Source: Minisyncoccota bacterium (GTDB lineage Bacteria; Patescibacteriota; Minisyncoccia; Phycocordibacterales; SBAW01). From it: 64,000 nt of DNA. Below, piece after piece: positions 1 to 64,000 of this stretch. The notes beneath the pieces are model-generated. The model had not been told where the DNA came from. It did not search any database and was given only the letters and a program-made list of their open reading frames with translations. The stretch lies in assembly GCA_018060985.1 (NCBI GenBank), contig JAGOUZ010000002.1, positions 26,396 through 90,395 of the forward strand. The letters run 5' to 3'. The position numbers were made by a program, and so were the translations under genes. Numbering within the stretch: the stretch's first letter is position 1; the number at the start of each line of letters is the position of its first letter.

Positions 1-89
1 CTATCATACCGTTTGCGGGTGCCGATGCCTCAGTTAACCTCATAGGTAAGTGGAATGATCTCGGACTTCTTGTCGGGCTTCTTCTCCTT

Positions 90-1895
90 ATGCTTACCAT
101 CGACCTAGAACTGTCGGCTCTTACTCCGATCAGGTTTATGCTCTCCATCGGAGCCGCTGTTGTAGCGCTTATCGTCCTCATCTTCGTGAACTTTACTATG
201 GTGTGGAGCCTTATTCTTGGATTCTCCATTGCCCTCACGCTCATCAAGTTTATGAGCCGAAGAGGGGAGCGCCAGCAGGATGCCCATGCAGCGATGTCAC
301 TGTTTGGGGCCGGTAGCATGATCCCTATGTATGCCATAGGTCTTGCGCTTATTTCTCTCACCTTTGTCTTTTTCGGAGCAAAATTCAACGAATGGGCAAC
401 CGGTGTATTTCCTGTTTCCTCTATAGAAGTAAGACCTTCAGCGGGTTCAACGTACGACATTGTTACCGCAGCACAAGCTGGCTCGGCCAAGAATCTCTTC
501 TTTGGCACCGGACCTAATACCTTTACCGACGCGTGGCTTGCCTACAAACCGGCAGAGGTAAATCAGTCTGCGTTCTGGAGCTTAGACTTTAACGTCGGCT
601 TCTCTACGCTCCTTACCGCCTTGGGTACCGTCGGGTTCATCGGCGCACTCGTGTGGCTTCTACCGCTCTTTCTTGTGGTGGGAGGTGCTGTGCGTGCAGT
701 GCGCCTTGGAGTACTTTCTCGTGAAGAAAGGGTTGTAGCGATCACCATCACGTTTGCCAGCATCTTTCTTATGGCAGGTGTTTTGTTTTATGTGCCAAGT
801 CAAAGCTTAGTGCTCCTTACGCTTATATTAGCTGGAGCCGCCTTCGGCTTTCTGTGGCGCCAAGGACAGAGTCAGCAAGAAGATTACGTACCTTCACGTC
901 TAGGACTCCTCGCTTCAGGCTTGTTAGCACTACTCCTTATTGTGGTTGTAGTTGGTAGTTCCTTCATTACCGGTCGCCGCCTTATTGCCCAAGCACATAT
1001 ACAGAGTGGCCTTCAGGCTCTGTCAGCTCAAGACGGTGACAAGGCTCGCGCCTCCGCTGCAAAATCACTGGGAGTAGAAACAACGGGAGAGGCTCTTCGT
1101 CTAGCAATTGACGCAAGCAATCTAAAACTTCAAATACTTGCTCAGACAGAACCGGCTCCGCAGGATGTTGCGACCGTTCAGCAACAGTTTGCCGGGCTTG
1201 TGCAAGAAGCCGTTGGCTATGGTCAGCAGGCGCTTGCGTTCAACAACAAAGATTATCGATCTCAGTTGGCGCTCGGCCGCGTGTATGAGTTCCTCGCGTC
1301 TCTTAACGTGGAAGGTGCGTACGAAAGCGCTAAGGCGTCATATCAAGCCAGTGTCTCGCTTAACCCAACTAATCCAACTATTCCGCTTATTCTTGCCCGT
1401 CTCGAAAGTTCAAAAAATAACATGGCGCTTGCCCAGGAGCAGGTTACAAAATCTCTCACGCTTAAGCCTAACTACACCGACGCCATTCTGTTTGTCGTGC
1501 AACTCAACGTTGCAAATAACGATATTCCTAAGGCTATAGAGGCTGCGATTGCTGCTGCCCAAACAGCCCCAGGTGTAGCACCAATTTGGTTCCAGCTAGG
1601 CCTCTTGTACTACGCTTCTGCTGATACTTCTAAAGCGATACAGGCTCTTGAACAGGCTGTCCGCATTGTGCCGGAATACGCTAACGCTAAGTACTTCCTC
1701 GGTCTCTCGTACAATGCACAAAAGCGCACGCAGGACGCCATTCTCGTATTTGAGGATCTAGCTCGCACCAACCCAGATAATGCAGAAATAGCGCTCATAC
1801 TCGGCAACCTAAGAGCTGGCAAAGCGCCGTTTGAAGGGGCCACACCACCGGTCACTCCTCCGGAAGATCGTCCAGTGGCACCGGTATCGGAGTAA
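90..1895 (+). CDS. Polytopic membrane protein, O-antigen-ligase-like (Wzy_C-type) N-terminal region with C-terminal TPR repeats
   Basis: 601 aa ORF. About 10 predicted TM helices, then a C-terminal TPR-like repeat region (LALGRVYEF..., PIWFQLGLLYYASADTSKAIQALEQA..., AKYFLGLSYNAQ). This architecture is common in CPR O-antigen ligase family proteins. The start may lie upstream or be frameshifted, because a hydrophobic stretch precedes the ATG. Confidence 0.5.
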   Translation: MLTIDLELSALTPIRFMLSIGAAVVALIVLIFVNFTMVWSLILGFSIALTLIKFMSRRGERQQDAHAAMSLFGAGSMIPMYAIGLALISLTFVFFGAKFNEWATGVFPVSSIEVRPSAGSTYDIVTAAQAGSAKNLFFGTGPNTFTDAWLAYKPAEVNQSAFWSLDFNVGFSTLLTALGTVGFIGALVWLLPLFLVVGGAVRAVRLGVLSREERVVAITITFASIFLMAGVLFYVPSQSLVLLTLILAGAAFGFLWRQGQSQQEDYVPSRLGLLASGLLALLLIVVVVGSSFITGRRLIAQAHIQSGLQALSAQDGDKARASAAKSLGVETTGEALRLAIDASNLKLQILAQTEPAPQDVATVQQQFAGLVQEAVGYGQQALAFNNKDYRSQLALGRVYEFLASLNVEGAYESAKASYQASVSLNPTNPTIPLILARLESSKNNMALAQEQVTKSLTLKPNYTDAILFVVQLNVANNDIPKAIEAAIAAAQTAPGVAPIWFQLGLLYYASADTSKAIQALEQAVRIVPEYANAKYFLGLSYNAQKRTQDAILVFEDLARTNPDNAEIALILGNLRAGKAPFEGATPPVTPPEDRPVAPVSE

Positions 1896-1947
1896 TTGGG
1901 TAAAAAAGGCCTAGTAAAGCCCTGCAATCAGGAGTAAAGTAGTAGGA

Positions 1948-3642
1948 ATGCATCGTTTATTTGCTGTCGTGGGGTTAGAAGTTAAGGGCATGCACCACGC
2001 AGCATATGTGCTCGCTGGCTTTGCTCTCGGCTCTCAACTTCTCGCACTCATACGCGATCGTTTGCTAGCCTCGTCTTTTGGCGCAGGCCAGACACTCGAC
2101 CTCTACTACGCTGCATTCCGCATCCCAGACCTTCTGTTTGTAGGTGTTGCGTCACTTCTCTCACTGTACGCACTCCTCCCGGTCCTCTCTAAGTTAGAGA
2201 GTGAGAATCCGGGGTTAGTTATAGCGTTTATGCGCAAAATGCTCATCCTCTTTTTTGTGGGGATGAGCATTGTTTGTGCTATTGCGTACGTATTTGCGCC
2301 GCAGCTGATTTCATTGGTGGTGCCTGGGTTAGCAGATGAGCCGGCACGTTTTGCGGAACTTGTATTTCTGACACAGATTCTACTGTTACAACCCATTCTG
2401 CTTGGGTTTTCAAACCTGCTCGCCAACCTTACGCAGCTTCGTCATCGCTTTATACTTTATTCCATCTCGCCTCTGCTGTATAACCTCGGCATTATCGGGG
2501 GCATACTCTTTCTGTATCCGAAAATGGGGCTTCCGGGCCTAGTGTGGGGCGTGTGTTTGGGCGCGCTTCTTCATGCGCTGGTACAACTTCCGTTCTTTAC
2601 CCTCGAGCGGGAGACAGTGCGCCTTCCGTGGGCGCGCACCTGGAAGCACTTTAAGGAAGTTCTCATACTTTCAGTACCACGGACTTTTTCGCTTGCTGCA
2701 GGGCAGATCTCTCTCTTGTGCGTCATCGCTGTTGCCTCGCTTTTGCCCGCTGGGTCAATCTCGGTATTTACCTTTGCGTGGAACCTCCAGGCGGTTCCAC
2801 TCACTATTATAGGTGTTTCGTATTCAGTTGCGGCCTTTCCAACGCTTGCTCGCTTTTTTGCAGGGCAAAAAAGCCTGGAGTTTGTCCGCCATGTCGAAGC
2901 AGCGATTCGCCACATCATATTTTGGTCCCTCCCCGCGATCGTACTCATTGTGGTGCTTCGCGCTCACATCGTGCGTGTAATCCTCGGCTTCGGCGCATTC
3001 GATTGGTCGGCAACCAGGCTGGTTGCCGCGGCGTTGGCACTGCTCGTACTTTCTCTCACGGCGCAGAGTATCTCCCTCCTTATTGCCCGGGCATACTATG
3101 CGGCGGGGAATACCGTAAAACCCCTTGTGCTGGCCGTTATAGAAGTGGCCGTTTCGGTTGTTGCTGCGCTATCGCTTGTAGTTGCTTTTGACCACTATCC
3201 GTTATTGCGTAGTACGGTTGAAATGATGCTCCGTGTAGACGATGTGCCAGGTACTGCCGTCTTGATGCTCGCGCTAGGGCTTACGTTGGGGGCCATTGCA
3301 CGCTTTTCCGTAGGTCTTGCCCTGCTAGCCCGAGATTTCAGTATTCCGCTTGGTCCTGCGAGACGTCTCTTTTTTGAGAGCCTTACCGCCTCTGTAACGG
3401 GAGGTGTGGCTGCCTACGGCACGCTTCAGCTTTTTGACCCCCTGGTCGACACCTCTACCGTGCCCGGTATTCTGACTCAGGGTTTTGCCGCGGGTACTAT
3501 GGGTCTCTTGGCTGCAGCAGCCATACTATATATTCTCAAGAGTAAAGAATTAGTAGAAATTGTGAGTGCTGCACGGCAAAAACTCGTGGGAACAGAACAG
3601 GTTGCGGTTGAGCCCTCTGATATGGCGCAAGTTCCCAAATAA
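1948..3642 (+). CDS. murJ: Lipid II flippase MurJ (MviN family)
   Basis: 564 aa, about 14 TM helices. N-terminal LDLYYAAFRIPDLLF and overall MviN/MurJ layout. The true start may be an internal Met. Confidence 0.8.
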   Translation: MHRLFAVVGLEVKGMHHAAYVLAGFALGSQLLALIRDRLLASSFGAGQTLDLYYAAFRIPDLLFVGVASLLSLYALLPVLSKLESENPGLVIAFMRKMLILFFVGMSIVCAIAYVFAPQLISLVVPGLADEPARFAELVFLTQILLLQPILLGFSNLLANLTQLRHRFILYSISPLLYNLGIIGGILFLYPKMGLPGLVWGVCLGALLHALVQLPFFTLERETVRLPWARTWKHFKEVLILSVPRTFSLAAGQISLLCVIAVASLLPAGSISVFTFAWNLQAVPLTIIGVSYSVAAFPTLARFFAGQKSLEFVRHVEAAIRHIIFWSLPAIVLIVVLRAHIVRVILGFGAFDWSATRLVAAALALLVLSLTAQSISLLIARAYYAAGNTVKPLVLAVIEVAVSVVAALSLVVAFDHYPLLRSTVEMMLRVDDVPGTAVLMLALGLTLGAIARFSVGLALLARDFSIPLGPARRLFFESLTASVTGGVAAYGTLQLFDPLVDTSTVPGILTQGFAAGTMGLLAAAAILYILKSKELVEIVSAARQKLVGTEQVAVEPSDMAQVPK

Positions 3643-3657
3643 CGGTACAGTCTCTTT

Positions 3658-5448
3658 GTGCAACAGATACGAAATTTTTCAATCATAGCCCACATCGACC
3701 ACGGTAAAAGCACCTTGGCCGACCGCTTTTTGGAGGTGACTAAGACCATCGAAAAGCGCAAAATGCGCGACCAGGTCTTGGACTCGATGGAGCTTGAGCG
3801 CGAGCGCGGCATCACCATTAAGATGCAGCCGGTCCGAATGGAGTGGGAGCATGATACAAAAAACTACGAGCTCAACCTGATCGACACGCCAGGTCATATC
3901 GACTTTTCATATGAAGTGTCGCGTGCACTTTCTGCAGTAGAGGGCGCAGTACTTCTCGTTGATGCTACGCAGGGTGTGCAGGCGCAAACGCTTACCACAC
4001 TCCGCTCGGCGCAGGCGCTCGGCCTTGCGATTATTCCTGCTATTTCCAAAATAGATTCGCCGCTCGCGCGTGTTGCTGATGTTAAGTCACAAGTTGCGCG
4101 CCTGCTTGGTGTGGAAGAAGATCAGATCCTCATGTGTTCCGGCAGAACAGGGGAGGGTGTCGACAAACTTCTCGACGCCATTATTGAGCGCGTGCCACCG
4201 CCTAAAGTATCTAACTCCGCAGCCTCGTCTCCGCGCGCGCTTATTTTCGACTTCCAATACTCAGACCATCAGGGCGTGATTGTGTATTTGCGTGTAGTTG
4301 AGGGAAGTATAAAAAAAGGCGATTCACTCGAGTTTACCGCGAGCGGAAAAACATTTACATGTCTCGATGTAGGAACGTTTTCTCCGCAGCCAAAATCAAC
4401 TGGCACACTGAACGAAGGTTCGATCGGCTACATTGTGACCGGCATTAAAGAGCCGGGTTTTGCACGTGTCGGCGATACCATCCGTGCGCGTCTTTCTCGT
4501 GTGCCAGGCCTCTCTGGATATGCAGAACCAAAGCCAGTGGTATGGGCGAGTGTGTATCCAGAATCGCAGGATGACTTTACCGCGCTTCGCCAGGCACTCA
4601 CGCGTTTGCGTTTAAGCGACTCATCGCTATCGTTTGAAGAAGAGTCATCAGGCATGCTTGGTCGCGGGTATCGTTGCGGGCTTCTTGGTATGCTCCACTT
4701 GGAAATTGTGACTGAGCGCCTTAAGCGCGAATTTAATTTGTCTCTGGTCGTAACAACGCCGACGATTACTTACGAAGTTGAGACTCGTGATGGCAAACGT
4801 CACACGGTATACTCGCCGTCGATGTTCCCGCCGTTTGGCGAGATAACACAGGTGTGGGAGCCAATGGTGGTGGCAGAGATTATTGTGCCTGCAGAATACC
4901 TTGGCGCAGCCACGTCACTCCTGTACGACCACGAAGCTCGCGTTGAAGCAACAGAAAACTTTTCCGAAGGCCGTATGATGCTACGGGTGTTGATGCCGCT
5001 GCGCGAACTCATGCGCGGATTTTTCGATAAACTTAAAAGTATCTCGCAAGGCTACGCCTCTATTTCTTACGAGCTGCGCGAATTGCAGGTTGCCGACGTA
5101 GTGCGTCTCGATGTCTTGGTGGCAGAAGAAGTAGTGCCAGCGTTTACGCGCGTCGTGGCGCGTCAGCGCGTGTACGATGAGGCCGTGGCCGCAGTAGAAA
5201 AGCTGTATACTATTTTGCCGCGCCAAATGTTTGCCGCCAAAATTCAAGGAGAGGCGCTTGGCCGGGTGATGGCCTCGCGTACGCTCCCCGCAATGAGCAA
5301 GAATGTTACTCAGCACATGTACGGCGGCGACCGCACCCGCAAGATGAAGCTCTGGAAGAAACAGAAAGAGGGTAAGGCAAAGATGAAGGATCGCGGAACG
5401 GTCAATATCCCTAGCGAAGTCTTCTTAAAAATGGTCCGGGGCGAATAG
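3658..5448 (+). CDS. lepA: Elongation factor 4 (LepA)
   Basis: N-terminus [28 protein letters not shown] and G-domain motifs. Conserved LepA C-terminal domain. 596 aa. Confidence 0.95.
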   Translation: MQQIRNFSIIAHIDHGKSTLADRFLEVTKTIEKRKMRDQVLDSMELERERGITIKMQPVRMEWEHDTKNYELNLIDTPGHIDFSYEVSRALSAVEGAVLLVDATQGVQAQTLTTLRSAQALGLAIIPAISKIDSPLARVADVKSQVARLLGVEEDQILMCSGRTGEGVDKLLDAIIERVPPPKVSNSAASSPRALIFDFQYSDHQGVIVYLRVVEGSIKKGDSLEFTASGKTFTCLDVGTFSPQPKSTGTLNEGSIGYIVTGIKEPGFARVGDTIRARLSRVPGLSGYAEPKPVVWASVYPESQDDFTALRQALTRLRLSDSSLSFEEESSGMLGRGYRCGLLGMLHLEIVTERLKREFNLSLVVTTPTITYEVETRDGKRHTVYSPSMFPPFGEITQVWEPMVVAEIIVPAEYLGAATSLLYDHEARVEATENFSEGRMMLRVLMPLRELMRGFFDKLKSISQGYASISYELRELQVADVVRLDVLVAEEVVPAFTRVVARQRVYDEAVAAVEKLYTILPRQMFAAKIQGEALGRVMASRTLPAMSKNVTQHMYGGDRTRKMKLWKKQKEGKAKMKDRGTVNIPSEVFLKMVRGE

Positions 5449-5513
5449 GGGAGAGGATATCCCCAGGCCCATTTTTGACAGGTCTATCGCGCCTCGTTAG
5501 TATAGCTAAGCAG

Positions 5514-5550
5514 GGCCGGTTCGCGCATCGTGCGCGGACCGGCTTTTCTC
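5514..5550 (+). terminator. Rho-independent terminator downstream of lepA
   Basis: GC-rich hairpin GGCCGGTTCGCGCA-tcg-TGCGCGGACCGGC followed by a TTTTCTCG T-tract. Confidence 0.55.
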
Positions 5551-5700
5551 GTCCACGTTTTCTACTTAAAAGAGAAGCGCAAAGGAGCCTGCGATCATAC
5601 TAACAATCACCACACCACCAATAATGATGCCGTAAATACGATTGTTGCGCTCCCGGTTATCTCCAAACATGCCAAACATATAAAAAATATCCTATCACGT

Positions 5701-6093
5701 ATGAACGATTATAGAAAGCCACAAACCAGTCATGACATCGCCCGATTTTTTGCGGGGGTAGGTGTGGTGCTTGTGCTTTTTGCAATCTCTACCGTTGCAG
5801 TTAAAGCGGCATACGGCATGTATCAAACCTTTAGTGTTGCAGCCGTTGAAGCAGATGGTGCTGCCGCAGAACTTACTGCTCTTCAAACTCAATACGCGCA
5901 GGTAAACGCAACGCTCGCATCGCTCGGCACATCACGCGGTGTAGAACAGGCGGTGCGCGAACGCTTTGGTGTCGTAAAGCCCGGGGAGGGCGAGATACGC
6001 ATAGTGCGTGACCAAGGTGTTACAGAAACTGATACTGGTGACGAAGAACGCAATACATTTATGCAGTTCTTTCAGTCGCTCCTAGTGTGGTAA
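5701..6093 (+). CDS. Septum formation initiator-like (FtsB/DivIC family) membrane protein
   Basis: Internal Met at 5701 (MNDYRKP...). One N-terminal TM helix (FFAGVGVVLVLFAI) followed by a coiled-coil. C-terminal RERFGVVKPGEGEIRIV resembles FtsB/DivIC. The ORF 5' extension back to 5530 overlaps the lepA terminator. Confidence 0.4.
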   Translation: MNDYRKPQTSHDIARFFAGVGVVLVLFAISTVAVKAAYGMYQTFSVAAVEADGAAAELTALQTQYAQVNATLASLGTSRGVEQAVRERFGVVKPGEGEIRIVRDQGVTETDTGDEERNTFMQFFQSLLVW

Positions 6094-6114
6094 ACTAGTC
6101 TTCGCAGAATCTTT

Positions 6115-6188
6115 GCGGGATTAGTTCAGTGGCAGAACGAGTGCTTCCCAAGCATTAGACGCGAGTTCGATTCTCGCATCCCGCACCC
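6115..6188 (+). tRNA. tRNA-Gly (anticodon CCC)
   Basis: Cloverleaf: acceptor GCGGGAT/ATCCCGC, D-arm GTTC..GAAC, anticodon loop TTCCCAA, T-arm GCGAG-TTCGATT-CTCGC. Confidence 0.85.
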
Positions 6189-6197
6189 GAGCAGACG

Positions 6198-6545
6198 CTA
6201 AAGATATTTTTCTCCGTAGGTACGCATGGCGCGCTCAATAGGACGTAGCCCTTTTCCTTTTTCGGTTACTGCATAAAAGATCTCATCTTTTTTATAGACA
6301 ATTTCTTCCTCCTCAAGCTGCTGAAGTTTGTTCGTTAGAGTGCGGGTCGAAATACCTTCAAGCGAGCGTTCGAGTTCGCAAAAACGCTTCGCGCTTTCGA
6401 GCAGGTCGCGCACGATAAGCATGGTCCATCGGTCGGAGAGAAGTGTCGCAGTCTTTTGGACCGGACAAGCTTTTTCTTTAGCACTCATATGAAAGAGAGT
6501 ATACCATTGGCTCACCACTTTACAAAGTAAAGCAAGTGTCCCCAA
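6198..6545 (-). CDS. HxlR-family winged-helix transcriptional regulator
   Basis: 115 aa. CPVQKTATLLSDRWTMLIVRDL...ISTRTLTNKLQQLEEEEIV matches the HxlR/MarR-type HTH. Confidence 0.8.
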   Translation of the reverse strand: MGTLALLCKVVSQWYTLFHMSAKEKACPVQKTATLLSDRWTMLIVRDLLESAKRFCELERSLEGISTRTLTNKLQQLEEEEIVYKKDEIFYAVTEKGKGLRPIERAMRTYGEKYL

Positions 6546-6612
6546 GTACGCTATTTACTTTACTAAGTAAAGCATGGAGGTACACTATCTGTACTAATCA
6601 GCTTATATTTTT

Positions 6613-7230
6613 ATGACATACGATACTCTTGCCACCGATGCAGTAATTGAGAAAACCCGAGAAGCTTTAAAGAATCGCAGTTTTGAATCCACGGTAGTTG
6701 CGACACGGTCCGAAGCACTTGAGCTAATCAAGACTTTTATTCCCGCAGGTGCGTCGGTGATGAATGGTGCCTCTCGCACGCTCGAAGAAATTGGTTTTAT
6801 CGAGTATCTAAAATCGGGCGCGCATGGATGGGACAATTTGCACGCTAAAGTTCTTGCAGAAAAGGATCCGCAAAAACAGGCACTCCTTCGTAAGCAATCA
6901 GTGCTGTCAGATTATTATTTGGGTAGCGTACATGCGGTCGCAGAAACCGGGGAGATTGTTATTGCCTCAAATACCGGGAGTCAGTTGCCGCACATCGTAT
7001 ACACCTCGCCCAACCTGATTTTTGTAGTCGGTACACAAAAAATTACGCCAACTCTTGAGGATGCGTTTGCTCGCGTACAAGAGCATGTAATACCGTTAGA
7101 AGATGCTCGTATGATGAGTGTCTACCAGTCTCACACCGCCCTTAATAAAGAACTGATCTTGCGGGGAGACCCGGCATTCCTAGGCCGGACCATACGGGTC
7201 ATATTTGTTAAAGAAAAGCTTGGGTTCTAG
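6613..7230 (+). CDS. LUD-domain protein (LutC/YkgG-like, DUF162)
   Basis: 205 aa. It is divergent from the HxlR regulator. Resembles lactate-utilisation LutC-like proteins (…GSVHAVAETGEIVIASNTGSQL…). Confidence 0.55.
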   Translation: MTYDTLATDAVIEKTREALKNRSFESTVVATRSEALELIKTFIPAGASVMNGASRTLEEIGFIEYLKSGAHGWDNLHAKVLAEKDPQKQALLRKQSVLSDYYLGSVHAVAETGEIVIASNTGSQLPHIVYTSPNLIFVVGTQKITPTLEDAFARVQEHVIPLEDARMMSVYQSHTALNKELILRGDPAFLGRTIRVIFVKEKLGF

Positions 7231-7277
7231 GCGGATCAAATGATATACTTATTAGGTCTTTAGCTAATATTGTTACT

Positions 7278-7520
7278 ATGAATAAGCATGTAACCATTTA
7301 TTCGACCCCGACGTGCCACTTTTGCCACATGGCAAAGGAGTTTTTCACTGAAAAGGGGATAGAGTTTACCGCCTATGACGTCGCAAGCGATGCGGCAAAG
7401 CGTCAGGAGATGATCCAGATGACAGGCCAGCTCGGCGTACCCGTTATAGTTATAGGAGACGACGTCATGGTAGGCTTTGATCGAAATAAACTCGCTACCA
7501 AGCTCGGCGTAGAAGCATAA
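7278..7520 (+). CDS. Glutaredoxin-like protein (NrdH/YruB-type thioredoxin fold)
   Basis: 80 aa. CHFC active site near the N-terminus (TIYSTPTCHFCHMAKEFF) and a C-terminal GVPVIVIGD motif. Confidence 0.75.
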   Translation: MNKHVTIYSTPTCHFCHMAKEFFTEKGIEFTAYDVASDAAKRQEMIQMTGQLGVPVIVIGDDVMVGFDRNKLATKLGVEA

Positions 7521-7564
7521 GGTTATAGCAAAACGCGCCGCAGGGCGCGTTCTTGCGTAGTTTG

Positions 7565-7636
7565 TGCCCCCACCAGGAATCGAACCCAGATCTCTTCCTT
7601 AGGACGGAATTGCTCTATCCATTGAGCTATGAGGGC
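7565..7636 (-). tRNA. tRNA-Arg (anticodon CCT)
   Basis: Reverse complement GCCCTCATAGCTCAATGGATAGAGC-A-ATTCC-GTCCTAA-GGAAG...TTCGATTCCTGG-TGGGGGC-A. Loop gives CCT. Confidence 0.75.
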
Positions 7637-7673
7637 AATGAGAGCAATTTAACACGTCTGTTATACTTTATAA

Positions 7674-7943
7674 ATGGAGCACGAAATAGAGGAGCTAAAA
7701 CAGCTCGTCCGGAGGAATATCGAACTCACTAAAGAGACTCGTGACATCGTAGACAAGATGCATCGCTCAAACCGTCGCAGTACCATACTGCGTTGGGGGT
7801 GGCGTATTGCCGTATTCACGGGTGCCGCCTATGCCTACTACCAGTTTGTCTGGCCCTACGTGCAGAGGGTGCAAGATGCCGCCTCGAGCATACAAAGCGG
7901 GGGCAGCCAGTTTATGGAATTCTTCAAAATCTTCGGAAATTAG
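7674..7943 (+). CDS. Hypothetical small membrane protein
   Basis: 89 aa. N-terminal coiled-coil, then one hydrophobic helix (WRIAVFTGAAYAYYQFVW). Support is ORF plus context only. Confidence 0.3.
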   Translation: MEHEIEELKQLVRRNIELTKETRDIVDKMHRSNRRSTILRWGWRIAVFTGAAYAYYQFVWPYVQRVQDAASSIQSGGSQFMEFFKIFGN

Positions 7944-7948
7944 GAGGG

Positions 7949-8023
7949 AAAACAGGGTGCTTGGGGCCGGGCTCGAACCGGCGACATCTTCCTCTTCAGG
8001 GAAGCGCTCTACCAACTGAGCTA
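7949..8023 (-). tRNA. tRNA-Phe (anticodon GAA)
   Basis: Reverse complement GCTTGGGTAGCTCAGTTGGTAGAGC-G-CTTCC-CTGAAGA-GGAAG-AGATGTC-GCCGG-TTCGAGC-CCGGC-CCCAAGC-A. Unusual 7-nt variable loop. Confidence 0.8.
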
Positions 8024-8047
8024 CCCAAGCAGTGGAGCGATTCTACT

Positions 8048-8563
8048 TTAATTTGAGCGAACTTTCAATTTAGCAGCGCGGCCCTTATCGAGCTTCGGCA
8101 AACGGATGATAAGAAGGCCATGTTTCTCACTTGCCTCGGCTTCTTCGAGGTCTATTTCCTGTGGGAGCACAATCGTACGGCTAAACGAGCCCCAATAGAG
8201 CTCCTGGAAGAAAAACTCGCTATTTGCTCCTTCTGCATGCTGTTCGCGCTTGCCACGGATGGTCACCATATCGCGCGTAATAGACACATCAAGGTCTTCG
8301 GGCCTAACCCCAGCTATCATGGCTTTAATAATGATATGGGTAGAGGTTTGGTAGACGTCTATTGAGAGCTCGCCGTCCATCGGTTCTTCTGGCACAAGCT
8401 CAGGCATAGCTTGCTGCTGTATAGGGACACGTTTAGAGGAGGTAGAGGCTGAGCGCGTAGGAATCGTCCCCGAACCGGTTTCGAGGTCGTCAAAAGAATA
8501 GTCTTGTTCTGCGCTTGCGCTGCCGGTTAGCCAATCAAATAGGGATTTTTTATTACGTGCCAT
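8048..8563 (-). CDS. Small heat-shock protein (Hsp20/alpha-crystallin family)
   Basis: 171 aa. The alpha-crystallin domain pattern (…VYQTSTHIIIKAMIAGVRPEDLDVSI…LLIIRLPK) is recognisable. Confidence 0.8.
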   Translation of the reverse strand: MARNKKSLFDWLTGSASAEQDYSFDDLETGSGTIPTRSASTSSKRVPIQQQAMPELVPEEPMDGELSIDVYQTSTHIIIKAMIAGVRPEDLDVSITRDMVTIRGKREQHAEGANSEFFFQELYWGSFSRTIVLPQEIDLEEAEASEKHGLLIIRLPKLDKGRAAKLKVRSN

Positions 8564-8599
8564 GAGAAAAAGGAAAATTTAAGTCGCTTAACAATAAAA

Positions 8600-8670
8600 C
8601 TTAACAGTTATATTGTTTTCGTTCGCTCGGATATAACTAAAGTTATATCACTCGCTCGCTCAACAATAAT
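8600..8670. promoter_or_regulatory. Inverted-repeat operator candidates in the hsp20 upstream region
   Basis: Perfect IR GATATAACT-aa-AGTTATATC at about 8630-8650. Repeated AACAATA / TATTGTT half-sites at about 8590-8665, just upstream of the hsp20 start. Confidence 0.25.
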
Positions 8671-9346
8671 CGCGCGACGGTTGCTTTATGCGCTCTATTA
8701 AAAGAAGCGCTCCCACAATGCCAAGCCAGAGAATGAGGAAAATCCAGAATATCGAACTGCCGCCTTGGCCCAGTATAGACAAGTTAAAACCCGCATGCAA
8801 CAACGAAGCGAGGATAACTCCTCCTATGGCAGCTACACGGCGTACAGTGGCGCTTTGGTAATAGGTAAAGGCGATTGCGAGGCCGATGGTAGCAGAACAA
8901 AGGGTGTGCAGAAGCGTTGCGCCGACAAAACGGAGGTCGCCGGTAATAATTGTCTGCAGCCAATTGCCGGTTTCAAGCGGAGACATTATAAAAAGCACGT
9001 TCTCAAGCGCCGCAAAGCCCAGCGCTGCCGTTACCATGTAAATTACGGCGTCGAGCGGCTCGTCAAACACGCTCCAACGCAGAGCGCCCAGGTATGCTGC
9101 GCCAAATTTAAGCACTTCTTCTATGACCGCCCACGATACAAGAAGCATCGGCCCTGTAAAATAGCCGGCCGCAAAGCGCTCTGCCTCAAGAACAAAGGGT
9201 ATGGAGAGCATGCCGAGGACGAAACACAGAAAAATGTAGCGTTTAGGCTCCGGCTCGCAGCGATCTTCAAGTAGCCAAAAGGTAAGCCACAACAGTGCCG
9301 GCAAAACGCCGCCCAAAAAGGCTATAAGTAACACTGGCTCGAACAT
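8660..9346 (-). CDS. PrsW-family intramembrane metalloprotease
   Basis: Multi-TM. Conserved EEVLKFG and FAALEN motifs typical of PrsW (anti-sigma protease) family. Start placed at Met MFEPVLL to avoid overlap with valS. Confidence 0.6.
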   Translation of the reverse strand: MFEPVLLIAFLGGVLPALLWLTFWLLEDRCEPEPKRYIFLCFVLGMLSIPFVLEAERFAAGYFTGPMLLVSWAVIEEVLKFGAAYLGALRWSVFDEPLDAVIYMVTAALGFAALENVLFIMSPLETGNWLQTIITGDLRFVGATLLHTLCSATIGLAIAFTYYQSATVRRVAAIGGVILASLLHAGFNLSILGQGGSSIFWIFLILWLGIVGALLLIERIKQPSRDYC

Positions 9347-9365
9347 GCACCTATTGTAGCGCGGT

Positions 9366-11504
9366 TTATACGGGCCACTTCTCAACCATCAACAGATCTT
9401 TCTTAGGCGAGGGGAGGCTTTGCCAGATTTCCTCAGTAATGTGTGGCATAAACGGGTGGAGGAGTTTGAGCGAATCGAACAGTATTGTCATAAGTACTGA
9501 CTGGCGCGACGCGGCAGCATCTCCACCACTTTTCATAATAGGCTTACTCTCTTCAATTATTTCTGCAGCAAAGCGATCCCAGAGGTAGTGATAGAGCTTC
9601 TCGGCGGCAAGGTCGAGCCGGTATTCCTCTAGATTGGCAGTAACGGCAGTCCCCACCGCACGAAATTCTTCAAGCAGCTTTTTATCAGCTTCGTTTGTAG
9701 GTCCTGGTTCGGTTACATTTTCAAGTACAAAGCGGGTGATGTTCCAGATCTTGTTAGCAAAGTTCTTGTAGCCTTTAATGCGATCTTCTGCCAATTTTAT
9801 GTCGTTGCCAGGTGCAGCGCCCAAAATAAGACCAAGACGCAGTGCGTCGGCGCCGTATTTGTCGATCATGTCGAGCGGGTTGATGATATTGCCCAAGCTT
9901 TTCGACATTTTACGACCTTGTGAGTCGCGTACGAGGCCGTGGAGGTACACCTGTTTAAAAGGTACTTCGCCAAGTAGGAATCCGCTCATCAGCACCATGC
10001 GTGCAATCCAGAAGAAAAGAATATCGTAGCCGGTCTCTAGAACAGACGTAGGATGGTACGTTTTGAGATCTGCAGTTTCTTCCGGCCAGCCAAGGGTCGA
10101 GAAGGTCCATAAGCCGGAGCTAAACCAGGTGTCCAAAGTGTCCGGGTCCTGCTCCCAGCCATCTTTCTGCCAGTTTTCGCTTGGCGGATTTGCTCCTACG
10201 TGGATGTTTTCACCCTTGTACCATACCGGTATCCGGTGGCCGAACCAAATCTGGCGCGAAATGCACCAGTCGCGCAGGTTATCTACCCAGTGATAGTACG
10301 TTTTTGCAAAGTGGTCAGGCTGGATCGCAATAGTGCCGCTCTCAACCGCACTGCGCATGAGCTTTTTGAGTGTTGTTTTGGTTCCATTTTGATCAAACTC
10401 CTGATTCACGGCAACAAACCACTGCATTTTGATCTGCGGCTCTATGGTGGCGCCTCCGCGGCTGTTCGTGGCAATGTTGTGCGTATACTTTTCGTCCACT
10501 TTCTCGATCAAACCCTTTGATTGCATCTTTTCCACAATCATCGGCCGAGCTTTCTTTATATGCTGGCCGGCAAACTCGCCTGCAATAGGGAGGAGGAGCC
10601 CACGTTCGTCGATAACCTGCTCTTTCTGTAGGCTGTGACGATCGGCAATCTCAAAGTCGGTGGCGTCGTGCCACGGGGTAATAGTCATCACACCCGTGCC
10701 AAACTCCATGTCGACTGCGGGGTCTTTAATAACCGTCGCGGTTATAGGCCCGTTAATCCATTCGAGTTCAAGCTTTTGCCCGTGGGTGTACTGCGCGTAG
10801 CGCTTGTCGTCTGGATGCATAACCACGTACTTGTCGCCAAACTTGGTCTCCGGTCGCGCCGTCGCAATAGTAAACGGCCCGTATTTTAGGTAGTAAAACG
10901 GCGCAACCTCTTCCTTCCACTCAATCTCGTCATCAGACACCGTAGTCTGCATCTTTGGGTCCCAGTTAACTATCCGCATGCCGCGGTAAATTAGCCCTGC
11001 GTGGTACATGCGAGCAAAGGCCTCCATAACCGCGTTATAACGCTTTTCATCCATCGTGTAGGCGTAGCGCGACCAATCGAGGCTTGAGCCCATGCGGCGG
11101 AGTTGGTTAATGATGGTGCTTTTACTGTCTTCAACAAAGGCATCAATGCGTGTCATCAGCTCCTCGCGGCCGATGTCGTGGCGAGTCTTCTTTTCTGTCT
11201 TATACAAAATGTCTTCAACCTTTGATTGCGTTGCAATAGCGGCAGAGTCGGTGCCAGGGACCCAGAGTGTTTTTTTGCCACGCATGCGTTCAAAACGAAC
11301 CAAAATATCTTCAACGGCGAGCATGGCCGCGTGGCCTACATGCAGTGTGCCCGTAACGTTGGGTGGGGGGAGTACGATAGAAAAAGGCTCCGTGCGCTCG
11401 CCGGGCAGGTTGTCGGGGTTAAAGTAGCCGGAGTCCTCCCATTTTTTGTATATAGCCTCCTCAACCGCCTTGGGGTCGTAGGGCTTCTTAAATTTCTCGG
11501 GCAT
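9366..11504 (-). CDS. valS: Valyl-tRNA synthetase (short form lacking C-terminal coiled-coil)
   Basis: Class I HIGH region PPPNVTGTLHVGHA is ValRS-like. KMSKSLGN motif. 712 aa. Confidence 0.85.
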   Translation of the reverse strand: MPEKFKKPYDPKAVEEAIYKKWEDSGYFNPDNLPGERTEPFSIVLPPPNVTGTLHVGHAAMLAVEDILVRFERMRGKKTLWVPGTDSAAIATQSKVEDILYKTEKKTRHDIGREELMTRIDAFVEDSKSTIINQLRRMGSSLDWSRYAYTMDEKRYNAVMEAFARMYHAGLIYRGMRIVNWDPKMQTTVSDDEIEWKEEVAPFYYLKYGPFTIATARPETKFGDKYVVMHPDDKRYAQYTHGQKLELEWINGPITATVIKDPAVDMEFGTGVMTITPWHDATDFEIADRHSLQKEQVIDERGLLLPIAGEFAGQHIKKARPMIVEKMQSKGLIEKVDEKYTHNIATNSRGGATIEPQIKMQWFVAVNQEFDQNGTKTTLKKLMRSAVESGTIAIQPDHFAKTYYHWVDNLRDWCISRQIWFGHRIPVWYKGENIHVGANPPSENWQKDGWEQDPDTLDTWFSSGLWTFSTLGWPEETADLKTYHPTSVLETGYDILFFWIARMVLMSGFLLGEVPFKQVYLHGLVRDSQGRKMSKSLGNIINPLDMIDKYGADALRLGLILGAAPGNDIKLAEDRIKGYKNFANKIWNITRFVLENVTEPGPTNEADKKLLEEFRAVGTAVTANLEEYRLDLAAEKLYHYLWDRFAAEIIEESKPIMKSGGDAAASRQSVLMTILFDSLKLLHPFMPHITEEIWQSLPSPKKDLLMVEKWPV

Positions 11505-11518
11505 GGCCTTATAGTAGG

Positions 11519-12628
11519 CTATTTTTGGCTTGAAATCGAGAGATTACCGACGGCGCGGATTTCGGCTTTGGCCGAGTCGTCGAGGTCAGATAGGGCGCGG
11601 GCAAGGGCCGCTTCGGCGATCATAATAGCGTTGTCGCCGGTTATCGAGAGTTCGGGCAAGCGCATTTCGACATCACTAAAATCTTTATCAATCAGTTTTT
11701 GCAGACTTTCGCGTATAAAGAGGTTGGCCGCAACACCGCCGCCGATTACAAACGTTTTAGCACCAGTTTCTTCTAGCGCTCTTGTTGTTTTGGCAATAAA
11801 CACATCAGTTACTGCATCTTCAAACTCTCTCGCAAAGGCTGCCACTTCTTGTTCTGAAAGTTTTTTATCACGCAGGGCATACAGGGCTGCAGTCTTCAGG
11901 CCAGAAAATGATACATCACAGCTGTCTGTGTTGAGCATGGGTCGTGGCAACTTCACAGAAAATCCTTCTTGCAAAGGTCCTCGGTTCTCCTGTCCGGCCT
12001 CTGCGGCCGGCAGGCCAGACCATTTGCTCGTAGGATTTTCTGCTCTGCTTTGTGCTGCAAGTTTAGAGATAACAGGCCCACCGGGGTAACCCAGCCCAAG
12101 CATGCGCGCAACTTTATCGAATGCTTCTCCTACAGCGTCGTCGAGTGTCTCGCCAATTATTTCGTATTTGAACCAATCTTTCATTAGTACAAACTCGGTG
12201 TGGCCGCCGGATATTAATAGCGCGAGTACAGGAAGTTCAACATTATCTAACTTTCCAGCTTTAGCGAGCGATGATAGTAGGTGTCCCTCCATATGGTTGG
12301 TGGGGAGCAATGGTTTACCCGTTTCTTTAGCTAATTTTTCGGCAAAGACAATTCCTTGCCAGAGCGCTGGCTCGAGGCCTGGCCCTTGAGTGACCGCAAT
12401 AGCGTCATAGTCTGCATCTTTAAACTGCTCAAACAGTAGGGGCAAATTCTTCTCGTGCTCGCGCTTAGCAAGGTTAGGGTAGACGCCCCCATACTCGGCA
12501 TGCAAATGCGCTTGGGATAGGAGGGCGTTTTTAACTACTGTAAATTCAAACCCGCCAGAAGTTTTTACTCCCTCTACCACGGCAATCCCAGTCTCGTCGC
12601 ACGAGGTCTCTATCGCAAGAACTTTCAT
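11519..12628 (-). CDS. tsaD: tRNA N6-adenosine threonylcarbamoyltransferase TsaD (Kae1/Gcp)
   Basis: MKVLAIETSCDETGIAVVEG N-terminus. Gcp/Kae1 family metal-binding motifs. Confidence 0.9.
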   Translation of the reverse strand: MKVLAIETSCDETGIAVVEGVKTSGGFEFTVVKNALLSQAHLHAEYGGVYPNLAKREHEKNLPLLFEQFKDADYDAIAVTQGPGLEPALWQGIVFAEKLAKETGKPLLPTNHMEGHLLSSLAKAGKLDNVELPVLALLISGGHTEFVLMKDWFKYEIIGETLDDAVGEAFDKVARMLGLGYPGGPVISKLAAQSRAENPTSKWSGLPAAEAGQENRGPLQEGFSVKLPRPMLNTDSCDVSFSGLKTAALYALRDKKLSEQEVAAFAREFEDAVTDVFIAKTTRALEETGAKTFVIGGGVAANLFIRESLQKLIDKDFSDVEMRLPELSITGDNAIMIAEAALARALSDLDDSAKAEIRAVGNLSISSQK

Positions 12629-13467
12629 TTTTTAAACGTAAATGGCAGCGAAGCAGAGTACGGTAGCAAGAATCCTGCTGCATTGTGATGACCGTTACCG
12701 CCATACTTTTGAGCGAGCTTGGTCAGATCTACACTACCGTCGCCGCGCAAAGAAAAGTGCCACATGCCGCGGTCGCGATACCAAATAATTGAAAAAGGCG
12801 GATGTTTTTTGGCAAGTTTGTTGCCTAACAGTGAGCGGAGCGCCTTGCCTGAGTTTACTGCCAACACAGAGTAGCCTTCAAACTCTACTTCTTCTGCTGC
12901 TCTCATCATCTGCTCGCACATATAGTCGGCATACTCGCTGTACGCTTTGCCTTGGTGCACGATCTCCTCAAACGATTCAGTATTTTCAAACTTGGGTAAG
13001 AGCTTCTCAAATGTCTCAAAATCAAGTCGTACGGTGCCCAAGTAGGCTCCCACTTCTTTAGAGTTGGGGAGCGCAAAGCGCCATAAATCTATTTCCTGAA
13101 TGTAAGCCAGCAGTTTTGGCAGCGGAGTCTCTCCGTGGAAGTAGTTCCATGCAATACCCGAGCCAGAGCGGTCGTTGTCGAACACATGTTCGCGCACTGC
13201 CTCGGTTGCTTCCTTAACACCTACATGATGATCGAGTGCTACTAGGCGTTTAGCATTTTTTTCGAGCTCGAGCATCGTCTCTTTATCGAAGGTGTAGTCG
13301 ATTAAATACAACTCTTTACCTGCAAGGCCGGGCGGCAGAGGCTGGTCGCGCTCCATACCAATATAGTCCGCACTGTCACCAAACTTCTTCCACGCAGCAA
13401 AAGCACCGCCCATGCCGTCGGGGCAGTTGCCATGGTAGAGCACAACAATATCTTTCATATCACTCAT
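12625..13467 (-). CDS. DHH/DHHA1 phosphoesterase (NrnA-like oligoribonuclease / pAp phosphatase)
   Basis: DHH motifs (VLYHGNCPDGMGGAF; VALDHHVGV) and a DHHA1 GGNGHHNAAGF motif. The stop overlaps the tsaD start, suggesting coupling. Confidence 0.7.
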   Translation of the reverse strand: MSDMKDIVVLYHGNCPDGMGGAFAAWKKFGDSADYIGMERDQPLPPGLAGKELYLIDYTFDKETMLELEKNAKRLVALDHHVGVKEATEAVREHVFDNDRSGSGIAWNYFHGETPLPKLLAYIQEIDLWRFALPNSKEVGAYLGTVRLDFETFEKLLPKFENTESFEEIVHQGKAYSEYADYMCEQMMRAAEEVEFEGYSVLAVNSGKALRSLLGNKLAKKHPPFSIIWYRDRGMWHFSLRGDGSVDLTKLAQKYGGNGHHNAAGFLLPYSASLPFTFKK

Positions 13468-13468
13468 A

Positions 13469-14254
13469 TTAGTTCCATTCGAGTATCATCGGCAAATGGT
13501 CCGAAGCCTCGCTGTAAGGGACTTCAAATTTTTTTACTGCGATCTCGGGTGACACAAACGTATAGTCAGCAAATGGCATTATCGCTTTTTTGTCGTATAA
13601 GTTGCTACGCGTTGTTTTGATATTGTGTTCTTTGACTAGGTTTCGTAGGTTGGCCTCTTTTTCTATTAATTCTAGACTTGCGCTGTCTATGTTGAGGTTC
13701 AAGTCTCCGCACAGTATCTTCGGAGGGTCGAATTTGTTAATAAAATTTGCAATTCTAGTGGACTGCACAATACGTTCGGGGATATCGCCCTTGCCGCTTA
13801 AGTGCCACAGGCCGTGGAAGTTAAATATAGCCGGCCCGTTTTCGATTTGTGCAAATTGCAGCATGCGCCCAAGAGTAAACCAGTCGCCCTTTGTACCTGC
13901 CTCTACATCAAGCGCATTGCGTTTGCGGTGCACAAACACTTCGCCGTGTTCGAGTACATTGAGAGACTTTCTTACAAACAGTGCGTTGCCGAAAGAAGTG
14001 GTTGCTGCAGTAGGGCGGAAGTTAAAACCCTCTTGTACGGCGGTGTAGTAGCCGTCGAAGTCAGGAAGCATCGTGCGCAGATCATCAAACAGATGATCCT
14101 TGTACTCACTCTTAGGGTGATCTTTCTTTTCCACCGTTGTGTGATTGATTTCCTGTAAGCAAAATACGTCAGTAGTGGAAGCGTGCTCTGCAATAAATGC
14201 AGTAAAGATATCAAATTGTCTTCCGCCCCAAGCATTAAGGGATACCAATTTCAT
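13469..14254 (-). CDS. Endonuclease/exonuclease/phosphatase (EEP) family protein
   Basis: N-terminal MKLVSLNAWGG and C-terminal SDHLPMILEW are hallmarks of the EEP fold. Start set at the internal Met because the longer ORF runs into tRNA-Val. Confidence 0.65.
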   Translation of the reverse strand: MKLVSLNAWGGRQFDIFTAFIAEHASTTDVFCLQEINHTTVEKKDHPKSEYKDHLFDDLRTMLPDFDGYYTAVQEGFNFRPTAATTSFGNALFVRKSLNVLEHGEVFVHRKRNALDVEAGTKGDWFTLGRMLQFAQIENGPAIFNFHGLWHLSGKGDIPERIVQSTRIANFINKFDPPKILCGDLNLNIDSASLELIEKEANLRNLVKEHNIKTTRSNLYDKKAIMPFADYTFVSPEIAVKKFEVPYSEASDHLPMILEWN

Positions 14255-14257
14255 AGG

Positions 14258-14330
14258 TGCGCGATACAGGACTCGAACCTGTGACCCTCCCCACGTCAAG
14301 GGGATGCTCTACCAACTGAGCTAACCGCGC
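14258..14330 (-). tRNA. tRNA-Val (anticodon GAC)
   Basis: Reverse complement GCGCGGTTAGCTCAGTTGGTAGAGC-A-TCCCC-TTGACGT-GGGGA...TTCGAGTCCTGT-ATCGCGC-A. Confidence 0.85.
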
Positions 14331-14346
14331 GTTAATCACAGTTACG

Positions 14347-14964
14347 TTACACCAAAACAGCATACACGACAACGCGCTGGTCGTAGCTTTTTACCTCATT
14401 ATTCCAATCTCCTGTGCATGTAATTAAATTAAGCCGTGGACGGTCATCGCGGTTAAAAACGCGCTCAAGAGGCACGGCCTCACGAGGGTAGGAAATTACA
14501 CTTTCCACTTCAAACTGTTGCTCAGTACCATCGCTTGCAACCACAGTAATCAAATCGCCCTGTTTTAATTCTTCAATATGCTTAAACACGGCGTCCATAC
14601 CAAATCCATTGTCTAAGTGTCCGTCTATAACGGCACTGCCGCGCGCTCCAGGCACGGGGCCATAGCGATACCAGCCCACGTCGGTGTAGTTGCTAGGTAC
14701 CGCCATGTTCCCGCTTTTGCCTAAACCCACATGCTGGACTTTGGCATCAATCCCAAGCGTTGGTATCACTAGGCGGTCGGGGAGCTCTGTCGGCTCTGCC
14801 TCAACTACAATAGGGGACGCAGTCTGCTCTTCGGGTATAGAAAGTTCTGCTTCGGGCGAAAAGAGGACCGCACGCGCAAGCGTTGTCATAAACACAATAA
14901 AAGCTGCGGCGGTAACCGTTGCCACCGCGATATTGGTAACGTTTTTGGTCATGGTGGTATACAA
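14347..14964 (-). CDS. Sortase (transpeptidase; N-terminal TM anchor)
   Basis: Catalytic-domain signatures: VIDGHLDNGFG (His) and NLITCTGDW (TLxTC Cys motif). 205 aa. Confidence 0.8.
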   Translation of the reverse strand: MYTTMTKNVTNIAVATVTAAAFIVFMTTLARAVLFSPEAELSIPEEQTASPIVVEAEPTELPDRLVIPTLGIDAKVQHVGLGKSGNMAVPSNYTDVGWYRYGPVPGARGSAVIDGHLDNGFGMDAVFKHIEELKQGDLITVVASDGTEQQFEVESVISYPREAVPLERVFNRDDRPRLNLITCTGDWNNEVKSYDQRVVVYAVLV

Positions 14965-15007
14965 ACAACGGATGCTCCATCGGCATCCGTTGTACGCACT
15001 CTATAGG

Positions 15008-15226
15008 CTATTCTCGTACTCCCTTGCGGGTTAGGTACGTACCACCGACAAGCGCGATTCCGGCCGCGGCACTAAGAAGCAAGATATTTGCTGCAGTATT
15101 GCCGCCCGCACCAGTCTCCGGTACGCCAGGAGTGGTTACTTCAGGGGTTGTGGTCTGCGCGCTAGCTGCGCCTGCCAAGAGCAGGGAAGCAAGGGCGAAC
15201 GTACTTACAATTTTTTTAGTGTTCAT
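15008..15226 (-). CDS. Minimal sortase substrate: signal peptide + ~15-aa Thr/Pro-rich mature segment + VPETG sorting signal
   Basis: 72 aa: MNTKKIVSTFALASLLLAGAASA|QTTTPEVTTPGVPETG|AGGNTAANILLLSAAAGIALVGGTYL|TRKGVRE. Sec signal, then (L/V)PxTG motif, hydrophobic span and cationic tail. Lies immediately upstream of and co-directional with the sortase. Confidence 0.65.
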   Translation of the reverse strand: MNTKKIVSTFALASLLLAGAASAQTTTPEVTTPGVPETGAGGNTAANILLLSAAAGIALVGGTYLTRKGVRE

Positions 15227-15384
15227 GTGATCTAGTCAAACAAACTAGTAATGCACTTCTGTTCGACCAGTCTCTATTGAACCGTTTATACCCTTAAGAT
15301 TGGGTGAAAGAGAAAAAAAGAGCGGCACCATGCTAACGCAAGTCCGCTCGTATCTTCTAAGGCGTGCCGATATAAAAATCTAGG

Positions 15385-15469
15385 CGGAGAGGGTGGGATT
15401 CGAACCCACGATACCTTGCGGTATGCCGGTTTTCGAAACCGGTGCTTTCGACCACTCAGCCACCTCTCC
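15385..15469 (-). tRNA. tRNA-Ser (anticodon CGA)
   Basis: Reverse complement GGAGAGGTGGCTGAGTGGTCGAAAGC-A-CCGGT-TTCGAAA-ACCGG plus a long variable arm. T-arm GTGGG-TTCGAAT-CCCAC. Confidence 0.85.
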
Positions 15470-15536
15470 AATAGGCCACAAAGTACCATTTTTTCGCGTT
15501 TTAGGCTATATTTTGGGGGTTCGTGGCCAATTAGAA

Positions 15537-15608
15537 GGCCCCATCGTCTAACGGTTAGGACGGGAGCTTTTCAAGCTCTAAATCGGGGTTCGATTCCCCG
15601 TGGGGTCA
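15537..15608 (+). tRNA. tRNA-Glu (anticodon TTC)
   Basis: GGCCCCATCGTCTAACGGTTAGGAC-G-GGAGC-TTTTCAA-GCTCT...CGGGG-TTCGATT-CCCCG-TGGGGTC-A. Confidence 0.85.
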
Positions 15609-15811
15609 TGGCAACAAAAAGCACCGCCTTGCGCGGTGTTTTTTGGTGGCACGATGATCGCCAGGTGGCGAGAATCGAAAGCCGCAGTCACGACGGTGCC
15701 GAGGCGGGGTCGCGCAAAAATGCAGCAGCATTTTATGCGTAACCGATTCCCACTTGGGCCATGCAAAAAATTACGCCTGACCGATTCTTACCGCTTTGCT
15801 ATACTGACGTA

Positions 15812-16294
15812 ATGAACACACAACCCAAAAATACGATCTGTCTCTGGTTCGAAAAGGATGCACAAGCCGCAGCAGAATTTTATGCTGCTACGTTCCCCGA
15901 CAGCAAAGTTACCAACGTCTTTAATGCACCCTCTGATTTTCCCGACGGCAAGAAGGGCGATGTGCTCACGGTAGAGTTCACCGTCTGCGGGATCCCTTGT
16001 ATGGGCTTAAATGGCGGCCCAACCTTTAAGCAGAGCGAAGCGTTTTCTTTTCAGATTGCGACAGATGATCAGGAGGAGACAGATCGCTACTGGAACGCGA
16101 TTGTTCAAAATGGCGGGCAAGAAAGTGCCTGCGGCTGGTGCAAAGACAAGTGGGGAGTGTCGTGGCAGATTACGCCGCGCGTGTTGATAGATGCGTTGGC
16201 AGCTGGTGGCGATGAGGCAAAGCGCGCGTTCGACGCGATGATGACTATGCAAAAAATTGATGTTGCTGCTATAGAGGCAGCGCGTCGCGGCTAA
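15812..16294 (+). CDS. VOC/glyoxalase-fold protein (PhnB / 3-demethylubiquinone-9 3-methyltransferase-like domain)
   Basis: ICLWFEKDAQAAAEFYAATFPDSKV…VEFTVCGIPCMGLNGGP…KWGVSWQI matches the PhnB-like family. Start at internal Met MNTQPKN. Confidence 0.7.
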   Translation: MNTQPKNTICLWFEKDAQAAAEFYAATFPDSKVTNVFNAPSDFPDGKKGDVLTVEFTVCGIPCMGLNGGPTFKQSEAFSFQIATDDQEETDRYWNAIVQNGGQESACGWCKDKWGVSWQITPRVLIDALAAGGDEAKRAFDAMMTMQKIDVAAIEAARRG

Positions 16295-16342
16295 AGCTGT
16301 CCAATACTATCTCTAAGGCACTATGCTAGACTGCTAGCCACC

Positions 16343-16798
16343 ATGCAGGTGAAGAGGTTTCAGCCTGAAAAGTTTGATACGTATCTCGCTGTCATACAAA
16401 ACAGCGTGGGCAGTAAGTTTTTTCAAACATATTACCTAGAAATAGATGGAAAAAAGGTGGATGTGATGCGCGGGGGCGATCTTTCTTGCGCGTTTTTTGT
16501 GTCCGCAGTGCTCGTTATGTTTAATCTTTCAAAGCGGATACACGGTACCGTGGCCTCTATTGTGAGAGACTTACATACATCTGGCTGGCAACGTATTGAG
16601 ACCCCAAAAGTAGGGTGCATTATTGTGTGGGAGTCAAAACTAGGTGCCCGTGGTGAGACACATGCGCATATAGGCTTTTATGTGGGTCAGGATAAGGCGA
16701 TTAGTAACTCCTCAAAAAGGAAGTATCCAGTCAAACATCACCACACATATGGTGGAAAACGCAAGATTGAAGCCATATACTGGAATAGTCGCTTTTGA
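16343..16798 (+). CDS. Papain-fold NlpC/P60- or CHAP-like cysteine peptidase (putative cell-wall hydrolase)
   Basis: Cys in DLSCAFFVSAV and His about 60 aa later in THAHIGFYVG (the H-x-G-x-Y-x-G pattern typical of NlpC/P60), plus downstream His. No signal peptide. Confidence 0.4.
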   Translation: MQVKRFQPEKFDTYLAVIQNSVGSKFFQTYYLEIDGKKVDVMRGGDLSCAFFVSAVLVMFNLSKRIHGTVASIVRDLHTSGWQRIETPKVGCIIVWESKLGARGETHAHIGFYVGQDKAISNSSKRKYPVKHHHTYGGKRKIEAIYWNSRF

Positions 16799-16810
16799 TA
16801 TACTACTGGT

Positions 16811-17314
16811 ATGCGCTCAATAAGGAAGGCGCTTTTTTATTTATCAGTCGGCCTCGACTGGCTGGCCCATTTCGTGCGCTATTGGGGCAAAAGGAGTTTT
16901 GGTGATAGTAAAGATATCGCGGGTGTCCGCGTGGTCTTGGTGCGCGATGGTAAGGTGGTACTGGTTAAGCACTGGTATGCCCCTGGGGTGTGGACCTTGC
17001 CTGGCGGCGGCCTCATGAAGGGAGAAAAGGCGACCGACGGTGCTACCCGCGAAGTCTTTGAAGAGGTAGGCTACACGATAAAATCATTTTCCGGCGAGCT
17101 TGGCATTTACGAAGGTCGCCGCGGCCGAGGCGACTCGGTTATTGTGCTGTGTTCAGAAGATTTCGAGGGCAGTATTAAAATGCTTCCAAACCTCGAGATT
17201 ATGGAGCGCAGTTTCTTTGACCTGCGCCACTTGCCGTACAATCTTTCTCCTGCAAACCGCCGGCGTGTCGAGTCCTATATAGCCGGCGCCCGCAACGAAC
17301 GCGATTACTGGTAG
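16811..17314 (+). CDS. NUDIX hydrolase
   Basis: Nudix box GGGLMKGEKATDGATREVFEEVGY. Confidence 0.8.
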   Translation: MRSIRKALFYLSVGLDWLAHFVRYWGKRSFGDSKDIAGVRVVLVRDGKVVLVKHWYAPGVWTLPGGGLMKGEKATDGATREVFEEVGYTIKSFSGELGIYEGRRGRGDSVIVLCSEDFEGSIKMLPNLEIMERSFFDLRHLPYNLSPANRRRVESYIAGARNERDYW

Positions 17315-18615
17315 CTCAGCTGTTTGCCATAGCGCGCATTAAGTTCTGTGCGTGTGGCAGGGCCTAAAATAGTGCCATCGCCCTCGATGCCGTATTTTTT
17401 CTGAAATAGTTTAAGCGCCCGTTCGGTGCAGGGGCCAAATTTCCCGGAACGCGGACACTCATTTAACGTATTGCCGGGCGGCGGGTACACTCCTTCTTCA
17501 ACCAATGCAGTTTGCAGGGCGACTATGTCTAACGAGGTATCCGTATCTGTGCCCACCGTGCGCTCCCACGTGTAGGGAAGTAGGGTGCTCGTGTATGTCT
17601 TTTGGCTACTTCGGTCAAAGAAATCTTGCAGCCCCAGGTACGTTTGCATGGCAACATCGTGCACGGTTGTTTGGCGCAGCGCATCTTCTGTCCATTGCGG
17701 CTCATAAATATAGCCATACTCAACCAACATGCTTGCAGCCGACTGCGAGTTGTCGCGGCCAATCGCGATAAGTTTTGCCTCTTCAACAATGCCCGCGCTT
17801 TCTCCCGGTAGATCACTCACCGGGTAGTAGCGAGCAAGGCGGTCATACAATTTTTCTGCAATAGCCCGCGACACGTCGTTGTTGGCATAGCCCGGGTATG
17901 GGATATACAACGCAAAACCTGAGTATGTTCCTGGTTCAGAGGCGCGCGAGCGCGGGTGGTCATTAATGTGCAGGTGCAACACCACGTCTACGTCGTTTTC
18001 ATCGGCCCATTTGTTAATACCGTTTAAGCGAACCGACGGGCCTTCTGGTGCAGGGTTGTGGCGTACGGCAGGCACCACTTCTTCTCGCAGGCCCGATGCT
18101 TCCAGGCGCGCGGTCTCAACTTTGTTGCTGTCGCGCCATGCAACAATACGGTCCCAATTAGTATCAAAATAATGTTGTAGGGTAGGGTGCCAGCCGGTTT
18201 TGGTGCGCGCCACCATGACAGAGATCGATCGGTTGGCACGTAAACGTTCTGCTAGTTCGTCTGCGATATCAACCACAATATCGCGTTCTAGTAGGTCTTT
18301 ATATTCGGTACCGCCGTAGTTTGGTTCGTGGCCAGGCACAACAAGTATGCTTAGGCGTTTACCTTGCTGGTTCTCATACCGAGCATATAAGCCCTGAGTG
18401 GTTTTAGCGGCGCGTACTGTGGCCGCAGTATTGTCCGTCTCAGGCCATTCCTCAGGCAGGTAAGGGCTCGACAGTATAAAAAGTGCCATGGCCGCGCATA
18501 CTGCACTGCACATAACCAAAATCATCCTTTCCGTCATACGCTCTAGTGTAACGCGGAGTTTTCCCTCTGATACAATAGGGTGCATGGTACGCAAAGTAAT
18601 TCGCTTTTTCGACAA
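17305..18615 (-). CDS. N-acetylmuramoyl-L-alanine amidase (Amidase_3) with C-terminal peptidoglycan-binding (PG_binding_1) domain
   Basis: ILVVPGHEPNYGGTEY…DVVLHLHINDH (amidase_3 zinc ligands). C-terminal …ALQTALVEEGVY…FGPCTERALKLFQKKYGIEGDGTILGPATRTEL matches a PG-binding repeat. The true start may be the internal Met (MTERMILVM…, TM anchor), which would end the CDS near 18537. Confidence 0.8.
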   Translation of the reverse strand: MSKKRITLRTMHPIVSEGKLRVTLERMTERMILVMCSAVCAAMALFILSSPYLPEEWPETDNTAATVRAAKTTQGLYARYENQQGKRLSILVVPGHEPNYGGTEYKDLLERDIVVDIADELAERLRANRSISVMVARTKTGWHPTLQHYFDTNWDRIVAWRDSNKVETARLEASGLREEVVPAVRHNPAPEGPSVRLNGINKWADENDVDVVLHLHINDHPRSRASEPGTYSGFALYIPYPGYANNDVSRAIAEKLYDRLARYYPVSDLPGESAGIVEEAKLIAIGRDNSQSAASMLVEYGYIYEPQWTEDALRQTTVHDVAMQTYLGLQDFFDRSSQKTYTSTLLPYTWERTVGTDTDTSLDIVALQTALVEEGVYPPPGNTLNECPRSGKFGPCTERALKLFQKKYGIEGDGTILGPATRTELNARYGKQLSYQ

Positions 18616-19003
18616 GCTAGAAGACCGGGTACGCGCCCGGCTTTCCCGTAACCCGATTCTCTATGCGCTTATTGGCGGCGTGGGAATTGTATTATTTTGG
18701 AAAGGAACGTGGGAGACCGCCGAGGCCTACTCTTGGCTCCATGGCCCTGCTTCTATTGTTGCAGGGGTGGTTATTATGCTCTCAACAGGTCTTCTCGTCT
18801 CATTTTTTATTGGCGACAGTATTATCCTTTCGGGTTTTAAAAAGGAAAAAAAGCTAGTAGAAAAGACCGAACAAGAAATTTTAAAGGCAGAAAAGACTAC
18901 TACGGACCAGATTCTGGCAAAGCTCGACCACCTAGAACAAGATATTCACGAACTTAAAAAAGAGGAGCCACAGGCAGCCGAAACAAGCAATAAACTCCTC
19001 TAA
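18584..19003 (+). CDS. Hypothetical membrane protein with C-terminal coiled-coil
   Basis: Internal Met MVRKVIRFFDK. Two TM helices, then a lysine/glutamate-rich coiled-coil. No recognisable family. Confidence 0.35.
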   Translation: MVRKVIRFFDKLEDRVRARLSRNPILYALIGGVGIVLFWKGTWETAEAYSWLHGPASIVAGVVIMLSTGLLVSFFIGDSIILSGFKKEKKLVEKTEQEILKAEKTTTDQILAKLDHLEQDIHELKKEEPQAAETSNKLL

Positions 19004-19005
19004 GA

Positions 19006-19935
19006 CTATTTGCCAGCTCGTAGCGAAAAGTAGATATCCTCAAGCGCTTTTACCGCGTCGCCTGCGGCGATGTTGTTCTGATGGTAGAGCTCGTCCGTGC
19101 AGTCTCCTGCAGCCCACACACCTTCTGTGCTTGTGTGCTGGTTTTTAGGGTTTGTTACTACTCGGCCAAAGCTGTCTAGCTCAACCGTGCCCTTTGCAAA
19201 GTCAGTCGAGGGGAGCATACCAATTTCCACGAATACGCCGGCTACCGGAAGCTCGGTCTTCTCGCCGGTCTGTACGTTTTCGACAACGACGCTAGAGACA
19301 AACCCGCTTCCTTTTACTTCGACCGGCTTGGTGTTAAGCAGTACTTTCATGTTTGGGTGTTTAGTAACAGCCTCAACAGTCTTAGCGTCCGCTTTAGAGC
19401 ACTCTGCACCGCGGTGTACGAGTGTTACCGACTTGGCATAGGCAAGCAGCTGCGCTGCAGTCTCAAATCCTGCATTGCCACCGCCAACCACGAGCACATC
19501 CTGGCCAGAAAAGAGCGGACCATCGCACGAGGCGCAGTAGGTAAGGCCTTTATTTTCAAATTCTGCAGCACCCACCGCCTCAAGTTTTCTGCGCACGCCG
19601 CCGGTCGCAATAAGCACCGCTCGAGCCTCGAAACTTCCGTTTGCGGTTGTAACCACAAAGCCGCCCTCAGGCTTTTTCTCCAACTTCTGCACCCGGCTCC
19701 CAGTCTTTATATCAACAATGTCGCCGGCATAGGCGCGTACGTGCGCCTCAAATGACTTAGCAAGGTCGATGCCAGAAATGTTAACCGTACCTATCCAGTT
19801 TTCTATCCCAACTGAGTCCATCGACTGGCCGCCAAAACTCTCGGTTATAAGAACGCTTTTAAGACGTTTGCGCGCTGCATAGACGCCTGCGGCGACTCCT
19901 GCCGGGCCGCCACCAATGATTGCGAGATCGTACAT
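19006..19935 (-). CDS. trxB: Thioredoxin reductase
   Basis: FAD motif MYDLAIIGGGPAG, redox-active CASCDG, NADPH motif VVGGGNAGFE. 309 aa. Confidence 0.9.
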   Translation of the reverse strand: MYDLAIIGGGPAGVAAGVYAARKRLKSVLITESFGGQSMDSVGIENWIGTVNISGIDLAKSFEAHVRAYAGDIVDIKTGSRVQKLEKKPEGGFVVTTANGSFEARAVLIATGGVRRKLEAVGAAEFENKGLTYCASCDGPLFSGQDVLVVGGGNAGFETAAQLLAYAKSVTLVHRGAECSKADAKTVEAVTKHPNMKVLLNTKPVEVKGSGFVSSVVVENVQTGEKTELPVAGVFVEIGMLPSTDFAKGTVELDSFGRVVTNPKNQHTSTEGVWAAGDCTDELYHQNNIAAGDAVKALEDIYFSLRAGK

Positions 19936-20024
19936 AAAGCTAATTATATCTTAGTGAGGCAAAAACCCTTAGCGCAGAAGTAGGGGGCGTGTTTATCTCT
20001 CCGGAGCTAGAGGTTTTTGCGGAG

Positions 20025-21227
20025 CTATTTAATCTTCGGGCGGCGCAAAAATGAGGGCACTGCGCTCCAGTCATCTTCCTGATCGTCAGGCTTTGGTTTG
20101 GTGTCAGGCTCTTTACGAACATCTTCTTTAATAGGCATGATAGGTGCGTTATAGATTTTGCCTACTGCAGGTGGCACTTCAGCGTCTTTTTCTTTAGCAG
20201 CGTCGCGGGCAAAGTTAAATGATTGTGTAGGGCGTGGTGCACTTATGCCGCTTGCCGGAAAGCCTGTTGCAATAACGGTAACGCGGAGCTCGCCCTTCTT
20301 GAGCTTGTCGTCTTTGATAGCACCGAAGATAATCTTGGCGTTCGGGTCCACAGACTCGGTGATAATTTTTGCAGCCTCGTGCACCTCGAGCATTCCCAAA
20401 TCTTCGCTACCCGCAACGGCAAAGAGTACGCCTTTGGCACCGTTGATAGAGAGCTCAAGGAGTGGCGATGATACCGCTGCATTTGCAGCTGCGGTGGCGC
20501 GGTTCTCGCCTGATGCAATACCAATACCCATAAGCGCGCTGCCAGAGTTTTCCATAACTGCGCGCACGTCGGCAAAGTCTACGTTAATGATACCCGGAGA
20601 TGTAATAAGGTCTGAGATTCCTTCAACGGCCTGTGTCAAAATGTCGTCACACATAGCAAACGCCTGCTTAAGCGTTGTCTCTTTTTGTACGGTTGCGAGT
20701 AGGCGATCGTTCGGCACAATAATGAGTGCATCCACTTCTTTGCGGAGCTCTTCAATACCTTGTTCGGCAAGCCTCATGCGCTGTGCGCCTTCAAATGAAA
20801 ATGGTTTGGTAATGACGCCAACGGTTAGGGCGCCAAGTTCTTTAGCAGTGCGGGCAACAACTGGCGCTGCACCGGTACCAGTACCGCCGCCCATGCCGCC
20901 TGCAACAAATACCATGTCGGAGCCTTTAAGTGCCTGCTGTATTTCTTCTTTGGTTTCGTCTGCGGCGCGCTTGCCGAGCTCCGGGTTCATGCCCGTACCA
21001 AGTCCGCGGGTGAGGTTTTTACCAATGTGGATCTTCTTTTTGGCAGAAGAGTGATGGAGGTCCTGCGCATCAGTATTAACGACGAGGAAGTCCACGCCGC
21101 GCATCTTACTTTCCACCATGTGGTTTACTGCGTTGTTTCCTGAGCCGCCGACACCAACTACCCGTATTCTGGCAAATGCTTCAACTTCCGGTGTTATCTG
21201 TGGCATACGTAAAAGGGAGTATACCAC
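20025..21227 (-). CDS. ftsZ: Cell division GTPase FtsZ
   Basis: GVGGSGNNAVNHM and the tubulin signature GGGTGTGAAPVVA. SD aagggag upstream. Disordered C-terminal tail. Confidence 0.95.
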   Translation of the reverse strand: MVYSLLRMPQITPEVEAFARIRVVGVGGSGNNAVNHMVESKMRGVDFLVVNTDAQDLHHSSAKKKIHIGKNLTRGLGTGMNPELGKRAADETKEEIQQALKGSDMVFVAGGMGGGTGTGAAPVVARTAKELGALTVGVITKPFSFEGAQRMRLAEQGIEELRKEVDALIIVPNDRLLATVQKETTLKQAFAMCDDILTQAVEGISDLITSPGIINVDFADVRAVMENSGSALMGIGIASGENRATAAANAAVSSPLLELSINGAKGVLFAVAGSEDLGMLEVHEAAKIITESVDPNAKIIFGAIKDDKLKKGELRVTVIATGFPASGISAPRPTQSFNFARDAAKEKDAEVPPAVGKIYNAPIMPIKEDVRKEPDTKPKPDDQEDDWSAVPSFLRRPKIK

Positions 21228-21283
21228 TAATGAGGCATCTGCAACCTTTGACAGTAATATTATTTTGTTTTTCCGTGTAAGGC

Positions 21284-22516
21284 TTACGGGAGGAACTTCT
21301 TAAGCCACTTGGTAGTAAGCCGCATTACGTCGGTAAAGCCGCTCTGAGGCGCGTTTTCAAGGTCATTGCCCTGCGTAAAACCCCAGATAGTCAGCCCGTA
21401 GGCCACTGCCCAGGTGGCATCCTTAAGCTCTATTTTAGAGTTTGAGCCTTCAGCAAGGGAAGCGTGGCGTGAGGGGAGCCGCAGTACCGCTTTAGCCGTT
21501 TCTGCCATAGTGTGCACGCTCGAAGCGCCACCAGTGAGTATGACGCCCGCAGGAAGGAGTTCGTTTTTGCCGATCTTTTTTAAGTGTGCTTCAACCAGTT
21601 TAAACATGTCAGAAACGCGTTTTGAAATTACATCGTCAATCTTTTTCTTAGGAAAGGTGCTATGGAGTACGGCACCATGTTTTAACTGCTCCGCTTCCTC
21701 GGGGCTAATACGCAGGCCGAGCGCTAGGTCATTGGTAATGTCAGTGCCTCCCGTTGGGAACACGCGCATAGAAATCGGAATGTTGTCTTCGAATACAACT
21801 ATAGAAAGGGTTTCGGAGCCAATATTGGCCAGCACGCATCCCACGCGCTTCTGCATCTTATTTAATGCCACAAAAGAAGCCGCAAGCGGCGATGCGGCGA
21901 TGTCCTCAACCTCAATGCCAGCTTCTTCTACTGCTGCCACGAGGTCATGCACGTGGCGCTCAAGGCAGGTGATAAAAAGAGTCTCAACAGCAATACGCGC
22001 ACCCTTCATGCCTATAGGGCTTCGGCCCATAACCCGCATGCCGTCTACTGAGTAACGCAGTGGTATGGTGTGAATGACTTTGCGGTTGAGGGTAGATGAG
22101 GGAGAAAGCGCGCCTTCAGCCATTTGCAGTGCTCGGGGTATGTCGCGTGAGGTAATTTCAGAATCGCCGCGCTCAACTACTGTTTCGCCTCTCGCAAACG
22201 CTTCATCGAGGCCCACGCCCGAGACACCAATGTATGCGCGTTTTACTTTTACTTGCGCGGCTTTACTTGCTTGGGCTACTGCAGCTGCAATACTGCGCGC
22301 TACGTCAGGTACGGAAACAACATATCCTTGGCGCACGCCTCGGCTTTCCGCATAACCGGTGCCAAGAATTTTAGGAGCATCGCGGGGGCTCTCCGGGCGG
22401 GCTGCAATAACAACCTTTACCTGGTGAGTTCCTATATCAATGCCGGTTACTATTTTTTGCATGCAGAGAAAAACGCTTAAGGAGCTTGCCTTCAGCGCTT
22501 TCCATTCTAGCACCAT
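21284..22516 (-). CDS. ftsA: Cell division protein FtsA
   Basis: Actin-fold IVTGIDIGTHQVKVV N-terminus. Immediately upstream of ftsZ. Start is either 22516 or the internal Met at 22462. Confidence 0.9.
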   Translation of the reverse strand: MVLEWKALKASSLSVFLCMQKIVTGIDIGTHQVKVVIAARPESPRDAPKILGTGYAESRGVRQGYVVSVPDVARSIAAAVAQASKAAQVKVKRAYIGVSGVGLDEAFARGETVVERGDSEITSRDIPRALQMAEGALSPSSTLNRKVIHTIPLRYSVDGMRVMGRSPIGMKGARIAVETLFITCLERHVHDLVAAVEEAGIEVEDIAASPLAASFVALNKMQKRVGCVLANIGSETLSIVVFEDNIPISMRVFPTGGTDITNDLALGLRISPEEAEQLKHGAVLHSTFPKKKIDDVISKRVSDMFKLVEAHLKKIGKNELLPAGVILTGGASSVHTMAETAKAVLRLPSRHASLAEGSNSKIELKDATWAVAYGLTIWGFTQGNDLENAPQSGFTDVMRLTTKWLKKFLP

Positions 22517-22775
22517 GTTTGAATCCTTTAAGGTGATACAGTCCGTGGATAAAAAGATACGGCACCGTATACGGGGCTGCTGCCTTGCGGCATATCAGGA
22601 TTTCGCCAGAGTTTTTAGAGAGCGGAAAGGAGAGTACGTTAGAGATTTTATCAATTTTTTTGGTCTGTTTGGTCACTTTGCGTATCTCAGCGGGCAATAA
22701 AAAAGCGACCGAAAGGTCGTAATTCTTGCCAAGCACAATATCTTTAAGCTCTTCGAAAAGCTCTTTTTCGCGCAT
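22437..22775 (-). CDS. ybeY: rRNA maturation endoribonuclease YbeY
   Basis: Zinc motif FIHGLYHLKGFKH (H-G-x-L-H-L-x-G-x-x-H). 112 aa. Adjacent to rpsU, as often conserved. Confidence 0.75.
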   Translation of the reverse strand: MREKELFEELKDIVLGKNYDLSVAFLLPAEIRKVTKQTKKIDKISNVLSFPLSKNSGEILICRKAAAPYTVPYLFIHGLYHLKGFKHGARMESAEGKLLKRFSLHAKNSNRH

Positions 22776-23026
22776 TATCTTCGGCGGCCGCGCTGAGTGC
22801 GCTCTACCATTTTGCCCATTTTGATGAGCTCTTGTACCTCTTCACGGCGCTTAATAACCTTAAGCGTGTGCTTGCGGCGTACGAGACGAGACTTGTCACG
22901 TGCATGGTAACGGCGGCCGCGCATCTCTTGGATGAGCCCGGCACCTTGTACGCGCTTAGAAAAGCGCCGGATCAGATTCACCGGCGTCTCGTTTTCGTTT
23001 TTCTGTACCTCTGCGTTAACTGCCAT
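22775..23026 (-). CDS. rpsU: 30S ribosomal protein S21
   Basis: Internal-Met product MAVNAEVQKNENETPVNLIRRFSKRVQGAGLIQEMRGRRYHARDKSRLVRRKH… resembles S21 (…ALRRFKR…RRREFYEKP…). The listed ORF has a spurious N-terminal extension. Confidence 0.7.
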   Translation of the reverse strand: MAVNAEVQKNENETPVNLIRRFSKRVQGAGLIQEMRGRRYHARDKSRLVRRKHTLKVIKRREEVQELIKMGKMVERTQRGRRR

Positions 23027-23057
23027 ATGCAAGGGGACTATAGCACAAAAAGCTCTT

Positions 23058-24236
23058 TTATCGCAAGGTTTTAAGAAAGCGGGGTATATCAGAGAGGGCA
23101 AGGGTGGTTTGGGCGCTGTTTTGCATAGAGCGCACAATCAGGGTGCCGTCCAAGGCCTCGCGCTGACCCATAATAAGGAGGTGAGAGACCCCAAGTTCGC
23201 GGGCAGTGGCGAGCTGGTTCCCAAGGTGGGCGGTATCAAACGACTGTAGCACCGGCACCCTCGCAGCGCGCAGCATGTCTACTACGGTTAGTCCCTGGAG
23301 TTTGGCGCGCAGACCCAGTTGGGCAAAATAGACCTTCGGTTTATAGCTTTTATGTGATGGTGGCTGGCAGGCACTTACCGTAACGCCTTTTTTGCGGAAA
23401 AAAAGACTTGCACCAACGCCCGCGCTGTCTTTGCGGCGCGTCTCACGACGCAAATACTCGTCGTAACGTCCGCCCACGGCACCCACGAGCGTGACGTCAG
23501 GATCTTCAAAGTCGAGTGCAAAGGCGAGATGTGGTCCACGCTCGTCTCCAACCAAGAGGTCATCAAGCTCGTAAGCGAGCCCCAATTGCTCTACATGCTC
23601 GAGTACCGAGCGGAAGTGTGTACGGCTCTTCTCTGATAGGAAGTGCATGGCGCGCGGCGCTTCGCTGACGACATCGTGACAGGTTTGTTTGTCACAGCGG
23701 TACATAGTAAAGGGGTCTTTCATCGCATCGTCTTTGCAGGTGCTATCAAGCCTGGCCGCATGTTTGCGAGCGTGGAGCGCAAGTTCGCGCTCAAAACGGT
23801 TCTGGCTGTCGCGGTCACCCATGGCATTAAGGCGCACACGCGTTACCTTCATGCCCCATTCGCTTGCAATCATAGCGACAGTCTTAATAAGCACCACTTC
23901 GCCAACACTTTCGTTTGTACCAACTACCTGGAGGCCAAACTCTCCAACCTCACGTGCGTTAAGAGCAGGGAGTATTCCTGTTTGTGTTGGCAGGTACATC
24001 GGTGCTGGTGTGGCATAGAAGCCCATCACAGGCTCGCCAGGGCGTGCAGCAGCATGCGCTCCTGCAATCTGTGCCGCAGAGCCAAATGAGTAGAGCGGTA
24101 TGCGCTTGCGCCTTGCAGCGGCAGACAAGAGTGCACGTTCAGGAAGGGCCCGCTCGATGTCTTGCATCGGCTTAAAGCCATAGAACATAGCGACTTCGCT
24201 CGCGTGTTTTAAGAAGGATGCAGGTCCTTTCATCAA
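23058..24236 (-). CDS. Histidyl-tRNA synthetase-like protein with degenerate catalytic motifs (HisS/HisZ family)
   Basis: Class II HisRS motif 3 region (VGAVGGRYDEYL…GVGASL) and C-terminal anticodon-binding domain (VYFAQLG…LLIMGQREALDGTLIVRSM) are present. Motif 1 is missing and the motif 2 arginines (FRxExPQxGRxR) are replaced (MYLPTQTGILPALNAREVGEFG). Confidence 0.6.
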   Translation of the reverse strand: MMKGPASFLKHASEVAMFYGFKPMQDIERALPERALLSAAARRKRIPLYSFGSAAQIAGAHAAARPGEPVMGFYATPAPMYLPTQTGILPALNAREVGEFGLQVVGTNESVGEVVLIKTVAMIASEWGMKVTRVRLNAMGDRDSQNRFERELALHARKHAARLDSTCKDDAMKDPFTMYRCDKQTCHDVVSEAPRAMHFLSEKSRTHFRSVLEHVEQLGLAYELDDLLVGDERGPHLAFALDFEDPDVTLVGAVGGRYDEYLRRETRRKDSAGVGASLFFRKKGVTVSACQPPSHKSYKPKVYFAQLGLRAKLQGLTVVDMLRAARVPVLQSFDTAHLGNQLATARELGVSHLLIMGQREALDGTLIVRSMQNSAQTTLALSDIPRFLKTLR

Positions 24237-24794
24237 TTAATTTTGTGCGGGGGTGCTTCCCGGAAGCAGATTGATTTGTTCAATAGGGAGGAGACGCAAA
24301 AACGCACGGCCGACAATATTTTCTCTTGGTAGGGTGCCCCAAATACGCGAATCTGAACTTTCTGGTCGGTTGTCGCCCATCACAAAGTACTCGTTGTCAT
24401 CAAGAATTTCCGTAATACCATTGCCATTGCCGCGATTAACCAAGTAAGACTCGTTTAGTTCGAGCGTATAACCGTCTTTTTTAGTGATGGTTACGCCGTT
24501 TGAGGTAACCCGTACCGTTTCGCCTGGGAGGCCAATGATCCGCTTGATGAAAAACTGCGAAGGGTCCTTAGGATACTTAAAAATAACCACATCTCCGCGG
24601 TTAGGGTCTTCAAAACGATAGGAGAGTTCGTCAACAATGAGGTACTGCCCGTTGTGGAAGGTCGGATCCATTGAGGCTCCCGACACAATAAAGGGTTGTG
24701 CAACAAAAAGTCGCACGGGTACTACGATCACAACTGCAATAAGAGCAAACTTTAGGAGTTCAGTGAAGAAATTCTCACGCTCTCCTTGTGGCAT
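24237..24794 (-). CDS. lepB: Signal peptidase I
   Basis: Catalytic Ser box VSGASMDPT, Lys box RGDVVIFKYP, and GDNRPESSDSRIWG. Confidence 0.85.
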   Translation of the reverse strand: MPQGERENFFTELLKFALIAVVIVVPVRLFVAQPFIVSGASMDPTFHNGQYLIVDELSYRFEDPNRGDVVIFKYPKDPSQFFIKRIIGLPGETVRVTSNGVTITKKDGYTLELNESYLVNRGNGNGITEILDDNEYFVMGDNRPESSDSRIWGTLPRENIVGRAFLRLLPIEQINLLPGSTPAQN

Positions 24795-24851
24795 GGAGAC
24801 TATTGTAACGCGTGCTGTGCTGCGCGCAAGTTTTGCGGTACATTAGACCAC

Positions 24852-25361
24852 ATGAAGTGGGTATTAGTTGGCCTCGGTAACCCAGGAAGTGAGTACGAAA
24901 ACACGCGTCACAACGTTGGTCGCGAATTTTTAATGGATGTTGCCGACACACTTCCAAAAAAAGCAGTACTCATAACGCCAGATACCTTCATGAACAACTC
25001 CGGCAAGGCAGTTAAGCCGCACGTAACATCGGTTAAAGCGGCAGCACAGATGGTAGTGCTTCATGATGACCTCGATTTGCCGCTTGGTACGGTAAAAATT
25101 TCATTCGGACGCGGCTCTGCGGGGCACAAAGGGGTTGAGTCGGTGGAAAAAGTAGTAAAAACTAAAAACTACGTACGCTTTCGCATCGGTATCTCTGCAG
25201 AAAAGAAGGGAGGCAAGGTAAAAAAGCCCGATGTACTCGGCAAATTTAAGGGAAGTGAAGAAACGGAGCTTAAGAAAGCAAAAAAGAGCGTTAAAGACGG
25301 TCTTGCATTACTTATGACCGAAGGGCTCTCGAGGGCGATGACCGAAATCAACGGCAGATAA
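24852..25361 (+). CDS. pth: Peptidyl-tRNA hydrolase
   Basis: MKWVLVGLGNPGSEYENTRHNVG N-terminus, typical of Pth. Confidence 0.9.
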   Translation: MKWVLVGLGNPGSEYENTRHNVGREFLMDVADTLPKKAVLITPDTFMNNSGKAVKPHVTSVKAAAQMVVLHDDLDLPLGTVKISFGRGSAGHKGVESVEKVVKTKNYVRFRIGISAEKKGGKVKKPDVLGKFKGSEETELKKAKKSVKDGLALLMTEGLSRAMTEINGR

Positions 25362-25363
25362 AT

Positions 25364-25392
25364 AAAAAATCCCCCGAAGGGGATTTTTTATT
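25364..25392. terminator. Bidirectional intrinsic terminator between convergent pth and rpsA
   Basis: AAAAAATCCCC-cgaa-GGGGATTTTTT: a hairpin flanked by A/T runs on both sides. Confidence 0.7.
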
Positions 25393-26491
25393 ATTTCTTG
25401 TCTCCTGCGTAGGCGAGCGCCATGCGCATTTCTTTAGGTTCAAAGAGGGAAATAGTGAAGGGGTAGCGCTTGCCGAGCTCAAGGTTTGAGCGAAGCTTCT
25501 CCTCGGTGCCAAACTCGCTCACATGCACTAGGCCTGCAATGCCTTCCTCGATAGAGGCAAGTGCGCCGTGCTTGTTGAACTTGATAACCACGCCCTCAAC
25601 TTTGTCTCCCTTGTTGTACTTGGTTTGTGCAGTAATCCAAGGATTTTCCTTAAGCTGTTTAACCGAAAGGGATACCTTGCCGTCTTTAATATCGATGATT
25701 TTAACCTTGGTTTTATCTCCAACCTTAAAGAAGTGGCGAGGATCATCCACGAGGCCCCAGTCGATTTCAGAAATGTGGACCAAGCCTTCAAGACCCTCTT
25801 CAAGCTTAACGAAGACGCCGAAGTCCACCATGCCGGTAACCTCGCCCTCAACCGTGTCGCCCATCTGGTAGTTAGCAATGAGCTCCTTCTTCTCTTTGTC
25901 GTCGATGCCTTTCTCCGAGAAGATCAGTTTGCCTTCTTTTGGCTGTGCGCCAATTATCGAAACCGGGATACGGGTACCAACAAGCTTGCGGAGTTCGTCC
26001 AAGATCTTGTCTTTGTCGCCATCGGTAACGCGAGGGTAGTGCTCTGCCTTAAGTTGTGAAGCGGGGAGGAAGCCAGCGATACCCTGCCATTCGAGGATAA
26101 GACCTCCCTTGTTTGCCTCTTTAACCAAGAGGTCGAGAACACGCTTGTCTTTAACAGCCTCTTCTGCCTGTGCCCAAATAATGGCCTGGCGAGCTTCTTT
26201 AAGAGAAAGCTCGATATAGCCCTCGCGATGGTCGGTAGAAATTACTTTAGCGGCTACGCGGTCGCCAATGTTAGTGCGCTTAATAACCTCGCGAGCGTTC
26301 ATGTACTCGCGGCCGTAAATAATGCCTGTGCCAAACGGCGCTAGGTCGATATAGAGGCGTGCGCGGTCGAGTGCGAGCACAGAGCCCTCTACAATGTCGC
26401 CCTCTTTAGGCGGCTCTGGTGCGCGATCAGAAAATCCCTGCATCAATGATACAGGTGCGTCGACCTCCTTAACGAGTTCTTTTGTTGCCAT
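25391..26491 (-). CDS. rpsA: 30S ribosomal protein S1 (short, 4 S1 domains)
   Basis: Repeated S1 OB-fold motifs (GDIVEGSV…, GDTVEGEVTGMVDFGVFVKL…, GDKVEGVVIKF…). 366 aa. Confidence 0.85.
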   Translation of the reverse strand: MATKELVKEVDAPVSLMQGFSDRAPEPPKEGDIVEGSVLALDRARLYIDLAPFGTGIIYGREYMNAREVIKRTNIGDRVAAKVISTDHREGYIELSLKEARQAIIWAQAEEAVKDKRVLDLLVKEANKGGLILEWQGIAGFLPASQLKAEHYPRVTDGDKDKILDELRKLVGTRIPVSIIGAQPKEGKLIFSEKGIDDKEKKELIANYQMGDTVEGEVTGMVDFGVFVKLEEGLEGLVHISEIDWGLVDDPRHFFKVGDKTKVKIIDIKDGKVSLSVKQLKENPWITAQTKYNKGDKVEGVVIKFNKHGALASIEEGIAGLVHVSEFGTEEKLRSNLELGKRYPFTISLFEPKEMRMALAYAGDKK

Positions 26492-26494
26492 AAT

Positions 26495-26690
26495 TATTTG
26501 GTTGTACGACGGGGGTCCAAGGTCTGGATTTACTCCCGCGCGCGTTAACTGTTAATAAAGGTAAACCTTTATTGCCTAGCGGAGCGAGAAAGCTTGCTTT
26601 CTACTGCGGAGCGACGGCAATATCGGGTTCTTCCGATATTGCTGGGCAATATATATCAGAAATAGGGAAGGCGCAAGTATAAAAAGAAGG
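26495..26690 (-). promoter_or_regulatory. Structured 5' leader/promoter region of rpsA (candidate autoregulatory element)
   Basis: Several perfect hairpins: GCAATATCGG-gttcttc-CCGATATTGC, AAAGG-taaa-CCTTT, and a direct repeat GCGGAGCGA flanking an AGAAAGC/GCTTTCT palindrome. No canonical SD before the rpsA ATG. Confidence 0.3.
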
Positions 26691-26726
26691 CCCCGACGAC
26701 GCATGGTGCGTGGTCGGGGCTGGTTT
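26690..26726 (-). terminator. Intrinsic terminator (minus strand) downstream of small ORF A
   Basis: Minus-strand hairpin AGCCCCGAC-cacgcaccatgcgtc-GTCGGGGC followed by a TTCTTTTTA T-tract. Confidence 0.6.
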
Positions 26727-26846
26727 CGGGGGGGTGGTACTTTCGACTTAACGAGCCCTGGGGCTTTGCCTGTTCTCGCCGTAGCGTGAAAAGCCTTAAC
26801 CTTTGGGTTCTGCGTCGGGTTCCTCCTGAAATGTGCGGCGTTGCGA

Positions 26847-26972
26847 TCAGCCGGTGGCGGTCACCTTGTAGCCGGCGGTGAAGGCGTCGACGCAGTGGGC
26901 GCCGTTCTTGGCCTGGTCGAGGACGTGGATGGTCGGAAGCGGCGGGCCGGTTCCGACGAAGCGATTGCGCAT
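26847..26972 (-). CDS. Small ORF A (41 aa) with canonical SD; hypothetical peptide
   Basis: Translation MRNRFVGTGPPLPTIHVLDQAKNGAHCVDAFTAGYKVTATG. AGGAGG lies 6 nt upstream of the ATG. Own TTGACG-17-TAATTT promoter at about 27041-27069 (minus) and own terminator. It sits in the GC-rich islet and is missing from the supplied ORF track (<60 aa). Confidence 0.45.
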   Translation of the reverse strand: MRNRFVGTGPPLPTIHVLDQAKNGAHCVDAFTAGYKVTATG

Positions 26973-27094
26973 AGGGATCCTCCTGTTGCGCGACGATACC
27001 GTCTCGTCCCGAAATTGACGACGGGTGACGGATAAGAATGAAATTAACCCGCAATGCTTACGCCGTCAATAAGGGATGTAAACATTATAAAAAG

Positions 27095-27140
27095 AAAAAG
27101 GGTCCCAATGCTAAGCAAAGGGACCCTAGAATTCCTGGTT
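27095..27140 (-). terminator. Intrinsic terminator (minus strand) between small ORF B and small ORF A
   Basis: Minus-strand hairpin AGGGTCCC-tttgcttagcatt-GGGACCCT followed by TTTTTCTTTTT. Confidence 0.6.
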
Positions 27141-27318
27141 CATCCGAATTTACGGAGAGGGTGAGGTCACACCCTTAGGAATTCTGATGGCGCGAACGCC
27201 CGCTGCAGATCAGCGGGACGAGACGCCGCGGCCGTGGATGGCGACGCCGGCATGAGCCGGGACGACCACCGAGCCGTCGACCTGGTCGATCGAGCCGAAG
27301 CTGATGAGAAAGAAGACC

Positions 27319-27462
27319 CTACACATCGCCCGCGTCGGCGTCATGGCCGATGGCGATCGTTTCGAGGCCGCCGGAGCCGCCGGAATCGTCGGCGCCGACC
27401 CTGGACCACTCGCTCACGGTATGGGGGGTGTTGGGACCCCCGGAATCGAAGAACTTCCGCAT
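27319..27462 (-). CDS. Small ORF B (47 aa) with canonical SD; hypothetical acidic peptide, N-terminus paralogous to small ORF A
   Basis: Translation MRKFFDSGGPNTPHTVSEWSRVGADDSGGSGGLETIAIGHDADAGDV. GGAGG lies 6 nt upstream of the ATG. The listed 68-aa ORF has an N-terminal extension without SD. Confidence 0.5.
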   Translation of the reverse strand: MRKFFDSGGPNTPHTVSEWSRVGADDSGGSGGLETIAIGHDADAGDV

Positions 27463-27513
27463 GCGAACCTCCGTTCGTTGGAAGGGCGGAATTGCCCTGT
27501 TCGATGCACCAAT

Positions 27514-27542
27514 AATATACACCACCCCAGTTTTCCTGTCAA
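27514..27542 (-). promoter_or_regulatory. Sigma70-type promoter of small ORF B
   Basis: Minus strand TTGACA-17 nt-TATATT, with an A/T-rich UP-like tract upstream. Confidence 0.5.
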
Positions 27543-27595
27543 GTCAAGTGGGAAGGGTATTAAAAATGGCCAAAAATAATGCTTTTTTGGCATTT

Positions 27596-27629
27596 ATAAA
27601 AAACGAGCCCGGCAGATAGTCTGCCGGGC
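27596..27629 (-). terminator. Intrinsic terminator (minus strand) downstream of the 91-aa ORF
   Basis: Minus-strand hairpin GCCCGGCAGA-ctat-CTGCCGGGC followed by TCGTTTTTTATAAA. Confidence 0.6.
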
Positions 27630-27645
27630 GAAAGGTGGTGCTGGT

Positions 27646-27921
27646 CTACAGCTGGACGGTGTAGCTTCGGAGCTCCCGTATCTTTTCTTTGCGGCGCAGA
27701 TCTTCGTTGTCGATCTCTTGCTCCGCCTTGGGCAGGTGATCGTCGAATCTCTCGTCGGGCTGTTTGAAGGCCGGCTTCTTGGGGGGAGGGTTCCCCTCAG
27801 AGTTGCCCATAGTTGTGAAGGGCAGAAAGTCTGGATCGTCGCCCACCGAACAGAGTCCGGGGGGCGGGCTAAGGGAAGAGAGGAGATCGCAACCTCCCAA
27901 CATCGCCTGTAGCAATCGCAT
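27646..27921 (-). CDS. Hypothetical 91-aa Pro-rich acidic protein (no TM, no recognisable family)
   Basis: Start at the internal ATG, preceded by AAGGAGG with a 7-nt spacer (…CAAGGAGGACACGTGATG). The listed ORF begins at an upstream TTG. Product MRLLQAMLGGCDLLSSLSPPPGLCSVGDDPDFLPF…EQEIDNEDLRRKEKIRELRSYTVQL. Own promoter (TTGACG-18-TACAGT, minus, about 27992-28021) and terminator. Confidence 0.45.
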   Translation of the reverse strand: MRLLQAMLGGCDLLSSLSPPPGLCSVGDDPDFLPFTTMGNSEGNPPPKKPAFKQPDERFDDHLPKAEQEIDNEDLRRKEKIRELRSYTVQL

Positions 27922-28061
27922 CACGTGTCCTCCTTGGATGTACGTATCCCTCGTCGTCGACTTCAATTAAGAAATCGGAGGGTATCTACCCACTGTATCT
28001 CTGTGTCACTCGCAGCGTCAATGAGTTAGGGGTGCATATGTAAAATTAAGTTAAGAGACGG

Positions 28062-28090
28062 TTGAGTTTTGACTCAAAATTTGCTATAAT
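28062..28090 (+). promoter_or_regulatory. Sigma70-type promoter of the MBL-fold gene, with overlapping palindrome
   Basis: TTGAGT-17-TATAAT. The -35 lies inside the perfect palindrome TTGAGT-tttg-ACTCAA. The ATG at 28097 follows the -10 by about 6 nt, suggesting a leaderless or near-leaderless mRNA. Confidence 0.45.
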
Positions 28091-28096
28091 AAGGCA

Positions 28097-28717
28097 ATGG
28101 TTATTACCTATTTGGGAGGCGAATGCTTCAAGATTACCCAAGGCGACCTCACTATAGCTCTCAATCCTCCCTCCAAGGATTCTTCATTTAAGGCATCAAA
28201 GTTTGGCTCTGATATTGTGCTCACCACGCTCAATCACGAAGACTTTAATGGCGCCGAACAGATGTCTTTTGGCGAACGCGAGCCTTTTGTTATTACCGGC
28301 CCAGGCGAGTATGAGGTACGGGGCGTCTCGGTGCGCGGCTTTGGTGCTGAGACCGAGTACGGCGGCGAGAAGGGTATTAATACTATTTATAGTATTGCCC
28401 TCGAGGGTATGGACCTGGTCTTTCTTGGTGCCCTGGGCAGCAGTACACTACCGCAGGCAGCTAAGGCAGAGCTCGACGAAATCGACATACTCTTTTTGCC
28501 AATCGGCGGTGATGGCGTTCTGGACCATGCGGAGGCATACAAGCTTGCGGTACAATTAGAGCCGAAGGTGGTCGTGCCTATGCACTACACGCCAGAGACG
28601 TTAAAAAAGTTTCTTAAAGAGGCCGGCGAGGAGATTACACCGGTAGACAAGCTGACCTTAAAGCGTAAAGACCTCGAAGGTAAGGAGGGGGAAATAATTG
28701 TGCTCTCCCAAAACTAA
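28097..28717 (+). CDS. MBL-fold metallo-hydrolase-like protein
   Basis: 206 aa. Beta-lactamase-fold pattern (…DIVLTTLNHEDFNG…LFLPIGGDGVLDHAEA…VVVPMHY). Confidence 0.55.
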   Translation: MVITYLGGECFKITQGDLTIALNPPSKDSSFKASKFGSDIVLTTLNHEDFNGAEQMSFGEREPFVITGPGEYEVRGVSVRGFGAETEYGGEKGINTIYSIALEGMDLVFLGALGSSTLPQAAKAELDEIDILFLPIGGDGVLDHAEAYKLAVQLEPKVVVPMHYTPETLKKFLKEAGEEITPVDKLTLKRKDLEGKEGEIIVLSQN

Positions 28718-28955
28718 TATGCGTCGCTATATTGCACATATTCAAAACACCCACACGCCGCATGAGCGGCGCCAACACGCACTGCAAGTGGCAGGGCTGG
28801 TAACGGCAGCACTGTTTATCTCGTGGCTGGCGATGTTTGGGTTGCGCATGAGCACATCAGGCCCGGTGGTTGATGATGGCAAGGCAAATACGGCAGCAAC
28901 CCTTAACGCAGTGCAGGACGAAGAAAGTTCACCCCTACTCGGATACTAATACTGT

Positions 28956-31436
28956 ATGGCAGCGGAAAAAAAACAACCCGAAAATAACGGACGGGCCGAT
29001 GGCGGAAGTGGTGTCGTAAGCCGCAACATCTCAACCGAGATGCGCGAGGCGTACTTGGACTACGCAATGAGCGTTATCACCTCGCGCGCCCTCCCTGATG
29101 TGCGCGATGGCCTCAAACCCGTGCACCGCCGCATTTTGTACGCCATGCACCGCATGGGTCTTACGCCGCAGGCGCGCTTTAGAAAGTCGGCAACCGTAGT
29201 CGGCGAAGTGCTCGGTAAATACCACCCGCACGGCGATGCTTCTGTATATGACGCAATGGTAAAAATGGCGCAGGACTTTGCAATGCGCTACCCGCTGGTA
29301 CTTGGCCAGGGTAACTTTGGCTCAATCGACGGCGACGCCGCTGCAGCGATGCGTTACACCGAGGCAAAAATGTCTCATGTGGCAGGCGAACTCCTACGCG
29401 ATCTTGAAAAGGATACTGTCGAGTGGCGCGCCAACTACGACGGCACAATTAAAGAGCCGGCCGTGCTCCCAGCCGCCGTGCCCAACATTTTGCTTAACGG
29501 TACGCTCGGTATTGCCGTTGGTATGGCGACCAACATCCCGCCACACAACCTAAACGAACTTTCAAACGCACTAACTCATTTGATAGAAAATCCTGCGGCT
29601 ACGACCGAAGATCTGATGGAGTTTGTTACGGGGCCGGACTTCCCAACAGGATCAATCGCATTTAATAGGAAAGATCTGCTCCACGCCTACTCCACAGGCA
29701 AGGGCGGCGTAGTGGTGCGTGGTCATGCAGAGATTGTTGAGGGTAAAAAGGGCGACTACCAGATTATTATTACCAGTCTCCCGTACCGCGTTAACAAAGC
29801 CGAGCTCCAGATACGCATTGCCGACCTGGTGCACGACAAAAAGATCGACGGCATCCGCGGCCTGCGCGACGAGTCTACGCGCGACATTCGCGTCGTTATT
29901 GACCTTAAGCAAGGCGCCCAGCCTCAAAAAGTTTTGAACTTCCTCTACAAGCACACCCAGCTGGAAGACACCTTCCACTTCAACATGGTGATGCTCGTAG
30001 ATGGCATACCGCAGACGATGTCGCTGAAAGGCATCCTCCAGGAGTTTATTAAGCACCGCCAAGTGGTGGTGAAGCGCCGCACGCAGTTTGACCTTACTAA
30101 GGCGCAGGACCGCGAGCATATCCTCCTTGGCCTTAAGAAGGCGCTCGACCATATCGACGAGATCATCAAGACCATCCGCGCATCAAAAGATGTTGCCGAT
30201 GCACACGCAAACTTGATGAAGAAGTTTAAGTTCTCCGACCTCCAGACAACGGCGATTTTGGAAATGCGCCTCCAGAAGCTTGCTAACCTTGAGCGCAAAA
30301 AGATAGAAGACGAGCTTGCCGAAGTACAGGCCCTCATTGCCGAACTGACTGAGCTTTTGAAGAGCGAGAAGAAGATGCTCGGCGTTATTAAGACCGAAAT
30401 TACGGAGATCGCTAAGAAACACGGCGATGACCGCGCAACCAAAATTGTTAAAGGGCCGGCCGGCATTATCAATGTCGAGGACTTGGTGCCAGACGAAGAG
30501 CAGGTCTTGGTGGTTACCGCAGGTGGCTACGTTAAGCGCACCAATCCAGACGAGTACCGCAAGCAGAAGCGCGGCGGCGTTGGCGTAATCGACCTCAACA
30601 CTAAGGAGGAAGACTTTGTAACGAACTTCCTTACGACATCGGCCCACAGCGACCTGCTGTTCTTTACCGACGTGGGCAAGGCCTACCAGATAAAAATGTA
30701 CGAGCTCCCCGAGGGTAAGCGCTCAACTAAGGGCAAGGCTTTGGTGAACTTCCTTTCGATAGGCGGGGAAGAAAAGGTGACCGGCGTGCTTGCGATGCGC
30801 AAGAACGAAAAGCAGGGAGAGAAGTTCCTCTACATGATCACCAAGCAGGGTGTTGCTAAAAAGGTAGATGCAACGGCCTTCCACGATGTGCGCCGCAGTG
30901 GCCTGATTGCGATTAAACTCCAGAAAGGCGACGAACTTATTGGCGCACTGTTTGTAGAAAAGGGTGATGAAATATTCCTCTCGTCTGCAAAGGGGCAGTC
31001 TATTAGATTCAAAGAGTCTGACATCCGTGTAATGGGCCGCGCAGCGGGCGGTGTACGCGGTATGAAGCTCAGTGGCGGGGACTTTATTGTCGGCGCCGAT
31101 GTAGTGCCAAAGGGATCGAAAGACCTTGAAGTTCTTGTAATCTCGCGCGGCGGCTACGGCAAGACATCGCCGGTTAAAGAATATAAAACACAAAAGCGCG
31201 GCGGCTCGGGTATCCGCACCATTAAGGTAACGCCTAAGACAGGCCCACTGGTTGCTGCAAGCATCATTTCTAAAGAAGAGGGTGTAGGTGCCGACGAGAT
31301 GGTAGTAATGAGCAAGAAGGGCCAAGTAATTCGCACGGGCCTAACCGAAATCCCAAGCCTCTCGCGCTCGACTCAAGGCGTCCGCGTGATGAAGCTCCAT
31401 GATGGTGACGCAATCGCAAGTTTCGTTTGCCTCTAA
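28956..31436 (+). CDS. gyrA: DNA gyrase subunit A
   Basis: [35 protein letters not shown] (active-site Tyr region). C-terminal beta-pinwheel repeats (…GGVGV…GGVRGM…GGSGIRTIK…). 826 aa. Confidence 0.95.
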
Positions 31437-31437
31437 A

Positions 31438-31830
31438 ATGATCGATAAAATTGGGTGGCTGCTTGTACAAGACCAAAAGGTGCTCATGGTACGTAGCCAG
31501 AGCAAAGATAAGTTTTACGCACCGGGCGGCAAGCGCGAGGCAGGCGAGAGTGACGAACAGGCACTCGTGAGAGAAATTAAAGAAGAACTTGGTGTAGATA
31601 TTGTTCCTGCAACCATTAAACATCTACAAACATTTAAGGCTCAGGCACATGGTCAGCCAGAAGGTGTTTTTGTGCAGATCGCTGGCTACGGCGCAGACTA
31701 TACGGGCGAGCTGCAGCCCCAGAGCGAAATTGAAGAAATGACCTGGTTTACCAGCGCCGACTACGAACGCGCAACCGAACCCGGCAAGCTTATTTTGTCG
31801 TGGCTTAAAGAACAAGGTTTAATACGCTAA
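31438..31830 (+). CDS. NUDIX hydrolase
   Basis: Nudix box GGKREAGESDEQALVREIKEELGV. Start at internal Met MIDKIGW. Confidence 0.75.
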   Translation: MIDKIGWLLVQDQKVLMVRSQSKDKFYAPGGKREAGESDEQALVREIKEELGVDIVPATIKHLQTFKAQAHGQPEGVFVQIAGYGADYTGELQPQSEIEEMTWFTSADYERATEPGKLILSWLKEQGLIR

Positions 31831-32075
31831 TGCATAACGCCCTTCCGCCTCTGCCACCAAACGCGCCTAAAGTGGGCGAAGTATATACGCACTACAAAGG
31901 CAATCTATATAAAGTAGTAGGTCTCGCTCTCCATTCAACCGAAGAGTGGGTGGTGGTGTACCAAGCAATGTACGACAACCCCGCAGCGGAACTATTTACC
32001 CGTCCGCTAGCGGAGTGGCGCGAGGTGGTGGAGTGGCAAGGGGCACACGTAGAACGTTTTATAAGGCAGAGTTAA
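31830..32075 (+). CDS. DUF1653-domain protein
   Basis: 81 aa. YTHYKGNLYKVVGLA…EEWVVVYQAMY pattern characteristic of DUF1653. Confidence 0.6.
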   Translation: MHNALPPLPPNAPKVGEVYTHYKGNLYKVVGLALHSTEEWVVVYQAMYDNPAAELFTRPLAEWREVVEWQGAHVERFIRQS

Positions 32076-32149
32076 TTCGGCGGGCGCATTCTTTTTTGCA
32101 GTAACGCATGGTATTGTCCACCTAGTTGTCATTGCAGGAGCGTTCCCCG

Positions 32150-32292
32150 ATGTCAGTCCGACAAGAACCACACAACGGCCCCATGCTACTTTTGGCAATC
32201 GTTGTCGCGGTTGCTGTTCTGGGCGTAGGCTGCGCCTTTGTGGCCTACATCGACCCAGAGGTCATGCAATTCTTTAACCGCATTTTAAACTA
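32150..32292 (+). CDS. Hypothetical 47-aa single-TM peptide
   Basis: AGGAG 10 nt upstream. Product MSVRQEPHNGPMLLLAIVVAVAVLGVGCAFVAYIDPEVMQFFNRILN. A second similar sORF (MTRVIKTHTDIIGVIALAALVVTLYSFVGAYMLS…) lies at about 32375-32524. Confidence 0.25.
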
Positions 32293-32527
32293 AGCGGTTC
32301 CTACCGGCCCGCGGGACATCAAGTCTCGTGGGCCGTTCATGTAAGAATCACCCTACCTGTGCGTATATATAAGTATGACGAGGGTAATTAAAACGCATAC
32401 TGACATCATCGGAGTCATCGCCTTGGCGGCTTTGGTGGTTACCCTGTACTCATTTGTGGGTGCGTACATGCTCTCTGCGTCCGACGCTCCGATACAGGTT
32501 GCTGCATCCGAGCGCTCGCGCTAATTT

Positions 32528-33088
32528 TTGCGGTACAATGGTGAGGTGATAGAGGGCTCTTTTCTGATACCAGCGGAGGCGCTTCGCGCTGCACAACTGC
32601 ATGAGGGTATGCAGGTGGCCGACTTTGGTGCGGGCTCGGGGTTTTTTACCCGCGAGGCCGCGCGCGAGGTGGGCGAGGGCGGTGCGGTATGGGCGGTGGA
32701 TATTAACCGCGAGCTTCTCTCGCGTATCAAGACCCTGGCCGAGGCCGAGGGGCTTAAAAATGTTGAGATAGTACAGGGCGATGCCGAGGTGGTGGGAGGC
32801 ACGCACCTGCCCGACGCCCACTTCGACCTGGTTATTGCCTCTAACATTCTTTTTGCGATCGAAGATCGGGGTGAGCTGGTTGCAGAAGTGCGCCGCGTAC
32901 TCAAACCGCATGGCCGGGCGCTCATTATCGACTGGTCAGGCTCGTACAATGGCCTCGGGCCGCACGAGGACCACGTCATTACGCAGGCTGCTGCGCGTAA
33001 ACTTTTTGAGGATCACGGGTTTGTTTTTGGTGGTGTTGCGCCCGCTGGTAGCTACCATTGGGGATTTATTGTTCGTAAAAAAACCTAA
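32528..33088 (+). CDS. Class I SAM-dependent methyltransferase
   Basis: Motif I VADFGAGSGFFT, post-I VWAVDIN, motif …LKPHGRALIIDW. 186 aa. Confidence 0.75.
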   Translation: MRYNGEVIEGSFLIPAEALRAAQLHEGMQVADFGAGSGFFTREAAREVGEGGAVWAVDINRELLSRIKTLAEAEGLKNVEIVQGDAEVVGGTHLPDAHFDLVIASNILFAIEDRGELVAEVRRVLKPHGRALIIDWSGSYNGLGPHEDHVITQAAARKLFEDHGFVFGGVAPAGSYHWGFIVRKKT

Positions 33089-33109
33089 AAGGGCGCATTA
33101 TATAAGGCA

Positions 33110-34411
33110 ATGGGAATGTCGACCTTTCAAATTATCGTTCTTGGTGTGTGCGCCGCGCTTATTTTAATTGGCGTCGGCGTCTTTGCGTCGTTTGGAGGTC
33201 TTGGCAACGAGGATACTGTAGGCGACGTAACGATCTGGGGCACCGTCGACTCTTCGATTATGGATCGGCTCATCAGCACCATGCTGAGCGGTGACAAGGC
33301 CTTTTCAGGAGTAGATTACGTCGAAAAAAGTCCTACGACGTATCATGCCGACATAGTTAATGCGATGGCCACAGGCAAAGCTCCCGACCTGGTGTTTCTA
33401 AGCCAGGAGGAAATCGGGATTTTTGAAGACAAGCTTCTTATCATTCCATATGGCATGGTCTCCCAGGCCACTTTTCTCAGTTCGTTTATAGACGAGAGCC
33501 AGGTATTTTTGACCGACGAAGGAGAGTTAGCTCTTCCGTTTATGGTTGACCCAGTAGTGATGTATTGGAATCGCGACCTTTTTTCATCGGCTGGCGTTGC
33601 GTCTCCACCCAAGTTTTGGAACGACTTTCTGACACTCGCTCCCAAAATGACTTCGCTCGACGCGGGGGCCAATATCACCAAGAGCGCCGTAGGTTTGGGG
33701 CAGTGGCAAAACGTCGCCAATGCAAAAGCAATACTATCGACCCTGTTTATGCAGGCGGGGGACAAGGTAGTCGTACGTAAAGGGAGTGGTGACCTCGAGG
33801 TCGTGCTGGGTGATGTGCCAACTAACGCACCATCAAATCCTGCCGAATCTGCTCTTCGTTTTTATACCGAGTTTACGAACCCCTCCAAGACCACCTACTC
33901 GTGGAATCGTACGTTACCACTCTCAACGACGGCTTTTGTAGCGGGCGATGTGGCAGTCTACTTCGGCTTTGCGAGTGAGTACCCAAGTCTTGCAGCTCGT
34001 AACCCAAACCTGCCCTTCGCTGTAGCTCGTGTTCCTCAGGTTGAGGGTTCTTCTATTAGAGCTACCTACGGTCGGCTCACCGGTATGGTGATCCCACGCA
34101 ACGCAAGCAACCCTAACGGGGCGGCACAAATCGCTCAAAGGCTCTCAAGTGCCGAGTCTGTTTCTACACTCTCTGCCTTAACGGGTCTGCCGCCGGTGCG
34201 CCGAGATGTTACGATAAAGACGTCAGACAACGCAGCTATGGGTGTCTTTGTAGAGTCGGCGCTTATTGCGCGCGGATGGGTAGATCCAGATTCCACAAAG
34301 ACAGATGCCATCTTTAGAACCATGATAGAATCGGTGGTAAGCGGCAGGCTAGACTCAGGTGGCGCAGTAAACGAAGCCTCGCGGGCGATGGAACAATTGC
34401 TGAAGAAATGA
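33110..34411 (+). CDS. Extracellular solute-binding protein (ABC-type, family 1-like) with N-terminal TM anchor; orphan (no permease/ATPase adjacent)
   Basis: 433 aa. SBP_bac_1-like features (…ESALRFYTEFTNPSK…DVAVYFGFASEYP…). Its stop overlaps the start of the first pilin-like gene (ATGA). Confidence 0.55.
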   Translation: MGMSTFQIIVLGVCAALILIGVGVFASFGGLGNEDTVGDVTIWGTVDSSIMDRLISTMLSGDKAFSGVDYVEKSPTTYHADIVNAMATGKAPDLVFLSQEEIGIFEDKLLIIPYGMVSQATFLSSFIDESQVFLTDEGELALPFMVDPVVMYWNRDLFSSAGVASPPKFWNDFLTLAPKMTSLDAGANITKSAVGLGQWQNVANAKAILSTLFMQAGDKVVVRKGSGDLEVVLGDVPTNAPSNPAESALRFYTEFTNPSKTTYSWNRTLPLSTTAFVAGDVAVYFGFASEYPSLAARNPNLPFAVARVPQVEGSSIRATYGRLTGMVIPRNASNPNGAAQIAQRLSSAESVSTLSALTGLPPVRRDVTIKTSDNAAMGVFVESALIARGWVDPDSTKTDAIFRTMIESVVSGRLDSGGAVNEASRAMEQLLKK

Positions 34412-34803
34412 AAAAAATACTTATTTTGCTGTTCGCTTTTTCTATACTTGTGCCATCCTTCGCGCCTTCTATAGCGTTTGCTCAGGGTGGTGGAGGTGGT
34501 GGCCCGACGGGTGGCATGGGCGGCAAAGTAACGCTCGAAAATCCGCTTGGCGATGTAGATACCTTTCCAAAACTTATCAAAGCCATTCTCGATGCGGCAT
34601 TTATTATTGGCCTGCCGGTAGCAGTGCTTTTTATAGTTATTGCAGGCTTTCGCTTTGTCTGGGCACGCGGCAACCCTCGTGGGCTTGATGAGGCAAAGCA
34701 CAATTTCCTCTATACGGTTATCGGTATCGGCGTCTTCTTTGGGGCATGGACACTGGCTAAGATTATCGAAAGTACCATAAGCGCCCTTGGCGTAGGATCA
34801 TGA
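34408..34803 (+). CDS. TrbC/VirB2-like (T4SS-pilin-like) small two-TM protein, paralog 1 (Gly-rich N-terminal segment)
   Basis: Signal peptide MKKILILLFAFSILVPSFAPSIAFA, a GGGGGGPTGGMGG tract, then two hydrophobic helices separated by ARGNPRGLDEAKHNF. Confidence 0.5.
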   Translation: MKKILILLFAFSILVPSFAPSIAFAQGGGGGGPTGGMGGKVTLENPLGDVDTFPKLIKAILDAAFIIGLPVAVLFIVIAGFRFVWARGNPRGLDEAKHNFLYTVIGIGVFFGAWTLAKIIESTISALGVGS

Positions 34804-35069
34804 AGCTTAGCGAACTCGTAAATCAGATAGTGGATCTTATTAACTCGGCAATCCCGGTAGTTGTTGGTGTTGCTCTGCTGTTTTATTTTCTCGCTATTAT
34901 CCGCTACATCTCAAAGGCGGGGGATGCCGGTGGAAAGTCCGAAGAAAAAAAGACCCTGTTGTGGGGCTTAATAGGTCTCTTTGTCATCTTTTCAATCTGG
35001 GGGATACTAAATTTGTTCGAAAATATGCTCTTCGGCTGCACCGTTTCCGGGCTTCACAGCTGTACATAG
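34800..35069 (+). CDS. TrbC/VirB2-like small two-TM protein, paralog 2
   Basis: 89 aa. Helix-loop-helix …IPVVVGVALLFYFLAIIRYI…KKTLLWGLIGLFVIFSIWGIL, similar to its neighbours. ATGA overlap with the upstream gene. Confidence 0.5.
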   Translation: MKLSELVNQIVDLINSAIPVVVGVALLFYFLAIIRYISKAGDAGGKSEEKKTLLWGLIGLFVIFSIWGILNLFENMLFGCTVSGLHSCT

Positions 35070-35157
35070 GCATAGGGTTCGCTCTTATTATCCACACCCC
35101 GATCTTGTAGGGCATGTGTGTGGTGCTAGTATGAAGACATACAAATTTAATAAAATT

Positions 35158-35511
35158 ATGAAAAAAACAGCACTTATCGGTTCTATATTTTTTGCACTTC
35201 CAGCTCTCGTTTTTGCTCAAGCTAAGCCAGAATTAAGCTATTTCGGAGAGTTCATTCAGGCCATTGGAAACTTTGTTAACATGTCGATACCGATCTTAAT
35301 CGGTATAGGTCTCTTGGTATTCTTCTGGGGTCTTATTCAGTACATCCGCAAGCCAGAGGCTGCAGAAGGCCGGAAGATTATGATCGCAGGTCTCGTTGGC
35401 TTGTTTATCATGGTATCTGTCTGGGGCATCATTTCTCTCGCACAAGGCATCTTCCAGGTAAAGGGCGACTCTAGCGACGTAAACACTCCAAGCATTCCGG
35501 ACCAGAAGTAG
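35158..35511 (+). CDS. TrbC/VirB2-like small two-TM protein, paralog 3
   Basis: Signal peptide MKKTALIGSIFFALPALVFA, then …IPILIGIGLLVFFWGLIQYIRKPEAAEGRKIMIAGLVGLFIMVSVWGII. Confidence 0.5.
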   Translation: MKKTALIGSIFFALPALVFAQAKPELSYFGEFIQAIGNFVNMSIPILIGIGLLVFFWGLIQYIRKPEAAEGRKIMIAGLVGLFIMVSVWGIISLAQGIFQVKGDSSDVNTPSIPDQK

Positions 35512-35529
35512 TGCGTTTACCTCTTACCA

Positions 35530-35784
35530 ATGGATGACATCAAAGAACTCCGCAACTTAATTGTTGCGGAGTTAATAGATCCAATACTCTATCTACTATT
35601 TGGCCTCGGCCTTCTGGTGTTTGTGTTTGGTGTGGCAGAGTTTATCTACGGTCTGAGCGCTCAAACCGAGGCGCGCAGCAATGGCAAAAAACATATGCTT
35701 TGGGGGTTAGTGGGTATGTTTATCATGATGACGGCAGTCTCGATTGTAAAACTAATAGCGCAGACCGTTGGAGGGAGCACCTAA
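35530..35784 (+). CDS. TrbC/VirB2-like small two-TM protein, paralog 4
   Basis: …ILYLLFGLGLLVFVFGVAEFIYGLSAQTEARSNGKKHMLWGLVGMFIMMTAVSIV, the same helix-loop-helix core. Confidence 0.5.
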   Translation: MDDIKELRNLIVAELIDPILYLLFGLGLLVFVFGVAEFIYGLSAQTEARSNGKKHMLWGLVGMFIMMTAVSIVKLIAQTVGGST

Positions 35785-35799
35785 GTATAAAAAAGAAGA

Positions 35800-35834
35800 A
35801 CGGCGGGCCCTCGTAAGGGTCCGCCGTTTTTTTG
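35800..35834. terminator. Bidirectional intrinsic terminator (after pilin array / after convergent NfeD-like gene)
   Basis: GGCGGGCCCT-cgtaa-GGGTCCGCCG flanked by TTTTTTT (plus) and a T-rich run (minus). Confidence 0.65.
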
Positions 35835-35852
35835 TGTCGCCCAGAAGGTACT

Positions 35853-36287
35853 TCAGCACGAGAGCCAGTAATGAAACTCGACTGGCTCTCCGGTCGCGGA
35901 GCGGACCTTTTCCGGCCAGAAGCTTTCGTCCCTGGTGTGGGTGGTCACTCCTGCTCTGATCTCGCCAACAGAGTTGGCAACTTCGATCAGGCCATCAAAC
36001 TGCCATTTGATGATGCATTGTCCGCGGGGGTTAACCGTGACCCATGTCCTGTCCAGCCTTGCCACGCGCATCGTGGTTTCGGACTCGCCGCCAGGGGTAC
36101 GACTGACGGTACCGTGCCGAGAGTTTCTCGGCCCGCTCCAGTACCAGTTCTCCTTGATGTAGGAGTATCCGTATACGATGGGGATTGCCCCCAAGAAGAG
36201 CGCCAAGGCGTGCCACTTGTAGCTCGAGACCTTGTGCAGCAGCGCCATCGCGGGGCTGGTGATAGTGTGCGGCTGTATTCTGCTCAT
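35853..36287 (-). CDS. NfeD-like short membrane protein (OB-fold C-terminus)
   Basis: N-terminal TM, then beta-rich C-terminus with QFDGLIEVANSVGEIRAGV (compare NfeD FDGELWDAVSEEGIEKGTRV). Immediately downstream of an SPFH protein gene. GC-rich. Confidence 0.4.
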   Translation of the reverse strand: MSRIQPHTITSPAMALLHKVSSYKWHALALFLGAIPIVYGYSYIKENWYWSGPRNSRHGTVSRTPGGESETTMRVARLDRTWVTVNPRGQCIIKWQFDGLIEVANSVGEIRAGVTTHTRDESFWPEKVRSATGEPVEFHYWLSC

Positions 36288-36295
36288 GTCCTACC

Positions 36296-37381
36296 TCATG
36301 TGGTGGGAGTGGTTGGTTTACCGCCACCCTTGCGTGCGCGTGCTGTTTGCACTCCGCGTCCGGCATCGCCGGCGTTGCGTAGTGCGCCCATGAGCGCGGG
36401 AGCAAGAGCTTGGATAGCGTCGTCTCCTTGAAGTGAGAAAATCTGCTTGGAAACGCTCTCCTTGTTGAGGATCATGAGCATCTCAAGCGCCCGTTCCTTG
36501 GGCATCTCGAGCTTCGCGGCCAGTCCTTCTGCGTCATTCGCGATTACCTCGCGGATGACAGAGGCGGCGATCGCCTGTTCGTAGTCGTGGTCGAACTTGG
36601 GCGGACCGAGCGTGCTCAGTTCGACCCGAAGCCCGAAGCGCTCCTCCAGACTATTGCCGAGCGAGTCTAGAGCTCCCCTGATGGGGGCGCCGTTAACCTC
36701 CTCGCCGACAAATGATCGCCCAAGCGACTCCTGGAGTTCGTCGACAGTCGCTTTCTCCAGGATCTTGTCGAGTGACTTGGTCAGGATGGCTTCATTGATG
36801 GCGTTTTCCACCACCTCTGCAAAGCCATCCGTGATTGCCTTCTCCTCCGTCCGCACGTAGAGCGGAAGCAGAGGAAGGAATGGGCCGTATTGCACGGTCC
36901 ACTTGAAGGTGACGCCGACGCCTCCTTTCGGAGCCGCCGCAGTTCCGCCTTTGACGACGAAACGTGACTCGTGTTCGAGGCTGATCGCTCGCAGGCTGAT
37001 GTAGTCGTCCTGCCGAAACCCCTCCCAAGGGTATTTGATATGAAGGCCTGGCCCCAATACGTGGAGTGCTCCGCCGAATAAACTGGTGAGCAGCGCCCCG
37101 GTGAGCTTTGGCACATTCGCAACAAATAGTTTGACAGTGCCAAGGACGAGGAATAACCACACCCCGAGCATTGCAAGCTGGAAGTACGGGGTCACGTCCA
37201 GTCGAATCGGCGCCGTCAGAATGAGGGCTCCGATAAAGCTGAGGAAAGGGAAGAGGATGAACAGACAGAAGAGGTAGACCACCACTCTGCCCGGCGTCGT
37301 TCCCGATGTTCCTGTAACCGCCACACCGTAGCTGGCTGATATTTCTCGTATCTCGTCACCAGTCAGTTTACTGATAGCCAT
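36296..37381 (-). CDS. SPFH/band-7 (flotillin/stomatin-like) membrane protein
   Basis: Two N-terminal TM helices, then SPFH-like core (…VTFKWTVQYGP…FGLRVELSTLGPPKFDHDYEQAI…) and a C-terminal coiled-coil/Gly-rich tail. GC-rich relative to flanks. Confidence 0.5.
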   Translation of the reverse strand: MAISKLTGDEIREISASYGVAVTGTSGTTPGRVVVYLFCLFILFPFLSFIGALILTAPIRLDVTPYFQLAMLGVWLFLVLGTVKLFVANVPKLTGALLTSLFGGALHVLGPGLHIKYPWEGFRQDDYISLRAISLEHESRFVVKGGTAAAPKGGVGVTFKWTVQYGPFLPLLPLYVRTEEKAITDGFAEVVENAINEAILTKSLDKILEKATVDELQESLGRSFVGEEVNGAPIRGALDSLGNSLEERFGLRVELSTLGPPKFDHDYEQAIAASVIREVIANDAEGLAAKLEMPKERALEMLMILNKESVSKQIFSLQGDDAIQALAPALMGALRNAGDAGRGVQTARARKGGGKPTTPTT

Positions 37382-37536
37382 GTTGCTTCTCTCAAGGTTC
37401 AGGTATTTCTACGGCTCCAGTTCTGCGGTTGCAGAAAGGCCGTTATTCCACTTACTATTATAGCATACAAAATACCATTTTGTCAAGCAGAATAGCCTTA
37501 TCAAATAAGGCTAAAAACTGCTCTGTGCGTTACATG

Positions 37537-37618
37537 TGCTGGGGAGAGGACTCGAACCTCCAAGCCTTGCGGCACCAGTTCCTAAGACTGGCGCGTATAC
37601 CAATTCCGCCACCCCAGC
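37537..37618 (-). tRNA. tRNA-Leu (anticodon TAG)
   Basis: Reverse complement GCTGGGGTGGCGGAATTGGTA…CCAGT-CTTAGGA-ACTGG plus long variable arm. T-arm GGAGG-TTCGAGT-CCTCT. Confidence 0.8.
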
Positions 37619-37661
37619 AAAAGGCACCCATCCTGCCACATGGCAGATTTTGTGTCCTTTG

Positions 37662-37734
37662 TGCGCCCAGTAGGATTCGAACCTACGACCTTCTCCTTAA
37701 GAGGGAGCAGCTCTACCAACTGAGCTATGGGCGC
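37662..37734 (-). tRNA. tRNA-Lys (anticodon CTT)
   Basis: Reverse complement GCGCCCATAGCTCAGTTGGTAGAGC-T-GCTCC-CTCTTAA-GGAGA…GTAGG-TTCGAAT-CCTAC-TGGGCGC-A. Confidence 0.85.
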
Positions 37735-37871
37735 AAAGTGAGGAAGATAAGAAAGCCGCGCTTTCTTATCGCCCCGAACGTGCGTCCATATCAAGCCAAG
37801 TGCAGATATGGGCGCAATAACAACAAAATACAACAAAAATCGCCCGCCCACAATTACGCAGGGAATTTTTG

Positions 37872-37959
37872 TGCCGGGGGTGGGAATCGAACCCACACGA
37901 GATTTTAAAGCCTCCCAGGATTTTAAGTCCTGTATGTCTACCAATTCCATCACCCCGGC
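37872..37959 (-). tRNA. tRNA-Leu (anticodon TAA)
   Basis: Reverse complement GCCGGGGTGATGGAATTGGTAGACAT-ACAGGA-CTTAAAA-TCCTG plus long variable arm. T-arm GTGGG-TTCGATT-CCCAC. Confidence 0.8.
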
Positions 37960-37965
37960 ATCGGG

Positions 37966-38037
37966 AGGCCATGGCGGGAATCGCACCCGCGTATTCAGGA
38001 TTTGCAGTCCCGTGCCTTACTACTTGGCGACATGGCC
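37966..38037 (-). tRNA. tRNA-Cys (anticodon GCA)
   Basis: Reverse complement GGCCATGTCGCCAAGTAGTAAGGC-A-CGGGA-CTGCAAA-TCCTG…GCGGG-TGCGATT-CCCGC-CATGGCC-T (U73 discriminator, typical of Cys). Confidence 0.8.
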
Positions 38038-38066
38038 GTGCAAATACTGTAACCCACCCTGAGCTA

Positions 38067-38378
38067 TTACGAAAGCTCGTCTAAACGCTGCCTGTTCTTT
38101 TCGCCCTTGTCGATAACAAACTCTACGCGAGGGAATCCGCTTTTAACCCGTTTCTTAAAAAAGTCGCCTAACTCGGTGCGGTTGCGGTTGGCAAAGCTCA
38201 GCGCATGTTCTTCTGCAGAGTCGGGGAGCACGGTGATGTAAATAATCCCGCGCTTATTGTCGTCGCTCAGCTCGGCGCGCGTTACGGTTATCAAAGACTC
38301 CCTCCCAGCTTCGCGCACCAAAAACTCCGCTGCAACCTCGCGCAATGCTTCCTGCATTCTTTCGTGTCGGTTATCCAT
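38067..38378 (-). CDS. rbfA: Ribosome-binding factor A
   Basis: 103 aa. KH-like RbfA pattern (…LITVTRAELSDDNKRGIIYITVL…). Located downstream of infB as usual. Confidence 0.85.
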   Translation of the reverse strand: MDNRHERMQEALREVAAEFLVREAGRESLITVTRAELSDDNKRGIIYITVLPDSAEEHALSFANRNRTELGDFFKKRVKSGFPRVEFVIDKGEKNRQRLDELS

Positions 38379-38384
38379 AAATTG

Positions 38385-39932
38385 TTATTTCATTACGACG
38401 GTAAAAATCTCGAGTTTGTCGTTTGCTGCCGGCTCACAGCTTGTTTTAACCTGCGCGCCAAACTCGGTACCCGCTTCTACCTCTTTTACCGGTTTCTTCT
38501 GAGACTGCAATGAAGTAATTTCGCCACGGCCCACTTCAAAGTCGCGGCGCATAATTTTTACTTCGGCACCCTGGGCAAGGGTACCTTCTTCAACGCGGCC
38601 GCCCAAGACCACCTTGCCTTTCTCGGTGCCAAATATCTTAAGTACGCGTGCCGAACCAATCTTTTCTTCAAAGCTTGCGCGAGGGCGGCGCTTTTCGGTC
38701 TCTATCTGTAGCCACTCCGCGAGTTTGTAAATAATATCAAATACGGCAATCTCTACGCCCTGGCGCTCTGCGAGGTCGCGTGCGGTCGACTCTACTTTTA
38801 CGTTAAAGCCAACCACGAGGCCCGGTGTCTTGCCGCCAATAGCAAAGCGCACATCGCTTTCAGTAATAGGTCCTACGCCGCGTGTCACCACGCGCACTTC
38901 TATTTGCTCGCTTTTAGGGAGTTTGTCGAGCTCGTGCATGACCGCATCGCCGGTGCCAGAAACATCGGTCTTAATAACCAAAGGCAGTATGACATGTTCT
39001 TTCTCTTCTACCGCTACTTCGCCCTCTTCAACCTTTGGTTTTTGTACAGGAGTATTTTTAGGTCGGGCTGCCATAGCTTCTGCGCGAGCATCGGCGGCAT
39101 CAGCTTCCGCCTCTTTTTTACTCTCAACGGTTTTAAAACGCATGCCCACGGTAGGGAGGACAGAGAATCCGACAATCTGCACAGGGCTTCCTGGCTTTGC
39201 TTCTTTAATCGGTTTGCCCAAAAAGTTTTCCATAATACGGACTGGAGCAAATGCCTCGCCAGATACCACGTATTCGCCCGAGAGTACGGTGCCATTTTCC
39301 ACAACGAGCGTTGCAGTGTTGCCGCGCTTGTTGTCTATGTGCGCTTCAATGATGACACCCTCGCCGGCAAGCGACAGGTCGGCAGAAAGGCCTTCAAGCT
39401 CTGCAGCAAGCAAAATAAGGTCCATGAGTTCGGGGATGCCTTCGCCGCTTTTACCCGAGACGGCTACCCACGGCACCTCACCGCCAAGGCCTTCCAAGTA
39501 AATGCTGTGTTCGAGCATAGTAGACTTCGCCTTCTCCAAATTCGCAGTGGGCTTGTCAATTTTTGTAAACGCAACGATGTAAGGGATTTTAACGCCCTCA
39601 ATAAGCTTGAGTGCCTCGACGGTTTGCGGCTTAACGCCGTCTTCTGAAGAGACAACCAAAATAGCAACATCGGCAACTTCAAGTCCGCGCGAGCGCATCG
39701 CTTTAAATGCCTCATGGCCAGGCGTGTCCAAAAACGTTATGGTGTGTTCTCCCGATGCGTTTTTGTGAACTGCCTCGTAGGCGGAAAGGTGCTGTGTAAT
39801 ACCACCCGCTTCACCGGCAACCACGTTGGCTTTGCGGATATAGTCGAGCAGGGTAGATTTGCCGTGGTCAATGTGTCCCACGATTGCAACAACAGGAGGG
39901 CGTGTGCCCTCTATGGCTGGAGAGGCGTTCAT
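38385..39932 (-). CDS. infB: Translation initiation factor IF-2 (short, lacks long N-terminal domains)
   Basis: G-domain [25 protein letters not shown]-terminal beta-barrel domains. 515 aa. Confidence 0.9.
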
Positions 39933-39992
39933 ATAGATATATAGAGTGGACGAAGGGGCGTGTAAGGGAGTATATACTTAAACTGCTTTTTT

Positions 39993-41204
39993 ATGAAGTT
40001 TTGGAAACTGGGAAAACGGAAGCGCATATACGCAGATGCAGCGGCAGCAACACCGCTTTCTTTGGGCGTGCAAAAAGAAATGTCGCGTTTACAGGCGCTC
40101 TATGGCAACCCAGGCGGGCTGCATAAAGACGCGGTAGCAGCAAAAAAAGAATTGGAGCGCGCACGTGCACGTGTGGCAAAAGCTATAGGTGCACATCCGG
40201 ACGAAATATTTTTTACCTCAGGCGGAACAGAGTCTAACAATCTTGCGATATTGGGTGCGCTGCGCCCGCTTTTGCGCGAGCAGGGCGAGTTAAGCGCGGT
40301 TACTACCTCAATAGAACATTTGTCGGTACTCGAGCCGCTCCGCATTCTTGAACATGATGGTTTGTATACGACTGAGCTAAAAGTAAGTGAGAGTGGAGAG
40401 GTGTCTACTAAAGACCTGCGCGAAACTATAAACGACGAGACGGTACTAGTGTCGGTGCAGATGATTAACAGTGAGATAGGCACCATTCAAAACATTCGCG
40501 AGATCGCGAAAGAAATTCGGCATGTAAGAAAACTTCGCAAAGAAGCTCCGCTCTACTTCCACTCAGACGCATCGCAGGCGCCGCTGTGGCTGCCGCTCAA
40601 TGTAGAGAAGCTTGGAGTCGACCTGCTTACGCTCGACGCTCAAAAGATGATGGGGCCAAAAGGTGCCAGTGTACTCTATATAAAGAGAGATATCGATGTT
40701 GAGCCGATACTCTGGGGCGGCGGGCAGGAGCGCGGGCTTCGCAGTGGAACAGAAAACGTGGTGATGGCAGGAGCGCTCGCGCAGGCGCTCGAAGAAGCGC
40801 AGGCTGGTGTTGATGCACGAGTGGCTCATGTAACTGCGCTTCGCGATAATCTAATTACAGAAATTCAAAAGCGTATTCCAAACGCAGAGCTTAATGGTGT
40901 AGCGGGGGATAGCCGCGTAGCTAACAATATAAATATTTCTATATCTGGCCTTGATGCACAGATGGCAGTCATAGCCCTCGATGCCGAGGGGGTGGCGGCC
41001 TCGACGCGCTCGGCGTGCAGCGGTGCCGACGAGGAACCCTCGTACGTTATTAAGGCTCTTGGTAAGTCAGATATTGCAGCAAAGTCTTCTATACGTATAA
41101 CCCTGCTCCCTGACGCATCTTCTACTGATATCCGCCGCATAACTGAGGCTCTGGTTGCAATAACGACACGCTATAGCCAAAAGTCAAATAATGTTGTAAA
41201 GTAG
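39993..41204 (+). CDS. Cysteine desulfurase / class V aminotransferase (NifS/IscS-like)
   Basis: PLP-lysine region HSDASQAPLWLPLNVEKLGVDLLTLDAQKMMGPKGASVLY. C-terminal active-site SACSGADEEPSYV. Confidence 0.85.
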   Translation: MKFWKLGKRKRIYADAAAATPLSLGVQKEMSRLQALYGNPGGLHKDAVAAKKELERARARVAKAIGAHPDEIFFTSGGTESNNLAILGALRPLLREQGELSAVTTSIEHLSVLEPLRILEHDGLYTTELKVSESGEVSTKDLRETINDETVLVSVQMINSEIGTIQNIREIAKEIRHVRKLRKEAPLYFHSDASQAPLWLPLNVEKLGVDLLTLDAQKMMGPKGASVLYIKRDIDVEPILWGGGQERGLRSGTENVVMAGALAQALEEAQAGVDARVAHVTALRDNLITEIQKRIPNAELNGVAGDSRVANNINISISGLDAQMAVIALDAEGVAASTRSACSGADEEPSYVIKALGKSDIAAKSSIRITLLPDASSTDIRRITEALVAITTRYSQKSNNVVK

Positions 41205-41292
41205 CAAATGGACATTCGGGCGGGGTTATATCGTCTGGAAGTTCTATTCAACCCAAGCCTAGCCTAGCTAGAAGAGAAGGAGACGTGTTCAC

Positions 41293-43131
41293 ATGTGTGG
41301 CATCGTAGCCATTATTGCCCCTAAGGGGGATATCGCTCCCGTGCTGCTCGACTGCATCAAGCGGCTCGAGTACCGCGGGTATGACAGTGCCGGCGTGTCC
41401 GTCGCCAACGGCGGCGACCTGCAGGTTCTGAAGGCGGTTGGCCCTGTGGCCAATCTCAAGAACCGGTTCGACACCTCGCCGGTTCATGGCAACCGCGGCA
41501 TCATCCACACCAGGTGGGCGACCCACGGTGAAGTGACCGAAGAGAACGCGCATCCGCACGTCTCGAACGACGGCACTATTTCCGTCGTGCACAACGGCAT
41601 CATCGAGAACCACGACATGCTTCGCCGTCGCCTGATGAGTGCGGGGTACGTGTTCCACTCGCAGACCGACACAGAGGTCATCCCGAACCTCATCGAGCTG
41701 AAGCTCCTCGAAGGGGCCAACTGCCTCGAAGACGCGGTTGCCAGTGCTGTCGAAGATCTCGACGGCGCCTACGCAATCGCGGTCGTCTCGTCGATGCATC
41801 CGGAAATCGTGATCGCAAGGCAGAGCAGCGACCTGTTTCTCGGCCTCAACGGCGGCACGCACTACGTCGCGTCCGACGACCTCGCGTTCGCCGGCTATGC
41901 TTCGCACACCGTCCCGATCAAGGACGGCGACATCCTGACCCTCAAGAACGACGGAACCTACCACTTCCGCGAACACGATGCAGCGCGCAAGCGCGACATC
42001 GAAGTGTTCGACGCCGATTCTACCAGCGTCGACAAGGGCACGTACGACTCCTTCATGCGGAAGGAGATCTACGACCAGCCGAACGCGCTCAAGCTCGCCA
42101 CTGCCGGCCGGATCACTCTGGACGGCGAGGTGGTGTTGGGCGGCATCCGCAACGCGGAGGAACGTCTCGCTTGCTCGCGCATGATCGAGTTCGTCGCGTG
42201 CGGCACGTCGCTCTACGCCTCGACGATCGGAGCGCAGATGATCGAAGGTCTTGCGCGGATACCTGCACGGGCCAGCCACGCCTCGGAGTTTCAGTATCGC
42301 GATCCGATTCTGAACTTCCACGACGCGGTCATCGCCGTTTCGCAGTCGGGCTCTACGGCCGACACGCTGAACGCCGCGCGCCTTGCCATGAAGGAAGGCG
42401 CGCTGACGCTCGGCATCAACAACCGGGTCGGGTCATCGCTTTCTCGCGAGACCGGCGCTGGTATCTACCTCCATGCGGGGTCGGAGATCGGCGTCGCATC
42501 CACCAAGGCTTTCACCGCGCAAGTTGCGGTGATGGCACTTCTTGCAGCTCGGCTTGCTACTCTTGCCGGCCAGGGCCATCAGCCTCGCGTTGCGCGGCTG
42601 GTGCGTGGACTCCGCGAACTTCCGGACAAAGTTGCTCTCGCACTCACGTGCGAACAGCAGGTCAAGGAGATCGCGCAGATCTACAAAGACGCGAAGAGCG
42701 TCTTCTGTCTCGGTCGGGGCTTTGCGGTGCCGCTCGCATACGAGGGCGCCCTGAAGCTGAAGGAGATCGGCCAGCTCAATGCAGAGGGGTATCCCGGCGG
42801 CGAGCTCAAGCACGGCCCACTGGCGCTCATCGAGCGGGGCGTGCCCGTCATCGCGGTGATCTGCAAGGGTGACGGACTCGAGGGGAAGATGATCTCCAAC
42901 CTCGAGGAAGTTCGCGCACGTGGCGGCGATGTTATCGTCATCACGAGTGGAATGGTCGCGCTTCCGGATGGTCTTGCAAAGCACGTCATCGTGCTTCCGC
43001 AGGTCCCGCCGGAACTGATCTCGGTCATCGGCGCGATCCCGTACCAGCTTCTCGCGTACCATGTGGGAGTGGCACAAGGGTTCGACGTCGACAAGCCGCG
43101 GAATCTCGCCAAGTCGGTGACGGTCGAGTAA
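41293..43131 (+). CDS. glmS: Glutamine--fructose-6-phosphate aminotransferase (isomerising)
   Basis: N-terminal MCGIVAII (Ntn Cys), two SIS domains, C-terminal …PLAYHVGVAQGFDVDKPRNLAKSVTVE. Strongly GC/GC3-enriched relative to neighbours. SD GAAGGAGA upstream. Confidence 0.95.
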   Translation: MCGIVAIIAPKGDIAPVLLDCIKRLEYRGYDSAGVSVANGGDLQVLKAVGPVANLKNRFDTSPVHGNRGIIHTRWATHGEVTEENAHPHVSNDGTISVVHNGIIENHDMLRRRLMSAGYVFHSQTDTEVIPNLIELKLLEGANCLEDAVASAVEDLDGAYAIAVVSSMHPEIVIARQSSDLFLGLNGGTHYVASDDLAFAGYASHTVPIKDGDILTLKNDGTYHFREHDAARKRDIEVFDADSTSVDKGTYDSFMRKEIYDQPNALKLATAGRITLDGEVVLGGIRNAEERLACSRMIEFVACGTSLYASTIGAQMIEGLARIPARASHASEFQYRDPILNFHDAVIAVSQSGSTADTLNAARLAMKEGALTLGINNRVGSSLSRETGAGIYLHAGSEIGVASTKAFTAQVAVMALLAARLATLAGQGHQPRVARLVRGLRELPDKVALALTCEQQVKEIAQIYKDAKSVFCLGRGFAVPLAYEGALKLKEIGQLNAEGYPGGELKHGPLALIERGVPVIAVICKGDGLEGKMISNLEEVRARGGDVIVITSGMVALPDGLAKHVIVLPQVPPELISVIGAIPYQLLAYHVGVAQGFDVDKPRNLAKSVTVE

Positions 43132-43157
43132 CACCGTCAAAAAATAGTGAATCAAAC

Positions 43158-43194
43158 TGCCCATCGCGCAAATGCGATGGGTTTTTCTTTTATT
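43158..43194 (+). terminator. Intrinsic terminator downstream of glmS
   Basis: CCCATCGCGC-aaat-GCGATGGG followed by TTTTTCTTTTATTTT. Confidence 0.65.
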
Positions 43195-43227
43195 TTGTGG
43201 TATAGTTCTTGTAACAGTCTTACTGGG

Positions 43228-44016
43228 ATGGATTTAGAAAAACTAACAAAACATCAAATCCTGTTATTGACGCTATTGGTGTCGTTTGTTACCTCCATCG
43301 CTACAGGGATTGTGACCGTCTCGCTCATGGACCAGGCGCCAGAAGGCGTCACTAAAATAATTAATCAGGTGGTTGAGCGTACGGTTGAAACCGTTGTTCC
43401 TTCTACACAAGGCGCTGCCGTAGCTACAGAAAAAACAGTTGTAGTTAAGCAGGACGAGCTGGTACCGCAATCTATCGCCACCGTACAAAAGAGTATTGTG
43501 CGCATTGTGGCTCGTGGTAGCGACCAGTTAATAGCGCGCGGCATCATAATCGACAGCAAAGGCACCACTATTACCGACGGCCCTGCGCTCGCTGCAGGAC
43601 AGGTGAATCAGTTTGAGGCTATTTTACCTTCTGGGGCTCGTGTACCGGCCAAGCCTCGCGGCGACCTCAAGTCAGAGATCGTTCAGGTAGACCTTACACT
43701 CGGGACTTCAACAGGGTTTGTGCCAGCCAAATTTGCAGACAGCGCCAAACTCACGCTTGGACAAACAGTGCTCCGCATTGGCGGCATCGGTTCCGACTCG
43801 GTGGGTGAGGGTGTCGTTGCGGCATTGCCTACCGATACTACTAAAGATGTCATCTATGCCAGCGTTTCCTCCGCAACACCGGGTTCAGTGCTCATCACGA
43901 TCTTCGGAGAAGTTATAGGTATGAATACGAGCACCCACGCCACAGATCAGAGTGCTTACAAGATCATATCTCTCCCTGCAGCTCCCACGGTAACAAATAC
44001 CACCCCCAATACGTAA
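43228..44016 (+). CDS. Membrane-anchored trypsin-like (S1C/HtrA-like) protease homolog, probably catalytically inactive
   Basis: N-terminal TM, then chymotrypsin-fold-like beta-rich domain. The position equivalent to GNSGGPL reads [19 protein letters not shown] (Ser absent). Start moved to Met MDLEKLT because the longer ORF overlaps the glmS terminator. Confidence 0.4.
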
Positions 44017-44048
44017 TAAGCAGTATACAAGTAGTAAGCAAAACGATT

Positions 44049-46757
<2,709 letters not shown>

Positions 46758-46883
46758 ATAAGCTTGTGGAATAAGCCTGAGAAGGCTTTATCCCCAGGGT
46801 AGTCCTTGTGGGTCTACAGGATATGCAATACTTACTAGGTATAAGATAACCATCAATCTCATGTTGGGTGGAGGACACTAAAA

Positions 46884-46906
46884 AAGCCCCTTAGGGGGCT
46901 TTTGTC
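46884..46906 (+). terminator. Intrinsic terminator downstream of clpB
   Basis: AAAAAAGCCCC-ttag-GGGGCTTTTGTCG. Confidence 0.6.
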
Positions 46907-46914
46907 GTTATAAT

Positions 46915-48102
46915 GTGGGCATGGAATGTATAGACTGCGGAGCAAATCCGACCAACCATTACCACGCTTGGTTTTTTGGGAGTATAGACGCGGCCTTTAA
47001 CAGACTCCGTTTGCCCCAGCCTGTCTTTACCGTATATGAAGCGGCAACCATTCCGGTGCAACGAGTACTGACCAAGGGCTTTAAACTGATCGCGCCGCAA
47101 CTTATGCGGATGCGCGTTCTTTCATACAACGATGATATTGCATGGGCTGGTTCGGCACGCTCGCGGGTTGTATGGGAAGAAGCGAAAAGGCGCGGCGTGG
47201 CACTTAAACAGTTGGTGGTGTTTGGCACGTATACCGACCTCTTTGAGTTCGATAAAGATGGCGCCACCTATATCTATTTCAGTGTGCCTATACCGCCGAA
47301 GCTCCAGATCAAAGAAGTGTGGCCTGATGATAAGTCGCTTGTTAAAGAGCATTTTAAAAAAGCAGGCATTCCAGTGCCGCGGTCTTACAGCGTTTCAACC
47401 TTTGCAGAGGCCAAGAAGATACTACAAGAGCTTTCTCGCGTGTGTGTTAAGCCGCGTATCGGTTCTAATGGTCGCCATACCGGTACTCATATTACGACTG
47501 AGGCTGAACTGCGGACTGCATTTATGTCTGCCAAGAAACTTTGCCATTGGGTAATTGTCGAAGAGTATTTGGAAGGGAACTTGGGCAGAGCGACCTGTGT
47601 TAATGGCAAACTAGTAGGCTTTTTGGAGTCGCAGTCGCCAATAGTAGAGGGTGACGGGCATTCGTCCATACAAAAACTTGTTGAGGCAGCAAATGCTTCC
47701 CGGCCACAAGGCGTAGATGAGATTGAACTAAGCTCTCTTCACGAGATGCATATTAAGCGGCGCGGTTATACCCTGGAAAGTGTGCTCGAAAAGGGGAAGA
47801 AGCTGTCACTGATTTATTGGGCGGGGTATTCTTCTGGTGGCAGAAATTGGGAACGTGGTGTGGATATACATCCTGAACTTAAAAAAGAGATTGAGCGCGC
47901 TGCACAGGTAACAAAGCTGCCCTTGGTTGGGTTCGATTTGATCTTAGAGGATCCAATGAAGGGGCCCGATGAGCAAAAATGGGGAATTATCGAAGCCAAC
48001 TCTCTGCCCTGGATAGATCTCCATCAAGCAGCTCTGTATGGACCTAAAATCAACGTAGCAAGCTATGTGTGGGACTTGTGGGACGAATCAAATAAAAGCT
48101 GA
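46915..48102 (+). CDS. ATP-grasp domain protein (cyanophycin-synthetase/RimK-like fold), function unknown
   Basis: ATP-grasp features: …FAEAKKILQELSRVCVKPRIGSNGRHTGTHI…, …GFDLILEDP…WGIIEANSLPWIDLH. The listed start is GTG; the true start is uncertain. Confidence 0.55.
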   Translation: MGMECIDCGANPTNHYHAWFFGSIDAAFNRLRLPQPVFTVYEAATIPVQRVLTKGFKLIAPQLMRMRVLSYNDDIAWAGSARSRVVWEEAKRRGVALKQLVVFGTYTDLFEFDKDGATYIYFSVPIPPKLQIKEVWPDDKSLVKEHFKKAGIPVPRSYSVSTFAEAKKILQELSRVCVKPRIGSNGRHTGTHITTEAELRTAFMSAKKLCHWVIVEEYLEGNLGRATCVNGKLVGFLESQSPIVEGDGHSSIQKLVEAANASRPQGVDEIELSSLHEMHIKRRGYTLESVLEKGKKLSLIYWAGYSSGGRNWERGVDIHPELKKEIERAAQVTKLPLVGFDLILEDPMKGPDEQKWGIIEANSLPWIDLHQAALYGPKINVASYVWDLWDESNKS

Positions 48103-48182
48103 CAATTAAGAAGAAAAAGTGTAAAGTAGGGGGGTTCAGTAGCGTGTAGTGTTTTTGTTCGAGTTTGGCAGAGTTCCTTCAT

Positions 48183-48266
48183 GCGTCGGTGGCGGAGTGG
48201 TCAATCGCACTTGGCTGTAAACCAAGCGCCCTTGCGGCTACGTAGGTTCGAATCCTACCCGGCGCA
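48183..48266 (+). tRNA. tRNA-Tyr (anticodon GTA)
   Basis: GCGTCGGTGGCGGAGTGGTCAATCGC-A-CTTGG-CTGTAAA-CCAAG plus long variable arm. GTAGG-TTCGAAT-CCTAC-CCGGCGC-A. Confidence 0.85.
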
Positions 48267-48296
48267 CCTGTTATTTTAGGTGCTACCATATAAGGC

Positions 48297-49415
48297 ATGA
48301 AGACGCTTCGTGCGTGGCTGCCTGTTTTTGTTGTACTCATACTTCTTGCTGCACCACTAACTGTTGATGCGCAGAGCTACTCACCTCTGGTGCAGTGCGG
48401 TGTAGACGATGGTGGTAATGGCCCCATAACGTGCGACCTCTGCGACCTAGGCAAGCTGATGCAAAACATCATCAACTTCCTCCTTGTGGGTATTGTGGTA
48501 CCTCTTGCGGCCGTTATGTTCGCCTATGCGGGTGTACTGTATTTTACCGGCGGCTCAAACCCTGGCCGCATTACGCGTGCACATAAAATATTTAAAAACG
48601 TACTTATTGGGTTTCTTATTGCCATTTCTGGCTGGCTGGTCGTCAATACTATTATGACGGTAGTGTTTAGTAAGAGTTTCTTTGATGGTGGTAAATGGTT
48701 TGAACTTCAGTGTGTAGAAACAATAAGGAATAAGTCCGATGGCGACGTTCGCCTTGCTGGAACTAATTTTAATGATCTGATCAATACTATTCTTCCTGAA
48801 GCAGAGGCTCCCGAGTATGTTCGGCCAGAGACTCCTCAGAATGTTGTTGGGTACGACTCTGCCGGTAACCCTCTGGTTTGTCCTGGAGGATATTCCTATA
48901 ACGCCGAGTTGAATGCGTGCTTCAAACCCGGTGGGGTTGGAGGTGGTAGCGAGAGCGGCGATGGAGGTGGGGCAGTAGGTGGAGGCGTAGATCCTGTGCC
49001 GGCAAACCCTGGAACGCCGGTCAGTCCAGGCCCCTTTGTTCCCGTACAAGCCGACTACACGTTTACGTTCAACAGCGGTATCAACAAACAGACTCCCCAC
49101 GCTTCTTTAAAGTTAACCTCCATGCTTAACTGCATGTCCAAAATTGTGCCCGGTAATGTGGGGCGCATCTCATCTATTTCTGACAGCATGATAGTAAATG
49201 GCACCAGAACTTGGGCGCAGTGCAAGGCGGGACAGTGTCAGCACGTCACCAACTCCTACCATTACGGCGGATCTAAGTGCGGTAACCAGTCATATGCAGT
49301 GGATTTTGGCGATGAAGAAAACTACCTCTCACTTCTCCAGGCGGCTCAGCAGTGCGATGGCCGCGCTACAAAAGAGAGCGACCATGTGCATGTACAAACG
49401 GGCACCTGCAATTAA
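48297..49415 (+). CDS. Fusion protein: signal peptide + TrbC/VirB2-like two-TM pilin-like module + Gly/Pro-rich linker + C-terminal Zn-peptidase-like domain (LAS superfamily, M23/M15-like)
   Basis: N-terminus TCDLCDLGKLMQNIINFLLVGIVVPLAAVMFAYAGVLYFTGGSNPGRITRAHKIFKNVLIGFLIAISGWLVVNTIMTVVF is homologous to the 34.4-35.8 kb pilin-like family. C-terminus has HYGG…AVDFGDE and DHVHVQ (H…D…HxH zinc-site pattern). Confidence 0.5.
   Translation: MKTLRAWLPVFVVLILLAAPLTVDAQSYSPLVQCGVDDGGNGPITCDLCDLGKLMQNIINFLLVGIVVPLAAVMFAYAGVLYFTGGSNPGRITRAHKIFKNVLIGFLIAISGWLVVNTIMTVVFSKSFFDGGKWFELQCVETIRNKSDGDVRLAGTNFNDLINTILPEAEAPEYVRPETPQNVVGYDSAGNPLVCPGGYSYNAELNACFKPGGVGGGSESGDGGGAVGGGVDPVPANPGTPVSPGPFVPVQADYTFTFNSGINKQTPHASLKLTSMLNCMSKIVPGNVGRISSISDSMIVNGTRTWAQCKAGQCQHVTNSYHYGGSKCGNQSYAVDFGDEENYLSLLQAAQQCDGRATKESDHVHVQTGTCN
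48432..48720 (+). repeat. Direct repeat copy 1 (~289 nt) = pilin-like N-terminal module; copy 2 at 49554..49842
   Basis: Long near-identical stretches by eye, for example GACCTAGGCAAGCTGATGCAAAACATCATCAACTTC and TTCGCCTATGCGGGTGTACTGTATTTTACCGGCGGCTCA in both copies. Confidence 0.8.
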
Positions 49416-49445
49416 TATGCAAAAACGAGTGCTAAAATACAGGCA

Positions 49446-50531
49446 ATGAGGAAGGTCCTTCAGGTTCTTTATGTTTGTGCAGGGTTAGCTCTGCTCCTTA
49501 TACCTGTTGCAGCATACGCACAGGGTCTTGTCCCATGCACCGGTGCTATGACCTGCGACATCTGTGACCTAGGCAAGCTGATGCAAAACATCATCAACTT
49601 CATGCTTGTGGGGATTGCCGTGCCCCTTGCTGCCCTTATGTTCGCCTATGCGGGTGTACTGTATTTTACCGGCGGCTCAGATCCTCATCGCATTGCACGC
49701 GCACGTAAGATATTTAAAAACGTCCTGACGGGCCTTCTCATCGCACTCTCTGCATGGCTCGTTGTTAACACCATTATGACGGTGGTGTTCAGTAAGGACT
49801 TTTTCACTGATAGCAAATGGTTTGAGTTGCAGTGTGTCTCCAACACAACCGCTACACCTGGCCGTCCTGGGCGTCTGATCAATACTACATTTGATGATCT
49901 TATTGGTGTCATTCTGCCGGAAGTAGACCCGCCTGAATATACACGCCCTCCAACTCCTGTTGTGGTTGGTACAAATTCAAATGGTGTACCCATAAGCTGT
50001 CCGTCTGGCGCAACCTACGATCAAAAAAACCACACCTGTGTTGGCTCAGCCGGGGAGGTTACCCAGCCAGTCCCTGTCCCTGCCATTACTCCTGGTCCAT
50101 TTCCGCCGCCAGTCACTCCCTCGGGCCCCATTAGTGCGGGATCTTGCGCTCCCAATCCTGGTGCGTTTGGTGCTAACGCCAATCTAATGTCCTGCATATG
50201 CGGTGCGGAGAGTGGCGGTATAGCCAGCCGGCCTAGCGGTTCAGATATTATGTACAACGACCCAGGTCGCAGAGCCTTTTCATGGGGTTTGTATCAAATT
50301 AATATTTCCGTCAACCAAATGATGTGTCCTGGCCAGCCAACCCTTAACTGCCCAGCTGCATTTTCTGGTAAAAATTATTCCGCTCGGGTTATAAACGAAA
50401 CGCTCTACGCTGCTTGTGTTGCTGCGGCAAAAAATCCTAGTTGCAACACTGCTTCAGCAGCGTATTTGCTCAACCATACGCCAAATGGTGCCAAAAACTG
50501 GAGTACCTATGGCAAGTGTGTAGGTCGTTAG
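49446..50531 (+). CDS. Fusion protein: signal peptide + TrbC/VirB2-like two-TM pilin-like module + Pro-rich linker + C-terminal SLT-type lytic transglycosylase domain
   Basis: N-terminal module about 85% nucleotide-identical to the upstream paralog. C-terminus CGAESGGIAS…AFSWGLYQINIS…AYLLNHTPNG matches SLT catalytic ES and GLMQ-type motifs. Confidence 0.5.
   Translation: MRKVLQVLYVCAGLALLLIPVAAYAQGLVPCTGAMTCDICDLGKLMQNIINFMLVGIAVPLAALMFAYAGVLYFTGGSDPHRIARARKIFKNVLTGLLIALSAWLVVNTIMTVVFSKDFFTDSKWFELQCVSNTTATPGRPGRLINTTFDDLIGVILPEVDPPEYTRPPTPVVVGTNSNGVPISCPSGATYDQKNHTCVGSAGEVTQPVPVPAITPGPFPPPVTPSGPISAGSCAPNPGAFGANANLMSCICGAESGGIASRPSGSDIMYNDPGRRAFSWGLYQINISVNQMMCPGQPTLNCPAAFSGKNYSARVINETLYAACVAAAKNPSCNTASAAYLLNHTPNGAKNWSTYGKCVGR
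49554..49842 (+). repeat. Direct repeat copy 2 of the pilin-like N-terminal module
   Basis: See copy 1. Equal length and same reading frame. Confidence 0.8.
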
Positions 50532-50554
50532 CAGGGTTATACTAAGTTAAGTAT

Positions 50555-51154
50555 ATGAAAACACTCACTATTGTAGGTCTAACCATCGCAGTGCTCGTTG
50601 GTCTTGGTGTTTTTTATATTCTTTCTCGAACGCCATCAACGGGTGATGCGCCTACCGACACAGGATTGTTCCCCACAGGTGGATATCAAAACGATGTATC
50701 AGTAGGGAGTGGTGGGACAGATGAGCCTGGGCAAGGGGGTACTAGTGGGTCTGACACGGGTGGCGGAAGCATTCAGCCGATAACAGAAAATTATTTTGAA
50801 GTTCAATCGCAAAGCGGCGGGCTCATTCGAGTAAAGGACTTTCGCAAGAGCGCCACTACTGTCGAAGATGATGTAAACAAGGGGACCTACTACCTTGCAG
50901 GAAATGATTTTGCTACTGCCGCATATACCCTTATGTACATCGAAGGCGATTCGAGTTTTACCATTACTATCTTTAGCGAACCCATAGGCGAGATGCGTCG
51001 CAAGGCAGAGATCGATCTTCTCGCCAAGCTCGGTATTGCAGAGCCCGTAGCCTGCAGTTTACGGTACGCAGTGTTGGTGCCAGCGAGCGCCAATGAGATA
51101 TATGCAGGTAGGAACCTGGGCTTCAGCTTCTGCCAGGGGGCCACACCGTTATAG
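50555..51154 (+). CDS. Hypothetical membrane-anchored Gly/Thr/Ser-rich protein
   Basis: N-terminal TM (LTIVGLTIAVLVGLGVFYIL), low-complexity G/T/S-rich linker, then about 110-aa globular C-terminus. No recognisable family. Confidence 0.35.
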   Translation: MKTLTIVGLTIAVLVGLGVFYILSRTPSTGDAPTDTGLFPTGGYQNDVSVGSGGTDEPGQGGTSGSDTGGGSIQPITENYFEVQSQSGGLIRVKDFRKSATTVEDDVNKGTYYLAGNDFATAAYTLMYIEGDSSFTITIFSEPIGEMRRKAEIDLLAKLGIAEPVACSLRYAVLVPASANEIYAGRNLGFSFCQGATPL

Positions 51155-51194
51155 TGTTGCGTGGTATAGCTTTCTCTGTTATAGTCTCCTCGTC

Positions 51195-51353
51195 ATGTCA
51201 CAGGATAGACTCATAAAGCTGCAATGCACCAAGTGCAAGCGCATTAACTATTGGAGCTCCAAAAACAAGAAGAAAGTGGAGCGCAAGATAGAGCTTAAAA
51301 AGTTCTGCAATTGGTGCCGGGCCTCTACCGTGCACAAAGAAGCCAAGAAGTAA
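51195..51353 (+). CDS. rpmG: 50S ribosomal protein L33
   Basis: Internal-Met product MSQDRLIKLQCTKCKRINYWSSKNKKKVERKIELKKFCNWCRASTVHKEAKK. Zn-ribbon CxxC…CxxC L33 pattern. Confidence 0.8.
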   Translation: MSQDRLIKLQCTKCKRINYWSSKNKKKVERKIELKKFCNWCRASTVHKEAKK

Positions 51354-51360
51354 TTTTTTT

Positions 51361-51433
51361 TGGCGGGCGATGAGGGAATCGAACCCCCAACTACGGTTTT
51401 GGAGACCGTCGTTATACCACTTAACTAATCGCC
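51361..51433 (-). tRNA. tRNA-Trp (anticodon CCA), CCA end encoded
   Basis: Reverse complement GGGCGATTAGTTAAGTGGTATAAC-G-ACGGT-CTCCAAA-ACCGT…GGGGG-TTCGATT-CCCTC-ATCGCCC-G-CCA. Confidence 0.85.
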
Positions 51434-51446
51434 CAATGGGGCTATA

Positions 51447-52370
51447 TTAGCCCGAAATAAAGGCCTTTGCCAGCTGCAAGGCCTTTGTTTTATTAGTGAC
51501 CCAGTGAATGTCTTTATTGCGTTTGAACCAGCGCCACTGGCGTTTGGCATATTTATTAATCTCGCGCTCTAGCTGCTCTAAAAACTCCTCTTTAGTTAGT
51601 TTGTTCTGGAGTAGGCGAGCAAGGTAACGATACTCGAGTCCTAGTTCCTCCATGCGTTTATAAGACACGCCGGCTTTGTGTAGCTTTTTTGCCTCTCGTT
51701 TCATACCCTGCTTCAAGCGGACTAGCAGGCGGTTATGAATATTTTTCTTTAATACTTCCGGGGTTGGGTTGATACCCAGCCAAAGAACCTCATATTTTTG
51801 CGAAGCCAAACTACTCGAAGCGAGTGTAGGACTCGGCCTAGCGGCCCGGAGCGCACGAGCGGGAGTAGTTTGGCGAAGCGTATGTTCTGCAATCTCGAGC
51901 GCTCTAATGATGCGCCGTTTATGCTTCGGCTCTATTGTTTTGGCTCGTGCAGGGTCTTTGGTCGTAAGTAGCTTGTAGAGTGCCTCTACGCTCATTTTCT
52001 CGAGCCTGGCGCGAAGCTTGGGGTTAGGTGGCACATTGGGGAGGACCATGCGGCCTAGGAGCGCATCTACATAAAACCCAGTGCCGCCAACTACAATCGG
52101 TAGGTTGGTCTTGCTTAGTATTTTTGTACCCTGTTTTACAAAGTCGTCAGCAGAAAATTGTTTTTTAGGCGACGCAACACTTAGCAAGTGGTGGGGGACG
52201 CCCGACATTTCTTTTTTTGTTACTTTGCCCGTGCCGATATCTAAACCTTTATATACCTGGCGACTATCGGCAGAAATTACTTCACCTTTAAGTTTTTTGG
52301 CAAGAAAAATGCCCAGGGAGCTTTTCCCCGATGCAGTTGGGCCAACAATGACGATAACCTTTGACTTCAT
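51447..52370 (-). CDS. miaA: tRNA dimethylallyltransferase
   Basis: P-loop MKSKVIVIVGPTASGKSSLGI and DSRQVYKGLDIGTGK. Start at internal Met; the listed ORF has a 47-aa spurious extension. Confidence 0.85.
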   Translation of the reverse strand: MKSKVIVIVGPTASGKSSLGIFLAKKLKGEVISADSRQVYKGLDIGTGKVTKKEMSGVPHHLLSVASPKKQFSADDFVKQGTKILSKTNLPIVVGGTGFYVDALLGRMVLPNVPPNPKLRARLEKMSVEALYKLLTTKDPARAKTIEPKHKRRIIRALEIAEHTLRQTTPARALRAARPSPTLASSSLASQKYEVLWLGINPTPEVLKKNIHNRLLVRLKQGMKREAKKLHKAGVSYKRMEELGLEYRYLARLLQNKLTKEEFLEQLEREINKYAKRQWRWFKRNKDIHWVTNKTKALQLAKAFISG

Positions 52371-52449
52371 TACCCACCACTTGTAACGCGGATATATAAA
52401 AAAGAAAAGACCGGCAGCTTGTGCTGCCGGTCGCCATGTCCCGCTGCAT

Positions 52450-53091
52450 TTAGATATCGAGCAGTTTGATGCGTGGCCCAGGATAGTTGGGAAATTTATC
52501 GGGGTGACCAAGGTCGGTGACCAGTGGCCATTTTCCCCACATCTCGTGTTCGCCCGGTGCCCAAGACGGGAGCGATTCGTTGATGAGCGAATGAACAGGG
52601 GCGCCCATCTGCTCTTCTGTCACGCCGCCGCGGTTCCAAATGAACGAGTAGGCTATGACCTTGCCGCCGTGCCGTTCGACAAGCTCGCCAACAGATTTGG
52701 CTGAGCTGCCGGTCGTCGTCACATCTTCAACCACCAGAGTGGGTTGGTTTTTTATGGCGCCAGCAAACCCCATCCGATCAAGGGTGAAGGTCCCGTCGGA
52801 CTCTTTGTCTGCCCAAGCCGTTCGCACTGAGCTGAGACGACTGCGAGCTGCGGCTGCGTATATGAGAGGTACGCCGCCCATCGCAGGGCCTGCAATCGTT
52901 GCCGCGCTCCATTCGTACGACTGCACCAGCATTTCGCCGAGGAGCGCTATGCTGCGCGGAAAGGTGAAGAGCGGGTCGACGTTGATGTAGGTGCATCCGA
53001 CCCGGCCGCTCTTGAAAGCGACAAAGTACTCGCCGGTAAGTATGCACCCCGCATCCGCCAAGAGTTTGCGGGGACTGACAACTGTTAACAT
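52450..53091 (-). CDS. pyrE: Orotate phosphoribosyltransferase (type I PRTase)
   Basis: PRPP-binding TLVVEDVTTTGSS. Adjacent to pyrF. C-terminal extension. Confidence 0.7.
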   Translation of the reverse strand: MLTVVSPRKLLADAGCILTGEYFVAFKSGRVGCTYINVDPLFTFPRSIALLGEMLVQSYEWSAATIAGPAMGGVPLIYAAAARSRLSSVRTAWADKESDGTFTLDRMGFAGAIKNQPTLVVEDVTTTGSSAKSVGELVERHGGKVIAYSFIWNRGGVTEEQMGAPVHSLINESLPSWAPGEHEMWGKWPLVTDLGHPDKFPNYPGPRIKLLDI

Positions 53092-53129
53092 TTCGTTCTC
53101 CCTGTGTGAACTCAGTTCCTTCGGAAACG

Positions 53130-53172
53130 TAGCATGACTATATGCAAAAAGAAAAGCGCCCCAAAGTATGGG
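53130..53172 (-). terminator. Intrinsic terminator (minus) downstream of pyrF
   Basis: Minus-strand GGCGCCCCC-atacttt-GGGGCGC followed by TTTTCTTTTT. Confidence 0.55.
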
Positions 53173-53192
53173 GGCGCCAGTTTCTCGAAGTG

Positions 53193-53909
53193 TCAGGCCG
53201 CTTCGAGTTCGGCTTTGATTTCCTGCGCGGCCTTCAGATTGGTGTACTTTGGCGGCGGGTGCAGAATAGGCCGGCCAACCACGATGTAGTCGGCACCAGC
53301 CTGTGCCGCCTGCGTCGGAGTCGTAACGCGCTTCTGCTCGTCCTTGCCGACAGTCCAGAGCGGGCGGATAGCCGGCGTTACTATGGTCACGTCCGGGTAT
53401 CGTGCACGCAATACCTGCGCTTCTTGGGCAGAGCAGACGAATCCTCGGATGCCGCAGCTGTAGGCGATCTCGGCGAATTGCATCACCACTGAATGGGAAT
53501 TGCGATCAAAACGTAGCAAACACGCATCGTCGTTGAGATCGGTAAGAGCGGTCACAGCCAGTGCAACTGTTTCCGTTCCCTCACACGCTTTCACGGCAGC
53601 CTCAAGTGCTGCATTGCTGGCTTGGGCGTGCAAGGTGAAGAATTTGTTGCCTCGCTTCACAATGTTGCGTGCTGCATCGCCAACAGTGTTGGCAACATCA
53701 AGGAGCTTTATGTCCCACATGGTGTTTTTCTTGCATTCACGCGCTCGGATACGAAAGTGCCGAGCTAACGTCTCGCCGAATCCGTCCTCGTTGGTTATAG
53801 CCGCGAGACCAATCTTGACCATGTCGATCTCAGGTGCCGTTTCTTTGATGAGGCGCATACCGAGGTCGTAGTCGTTGGTATCGCAAGCAAAGATCAGTTG
53901 GGTCTTCAT
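53193..53909 (-). CDS. pyrF: Orotidine 5'-phosphate decarboxylase
   Basis: LIFACDTND…, catalytic WDIKLLDVANTV, C-terminal …GADYIVVGRPI. Confidence 0.8.
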   Translation of the reverse strand: MKTQLIFACDTNDYDLGMRLIKETAPEIDMVKIGLAAITNEDGFGETLARHFRIRARECKKNTMWDIKLLDVANTVGDAARNIVKRGNKFFTLHAQASNAALEAAVKACEGTETVALAVTALTDLNDDACLLRFDRNSHSVVMQFAEIAYSCGIRGFVCSAQEAQVLRARYPDVTIVTPAIRPLWTVGKDEQKRVTTPTQAAQAGADYIVVGRPILHPPPKYTNLKAAQEIKAELEAA

Positions 53910-53995
53910 CTTTTATTCCTCCAGTTGCAGTCAGAACATCTAAAAAGCACAGTACCATAGAGATTTTTGAGGGGATAGGGTAGAGTAATTGGCAA

Positions 53996-54076
53996 GCCGG
54001 AGTGGCGTAATGGCAGCCGCGCACGACTCAAAATCGTGTCCCGCAAGGGGTGTGGGTTCGAGTCCCACCTCCGGCA
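53996..54076 (+). tRNA. tRNA-Leu (anticodon CAA)
   Basis: GCCGGAGTGGCGTAATGGCAGCCGC-G-CACGA-CTCAAAA-TCGTG plus long variable arm. GTGGG-TTCGAGT-CCCAC-CTCCGGC-A. Confidence 0.85.
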
Positions 54077-54122
54077 CCCGTAGATCTGGGAGAGAATTCA
54101 AAAGATGATATAATCTGCCGAC

Positions 54123-55166
54123 ATGGCGGGCTTTTACAACAATTCCATTTTCTGGGTAGAGGTAGAAAAGATAAAACCAAACCCTTTCCAGCCCCGCAAA
54201 GAGTTCGACGAAGACAAACTAAACGACCTCGCGAAGTCCATACGCCAGTATGGGATTTTGCAGCCGCTTACTGTTAACCGCAAAGAGGTAGAAAAGCCGG
54301 GTGGAGGCATTGCAACAGAATACGAGTTGGTGGCGGGAGAGCGCCGTTTGCGTGCGTCTAAAATAGCCGGGGTGCCGATGGTGCCAGTCCTTATTCGCGA
54401 AGCAGAAGATGACGACCAAACCAAGCTCGAGCTTGCGATCATTGAGAACCTCCAACGCGAAGATTTGAATGCCATAGACCGCGCCATTGCGTTTAATAAG
54501 CTCCACAAGGAGTTCAACTTTAAGCACACGCAGATTGCGGAGAAGATAGGCAAAAGCCGCGAATATGTGGCAAATACCATTCGCTTACTTGGTCTGCCGC
54601 CAGAGATGCAGCAGGCGGTCATTGACGGCAAGATTTCAGAGGGTCATACACGCCCGCTCCTCATGCTTATTGACCGCCCGGCAGAGCAGGCAACACTGTT
54701 TAAAGAAATTTTGCTCAAAAAACTCACGGTGCGCGACAGCGAAAACATTGCCCGTCGCATTGCAGTAGAGAAGGTTCGTAAAAAGGAGTATTTGTTTGCC
54801 CCCGATGTACTCGACATGGAGCGCGAGCTTTCGGCGGCGCTTGGTACGCGCGTAGCGATAGAGCCTAAAGAAAAGGGCGGCAAACTTGCTATTGATTACA
54901 TGACCGAAGAAGACTTGCGCGCGCTCTTTGCTGCGCTGCATGCGCGGGTTAACCCTACGCAGAATCCTCCTTCGCAAACGTCCTCGGATCTCCCGTCCGA
55001 GCCTAGCCTCGGCTCGGCGGGCCAGACTCTTGCTCAGGAAGATTCCGCTTCAGACACTGCGGCGCTGCAGCCCGGGATTGAGGACTCCACTCCAATAGAC
55101 GACCGTTCTGAAGAAGAGAAAAAGCTCGACGAAAACGCTTTCAATCCTAATAGCTTTTCTATATAA
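54123..55166 (+). CDS. parB: Chromosome partitioning protein ParB/Spo0J with extended acidic C-terminus
   Basis: ParB box ELVAGERRLRASKIAG; HTH (…IAEKIGKSREYVANTIRLLGLP). No parA in the window. Confidence 0.85.
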   Translation: MAGFYNNSIFWVEVEKIKPNPFQPRKEFDEDKLNDLAKSIRQYGILQPLTVNRKEVEKPGGGIATEYELVAGERRLRASKIAGVPMVPVLIREAEDDDQTKLELAIIENLQREDLNAIDRAIAFNKLHKEFNFKHTQIAEKIGKSREYVANTIRLLGLPPEMQQAVIDGKISEGHTRPLLMLIDRPAEQATLFKEILLKKLTVRDSENIARRIAVEKVRKKEYLFAPDVLDMERELSAALGTRVAIEPKEKGGKLAIDYMTEEDLRALFAALHARVNPTQNPPSQTSSDLPSEPSLGSAGQTLAQEDSASDTAALQPGIEDSTPIDDRSEEEKKLDENAFNPNSFSI

Positions 55167-55177
55167 TCCAATTTCCT

Positions 55178-55834
55178 ATGAAAAATGTATATCTCGTACG
55201 ACACGGCGAGAGTGAGGCGAATATTGGCAATATCTACCTTGGTGGCGAGACTCCGCTTACCGAAATAGGTCACGGTCAGGCCGAATTTATTGCCGAACGA
55301 GCATCTAAGTTGCCAATAGACGTAGTTATTGCAAGCACGCTCGTGCGTGCAAGGCAGACAGCACAGCATATTGTCGACAAAACAGGAAAGACGCTCGAGA
55401 CTTCCGATCTTTTTGTAGAGCGTCGCAGTCCATCAGAATATGTAGGTAGGCCGTATAGCGACCCCAAGACTGCGGAGATAGATAAAATTCTTGATGAAAA
55501 CTTTGGTAAACCTGACTGGAAATATTCTGACGAAGAAAATTTTGACGACATGAAGGTCCGTGCCAAAAAGGCAATGGATTTTTTAGAAGCTCGGCCTGAA
55601 CAAGAAATTTTAGTTGTTACTCACGGGCTCTTTTTGCGCATGCTGGTGGGCACTATTATGTTCGGCGATGAGTTTACTGGTAAGGAAGGGTATAGTTTAT
55701 TTAAAACGCTTAGGACAAAAAATACTGGCCTCACTATTTTTGAGCACAGTCCCGCAGACCGTGACGCTCATGACGGCAGGTTTAAAGCTTGGCGCATGCT
55801 CACCTGGAACGACCACGCGCACTTGGCAGACTAA
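55178..55834 (+). CDS. Histidine phosphatase family protein (phosphoglycerate-mutase-like)
   Basis: RHGESEAN catalytic motif (YLVRHGESEANIG); second His in VVTHGLFLRML. Confidence 0.75.
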   Translation: MKNVYLVRHGESEANIGNIYLGGETPLTEIGHGQAEFIAERASKLPIDVVIASTLVRARQTAQHIVDKTGKTLETSDLFVERRSPSEYVGRPYSDPKTAEIDKILDENFGKPDWKYSDEENFDDMKVRAKKAMDFLEARPEQEILVVTHGLFLRMLVGTIMFGDEFTGKEGYSLFKTLRTKNTGLTIFEHSPADRDAHDGRFKAWRMLTWNDHAHLAD

Positions 55835-57366
55835 GATTTATTCTTCTCCTGCTCTTCAAGTGAGTTTCTGATATGGCGACGGGCCATCGTCGTTTTAGCA
55901 AAGTCGAGCCATTTTTGTGTCGGTCGCGATGATTTGCGCGTCTCAATTTCTACAATATCGCCGTTGTGTAGCACCGTGTGGAGGGGCACCATTTTGCCGT
56001 TAACTTTGGCGCCAAATACGTGGTCGCCGAGCTCGGAGTGTATAGCGTAGGCAAAGTCGATAGGTGAGGCCTGGGTGGGGAGGTCCACCACGTCGCCGTG
56101 CGGAGTAAAGACGAATACGCGGTGGGTAAAGAGATCTGTCTTTAGAACAGTGTCAAAGTCAGGATCTTCAGTCTCGTGCTCGCTTAGGTTCTGTAGCCAC
56201 TCCGGTGCGTTAGCGCTCCCGTAGCGCGGTTTTTCTTTACCCTCGGGAGTGGCTACTTCTTTACGACGACCAAAGCTGGGTATAAGGCTGCGTATCCAGT
56301 CAAAGCTTGAGCCACGACCACTTGCAGCCCCAGCTTGCTCTTTGTAGGTTACGTGCGCTGCAATGCCGTACATCGCTTCGCGGTGCATGTCTTTGGTGCG
56401 TATTTGCACTTCTACAATGCCGCCATCGCCCGAAAATACGGTCGTGTGCAAACTTTGGTAGCCGTTTGGTTTAGGGAAGGCAATATAGTCTTTGATCTTG
56501 CCAACCAGCGGTTGCCAAAGGTTATGCACGAGGCCGAGCACGCGGTAGCAGTTGGCAACATCCTCAACCACAATGCGAATGGCTGCGATGTCGTGCACCT
56601 TGCTCACATCACCCTCTTTGCGTTTCAGCTTTTGCCACAAGCTCCAAAGACCTTTAACCCGAAAGTCAGTCTGGAAGTGTGTAATATTTTCTTTCGCGAG
56701 CTCTTTTTTGAGCATGCGGAGCATGTCTTCAAGGCGCTCCTGAGTTTCTTTTGTCTTTTCGGTCAAGAGCCTTTTGGCGTTTGCGTATTCTTCTGGGTAC
56801 GCATATTGAAAGGCAAGGTCTTCAAGCTCTTTACGCACGACGCCCATACCAAGGCGGTGGGCAATAGCCGCATAAATCTCCAGCGTCTCAAGTGCAATGC
56901 GCTTCTGCTTCTCCGGCTTTACGTATTGGAGCGTACGCATGTTATGCAGGCGGTCCATCAACTTAATGATGAGCACGCGCGTGTCTTTGCTGGTGGCGAC
57001 GAGGAGTTTGCGAAGTGACTCGCGGTGCCTTTCGGTGCCGCGGTACTTGAGGTGGCCTAGCTTGGTCACGCCTTCTACTAAAAACAAAATTTCTTTCCCG
57101 AAATCGCGCTCAATAGTTTCGGGTGCGACACCCGTGTCTTCAATAGTGTCGTGCAAAAGGCCAGCAGAAATGGTCTTTGGTCCCATGCCTATGTCTGCGA
57201 GACTCTTTGCTACGCGGCTGAGGTGCTCCATATACGGCTCACCGGAGAAGCGTTTTTGTTCTTTGTGCGCATCGGCCGCAAAGACATACGCCCGTTCTAC
57301 CAAGGCCTTTTCCTCGTTAGACGGGGGAGCGCTCATCGCCTCGATAATCTCTTTGGCGGTAACCAT
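55831..57366 (-). CDS. rel: Bifunctional (p)ppGpp synthetase/hydrolase Rel/SpoT (HD + synthetase + TGS, no ACT domain)
   Basis: HD motif LLHDTIEDT, RelA/SpoT synthetase region (…YQSLHTTV…), C-terminal TGS (…GDVVDLPTQASPIDFAYAIHSELG…). 511 aa. Confidence 0.85.
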   Translation of the reverse strand: MVTAKEIIEAMSAPPSNEEKALVERAYVFAADAHKEQKRFSGEPYMEHLSRVAKSLADIGMGPKTISAGLLHDTIEDTGVAPETIERDFGKEILFLVEGVTKLGHLKYRGTERHRESLRKLLVATSKDTRVLIIKLMDRLHNMRTLQYVKPEKQKRIALETLEIYAAIAHRLGMGVVRKELEDLAFQYAYPEEYANAKRLLTEKTKETQERLEDMLRMLKKELAKENITHFQTDFRVKGLWSLWQKLKRKEGDVSKVHDIAAIRIVVEDVANCYRVLGLVHNLWQPLVGKIKDYIAFPKPNGYQSLHTTVFSGDGGIVEVQIRTKDMHREAMYGIAAHVTYKEQAGAASGRGSSFDWIRSLIPSFGRRKEVATPEGKEKPRYGSANAPEWLQNLSEHETEDPDFDTVLKTDLFTHRVFVFTPHGDVVDLPTQASPIDFAYAIHSELGDHVFGAKVNGKMVPLHTVLHNGDIVEIETRKSSRPTQKWLDFAKTTMARRHIRNSLEEQEKNKS

Positions 57367-57375
57367 AGACCCAGT

Positions 57376-59592
57376 CTACTCTTTTTTCGATTTTCGAGCG
57401 AAACCTCTCTGCTTTTTTTCTTCTTTCAAAATTTCGAGTGCGCGGGGGAGCTCAATCGCATACACGTCGTCGGTTTTAAGCGAGCGGAAGTCGGGCTTCG
57501 GTTTGGTGTTGTGTGCAATGTAGGGGCCAAAGCGTCCGATGTTGGCGATAATATTTTCGCCTGTATCCGGGTGCACGCCAAGTGTCTTAGGAAGTGCCAA
57601 ATATTTAAGTGCTTCTTCAAGGGTTACCTCGGTCGGTTCTTTACCTTTAGGTAGTGATGCGCGATGTGGCTTGTCTTTACCTTTTTTGCCTTTAATTACT
57701 TCGCCCACCTGTACATAGGGGCCAAAGCGTCCGGTAAGTACAAAAATTGGCTGGCCAGTTGCAGGGAAGTCGCCAATAGACTTCGGCGGCTCGTTAGAGA
57801 TTATTTCGCCAGCATCGGTGCGCGACCCCGTACATTCAGGGAAGTTGCTGCACGACATAAACTTGCCTTGGCGCGATAGCTTAAAGACCATCGATTTGCC
57901 GCAGATAGGGCAGGTAAATTCTTTTGGAGCAGGACCGAGGTCGGTAATCTTGCCGGCCTCTTTGTCTTTTTTCTTAACTTCTGCGAGGAATGGTTTATAA
58001 AAGTCGCGGAGGGTCTTTGCATACTCGCGCTTACCCTCAGCAATTTCGTCGAGCTCGTCTTCCATCTCGGCAGTAAAGGTGTCGCTAATATAGGTAGGGA
58101 AGTTTTCTTCAAGGAAGCTCGATACAACATCGCCCGTGTCAGTAGGAGTAAGGGTGCGGCCTTCTTTAGTTACGTAGCCGCGGTCGGCAAGAGTCTTCAT
58201 AATGCTTGCGTACGTTGATGGGCGGCCAATACCACGCTTTTCGAGCTCTTTAATCAGGCCCGCTTCGCTGTAGCGCTGTGGAGGGGTCGTCTGCTTTTCT
58301 TCTGCAGAAATATCTTTTACATCCAGCTCGTCGCCGCTTGTAACCTTGGGCAGTTCTACATCCTCGCCCCTCGCTGCTGGATCCCCCTTAAGCCAGCCGT
58401 CAAAAACCACTTGCGAGCCGTTAGCTGCAAATTGCGGCACCTTCTTATCCTTCGTTTCTGCCAAAATCTTAGTCTTAAGCAGTTTTGCATCTGCCATCTG
58501 TGAAGAGACCGCGCGGCGCCAAATAAGTTCGTAGAGTTTCTTTTGTTCAGGCGTTGTACCGGCTGACTCTTTTTCTACATGCGTAGGGCGGACAGCCTCG
58601 TGAGCCTCTTGCGCGCCCTTAGATTTGGCGACATAGGTGTGCGGTTGCACGTATTCTTTACCAAACTTTTTCTCTACCTGAGCCAAAATGGCCGTCTGTG
58701 CCTGCTTGGCAAGATTTGGAGAATCGGTACGCATATAGGTGATATGGCCCGCCTCGTAGAGTTTTTGTGCAATGCGCATCGTATTCGATGGGGAAAATCC
58801 AAGACGCGTTGATGCGGCCTGCTGGAGAGTCGAGGTGGTAAACGGTGCCTTTGGTACGCGCTTCATCTCGCTCTCGTTCACCTCCGCTACCGTAAGTCCG
58901 TCATTTTTAACCGCTTCTATAATAGTGTCGGCCTCTTTCTTTTCCTTCGGCTCCTCAACACAGGTGAGGTTAAGTGCTACCTTTTTAGGCGTTTCTGTCT
59001 GGGCGGTGATAACAAAGTAGGTCTCAGGTACAAAGGCACGGATCTCGCGCTCGCGTTCCATAATGATGCGGAGTGCCGGAGACTGTACGCGGCCAGCCGA
59101 GAGACCGTAGCGCACCTTCTTCCAAATCAGGCCAGAGAGGTCGTAGCCCACCAGACGGTCGAGGACGCGGCGAGCCTCCTGCGCATAGCGTAAATGTTCG
59201 TCGATAGCACGTGGGTTTTTAAGTGCCTCTGCAATAGCTTCTTTAGTGATCTCGTTAAATACAATACGATCCGGCTTTTTAAGTCCGAGCTCCTCCTTTA
59301 TATGCCACGCAATAGCCTCGCCCTCACGGTCGGGGTCGGTGGCGAGAAGTACTTCTTTAGCTTTTTTGGCGAGGCTGCTTAGCTCGTCGAGTACTTTTTC
59401 TTTGCCAGCCACCACTTCGTAGTGGGGGACAAACCCACCTTCTATATCTATAGCTTTCTTGTTGCTCTTGGGGAGGTCACGCACATGGCCAACTGATGCG
59501 CGCACAATAAAGTCGCCCGACTTGTCGATGTCGGACAAATATTTTTCGATAGTTTTCGCCTTTGCGGGCGATTCGACGATTACCAGTTTCAT
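57376..59592 (-). CDS. topA: DNA topoisomerase I
   Basis: TOPRIM start MKLVIVESPAKAKTIEKYL, active-site region, C-terminal Zn-ribbon repeats (CPICGKSM…CSNFPEC). Confidence 0.95.
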   Translation of the reverse strand: MKLVIVESPAKAKTIEKYLSDIDKSGDFIVRASVGHVRDLPKSNKKAIDIEGGFVPHYEVVAGKEKVLDELSSLAKKAKEVLLATDPDREGEAIAWHIKEELGLKKPDRIVFNEITKEAIAEALKNPRAIDEHLRYAQEARRVLDRLVGYDLSGLIWKKVRYGLSAGRVQSPALRIIMEREREIRAFVPETYFVITAQTETPKKVALNLTCVEEPKEKKEADTIIEAVKNDGLTVAEVNESEMKRVPKAPFTTSTLQQAASTRLGFSPSNTMRIAQKLYEAGHITYMRTDSPNLAKQAQTAILAQVEKKFGKEYVQPHTYVAKSKGAQEAHEAVRPTHVEKESAGTTPEQKKLYELIWRRAVSSQMADAKLLKTKILAETKDKKVPQFAANGSQVVFDGWLKGDPAARGEDVELPKVTSGDELDVKDISAEEKQTTPPQRYSEAGLIKELEKRGIGRPSTYASIMKTLADRGYVTKEGRTLTPTDTGDVVSSFLEENFPTYISDTFTAEMEDELDEIAEGKREYAKTLRDFYKPFLAEVKKKDKEAGKITDLGPAPKEFTCPICGKSMVFKLSRQGKFMSCSNFPECTGSRTDAGEIISNEPPKSIGDFPATGQPIFVLTGRFGPYVQVGEVIKGKKGKDKPHRASLPKGKEPTEVTLEEALKYLALPKTLGVHPDTGENIIANIGRFGPYIAHNTKPKPDFRSLKTDDVYAIELPRALEILKEEKKQRGFARKSKKE

Positions 59593-59639
59593 TGAGGCTA
59601 TACACTAATACACTACAAACCTACAATATGTAAAGCATA

Positions 59640-59690
59640 GCATTAAAAAGAGCGGCCCCGTTTAGCGTGTGCTAAGCGGGGCCGGGTGCT
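59640..59690 (-). terminator. Intrinsic terminator (minus) downstream of the 128-aa ORF
   Basis: Minus-strand 14-bp stem CGGCCCCGCTTAGC-acac-GCTAAACGGGGCCG followed by CTCTTTTTAAT. Confidence 0.6.
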
Positions 59691-60076
59691 CAATGTTCGG
59701 TGTACATCCGCGAGAGAAATCTCAGTTCGTCAGCAGTTATATCCTCGTTGGGTTCTGGAAACGCAGCCCCAAAAGGGGATTCTTGCTTGCGCGCGGACAC
59801 CTTTGCAATCGGGGGCGATGGCGCATCGGCTCTTCTGAGCTGTTCGTCTTGTGTCAGCGGCTCCTGGCCTATTCTGGTACGTTTCTTTGGTGTGTAGCCT
59901 GGTTGCTGTAACCGCAAGCGGTGTTTGACTGTTGCAACTTGATTGGGAGTGCTCAGGCCAAGGATAGCCTGGACCTCTTTGTCGGTGAGATGTTTATATG
60001 GACGCACCGCGTCCTCTTTTTCATTCTTCGAGAGGCTCGCCCACCATTTCGCTGCTTCTTCCCTGGATCTTTTCAC
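59690..60076 (-). CDS. Hypothetical basic protein with weak HTH-like segment, inserted between dprA and topA
   Basis: 128 aa, no TM. Segment LTDKEVQAILGLSTPNQVATVKHRL weakly resembles sigma70-r4/LuxR-type HTH but is shorter. Confidence 0.3.
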   Translation of the reverse strand: MKRSREEAAKWWASLSKNEKEDAVRPYKHLTDKEVQAILGLSTPNQVATVKHRLRLQQPGYTPKKRTRIGQEPLTQDEQLRRADAPSPPIAKVSARKQESPFGAAFPEPNEDITADELRFLSRMYTEH

Positions 60077-60151
60077 TGCACGTACTCCTGTTCTGAACGA
60101 CTACTCTCACCTTACAGAACAGGACCCACTTTGCCAACTTGGGGATTACTT

Positions 60152-61009
60152 TTAAACACGCTCAATTCTCCCCATGCGCTCGGCGATAAGCCCGCGTATA
60201 AGAAGTGATGAGAGGGCGATATTTGCATCTTGTACCGACAGCTCGGTGCGCTCTATTAGATCATCTTTAACACAGGGCTCGGTTAGAGCTTCTAAAATCG
60301 CAGATTCTATACTAGTAAGATCGGTGGGGAGAGTGTTCTGCGTGGGTTTTGCAGTGAGTCCCAGCGCTTCTAATATATCGTCGCTGCTACGCACCAGAGT
60401 GGCGCCCTCACGCAAGAGCATATTGACGCCCTTGCCGGTCTCGCGCCCAAGTTCGTGCGGGATGCCCAATACTTCTCGATTATAGTCGAGCGCAAGTCGG
60501 GCAGTTATTAGTGTTCCCGACTTTTCGCCCGCTTCTATTATTAAAGTTACCTTGCTCATGCCCGCCATAATGCGGTTGCGGGCGGGGAAGTTGTGTATCT
60601 GTGCCTTCCACGGACCCTTCTGCTCGCTAAGTAGTGCGCCACCGCGCGACAAGATACGTTTAGCGAGTGCGCGATTGCTAGCTGGGTAGATACTGCTGTC
60701 GTCGGTGCTCGATGGCAGCACTGCAACGGTGGGGAGTCCGACATCTAGAGCGGTCGTATGCGCTTGTGCATCTATGCCGAGAGCCAGGCCAGAAATGATT
60801 GCAACCGGGTAGCGGGCGAGGCCGCTAATAAGAGACGCACACATGCGACGTCCATAAGGGGTAGTAGCGCGAGAGCCAACTACGCAGAGCAAATAATAAT
60901 GCTGCGGCGGCAGTTCGCCCCGCATAAAGAGATATTTCGGCATCTGAGGAATTTCTCTGAGCAGCTCTGGGAATTCCTTAGACGTCAGTTGTCGAATAGG
61001 GAATTGCAT
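60152..61009 (-). CDS. dprA: DNA processing protein DprA (Smf)
   Basis: Rossmann-like DprA core (…VVGSRATTPYG…AIISGLALGIDAQAH…TLIIEAGEKSGTLITARLALDYNREV). dprA-topA synteny. Confidence 0.85.
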   Translation of the reverse strand: MQFPIRQLTSKEFPELLREIPQMPKYLFMRGELPPQHYYLLCVVGSRATTPYGRRMCASLISGLARYPVAIISGLALGIDAQAHTTALDVGLPTVAVLPSSTDDSSIYPASNRALAKRILSRGGALLSEQKGPWKAQIHNFPARNRIMAGMSKVTLIIEAGEKSGTLITARLALDYNREVLGIPHELGRETGKGVNMLLREGATLVRSSDDILEALGLTAKPTQNTLPTDLTSIESAILEALTEPCVKDDLIERTELSVQDANIALSSLLIRGLIAERMGRIERV

Positions 61010-61036
61010 TGTACGCTACTAGTACCCTTCTATTAT

Positions 61037-62329
61037 ATGCTCGATATTGGTTTTATCCGCGAGAATAAAGAGCTCGTAGCCGCCGCAATAAAGAACAAAA
61101 ACCGCGGCGATATTGACCTTAACCGCATTTTGAAGCTGGCTGACACTCGCAAAGAGCTTGCCGGCAAGATTTCCGATACTAACCAGGCTCGCAACGAGGC
61201 GGCTAAAAACCGCGATGCCGAGGCAGGTAAGACGCATAAGTCTATTTTAAAAGAGCTTGAAGAAAAGTACGCCGCGCTCGAGAAAGAGCTCGTTTCTCTT
61301 TTAATACAGATCCCCAACATCCCCTCGGCAGACACGCCGGTTGGCCCCGACGAGAGCGGCAATAAAATAATCCGCCAGTGGGGCGAAAAGCCTCAGTTCG
61401 ACTTTGAACCGAAGGCCCACTGGGATATTGGTAAGAATCTTGGAATTATCGACTCAGAAAAGGCAGGAGAAGTGTCTGGAGCGCGCTTTACCTACCTCAA
61501 AGGCGATCTGGCGCTAATGCAGTTTGCCATCTTGCAGTGGGTGATGAGTACACTCACCTCGCGCGAAAAGCTTGAAGGCATTGTAAAAGAGGCTGGACTC
61601 TCCGTAGACCCTAAGCCGTTTGTACCAGTAGTGCCGCCTATCATGATGCGCTCAGCGGTTATGAATCGTATGGCGCGCCTCGACCCCATTGATGAGCGCT
61701 ACTACTTTGAGAAAGATGACATGGTTTTTATTGGAAGCGCCGAGCATACGCTGGGGCCGCTGCACATGGACCAAACACTTAAAGAAGAGCAGTTGCCTAT
61801 ACGGTATGTCGGATACTCGCCCTCGTTTAGACGTGAAGCGGGAAGTTATGGCAAAGATACTAAAGGTATTTTGCGCCTGCATCAGTTCGACAAAATTGAG
61901 ATGGAGAGTTTTACCAAACCCGAGGATGGTTTAGCCGAACAGGATTTTATGGTTGCGTTGCAGGAATATTTTATGCGCGAGCTTAAGTTGCCTCACCAAG
62001 CAGTGCTTATTTGTACTGGCGACATGGGCTTCCCTGACCAGCGGCAGATTGACCTCGAGACCTGGATGCCAGGACAGAATACGTATAGAGAGACCCACAG
62101 CGCCGACTACGTGGGCGGCTTTCAGGCACGCAGGCTTAATACAAAACTAAAGCGGGCAGATGGCGAAAGTGAGCCGGTACACATGAACGACGCCACGGTG
62201 TTTGCCATGGGACGTACGCTTATTGCGATTTTGGAGAATTATCAAACAAGTGAGGGCGAGGTAGTGGTGCCAGAGGTGCTGCGACCCTATATGGGCGGCA
62301 AAGAAAAATTAGAGCGAGTGCAGGTATAA
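61037..62329 (+). CDS. serS: Seryl-tRNA synthetase
   Basis: N-terminal coiled-coil (MLDIGFIRENKELV…), class II motifs (…GARFTYLKGDLA…, FRREAGSYGKDTKGILRLHQFDKIE, …GRTLIAILENYQ). The listed ORF's 93-aa upstream extension overlaps dprA and is rejected. Confidence 0.9.
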   Translation: MLDIGFIRENKELVAAAIKNKNRGDIDLNRILKLADTRKELAGKISDTNQARNEAAKNRDAEAGKTHKSILKELEEKYAALEKELVSLLIQIPNIPSADTPVGPDESGNKIIRQWGEKPQFDFEPKAHWDIGKNLGIIDSEKAGEVSGARFTYLKGDLALMQFAILQWVMSTLTSREKLEGIVKEAGLSVDPKPFVPVVPPIMMRSAVMNRMARLDPIDERYYFEKDDMVFIGSAEHTLGPLHMDQTLKEEQLPIRYVGYSPSFRREAGSYGKDTKGILRLHQFDKIEMESFTKPEDGLAEQDFMVALQEYFMRELKLPHQAVLICTGDMGFPDQRQIDLETWMPGQNTYRETHSADYVGGFQARRLNTKLKRADGESEPVHMNDATVFAMGRTLIAILENYQTSEGEVVVPEVLRPYMGGKEKLERVQV

Positions 62330-62336
62330 TGTCGGC

Positions 62337-63158
62337 ATGGCTCGTGTAGACCTACCCCAGAGCAAACTCCGGGCACGCCGGCGTCGTCAAAAGCTTCTTA
62401 AGGCACTTGCGGTTTTTGCTATGGCGGCAGCGGCAGTTGGGCTACTGCTCGGTATTTCGTGGTTGCCGCATCTGCGGGTCACTAAAATAGAAGTGGAAGG
62501 CGCAGAAGGCTCGGCTGCTAAAACAATTGAGGCCGCGGCGATGAAATATATCTCCGGAACGTACGTATTTTTATTTCCAAAAAATAATATCCTGCTCTAT
62601 CCGAAGAAGAGTCTTACACAAAGCTTGCACGAACAATTTCCACGTTTGGCTGAGGTGCAGGTACGGGCAAACAACTTTAGAACCATAGGTATAGTCGTGC
62701 GCGTGCGCGTGCCGGAGAGCCTGTGGTGTGGCGCAGCGCCTGATACAAAAGTGCCCTGCCTGTTTATGGATGAAGACGGAGTAGCGTACGAAGCCGCCGC
62801 CCAATTTTCTGGCACCGTCTACACCGAGTACTTCGGTACAACTACCGGCTCTGCGGTACCAAAGCAGTATTTAACTCCCGAACAGTTTAGGTCGCTCACC
62901 GCGCTCGTGCAGGCATTTAAAGACAAAGAGGGGGAGAGTATTGCCCGCGTGGTGGTAGACGAGCAGGAAGATGTGCGTGCAACCTTTGATAACGGATTTA
63001 CACTCCTGTTTACCACCAAAGAAGACAGTGGCGATGTATACGAGCGTTTTTTACTTGCTAAGACAGCTGATCCGTTTAGTTCTCATGCGCTCGGCGACTT
63101 TGAGTATCTTGATCTGCGCTTTGGCGACCGTCTGTACTACAAATTGAAAGCAGAGTAA
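62337..63158 (+). CDS. FtsQ/DivIB-like cell division protein (single TM + POTRA-like domain)
   Basis: Basic N-terminus, TM (LLKALAVFAMAAAAVGLLLGI), POTRA-like …LRVTKIEVEGAEG…. Located away from ftsA/ftsZ. Confidence 0.45.
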   Translation: MARVDLPQSKLRARRRRQKLLKALAVFAMAAAAVGLLLGISWLPHLRVTKIEVEGAEGSAAKTIEAAAMKYISGTYVFLFPKNNILLYPKKSLTQSLHEQFPRLAEVQVRANNFRTIGIVVRVRVPESLWCGAAPDTKVPCLFMDEDGVAYEAAAQFSGTVYTEYFGTTTGSAVPKQYLTPEQFRSLTALVQAFKDKEGESIARVVVDEQEDVRATFDNGFTLLFTTKEDSGDVYERFLLAKTADPFSSHALGDFEYLDLRFGDRLYYKLKAE

Positions 63159-63167
63159 GGTAAAAAC

Positions 63168-64000
63168 GTGAACTTCTGGGAAACCCTGCCAAGGCCGTTT
63201 TTTGTATTGGCGCCGCTCGCAAATGTGACCGACGCGGCTTTTCGTCGTGTCATTGCCAAGTATTCTAAGCCTGCCGGTCCGCATGTCATGTACACCGAGT
63301 TTGTTGCAGCTGATGGTTTGGTGCGGGCCACCGAAGAGGGGAAGGCAAAGCTCATGCGCGACCTGGTGTTTAGCGAAGCAGAGCGGCCTATCGTGGCACA
63401 ATTTTTTACTGCCAACCCCGAGCATATGGAAAAGGCGGCAGCACTCGCGCGGGAGCTGGGCTTCGACGGCGTTGACATAAACATGGGCTGCCCTGACCGC
63501 TCGATAGAAAAGCAGGGGGCAGGCGCAAAACTTATTTTGAATCCTACTTTGGCGCGGGAGCTTGTGGCTGCAGCAAAGCGAGGTGCGGGGGATCTACCGG
63601 TTTCTGTTAAGACTCGTCTTGGCTACAACAAAGATATATTGGATGAATGGCTGCCGGAGATTCTTAAAGCAGAGCCAGTGGTGCTTATCTTGCATGCGCG
63701 TACCCGCAAAGAGATGTCTAAAGTGGACGCACATTGGGATCGCGTTAAACGAGCGGTAGAAATTAGAAACGAACTTGGGAGCAAAACGCTCATTGTCGGT
63801 AACGGCGATGTAAAAAATTTAGATGATGCCCGCCAAAAGGCTGCAGAATCTGGAGCAGACGGCATAATGCTCGGTCGAGCTATTTTCGGCACGCCGTGGC
63901 TATTTAATCCTGCGTCGGAACTTGCTCCGCCGAGTAGCAGTATCGGAAAAGTCCTCGGGTCTCCTGTACTGCCCGAAAGCGGGCAGTCAGGCCAGACTAT
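63168..64000 (+). CDS. dus: tRNA-dihydrouridine synthase (partial, 3' end beyond window)
   Basis: GTG start; FFVLAPLANVTDAAFRR…FDGVDINMGCPDRSIEKQGAGAKL…VSVKTRLG matches the Dus TIM-barrel. Confidence 0.85.
   Translation, partial: MNFWETLPRPFFVLAPLANVTDAAFRRVIAKYSKPAGPHVMYTEFVAADGLVRATEEGKAKLMRDLVFSEAERPIVAQFFTANPEHMEKAAALARELGFDGVDINMGCPDRSIEKQGAGAKLILNPTLARELVAAAKRGAGDLPVSVKTRLGYNKDILDEWLPEILKAEPVVLILHARTRKEMSKVDAHWDRVKRAVEIRNELGSKTLIVGNGDVKNLDDARQKAAESGADGIMLGRAIFGTPWLFNPASELAPPSSSIGKVLGSPVLPESGQSGQT

What the first reader, a model, noticed from the sequence alone, without database searches (positions are those of the whole stretch)
41210..43200. glmS is compositionally foreign (high GC/GC3) -- probable recent horizontal acquisition, possibly from a high-GC host
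glmS codons are overwhelmingly G/C-ending (…GGC ATC GTA GCC … CTC GAC TGC ATC AAG CGG CTC GAG TAC CGC…). The flanking cysteine desulfurase and protease-like genes have balanced composition, and the shift begins and ends at the gene boundaries (SD GAAGGAGA, own terminator). The high GC also generates long spurious antisense ORFs. For an organism with reduced biosynthesis, acquiring the entry enzyme of UDP-GlcNAc synthesis from a high-GC donor is biologically meaningful. Actinobacteria are the known hosts of Saccharibacteria.
Basis: partly seen in the sequence, partly recalled or inferred. Interest (0 to 1): 0.55.

Follow-up and report, generated by a model that had tools for sequence, protein, structure and literature searches.

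The report
GC-rich glmS allele in Paceibacteria slot
The sugar-amine synthase gene glmS really is far more GC-rich than its neighbours, but it belongs to this bacterial lineage's own glmS family at a fixed chromosomal slot, so it is most likely a variant copy imported from a GC-richer relative and not a gene captured from an actinobacterial host.

Summary
glmS (41293-43131, +) has GC 0.625 and GC3 0.79, against a window gene mean GC3 of 0.54 (SD 0.07). The jump starts and ends at the CDS ends.

The interpretation mostly fails. The organism is a Paceibacterota/Parcubacteria bacterium (Adlerbacteria/Kaiserbacteria-like), not Saccharibacteria. Actinomycetota GlmS are only 39-43% identical and fall elsewhere in the tree. 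The window's GlmS nests with 100% bootstrap in a small clade. All members but one occupy the same slot (cysteine desulfurase | glmS | trypsin-like protein | ClpB) in related genomes. At that slot, more distant relatives carry compositionally native glmS (GC3 0.58-0.63), and 39 relatives carry none, including the sister lineage.

The high-GC3 allele is shared by three diverged lineages (flank dS 0.6-1.3), so it is not recent. It is losing GC (104 S>W versus 55 W>S synonymous changes). A recombination tract spans the left junction.

Best reading (confidence about 0.5): one glmS cassette entered by homologous recombination from an unsampled, GC-richer member of the same radiation and is slowly ameliorating. 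An in-situ force on synonymous sites is not excluded. This is ordinary accessory-gene flux and only modestly interesting.

The parts
38067..39932 (-). RbfA (38067-38378) and IF-2 (38385-39932), the left part of the conserved backbone. Host composition (IF-2 GC3 0.52).
   Evidence: ORFs. Same order in relatives. GC3.
39993..41204 (+). Class-V aminotransferase / NifS-IscS-like cysteine desulfurase, the left flank of the slot (GC3 0.48). A recombination breakpoint relative to L065 lies near codon 300 (about 40890).
   Evidence: Pfam PF00266 E=7e-56. NCBIfam NifS/IscS matches fall below the equivalog cut-offs. Synonymous divergence from L065 drops from 0.48 (codons 1-310) to 0.27 (311-end), Fisher p=0.002.
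41205..41292 (+). Upstream intergenic region of the glmS cassette (GC about 0.48), with the Shine-Dalgarno GAAGGAGA at 41276-41283.
   Evidence: Sequence. 66/88 identical to L065 with the SD block conserved, and essentially unalignable to L067.
41293..43131 (+). glmS, glutamine--fructose-6-phosphate transaminase, 612 aa, intact. GC 0.625 and GC3 0.79, the compositional outlier.
   Evidence: TIGR01135 equivalog 682 bits against a cut-off of 418. End-to-end alignment to E. coli GlmS 4AMV with the catalytic motifs conserved. Composition.
43159..43192 (+). Intrinsic terminator of glmS: a 10-bp stem (6 GC pairs) followed by a T-run.
   Evidence: The hairpin is kept in L065 and L070 through compensatory changes (CATCGC/GCGATG versus CACCGC/GCGGTG), and L067 also has a hairpin plus T-run there.
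43198..43206 (+). Extended -10-like motif TGGTATAGT, a candidate promoter that restarts transcription of the downstream genes after the cassette.
   Evidence: Read from the sequence. The counterparts are TGGTATAGT in L065, TGGTACAAT in L070 and TGCTATAAT in L067. Function is inferred and not tested. The consensus scan did not list it, because it has no -35 partner.
43228..44016 (+). Right flank of the slot: a 262-aa membrane-anchored trypsin-like (HtrA-like, weak match) protein, GC3 about 0.49. The first 80 aa are 97-100% conserved in close relatives.
   Evidence: Pfam Trypsin_2 E=6e-5, below the cut-off. NCBIfam HtrA match is weak. Conservation. Found in nearly all related loci.
44049..46757 (+). 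ClpB chaperone, the backbone anchor used to sample the lineage (GC3 0.56).
41248..43164 (-). Long antisense ORFs (41248-42321, 357 aa; 42433-43164, 243 aa), by-products of the high GC3 of glmS.
   Evidence: GC by codon position is 0.81/0.42/0.62 and 0.71/0.41/0.72. The stop-free length is not conserved among orthologues.

Best explanation
Model: glmS is an accessory gene in this Paceibacterota radiation. It occupies one fixed slot between the cysteine desulfurase gene and a trypsin-like protein gene, upstream of clpB. In the ancestor of the window's clade (window, L065, L066/L070), a glmS cassette entered this slot by homologous recombination through the conserved flanking genes. The cassette comprises a ribosome-binding site, the gene, a terminator and a restart promoter. 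It either filled an empty slot or replaced a resident copy. The donor was an unsampled member of the same glmS clade, that is, a related bacterium with a much more GC-biased genome. Later recombination with host-type flanks trimmed any imported flank sequence down to the cassette ends. The gene has since been drifting slowly back toward host composition.

Shown: the composition jump and its limits; the nesting of the protein in the lineage's own clade; the conserved slot; the patchy presence; the net GC loss; a recombination tract across the left junction.

Inferred: the direction and timing of the import, the identity of the donor, and the trimming of the flanks.
For: 1. Clade-specific anomaly. 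glmS minus flank GC3 is +0.19 to +0.25 in window, L065, L066 and L070. It is only +0.02, +0.01 and -0.03 in the other slot carriers L067, L100 and L091.
2. The GlmS tree puts all slot carriers plus P0041 in one clade (bootstrap 100). The window clade, L067 and P0005 form an inner clade (bootstrap 100). Both are far from Actinomycetota and from the main CPR GlmS group. A profile of that clade finds only six protein clusters at 987-1111 bits, and then drops to 813 bits.
3. The same gene order holds in every close GlmS relative.
4. The sister lineage L071 (backbone bootstrap 100) has an empty slot. So do 38 other loci, with no glmS remnant. The slot holds other cargo in some lineages.
5. Polarised synonymous changes within the clade are 104 S>W against 55 W>S, with ancestral GC3 about 0.81. 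The gene is not at equilibrium and is losing GC.
6. All codon classes are shifted toward GC (AAG 0.9, TTC 0.8, CAG 0.9). This is the signature of genome-wide GC pressure, not of translational selection.
7. Host GC3 in this radiation ranges from 0.24 to 0.80, so GC3-rich relatives exist.
8. Between window and L065, synonymous divergence falls from 0.42-0.57 to 0.20-0.34 across the last 100 codons of the desulfurase and the first half of glmS (p=0.002). This is a direct trace of homologous exchange here.
9. The terminator-plus-promoter layout after glmS is shared with L067.
Against: - No donor is sampled. Nothing between 59% and 83% identity exists in 5.8 billion proteins.
- The sampled GC3-rich relatives have empty slots. 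Their codon habits (AAA 0.5, TTT 0.54, ATA 0.33) do not match the glmS allele.
- Codon-table likelihoods do not separate relatives from high-GC phyla.
- The stem branch shows no GC-directed amino-acid replacement (30 up, 33 down) and no rate acceleration. That is odd for long residence in a GC-rich genome.
- No imported flank tail is visible, so secondary trimming has to be assumed.
- glmS loses GC at about half the per-site rate of its flanks and regains it at about twice the rate. The implied equilibrium is about 0.69-0.73, not the host's 0.54. The control is confounded by a different and near-saturated outgroup.
- The trees are neighbour-joining only, and the backbone tree is poorly resolved outside a few nodes.
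Confidence: 0.5

Rival explanations
1. In-situ rise. glmS was inherited vertically in its slot. A force acting only on its synonymous sites raised GC3 in the window clade's ancestor and still partly holds it up. Candidates are selection on codon or mRNA properties, or GC-biased gene conversion at a recombination-prone slot.
For: - The protein is clock-like. The window clade, L067 and P0005 are mutually 56-60% identical, with no acceleration and no GC-directed amino-acid change on the stem.
- GlmS divergence tracks that of the flanks. Against L067: GlmS 59%, desulfurase 64%, trypsin-like protein 60%.
- The GlmS and backbone trees are broadly congruent.
- The jump coincides exactly with the CDS.
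- Per-site S>W is 0.17 in glmS against 0.32 in the flanks, and W>S is 0.46 against 0.21. The implied equilibrium is 0.69-0.73, above the host's 0.54 (p=2e-4).
Against: - To my knowledge, no known mechanism gives +0.25 GC3 to one gene.
- Net S>W flux shows the state is not being maintained.
- G-ending as well as C-ending codons rise, unlike translational selection.
- Other presumably well-expressed host genes (S1, IF-2, ClpB, GyrA) have GC3 of 0.52-0.63.
- Biased conversion should also affect the adjacent gene ends, which are GC3-poor.
- glmS in the same slot of L067, L091 and L100 shows no such effect.
Confidence: 0.2
2. Outside donor. The allele came directly from a high-GC bacterium outside the CPR, possibly the physical host of these cells, as the first reader proposed in general form.
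For: - The codon habits of the allele (AAG 0.9, TTC 0.8, ATC 0.88, almost no A-ending codons) resemble Thermoleophilia, Chloroflexota or Actinomycetota glmS more than the sampled GC3-rich relatives.
- The slot clade as a whole is not the main CPR GlmS type.
Against: - No non-CPR sequence falls in or near the clade among 5.8 billion proteins.
- The nearest sequences are slot-resident copies in relatives.
- Actinomycetota are 39-43% identical.
- Integration at exactly the lineage's slot, with the lineage's terminator/promoter layout and no integrase, transposase or repeat nearby, needs flank homology that an outside donor lacks.
Confidence: 0.13
3. Retained ancestral composition. The whole slot clade descends from one old transfer from a high-GC donor. 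The window clade simply has not ameliorated, while its cousins have.
For: - GC at codon positions 1 and 2 is high for the whole slot clade (0.52-0.56, above the neutrality line).
- The L067 and P0005 branches show AT-directed amino-acid replacements (64 versus 40; 62 versus 44).
Against: - Synonymous sites between the window clade and L067 are saturated (pS 0.71-0.81), so passive retention of GC3 0.8 over that time is not credible.
- The hosts have similar GC3 (0.54 versus 0.55).
Confidence: 0.04
4. Assembly or binning chimera. A high-GC fragment was mis-joined into a CPR contig.
For: None beyond the composition jump itself.
Against: Four independent assemblies show the same junctions: the NCBI MAG contig of 123 kb, two Logan runs (SRR31968663, SRR6448213) and a JGI metagenome. 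The flanking intergenic sequences are conserved among them.
Confidence: 0.01

Closest known systems
Atypical-composition genes and their amelioration (Lawrence and Ochman model; my own knowledge, not retrieved here)
   Same: A single gene with a GC3 far from the genome's, sharp limits, patchy distribution, and a net flux of synonymous changes back toward the host composition.
   Different: The protein tree does not point to a foreign lineage. The gene nests in the recipient lineage's own clade at a conserved position. The decay looks slower than that of the flanks.
Accessory-gene hot spots between conserved core genes, filled and emptied by homologous recombination of the flanks (described for many bacteria; my own knowledge)
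   Same: One junction is tight and empty in 31 loci, holds glmS in a few, and holds unrelated small genes in 8 others. No mobile-element genes are present. There is a recombination tract across one flank.
   Different: It is seen here in an uncultured Paceibacterota radiation. The cargo is a core-metabolism gene that differs in composition from its own orthologues in the same slot.
Escherichia coli GlmS (PDB 4AMV, 1JXA, 2J6H)
   Same: Full-length alignment 1-612 to 1-609 at 491 bits. The N-terminal Cys and the CGTS, SQSG-TADT, EGALKLKE, GELKHGPL and LAKSVTVE motifs are conserved.
   Different: There is no sign of the regulatory RNAs known for glmS in other bacteria. No glmS ribozyme or any other Rfam family apart from tRNA occurs in the window.
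GC-biased gene conversion in bacteria (Lassalle et al. 2015; my own knowledge)
   Same: It would raise GC3 in a recombination-prone region and slow S>W fixation. That matches the rate asymmetry.
   Different: Reported effects are a few percent, not 25 points. The adjacent gene ends are GC3-poor.

Membership tests
GlmS, glutamine--fructose-6-phosphate transaminase (TIGR01135 equivalog) | Score above the curated equivalog cut-off over the full length | tested here: met
   681.7 bits against a cut-off of 418.05, residues 2-612 on profile positions 1-607.
GlmS, glutamine--fructose-6-phosphate transaminase (TIGR01135 equivalog) | N-terminal nucleophile Cys directly after the initiator Met (class-II glutaminase domain) | tested here: met
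   The protein starts MCGIV, aligned to MCGIV of E. coli GlmS. Cys2 is invariant in the clade alignment.
GlmS, glutamine--fructose-6-phosphate transaminase (TIGR01135 equivalog) | Isomerase (two SIS) domain with its conserved sugar-phosphate and catalytic motifs and the C-terminal KSVTVE tail | tested here: met
   Pfam SIS PF01380 is precomputed for the identical protein. CGTS, SQSGSTADT, EGALKLKE, GELKHGPL and LAKSVTVE align to 4AMV. The assignment of catalytic roles to these motifs rests on my own knowledge.
GlmS, glutamine--fructose-6-phosphate transaminase (TIGR01135 equivalog) | Enzymatic activity | not testable with these tools
   It needs an assay or complementation of a glmS mutant.
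Horizontally acquired gene from another phylum | Composition unlike the resident genome | tested here: met
   GC3 0.79 against 0.54 +/- 0.07.
Horizontally acquired gene from another phylum | Protein phylogeny places it inside or next to a foreign lineage | tested here: not met
   It nests (bootstrap 100) with slot-resident copies of related Paceibacterota. No outsider lies in the clade.
Horizontally acquired gene from another phylum | Absent from close relatives at the same place | tested here: met
   The sister L071 and 38 other loci lack it. However, L067, the P0005 contig, L091, L095 and L100 have it there.
Horizontally acquired gene from another phylum | Mobile-element hallmarks at the borders (integrase, transposase, repeats, tRNA target) | tested here: not met
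   The neighbours are the cysteine desulfurase and the trypsin-like protein. The intergenic regions are 88 and 96 bp. The nearest tRNA is 3.2 kb away, beyond IF-2. No dedicated repeat search was run on the borders.
Host-to-symbiont transfer from Actinobacteria to Saccharibacteria | The recipient is a Saccharibacterium | tested here: not met
   ClpB relatives at 82-92% identity are named Adlerbacteria, Kaiserbacteria, Paceibacterota or Parcubacteria. The identical GlmS is named Candidatus Pacebacteria.
Host-to-symbiont transfer from Actinobacteria to Saccharibacteria | The nearest homologues are actinobacterial | tested here: not met
   Actinomycetota GlmS are 39-43% identical and lie in a separate part of the tree.
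glmS ribozyme-controlled glmS | glmS ribozyme (an Rfam family) in the 5' leader | tested here: not met
   Only tRNAs reach the Rfam gathering scores in the window. The leader is 88 bp.

The most novel reading that the evidence does not exclude
The high GC3 arose and is partly held in place within the resident gene. A fixation bias favouring G/C at synonymous sites of this one gene would do it, whether through selection on its mRNA or codons or through GC-biased conversion at a recombination hot spot. This would be a single-gene compositional island with no foreign donor. The clock-like protein, the exact CDS limits, and the halved S>W and doubled W>S rates relative to the flanks all leave this open.
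Probability: 0.18. Interest if true: 0.6.

Novelty: new member of a known kind. Interest (0 to 1): 0.3.

Why it matters
The case shows that a sharp compositional island need not mean capture from another phylum. Here the protein tree, the gene order and a survey of 80 related loci point to exchange inside one Paceibacterota radiation whose members range from GC3 0.24 to 0.80. glmS is the entry step to UDP-GlcNAc, and the window also encodes MurJ, a muramoyl-alanine amidase and FtsZ/FtsA. It turns out to be an optional gene at a fixed slot in these reduced genomes, so relatives with an empty slot must obtain amino sugars another way. For genome scans, the practical lesson is that a GC3 outlier should be checked against the same locus in relatives before a donor is named. 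The unexplained slow decay of GC3 is a small testable lead on synonymous-site forces in uncultured bacteria.

Tried and rejected
- glmS ribozyme or another leader RNA: no Rfam hit.
- Assembly chimera: rejected by four independent assemblies.
- Antisense ORFs as real genes: rejected on their codon-position GC pattern and lack of conserved length.
- glmS remnants in empty slots (evidence for loss): none at E<=10.
- Neutrality plot of GC12 against GC3. The window lies on the line and the whole slot clade is GC12-rich. The plot does not discriminate.
- Codon-table likelihoods to name a donor. The host table fits worst (-1.67). GC3-rich relatives (-1.48), Thermoleophilia (-1.46), Chloroflexota (-1.50) and Actinomycetota (-1.52) are nearly tied.
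- Search for a donor with a clade profile. Nothing lies between the six known clusters and the Bacteroidota-type plateau.
- P0041, the only clade member outside the slot. It sits in a 48% GC contig with native glmS GC3 of 0.51, so it gives no donor hint.
- Control polarisation on the flanks. It is confounded by the near-saturated, GC3-richer outgroup L071.
- Local low-GC3 patches inside glmS (window codons ~381-440, L065 codons ~300-360). They suggest mosaic exchange but are not conclusive.
- DNA of the P0005 contig could not be fetched.
- Literature searches found no report of this case.
Full report
OBSERVATION

The window averages 51.4% GC. The stretch 41001-43000 reaches 58-63%. The ORF 41293-43131 (+) has GC 0.625, with GC1 0.664, GC2 0.423 and GC3 0.788. 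The 62 long ORFs of the window average GC3 0.540 (SD 0.074), and none exceeds 0.76. Against 54 flanking ORFs the excess is +0.25.

In 100-bp bins GC is 0.46-0.48 just before the start codon, 0.58-0.66 through the gene, and 0.45 then 0.36 just after the stop. The adjacent ends of the neighbouring genes are GC3-poor.

The Shine-Dalgarno GAAGGAGA (41276-41283) is present, and so is an intrinsic terminator at 43159-43192. The long antisense ORFs are by-products. Their GC peaks at codon position 1, and their open length is not conserved among orthologues.

IDENTITY OF THE GENE AND THE ORGANISM

The protein is a complete GlmS. It scores 682 bits on TIGR01135 against a cut-off of 418. It aligns end to end with E. 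coli GlmS, with the N-terminal Cys and the isomerase motifs conserved. No glmS ribozyme or other RNA family is present.

The identical protein is recorded from an NCBI MAG named Candidatus Pacebacteria, on a 123-kb contig. The neighbouring ClpB has hundreds of relatives at 82-92% identity. Where named, they are Adlerbacteria, Kaiserbacteria, Paceibacterota or Parcubacteria. The organism is therefore not a Saccharibacterium, and the argument from actinobacterial hosts has no footing.

The window also encodes MurJ, a muramoyl-alanine amidase with a peptidoglycan-binding domain, FtsZ and FtsA. A supply of glucosamine-6-phosphate is therefore relevant to this cell.

WHERE THE GENE SITS IN THE LINEAGE

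Only four GlmS clusters are closer than 50% identity: 85%, 83%, 59% and 55%. After them comes a plateau of about 47% in Bacteroidota and Rhodothermota. CPR and Actinomycetota lie at 39-45%. All four close relatives lie in the same gene order as the window: RbfA, IF-2 | cysteine desulfurase | glmS | trypsin-like protein | ClpB.

I then fetched 80 loci anchored on ClpB, from 97% down to 67% ClpB identity, and mapped the five backbone genes on them. The backbone is conserved throughout. glmS lies between the desulfurase and the trypsin-like gene only in these loci:
- the window, L065, L066 and L070
- L067-L069
- the P0005 contig
- L091, L095 and L100

In 39 loci the slot has no glmS. In 31 of these the desulfurase stop and the next gene's start are separated by -80 to +121 bp. 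In the other 8 there are 440-690 bp holding unrelated small ORFs, such as a superoxide-dismutase-like one in L117 and L122. No glmS remnant is detectable.

On a backbone tree the window clade is sister to L071, which has an empty slot (bootstrap 100). L091 is nested among empty-slot sisters (bootstrap 100). L100 is basal.

PHYLOGENY

A neighbour-joining tree of 74 GlmS sequences puts all slot carriers plus P0041 in one clade (bootstrap 100). The window clade, L067 and P0005 form an inner clade (bootstrap 100). Actinomycetota, Chloroflexota, Proteobacteria, Bacteroidota and the main CPR GlmS group all lie elsewhere.

A profile of the clade recovers only six protein clusters at 987-1111 bits in 5.8 billion proteins. 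The next hit scores 813 bits. P0041 lies in another context, in a 48% GC contig with native composition.

WHICH COPIES ARE ANOMALOUS

GC3 of glmS minus flanks is +0.19 to +0.25 in the window, L065, L066 and L070. It is +0.02 in L067, +0.01 in L100 and -0.03 in L091. The anomaly belongs to one subclade of carriers, not to glmS in this lineage in general.

AGE

L066 and L070 are nearly identical. Among the window, L065 and L070, flanking genes differ by dS 0.64-1.34 and glmS by 0.53-0.70. The dN/dS of glmS is 0.14-0.18, so the gene is under purifying selection. The high-GC3 allele therefore predates a substantial radiation and is not recent.

IS IT DECAYING?

I polarised third-position synonymous changes in the three-taxon set. 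The result is 104 S>W against 55 W>S. The ancestral GC3 is about 0.81, and the implied equilibrium is about 0.69. Both the host equilibrium of 0.54 (p=2e-4) and stationarity are rejected. The gene is losing GC, as an import would, but slowly.

A control on the flanks gives per-site S>W 0.32 and W>S 0.21, against 0.17 and 0.46 for glmS. That control had to use L071 as outgroup, which is GC3-richer and near saturation. The contrast is therefore only suggestive, and I record it as unexplained. The control also hints that the window clade as a whole is drifting AT-ward relative to L071.

PROTEIN-LEVEL SIGNALS

The window clade, L067 and P0005 are mutually 56-60% identical. There is no rate acceleration toward the outgroups. 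The stem of the high-GC3 clade shows 30 GC-raising against 33 GC-lowering replacements. GC at codon positions 1 and 2 (0.544) lies between L067 (0.522) and L091/L100 (0.556-0.563). The anomaly is purely synonymous.

WHAT KIND OF PRESSURE MADE IT?

All codon classes are shifted toward GC, G-ending as well as C-ending:

| Measure | window glmS | host genes |
|---|---|---|
| Lys AAG fraction | 0.86-0.92 | 0.43 |
| Gln CAG fraction | 0.80-0.94 | 0.63 |
| Phe TTC fraction | 0.79-0.83 | 0.28 |
| A-ending share at four-fold sites | 0.07-0.10 | 0.20 |

The pattern is that of general GC pressure, not translational selection. Other presumably well-expressed host genes also show no such shift.

Host GC3 in this radiation spans 0.24-0.80. 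Several relatives at 82-84% ClpB identity have backbone GC3 of 0.75-0.80, so GC3-rich relatives exist. However, the sampled ones have empty slots and keep AAA, TTT and ATA codons that the glmS allele lacks. Codon-table likelihoods reject only the host table. The donor was therefore more strongly GC-biased than any relative sampled here.

RECOMBINATION AT THE LOCUS

Between the window and L065, synonymous third-position divergence runs as follows:

| Segment | Synonymous third-position divergence |
|---|---|
| IF-2 and desulfurase codons 1-300 | 0.42-0.57 |
| desulfurase codons 301-400 | 0.22-0.34 |
| glmS codons 1-306 | 0.20-0.28 |
| glmS, remainder | 0.33-0.38 |
| trypsin-like gene | 0.40-0.45 |

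The 5' versus 3' contrast within the desulfurase gives Fisher p=0.002. This is a direct trace of homologous exchange across the left junction.

The terminator hairpin after glmS is conserved through compensatory changes in the window, L065 and L070. It is followed by an extended -10-like motif that L067 also has. The cassette layout is thus shared within the lineage. The first 80 residues of the trypsin-like protein and the N-terminus of ClpB are 97-100% conserved among close relatives. They provide good recombination substrates.

SYNTHESIS

The most economical account has four steps:
1. glmS is an optional gene at a recombination-accessible slot in this radiation.
2. The window clade's ancestor received a glmS cassette from an unsampled, GC-richer carrier of the same glmS clade.
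3. Later exchange of host-type flanks trimmed the import to the cassette ends.
4. The gene has since been decaying slowly.

I give this account 0.5. The main rival, at 0.2, is an in-situ force on synonymous sites. It fits the clock-like protein, the exact CDS limits and the rate asymmetry. It lacks a known mechanism of this size and conflicts with the net GC loss. It also conflicts with the native composition of glmS in the same slot elsewhere. A non-CPR high-GC donor (0.13) fits the codon habits but not the tree or the slot. Passive retention from an old transfer (0.04) is contradicted by saturated synonymous sites. A chimera (0.01) is excluded by four independent assemblies.

VERDICT

- Observation: confirmed.
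- Interpretation: partly supported. A foreign allele is plausible. The proposed donor, the proposed recipient, the recency and the claim of a function new to the lineage are not supported.
- Novelty: a new instance of a known kind of event.
- Interest: 0.3.

Noticed in passing
window 35853-37381 (-), beside tRNAs at 37536-38037: A second, milder GC-rich patch (GC about 0.58-0.60). It holds an SPFH/Band_7 gene (361 aa, GC3 0.67) and a 144-aa ORF (GC3 0.76, no Pfam match). It lies directly next to a cluster of four tRNA genes (Leu-TAG, Lys-CTT, Leu-TAA, Cys-GCA). The Band_7 protein is only 24-32% identical to counterparts in L090 and L078. It may be another accessory or imported segment.
   Followed up: partly
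L117:7250-7950, L122:4060-4800, L094:6780-7420, L105:4440-5120, L142:7540-8030, L091:5520-6360: The desulfurase | trypsin-like junction is a variable slot in the radiation. It holds a ~200-aa superoxide-dismutase-like ORF in L117 and L122 (66% nucleotide identity to each other), small membrane-protein ORFs in L094, L105 and upstream of glmS in L091, and another ORF in L142.
   Followed up: partly
window 39993-43131 versus L065:876-4014: A recombination tract. Synonymous divergence is about half the flank level from desulfurase codon ~300 to about glmS codon 306.
   Followed up: yes
window 38385-46757 versus L070 and L071: Host flanking genes of the window clade show net S>W synonymous flux (241 versus 97) and lower GC3 than the sister L071 (ClpB 0.56-0.59 versus 0.67). 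This suggests that the whole clade is drifting AT-ward. The outgroup is near saturation, so the estimate is biased.
   Followed up: partly
slot-clade GlmS (window 41293-43131; L067, L091, L100, L150): This lineage's GlmS clade is not the main CPR GlmS type. Its profile scores Bacteroidota/Rhodothermota-type proteins next (813 bits against 987 or more). The NJ tree places it apart from Saccharibacteria, Harrisonbacteria and Parcubacteria GlmS. An old transfer into the radiation, or a deep paralogous line, is possible.
   Followed up: partly
window 48297-50531 (+): Two adjacent genes (372 and 361 aa) with type IV secretion system pilin domains (PF18895). A similar gene lies near the slot on the P0005 contig.
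   Followed up: no
window 43147-43227: The longest-ORF start of the downstream gene (GTG 43147) runs through the glmS terminator. The real start is the ATG at 43228 (MDLEKLTK), which matches the starts seen in relatives.
   Followed up: yes
window 42433-42640 (glmS codons ~381-440) and L065 glmS codons ~300-360: Lineage-specific patches inside glmS where GC3 falls to 0.55-0.62. In L065 the patch also has raised synonymous divergence (0.47-0.63) despite amino-acid identity of 90% or more. This could reflect mosaic exchange with lower-GC3 alleles or uneven decay.
   Followed up: partly

Follow-up and report, generated by a model that had tools for sequence, protein, structure and literature searches.

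Predicted cell-wall hydrolases fused to a VirB2-type pilin hairpin in a CPR bacterium

A tandem gene pair with a shared N-terminal half

We analyzed a 64-kb stretch of DNA (the window) in which two tandem genes, referred to here as gene 1 and gene 2, are followed by a smaller gene 3 (Table 1). The pair lies exactly where a preliminary description of this DNA had placed it, with both open reading frames (ORFs) on the + strand. Gene 1 corresponds to the NCBI record KBD50_01275, a 'hypothetical protein' from a Ca. Pacebacteria MAG, and gene 2 carries the NCBI product name 'TrbC/VirB2 family protein'. Both proteins consist of a pilin hairpin, a linker, and a C-terminal domain, which is a LAS-like zinc peptidase domain in gene 1 and a lysozyme-like domain in gene 2. 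Because the intergenic gaps between genes 1, 2, and 3 are 30 and 23 nt, the three genes probably form one operon.

Table 1. Positions in the 64-kb window of the gene pair, its parts, its downstream neighbor, and the upstream pilin array.
Feature	Position	Strand	Basis and remarks
Gene 1	48297..49415	+	ORF, 372 aa; matches P0011; PF18895 34.2 bits
Gene 1 signal peptide	48297..48371	+	~aa 1-25; hydropathy segment 1-28; cleavage site inferred, between ...TVDA and QS
Gene 1 homogenized block (pilin hairpin)	48426..48715	+	aa 44-140; BLASTN; PF18895 match aa 56-119
Gene 1 tether	48716..49052	+	BLASTP to aa 213; linker BLAST against homologues
Gene 1 C-terminal Hedgehog/DD-peptidase (LAS)-like domain	49053..49412	+	
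Gene 2	49446..50531	+	ORF, 361 aa; 100% identity to P0012; PF18895 42.4 bits
Gene 2 homogenized pilin block	49548..49837	+	BLASTN; AF2 helices 39-75, 80-116
Gene 2 small beta module	49956..50075	+	~aa 171-210, CP.G..Y......C; AF2 strands, pLDDT 70-86; alignment
Gene 2 C-terminal lysozyme-like domain	50133..50528	+	aa 230-361
Gene 3	50555..51154	+	199 aa; homologues in L001-L004, L007-L009
Four small VirB2-like pilin genes	34408..35784	+	131, 89, 131, 84 aa; PF18895; 13 kb upstream of pair

Hydropathy gives each N-terminal module a leader and a pair of hydrophobic helices joined by a short loop rich in Arg/Lys, and an A-x-A site followed by Q after the hydrophobic leader is common to gene 1, gene 2, and the pilins of the upstream array. 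In the AF2 model of gene 2, a helix at residues 2-25 precedes a helical hairpin, whose second helix is separated from the first by the loop GGSDPHRIARARKIFK; the model is disordered at 118-170 and 214-226 and confident in the C-terminal domain. Both genes pass the gathering cut-off (26.6 bits) of PF18895 (T4SS_pilin). The signal peptide and two-TM pilin-like module described earlier for both proteins are thus borne out by hydropathy, by the AF2 model (gene 2), and by Pfam. Against PF04956 (TrbC/VirB2; cut-off 27.9 bits) the pair scores below threshold, at 14.7 and 21.3 bits; the array pilin at 34408-34803 passes with 33.6 bits. A Foldseek search of the PDB with the full gene-2 model returned nothing significant, the T-pilus VirB2 (8exh_A; E 4.9, target TM 0.55) being one among many helical-hairpin matches.

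The best BLASTN segment between the two genes delimits the recombined tract to 290 nt at 80.7% identity, with flanking DNA only 47% and 43% identical and hence sharp edges; the ~85% identity estimated previously comes to 79.9% over the segments compared at that time. The signal peptide does not account for the similarity, because the DNA of that region is only 47% identical between the genes. Nor is divergence complete beyond the tract, as had been supposed: the proteins are 58% identical over ~210 aa (BLASTP, E 1e-75), and their similarity continues at a lower level through the linker and a small Cys-containing beta module, ending near aa 213 of gene 1 and near aa 203 of gene 2. The gene 1 tether consists, in order, of a linker conserved with gene 2, the small Cys-containing module (to ~aa 213), and a Gly/Pro-rich low-complexity stretch, and in alignments the beta module of gene 2 is kept in gene 1 and in orthologues. 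No similarity was found between the two C-terminal domains. Terminator-like hairpins within both genes were discarded as candidates, being merely the shared coding block for MFAYAGVLY.

Three of the four array ORFs pass the PF18895 cut-off, the fourth (35116-35511) falling below it at 19.3 bits. The array pilins had been thought to carry the same module as the pair; they belong to the same family but do not carry the same module, since they are only 22-29% identical to the N-terminal modules of genes 1 and 2, and they are possible assembly partners of the pair. At one related locus (L010), the same relative position as the array is occupied by a pilin gene that matches PF18895 and is truncated by the end of the locus, with three small unannotated ORFs behind it. 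Free VirB2/TrbC pilins and the pilin arrays of Patescibacteria (PF18895; PMC12102498, PMC10633639) resemble the N-terminal halves of the pair in signal peptide, two-helix hairpin, basic loop, and passage of the Pfam cut-off. Free pilins are 80-130 aa long, whereas the pair adds a 250-aa tether and enzyme, and four near-invariant Cys outside the hairpin are absent from the array pilins. The concept of a pilin module with a grafted globular domain is known from PilB and PilC of Streptococcus sanguinis, modular type IV pilins with C-terminal functional domains; there, however, the pilin family and its assembly machinery are unrelated to T4SS VirB2, and the grafted domains are adhesive, not hydrolytic.

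The C-terminal domains

The C-terminal domain of gene 1 matched nothing in Pfam, NCBIfam, or PHROG, and no curated M15 or Hedgehog model or solved member was significant. Aligning 36 diverse members of its family revealed that H316, H322, D336, H363, and H365 are invariant, which upholds the H...D...HxH motif noted earlier; C279, C314, and C353 are also invariant, and R290 is highly conserved, with substitutions in several members. The family motifs S-x-H-Y-G-G ... A-V-D and N-H-x-H-x-S align with the zinc motifs of Hedgehog: the best profile-to-PDB match is the N-domain of Desert hedgehog, with an E-value of only 0.36 and both zinc motifs (SLHYEG and NHVHVSV) aligned. The predicted fold and the invariant His/Asp/His-x-His place the domain with the Hedgehog/DD-peptidase (LAS, M15-like) zinc peptidases, and H322, D336, and H365 are the putative zinc ligands. 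Of the earlier label 'LAS/M23/M15-like', LAS and M15-like therefore stand; M23 (LytM/lysostaphin) was rejected, as the domain does not fit the H-x3-D / H-x-H beta-fold and PF01551. Its predicted fold is that of the MEROPS M15 enzymes (VanX, VanY, the S. albus Zn DD-peptidase, and phage L-Ala-D-Glu endopeptidases) and MepA. It differs from LAS/Hedgehog enzymes in a ~7-residue Cys-containing insertion between the His and Asp ligands, giving H-x13-D as opposed to H-x6-D in M15 and Hedgehog, in the lack of a Pfam or NCBIfam match, in a family-specific upstream motif (GRISSISDS), and in being nearly always fused to a pilin: among the matches listed together with earlier homologues, 147 of 160 proteins with the domain (92%) carry the hairpin. 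The zinc-peptidase family defined here, which has no Pfam model, counts at least 160 members, drawn from the 150 matches listed and the earlier homologues; 234 representatives were found at E <= 1e-30 with a profile that also spanned part of the pilin hairpin.

For gene 2, the AESGG (E255) and GLYQI (G281, Q284) motifs reported previously are present and invariant in the family, and the alignments also show conservation of D267 and D272. The domain has a predicted lysozyme fold with a conserved catalytic Glu, for which E255 in the 'AES' motif is the candidate acid. Its family profile matches i-type lysozyme (E 7e-4) with the catalytic 'ES' aligned. It falls below the cut-off (27 bits) of PF18896 (SLT_3), at 14.5-16.9 bits and E 0.009-0.05, and does not match PF01464 (SLT). 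PF18896 matches do occur in homologues 39-45% identical to it in the C-terminal domain (P0116, P0106, and P0121); across 17 homologues, PF18896 is found in eight, PF01464 in three, and Destabilase in two. With the C-terminal domain alone as query, a word-index search found no homologues, and the family was reached through full-length homologues. Calling gene 2 an 'SLT lytic transglycosylase' thus exceeds the evidence, because the solved proteins nearest to it are lysozymes of the i-type and c-type; the lysozyme-like assignment with its conserved Glu stands, and D267 and D272 after the Glu hint at hydrolase rather than transglycosylase chemistry. The domain shares Glu-Ser, G-L-Y-Q-I, many disulfide Cys, and the predicted fold with SLT_3 (PF18896), SLT (PF01464), i-type/destabilase, and c-type proteins, and it has an insert bearing a CP..F.G.NY motif, unlike the SLT_3 subtype. 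It represents a bacterial branch of disulfide-rich lysozymes nearest the animal i-type and c-type enzymes.

Both folds include non-hydrolytic members, Hedgehog-N and alpha-lactalbumin, which are among the matches, and neither C-terminal domain reaches a curated Pfam or other enzyme-family threshold. One or both domains could accordingly be pseudo-enzymes that bind peptidoglycan or some other ligand and so hold the pilin or the cell to it. We consider this highly improbable: the zinc triad with its extra His in gene 1 and the catalytic Glu in gene 2 are invariant across diverse members, which is unexpected for a pseudo-enzyme, and the sister cargo described below belongs to bona fide hydrolase families.

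Cargo exchange at a housekeeping locus

We found that the cargo at the chromosomal slot of the pair differs between genomes, comprising LAS, two lysozyme-like subtypes, SLT, and CHAP. PF18895 is present in 55 of 58 long homologues, whose C-termini fall into at least six unrelated classes, including the bona fide hydrolases SLT, CHAP, and NlpC/P60, and the pilin hairpin occurs in 47 of 54 GTDB loci. N-terminal and C-terminal relationships among the homologues are mosaic. The earlier view of a VirB2-type module fused to two different hydrolase-type domains, with the C-terminal domains shuffled, is therefore supported. The two enzyme genes are adjacent in 13 genomes, one locus (L020) carries both domains as a single chain, and pilin-cargo genes also occur in tandem arrays of 2-4 in which the cargo varies. 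By hhalign, the gene-1 family shows no relationship to the C-terminus of the same-position pilin fusion in L008 and only a weak motif-level match to the Hedgehog-like class A8 (E 0.038, probability 1.4%), and we thus treat these as separate cargo classes. Putative M15-like motifs can be made out by eye in the L008-type class, and many more pilin-cargo genes carry cargo of no known family.

Gene conversion homogenizes the two pilin modules in several genomes. Pilin blocks of the same genome are reciprocal nearest neighbors in the window (85%) and in L002 (86%), L022 (79%), and L034 (92%), as opposed to a mean identity of only ~35-39% with same-cargo orthologues. This homogenization is not universal, since the two modules in L011 and L014 are just ~40% identical. 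A single slot thus displays clear conservation of one module by gene conversion beside exchange of the cargo.

The slot itself, ClpB ... L33, miaA, ParB, with RelA and TopA also as neighbors, is a conserved housekeeping position in Paceibacteria-type genomes. VirB4, VirD4, and VirB6 were found neither in the 64-kb window nor, at the related loci that we examined, in the surrounding 6-10 kb; the pair is thus not encoded beside a VirB4-type T4SS that would assemble it into a filament. We rejected a mobile T4SS island or ICE, given that synteny with housekeeping genes holds across families and that neither VirB4 nor a relaxase was seen, and a phage origin of the pair, given no PHROG matches. Such a setting could suggest housekeeping autolysins that remodel the cell's own wall for growth and division, the hairpin being a mere anchor from an abundant family with no link to pilus or secretion. 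The pair is inherited vertically across families in a core-genome slot with T4SS genes absent from the neighborhood; a muramidase paired with an endopeptidase is usual for autolysins, and the window encodes MurJ and therefore the cell makes peptidoglycan. A generic anchor is free to diverge, yet the hairpin is conserved better than any other part (83-92% between paralogues with unrelated cargo) and is retained both on at least six classes of cargo and on 92% of the gene-1-type domains among the matches listed, and the variable-cargo arrays look like a diversifying toolkit, not a fixed set. We regard the autolysin explanation as doubtful.

Gene 3 bears on another explanation. It encodes an N-terminal membrane anchor, a Gly/Thr-rich linker, and a ~110-aa domain with two invariant Cys, and it occurs in all 11 GTDB loci that have the lysozyme-like gene, each time as the next gene downstream, and is missing from all 43 that lack that gene. 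Its product is likely a regulator or inhibitor of the lysozyme. Were gene 3 an immunity protein, the fusions could act as contact weapons that digest a host wall from within, or at the tip of, a VirB2-type filament. Fitting such a display, both termini of the pilin point outward in VirB2 pili. Consistent with an effector-immunity pattern, unrelated small genes replace gene 3 where the cargo is CHAP or SLT; cargo swapping and variable-cargo arrays fit an arms race, and CPR bacteria are epibionts whose lytic enzymes have been proposed as a means of breaching hosts (PMC11665869). Against this, subunits that each bore 250 extra aa at the C-terminus would be difficult to pack, the locus keeps its synteny in the core genome and is no variable island, nothing comparable to gene 3 accompanies the gene-1 enzyme, and gene 3 itself resembles no known immunity protein or lysozyme inhibitor, with no match in Pfam, NCBIfam, PHROGs, or PDB sequences. 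A role as contact weapons is in our judgment unlikely.

A proposed role in crossing the cell wall

We propose, with a probability of about two in three, that genes 1 and 2 encode extracellular peptidoglycan hydrolases tethered to the membrane by a specific VirB2/TrbC-type pilin hairpin and not by a generic transmembrane helix. Sec would export each protein, with a predicted cut after A-x-A, and the hairpin would insert so that its Arg/Lys-rich loop faces inward and its two ends outward, an orientation suggested by the positive-inside rule and the known VirB2 topology. Because both ends would then lie outside, the enzyme domain should hang outside the membrane on a ~100-residue flexible tether. 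The disulfide-rich, Hedgehog/DD-peptidase-fold zinc peptidase of gene 1 is predicted to cut peptide stems or cross-links of peptidoglycan, and the disulfide-rich lysozyme-like muramidase of gene 2 to cut the glycan strand, and together they might open a hole in the wall. In the course of evolution the pilin module has been retained, and in several lineages homogenized by gene conversion, while the enzyme cargo was exchanged. Conservation this strong and this specific points to a docking role for the hairpin, which would bring the enzymes to the pool of pilins or to the site of pilus assembly. This putative pilus association would confine wall cutting to where a VirB2-type filament or T4SS crosses the wall, a VirB1-like job done in cis.

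Many Patescibacteria have VirB2-like pilins and a T4SS, which proved essential in the one species tested (PMC12102498, PMC10633639), and a survey concluded that most genomes with VirB2 are without a recognizable VirB1 (PMC12102498). The VirB1-like hydrolases of Gram-positive T4SS, PrgK of pCF10, TraG of pIP501, TcpG, and CD419 (PMC12102498), are likewise membrane-anchored, extracellular, glycan- and peptide-cutting enzymes that open a monoderm wall. They pair SLT or lysozyme-like domains with CHAP or LytM, and the single-chain protein of L020 resembles them in having both domains in one chain. The pair differs in splitting the two activities over tandem paralogues, in its LAS/Hedgehog-fold peptidase and a muramidase closer to i-type and c-type lysozymes, and in its anchor, which is a VirB2-type pilin hairpin (PF18895) as opposed to a single N-terminal helix. 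VirB1-like hydrolases are also found within T4SS clusters, whereas the pair, with anchor and hydrolase domains present, lies outside any such cluster.

A bolder version of this proposal, which we put forward as speculation and think rather improbable, is that the VirB2-type CPR filament is an enzymatically armed pilus in which the fusions, as tip or minor subunits, co-polymerize with the free pilins. The muramidase and endopeptidase would be carried to the host surface and drill through the wall so that the essential T4SS reaches the host membrane, exchangeable cargo and gene-converted modules would form a cassette system by which the drill is matched to the walls of different hosts, and the producer would be shielded by gene 3. 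The literature that we searched contained no experimental demonstration of pilus formation by CPR PF18895 proteins and no description of VirB2-hydrolase fusions, the latter an absence of evidence only, given incomplete coverage.

The combination of a pilin hairpin with a wall enzyme is widespread in CPR bacteria and seemingly undescribed, and the locus offers concrete candidates, namely two putative enzymes whose catalytic residues can be named and a putative inhibitor. The ultrasmall CPR/Patescibacteria account for a substantial part of bacterial diversity and live in attachment to other microorganisms. Pilin modules bearing wall hydrolases could supply their missing VirB1 activity in cis or be a means of breaching hosts, and this layout may thus explain how the CPR pilus system gets through walls.

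Two adjacent genes with a shared pilin-family hairpin

The region singled out in the preliminary description corresponds exactly to two plus-strand ORFs, gene 1 and gene 2, which are separated by 30 nt and followed after a further 23 nt by a third ORF, gene 3 (see table). Their NCBI counterparts come from a Candidatus Pacebacteria MAG, which assigns the window to CPR/Patescibacteria: P0012 ('TrbC/VirB2 family protein') is 100% identical to gene 2, and P0011 (KBD50_01275, 'hypothetical protein') is the counterpart of gene 1, with its last 147 residues 100% identical. Directly upstream of the pair lies an ATP-grasp ligase similar to cyanophycin synthetase over the latter's N-terminal half; the TIGR02068 match (E 4e-46) falls far short of the cut-off. 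The ligase is conserved at the same place in the related locus L003 and may be an amino-acid ligase for wall peptides. Downstream, the listed start of the ribosomal protein L33 ORF falls 62 nt inside the 3' end of gene 3; because its Pfam match starts only at residue 40, the true start is probably located downstream of 51093. A minus-strand tRNA-Trp gene follows.

Features of the pilin-hydrolase locus and related elements (window coordinates unless a locus is named)
Feature	Position	Strand	Description
Free pilin array	34408-35784	+	four divergent small VirB2-like pilin genes, PF18895 matches
ATP-grasp ligase	46915-48102	+	395 aa
tRNA-Tyr	48183-48268		just upstream of gene 1
Gene 1	48297..49415	+	ORF, 372 aa
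Gene 2	49446..50531	+	ORF, 361 aa
Gene 3	50555..51154	+	ORF, 199 aa
L33 ORF	51093-51434		ribosomal protein L33
Best DNA segment, gene 1 vs gene 2	48426-48715 vs 49548-49837		290 nt
Four Cys	about 49536-49838		gene 2 aa 31, 37, 40, 130; same positions in gene 1; predicted extracellular side of hairpin
Beta-rich module with two Cys, in tether	49956-50075		gene 2 aa 171-210; gene 1 aa about 181-213
Fusion ORF	L020, 5020-6390		456 aa; lysozyme-like and gene-1-type peptidase domains in one chain, then gene 3 homologue

Residues 1-213 of gene 1 and 1-203 of gene 2 are 58% identical (BLASTP, E 1e-75), with no similarity further on. At the DNA level, we found 80.7% identity in the best segment and 79.9% over the segment first delimited, lower than the approximately 85% initially estimated. 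The block is sharp-edged, with 47% identity in the signal-peptide region and 43% in the 220 nt downstream, and the similarity is thus not restricted to the signal peptide. Nor is divergence complete after the block, as had been proposed, since a lower level of protein similarity runs on through the linker and then a small beta module that contains Cys. Both N-terminal modules match PF18895 (T4SS_pilin) with 34.2 bits for gene 1 and 42.4 bits for gene 2, above the gathering cut-off of 26.6 bits, and neither reaches the Pfam threshold for PF04956 (TrbC). Together with these matches, hydropathy and an AlphaFold model of gene 2 (helices 2-25, 39-75, and 80-116) bear out the signal peptide and two-TM pilin-like module suggested earlier, in the form of a leader followed by two helices that fold into a hairpin around a short loop rich in Arg/Lys. 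A Foldseek comparison of the gene 2 model with T-pilus VirB2 was below significance (E 4.9). VirB2 has its loop in the cytoplasm and both ends outside; based on the positive-inside rule, we infer a cytoplasmic loop and two external ends for the hairpin, which would make the C-terminal domain extracellular.

Four near-invariant cysteines sit just outside the hairpin in the hydrolase fusions and are absent from the free pilins. A possible role is to staple the outer ends of the hairpin together by disulfide bonds, in a way that recalls how T-pilin is cyclised head to tail. The beta-rich module of the tether (CP.G..Y......C; pLDDT 70-86) is common to both paralogues and their orthologues, and may be a binding module; signals for CBM_14 and cEGF were weak and stayed below threshold. 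In the free pilin array, all four ORFs match PF18895, three of them above the cut-off and one (35116-35511) below it at 19.3 bits. The array pilins are collinear with the N-terminal modules of genes 1 and 2 but just 22-29% identical to them and lack the four cysteines, so the preliminary description's 'same module' applies to family membership rather than to close identity. The array is flanked by a solute-binding protein gene on one side and an SPFH gene on the other, with no T4SS machinery adjacent. At the matching relative position in locus L010, a PF18895 pilin gene is followed by three small unannotated ORFs.

To place the shared block in an evolutionary context, we compared pilin blocks across 13 genomes with both pilin-peptidase and pilin-lysozyme genes. 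The two blocks within a genome were mutual nearest relatives in the window (85%), L002 (86%), L022 (79%), and L034 (92%), compared with a mean identity of 35-39% to same-cargo orthologues elsewhere; even in the close relative L001, orthologous blocks are just 64-70% identical to those of the window. These relatives have both genes, in an unchanged order, so the duplication predates the species splits. An old duplication combined with high within-genome identity therefore means that a tract of ~290 nt has undergone gene conversion or has co-evolved very strongly. Homogenisation is not universal (about 40% identity in L011 and L014), and the second gene of L003 is a mosaic, with its N-terminal module nearest to L001 (85%) and its C-terminal domain nearest to L002 (76%).

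The C-terminal domains of genes 1 and 2

We found no match for the gene 1 C-terminal domain in Pfam, NCBIfam, or PHROGs, nor among PDB sequences as a single query, and it has no curated family. Its homologues share the invariant pattern GRISSISDS ... C-x-H ... S-x-H-Y-G-G ... S-Y-A-V-D-F-G-D-E-x-N ... C ... N-H-x-H, and H316, H322, D336, H363, and H365 are invariant among 36 diverse members. When the family profile was compared with PDB sequences, the top three matches were the Desert hedgehog N-domain (E 0.36, below significance), in an alignment that falls on the two zinc-binding motifs, SLHYEG and NHVHVSV. An AlphaFold model based on 14 sequences is of moderate confidence (pLDDT 63.6, core 70-92). 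We conclude that this domain has the Hedgehog/DD-peptidase fold (LAS) and is a putative zinc peptidase of a new sequence family, in which inserted residues separate the His ligand from the Asp ligand (H-x13-D). Of the LAS/M23/M15-like assignment made at the outset, the invariant His/Asp pattern and the Desert hedgehog alignment favour LAS, while M15 yielded no curated hit and M23 is unsupported.

On its own, the gene 2 C-terminal domain matches PF18896 (SLT_3, 'lysozyme like domain') weakly, at E 0.009-0.05, and does not reach the cut-off. Among the full-length homologues reached via the N-terminal module are proteins with 39-70% identity within this domain, and 17 aligned members matched PF18896 (8/17), PF01464 SLT (3/17), Destabilase, the i-type lysozyme family (2/17), and a phage lysozyme family (1/17). 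E255 (AES), G281 and Q284 (GLYQI), and several cysteines are invariant. The family profile matched the i-type lysozyme 3ab6 (E 7e-4), with 'SCIxxxES' on the catalytic Glu, followed by c-type lysozymes and alpha-lactalbumins; in the gene 2 subtype, two Asp after the Glu are conserved (D267 in 10/10 and D272 in 9/10 sequences). The domain is thus lysozyme-like with an intact catalytic acid, either a hydrolase or a lytic transglycosylase. The AES and GLYQI motifs of the SLT domain originally called are present, but the nearest profile matches are lysozymes, so that naming it a lytic transglycosylase goes too far. The best-supported reading is that genes 1 and 2 encode an extracellular pair of peptidoglycan hydrolases, one glycan-cutting and one peptide-cutting, tethered by a pilin-family hairpin. 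In locus L020, both domains are encoded in one chain, which ties the two activities together functionally; no pilin hairpin was detected in this ORF, which has a plain N-terminal hydrophobic segment instead.

Cargo exchange, chromosomal slot, and gene 3

A profile search with the gene 1 domain alignment, which took in part of the pilin hairpin too, returned 234 representatives (E <= 1e-30) from 1.84 billion representative proteins. Among the matches listed and the homologues found before them, 147 of 160 proteins with the domain (92%) carry the hairpin upstream, with a median linker of 67 aa; the exceptions are mostly fragments. A search for other cargo on the N-terminal module, as proposed earlier, yielded 58 long homologues, 55 of which match PF18895, with C-termini in at least six unrelated classes: lysozyme-like (22), an unknown class (12), SLT (9), CHAP-like (5), gene-1 type (4), resembling Hedgehog-N (3; Sonic hedgehog E 0.005), and NlpC/P60 (1). 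The 12-member class (P0031-P0084; motif GGTE..H....H.G...D ... E..HWD, without a Pfam match) fills the position of gene 1 in L008 (8991-9980) and may represent another kind of zinc peptidase; hhalign detected no relationship to the gene 1 family. The Hedgehog-N-like proteins (P0024, P0033, and P0058; alignment A8) carry the motif TEGWPP..H..SLH.TGEAVD ... NHFHVS, and their match to the Sonic hedgehog N-domain marks them as Hedgehog-like peptidases of bacterial origin that are fused to a pilin module.

In GTDB species representatives, the gene 1 domain occurs at 54 loci, with the hairpin in the same ORF at 47 of them, and many have two to four tandem pilin-cargo genes whose cargo lacks a Pfam match. 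All appear to be CPR-type MAGs, although some titles are labelled otherwise: several records among L041, L053, L054, L057, L060, L061, L064, L026, and L032 read 'uncultured Gammaproteobacteria', 'Thermoplasmatales archaeon', 'Pacearchaeota archaeon', or 'Bacillota', and given this CPR-specific gene are probably mislabelled bins. In L059 (65-5576), L026, L036, and L037-L058, between two and four long ORFs with a pilin fusion, the largest of 707 aa, stand in tandem; one cargo is a 3D domain and others lack a Pfam match. L021 has a 934-aa ORF matching both pilin and peptidase profiles, and one member in a scan of 26 ORFs matched Resolvase, Recombinase, and Zn_ribbon_recom.

The chromosomal slot (ClpB, (ATP-grasp ligase), pilin-hydrolase gene(s), gene 3, L33, miaA, phosphoribosyltransferase, ParB, RelA/SpoT, TopA) is conserved across genomes, among them those of Pacebacteria and Adlerbacteria, with cargo that varies from one genome to another. 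No VirB4-like gene was found in the 64-kb window or near the related loci examined, where the neighbours are housekeeping genes. This absence of nearby T4SS genes favours a rival explanation, in which the proteins serve as housekeeping autolysins and their anchor is borrowed. However, the constraint on the hairpin is far stronger and more specific than for an ordinary anchor.

A gene 3 homologue lies directly downstream of the lysozyme-like gene at 11/11 GTDB loci, in both gene orders, and is absent from 43/43 loci without a lysozyme-like gene; the same arrangement is seen in L001-L004 and L007-L009. With CHAP or SLT cargo, its place is taken by an unrelated small gene. In the gene 3 protein, a linker rich in Gly/Thr joins a membrane anchor to a 110-aa domain, which has two invariant cysteines and ends in NLGFSFCxGA. 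The protein has no detectable relatives of known function and is a candidate inhibitor, immunity protein, or regulator. Its distribution and the cargo turnover together favour a second rival explanation, that of pilus-borne weapons with gene 3 as the immunity protein.

Possible pilin docking and the VirB1 gap

For the tethered hydrolase pair, the strong and specific constraint on the hairpin points to docking: the hairpin would bring the hydrolases to the pilin pool or to the assembly site of a VirB2-type filament. The components belong to known kinds, and NCBI already names the pilin part and the SLT part separately; in an incomplete literature search, we found no description of VirB2-hydrolase fusions, cargo exchange, gene conversion, or the partner gene. 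Most Patescibacteria with VirB2 have no recognisable VirB1 (PMC12102498), and docked pilin-hydrolases, if this is true, would fill that gap.
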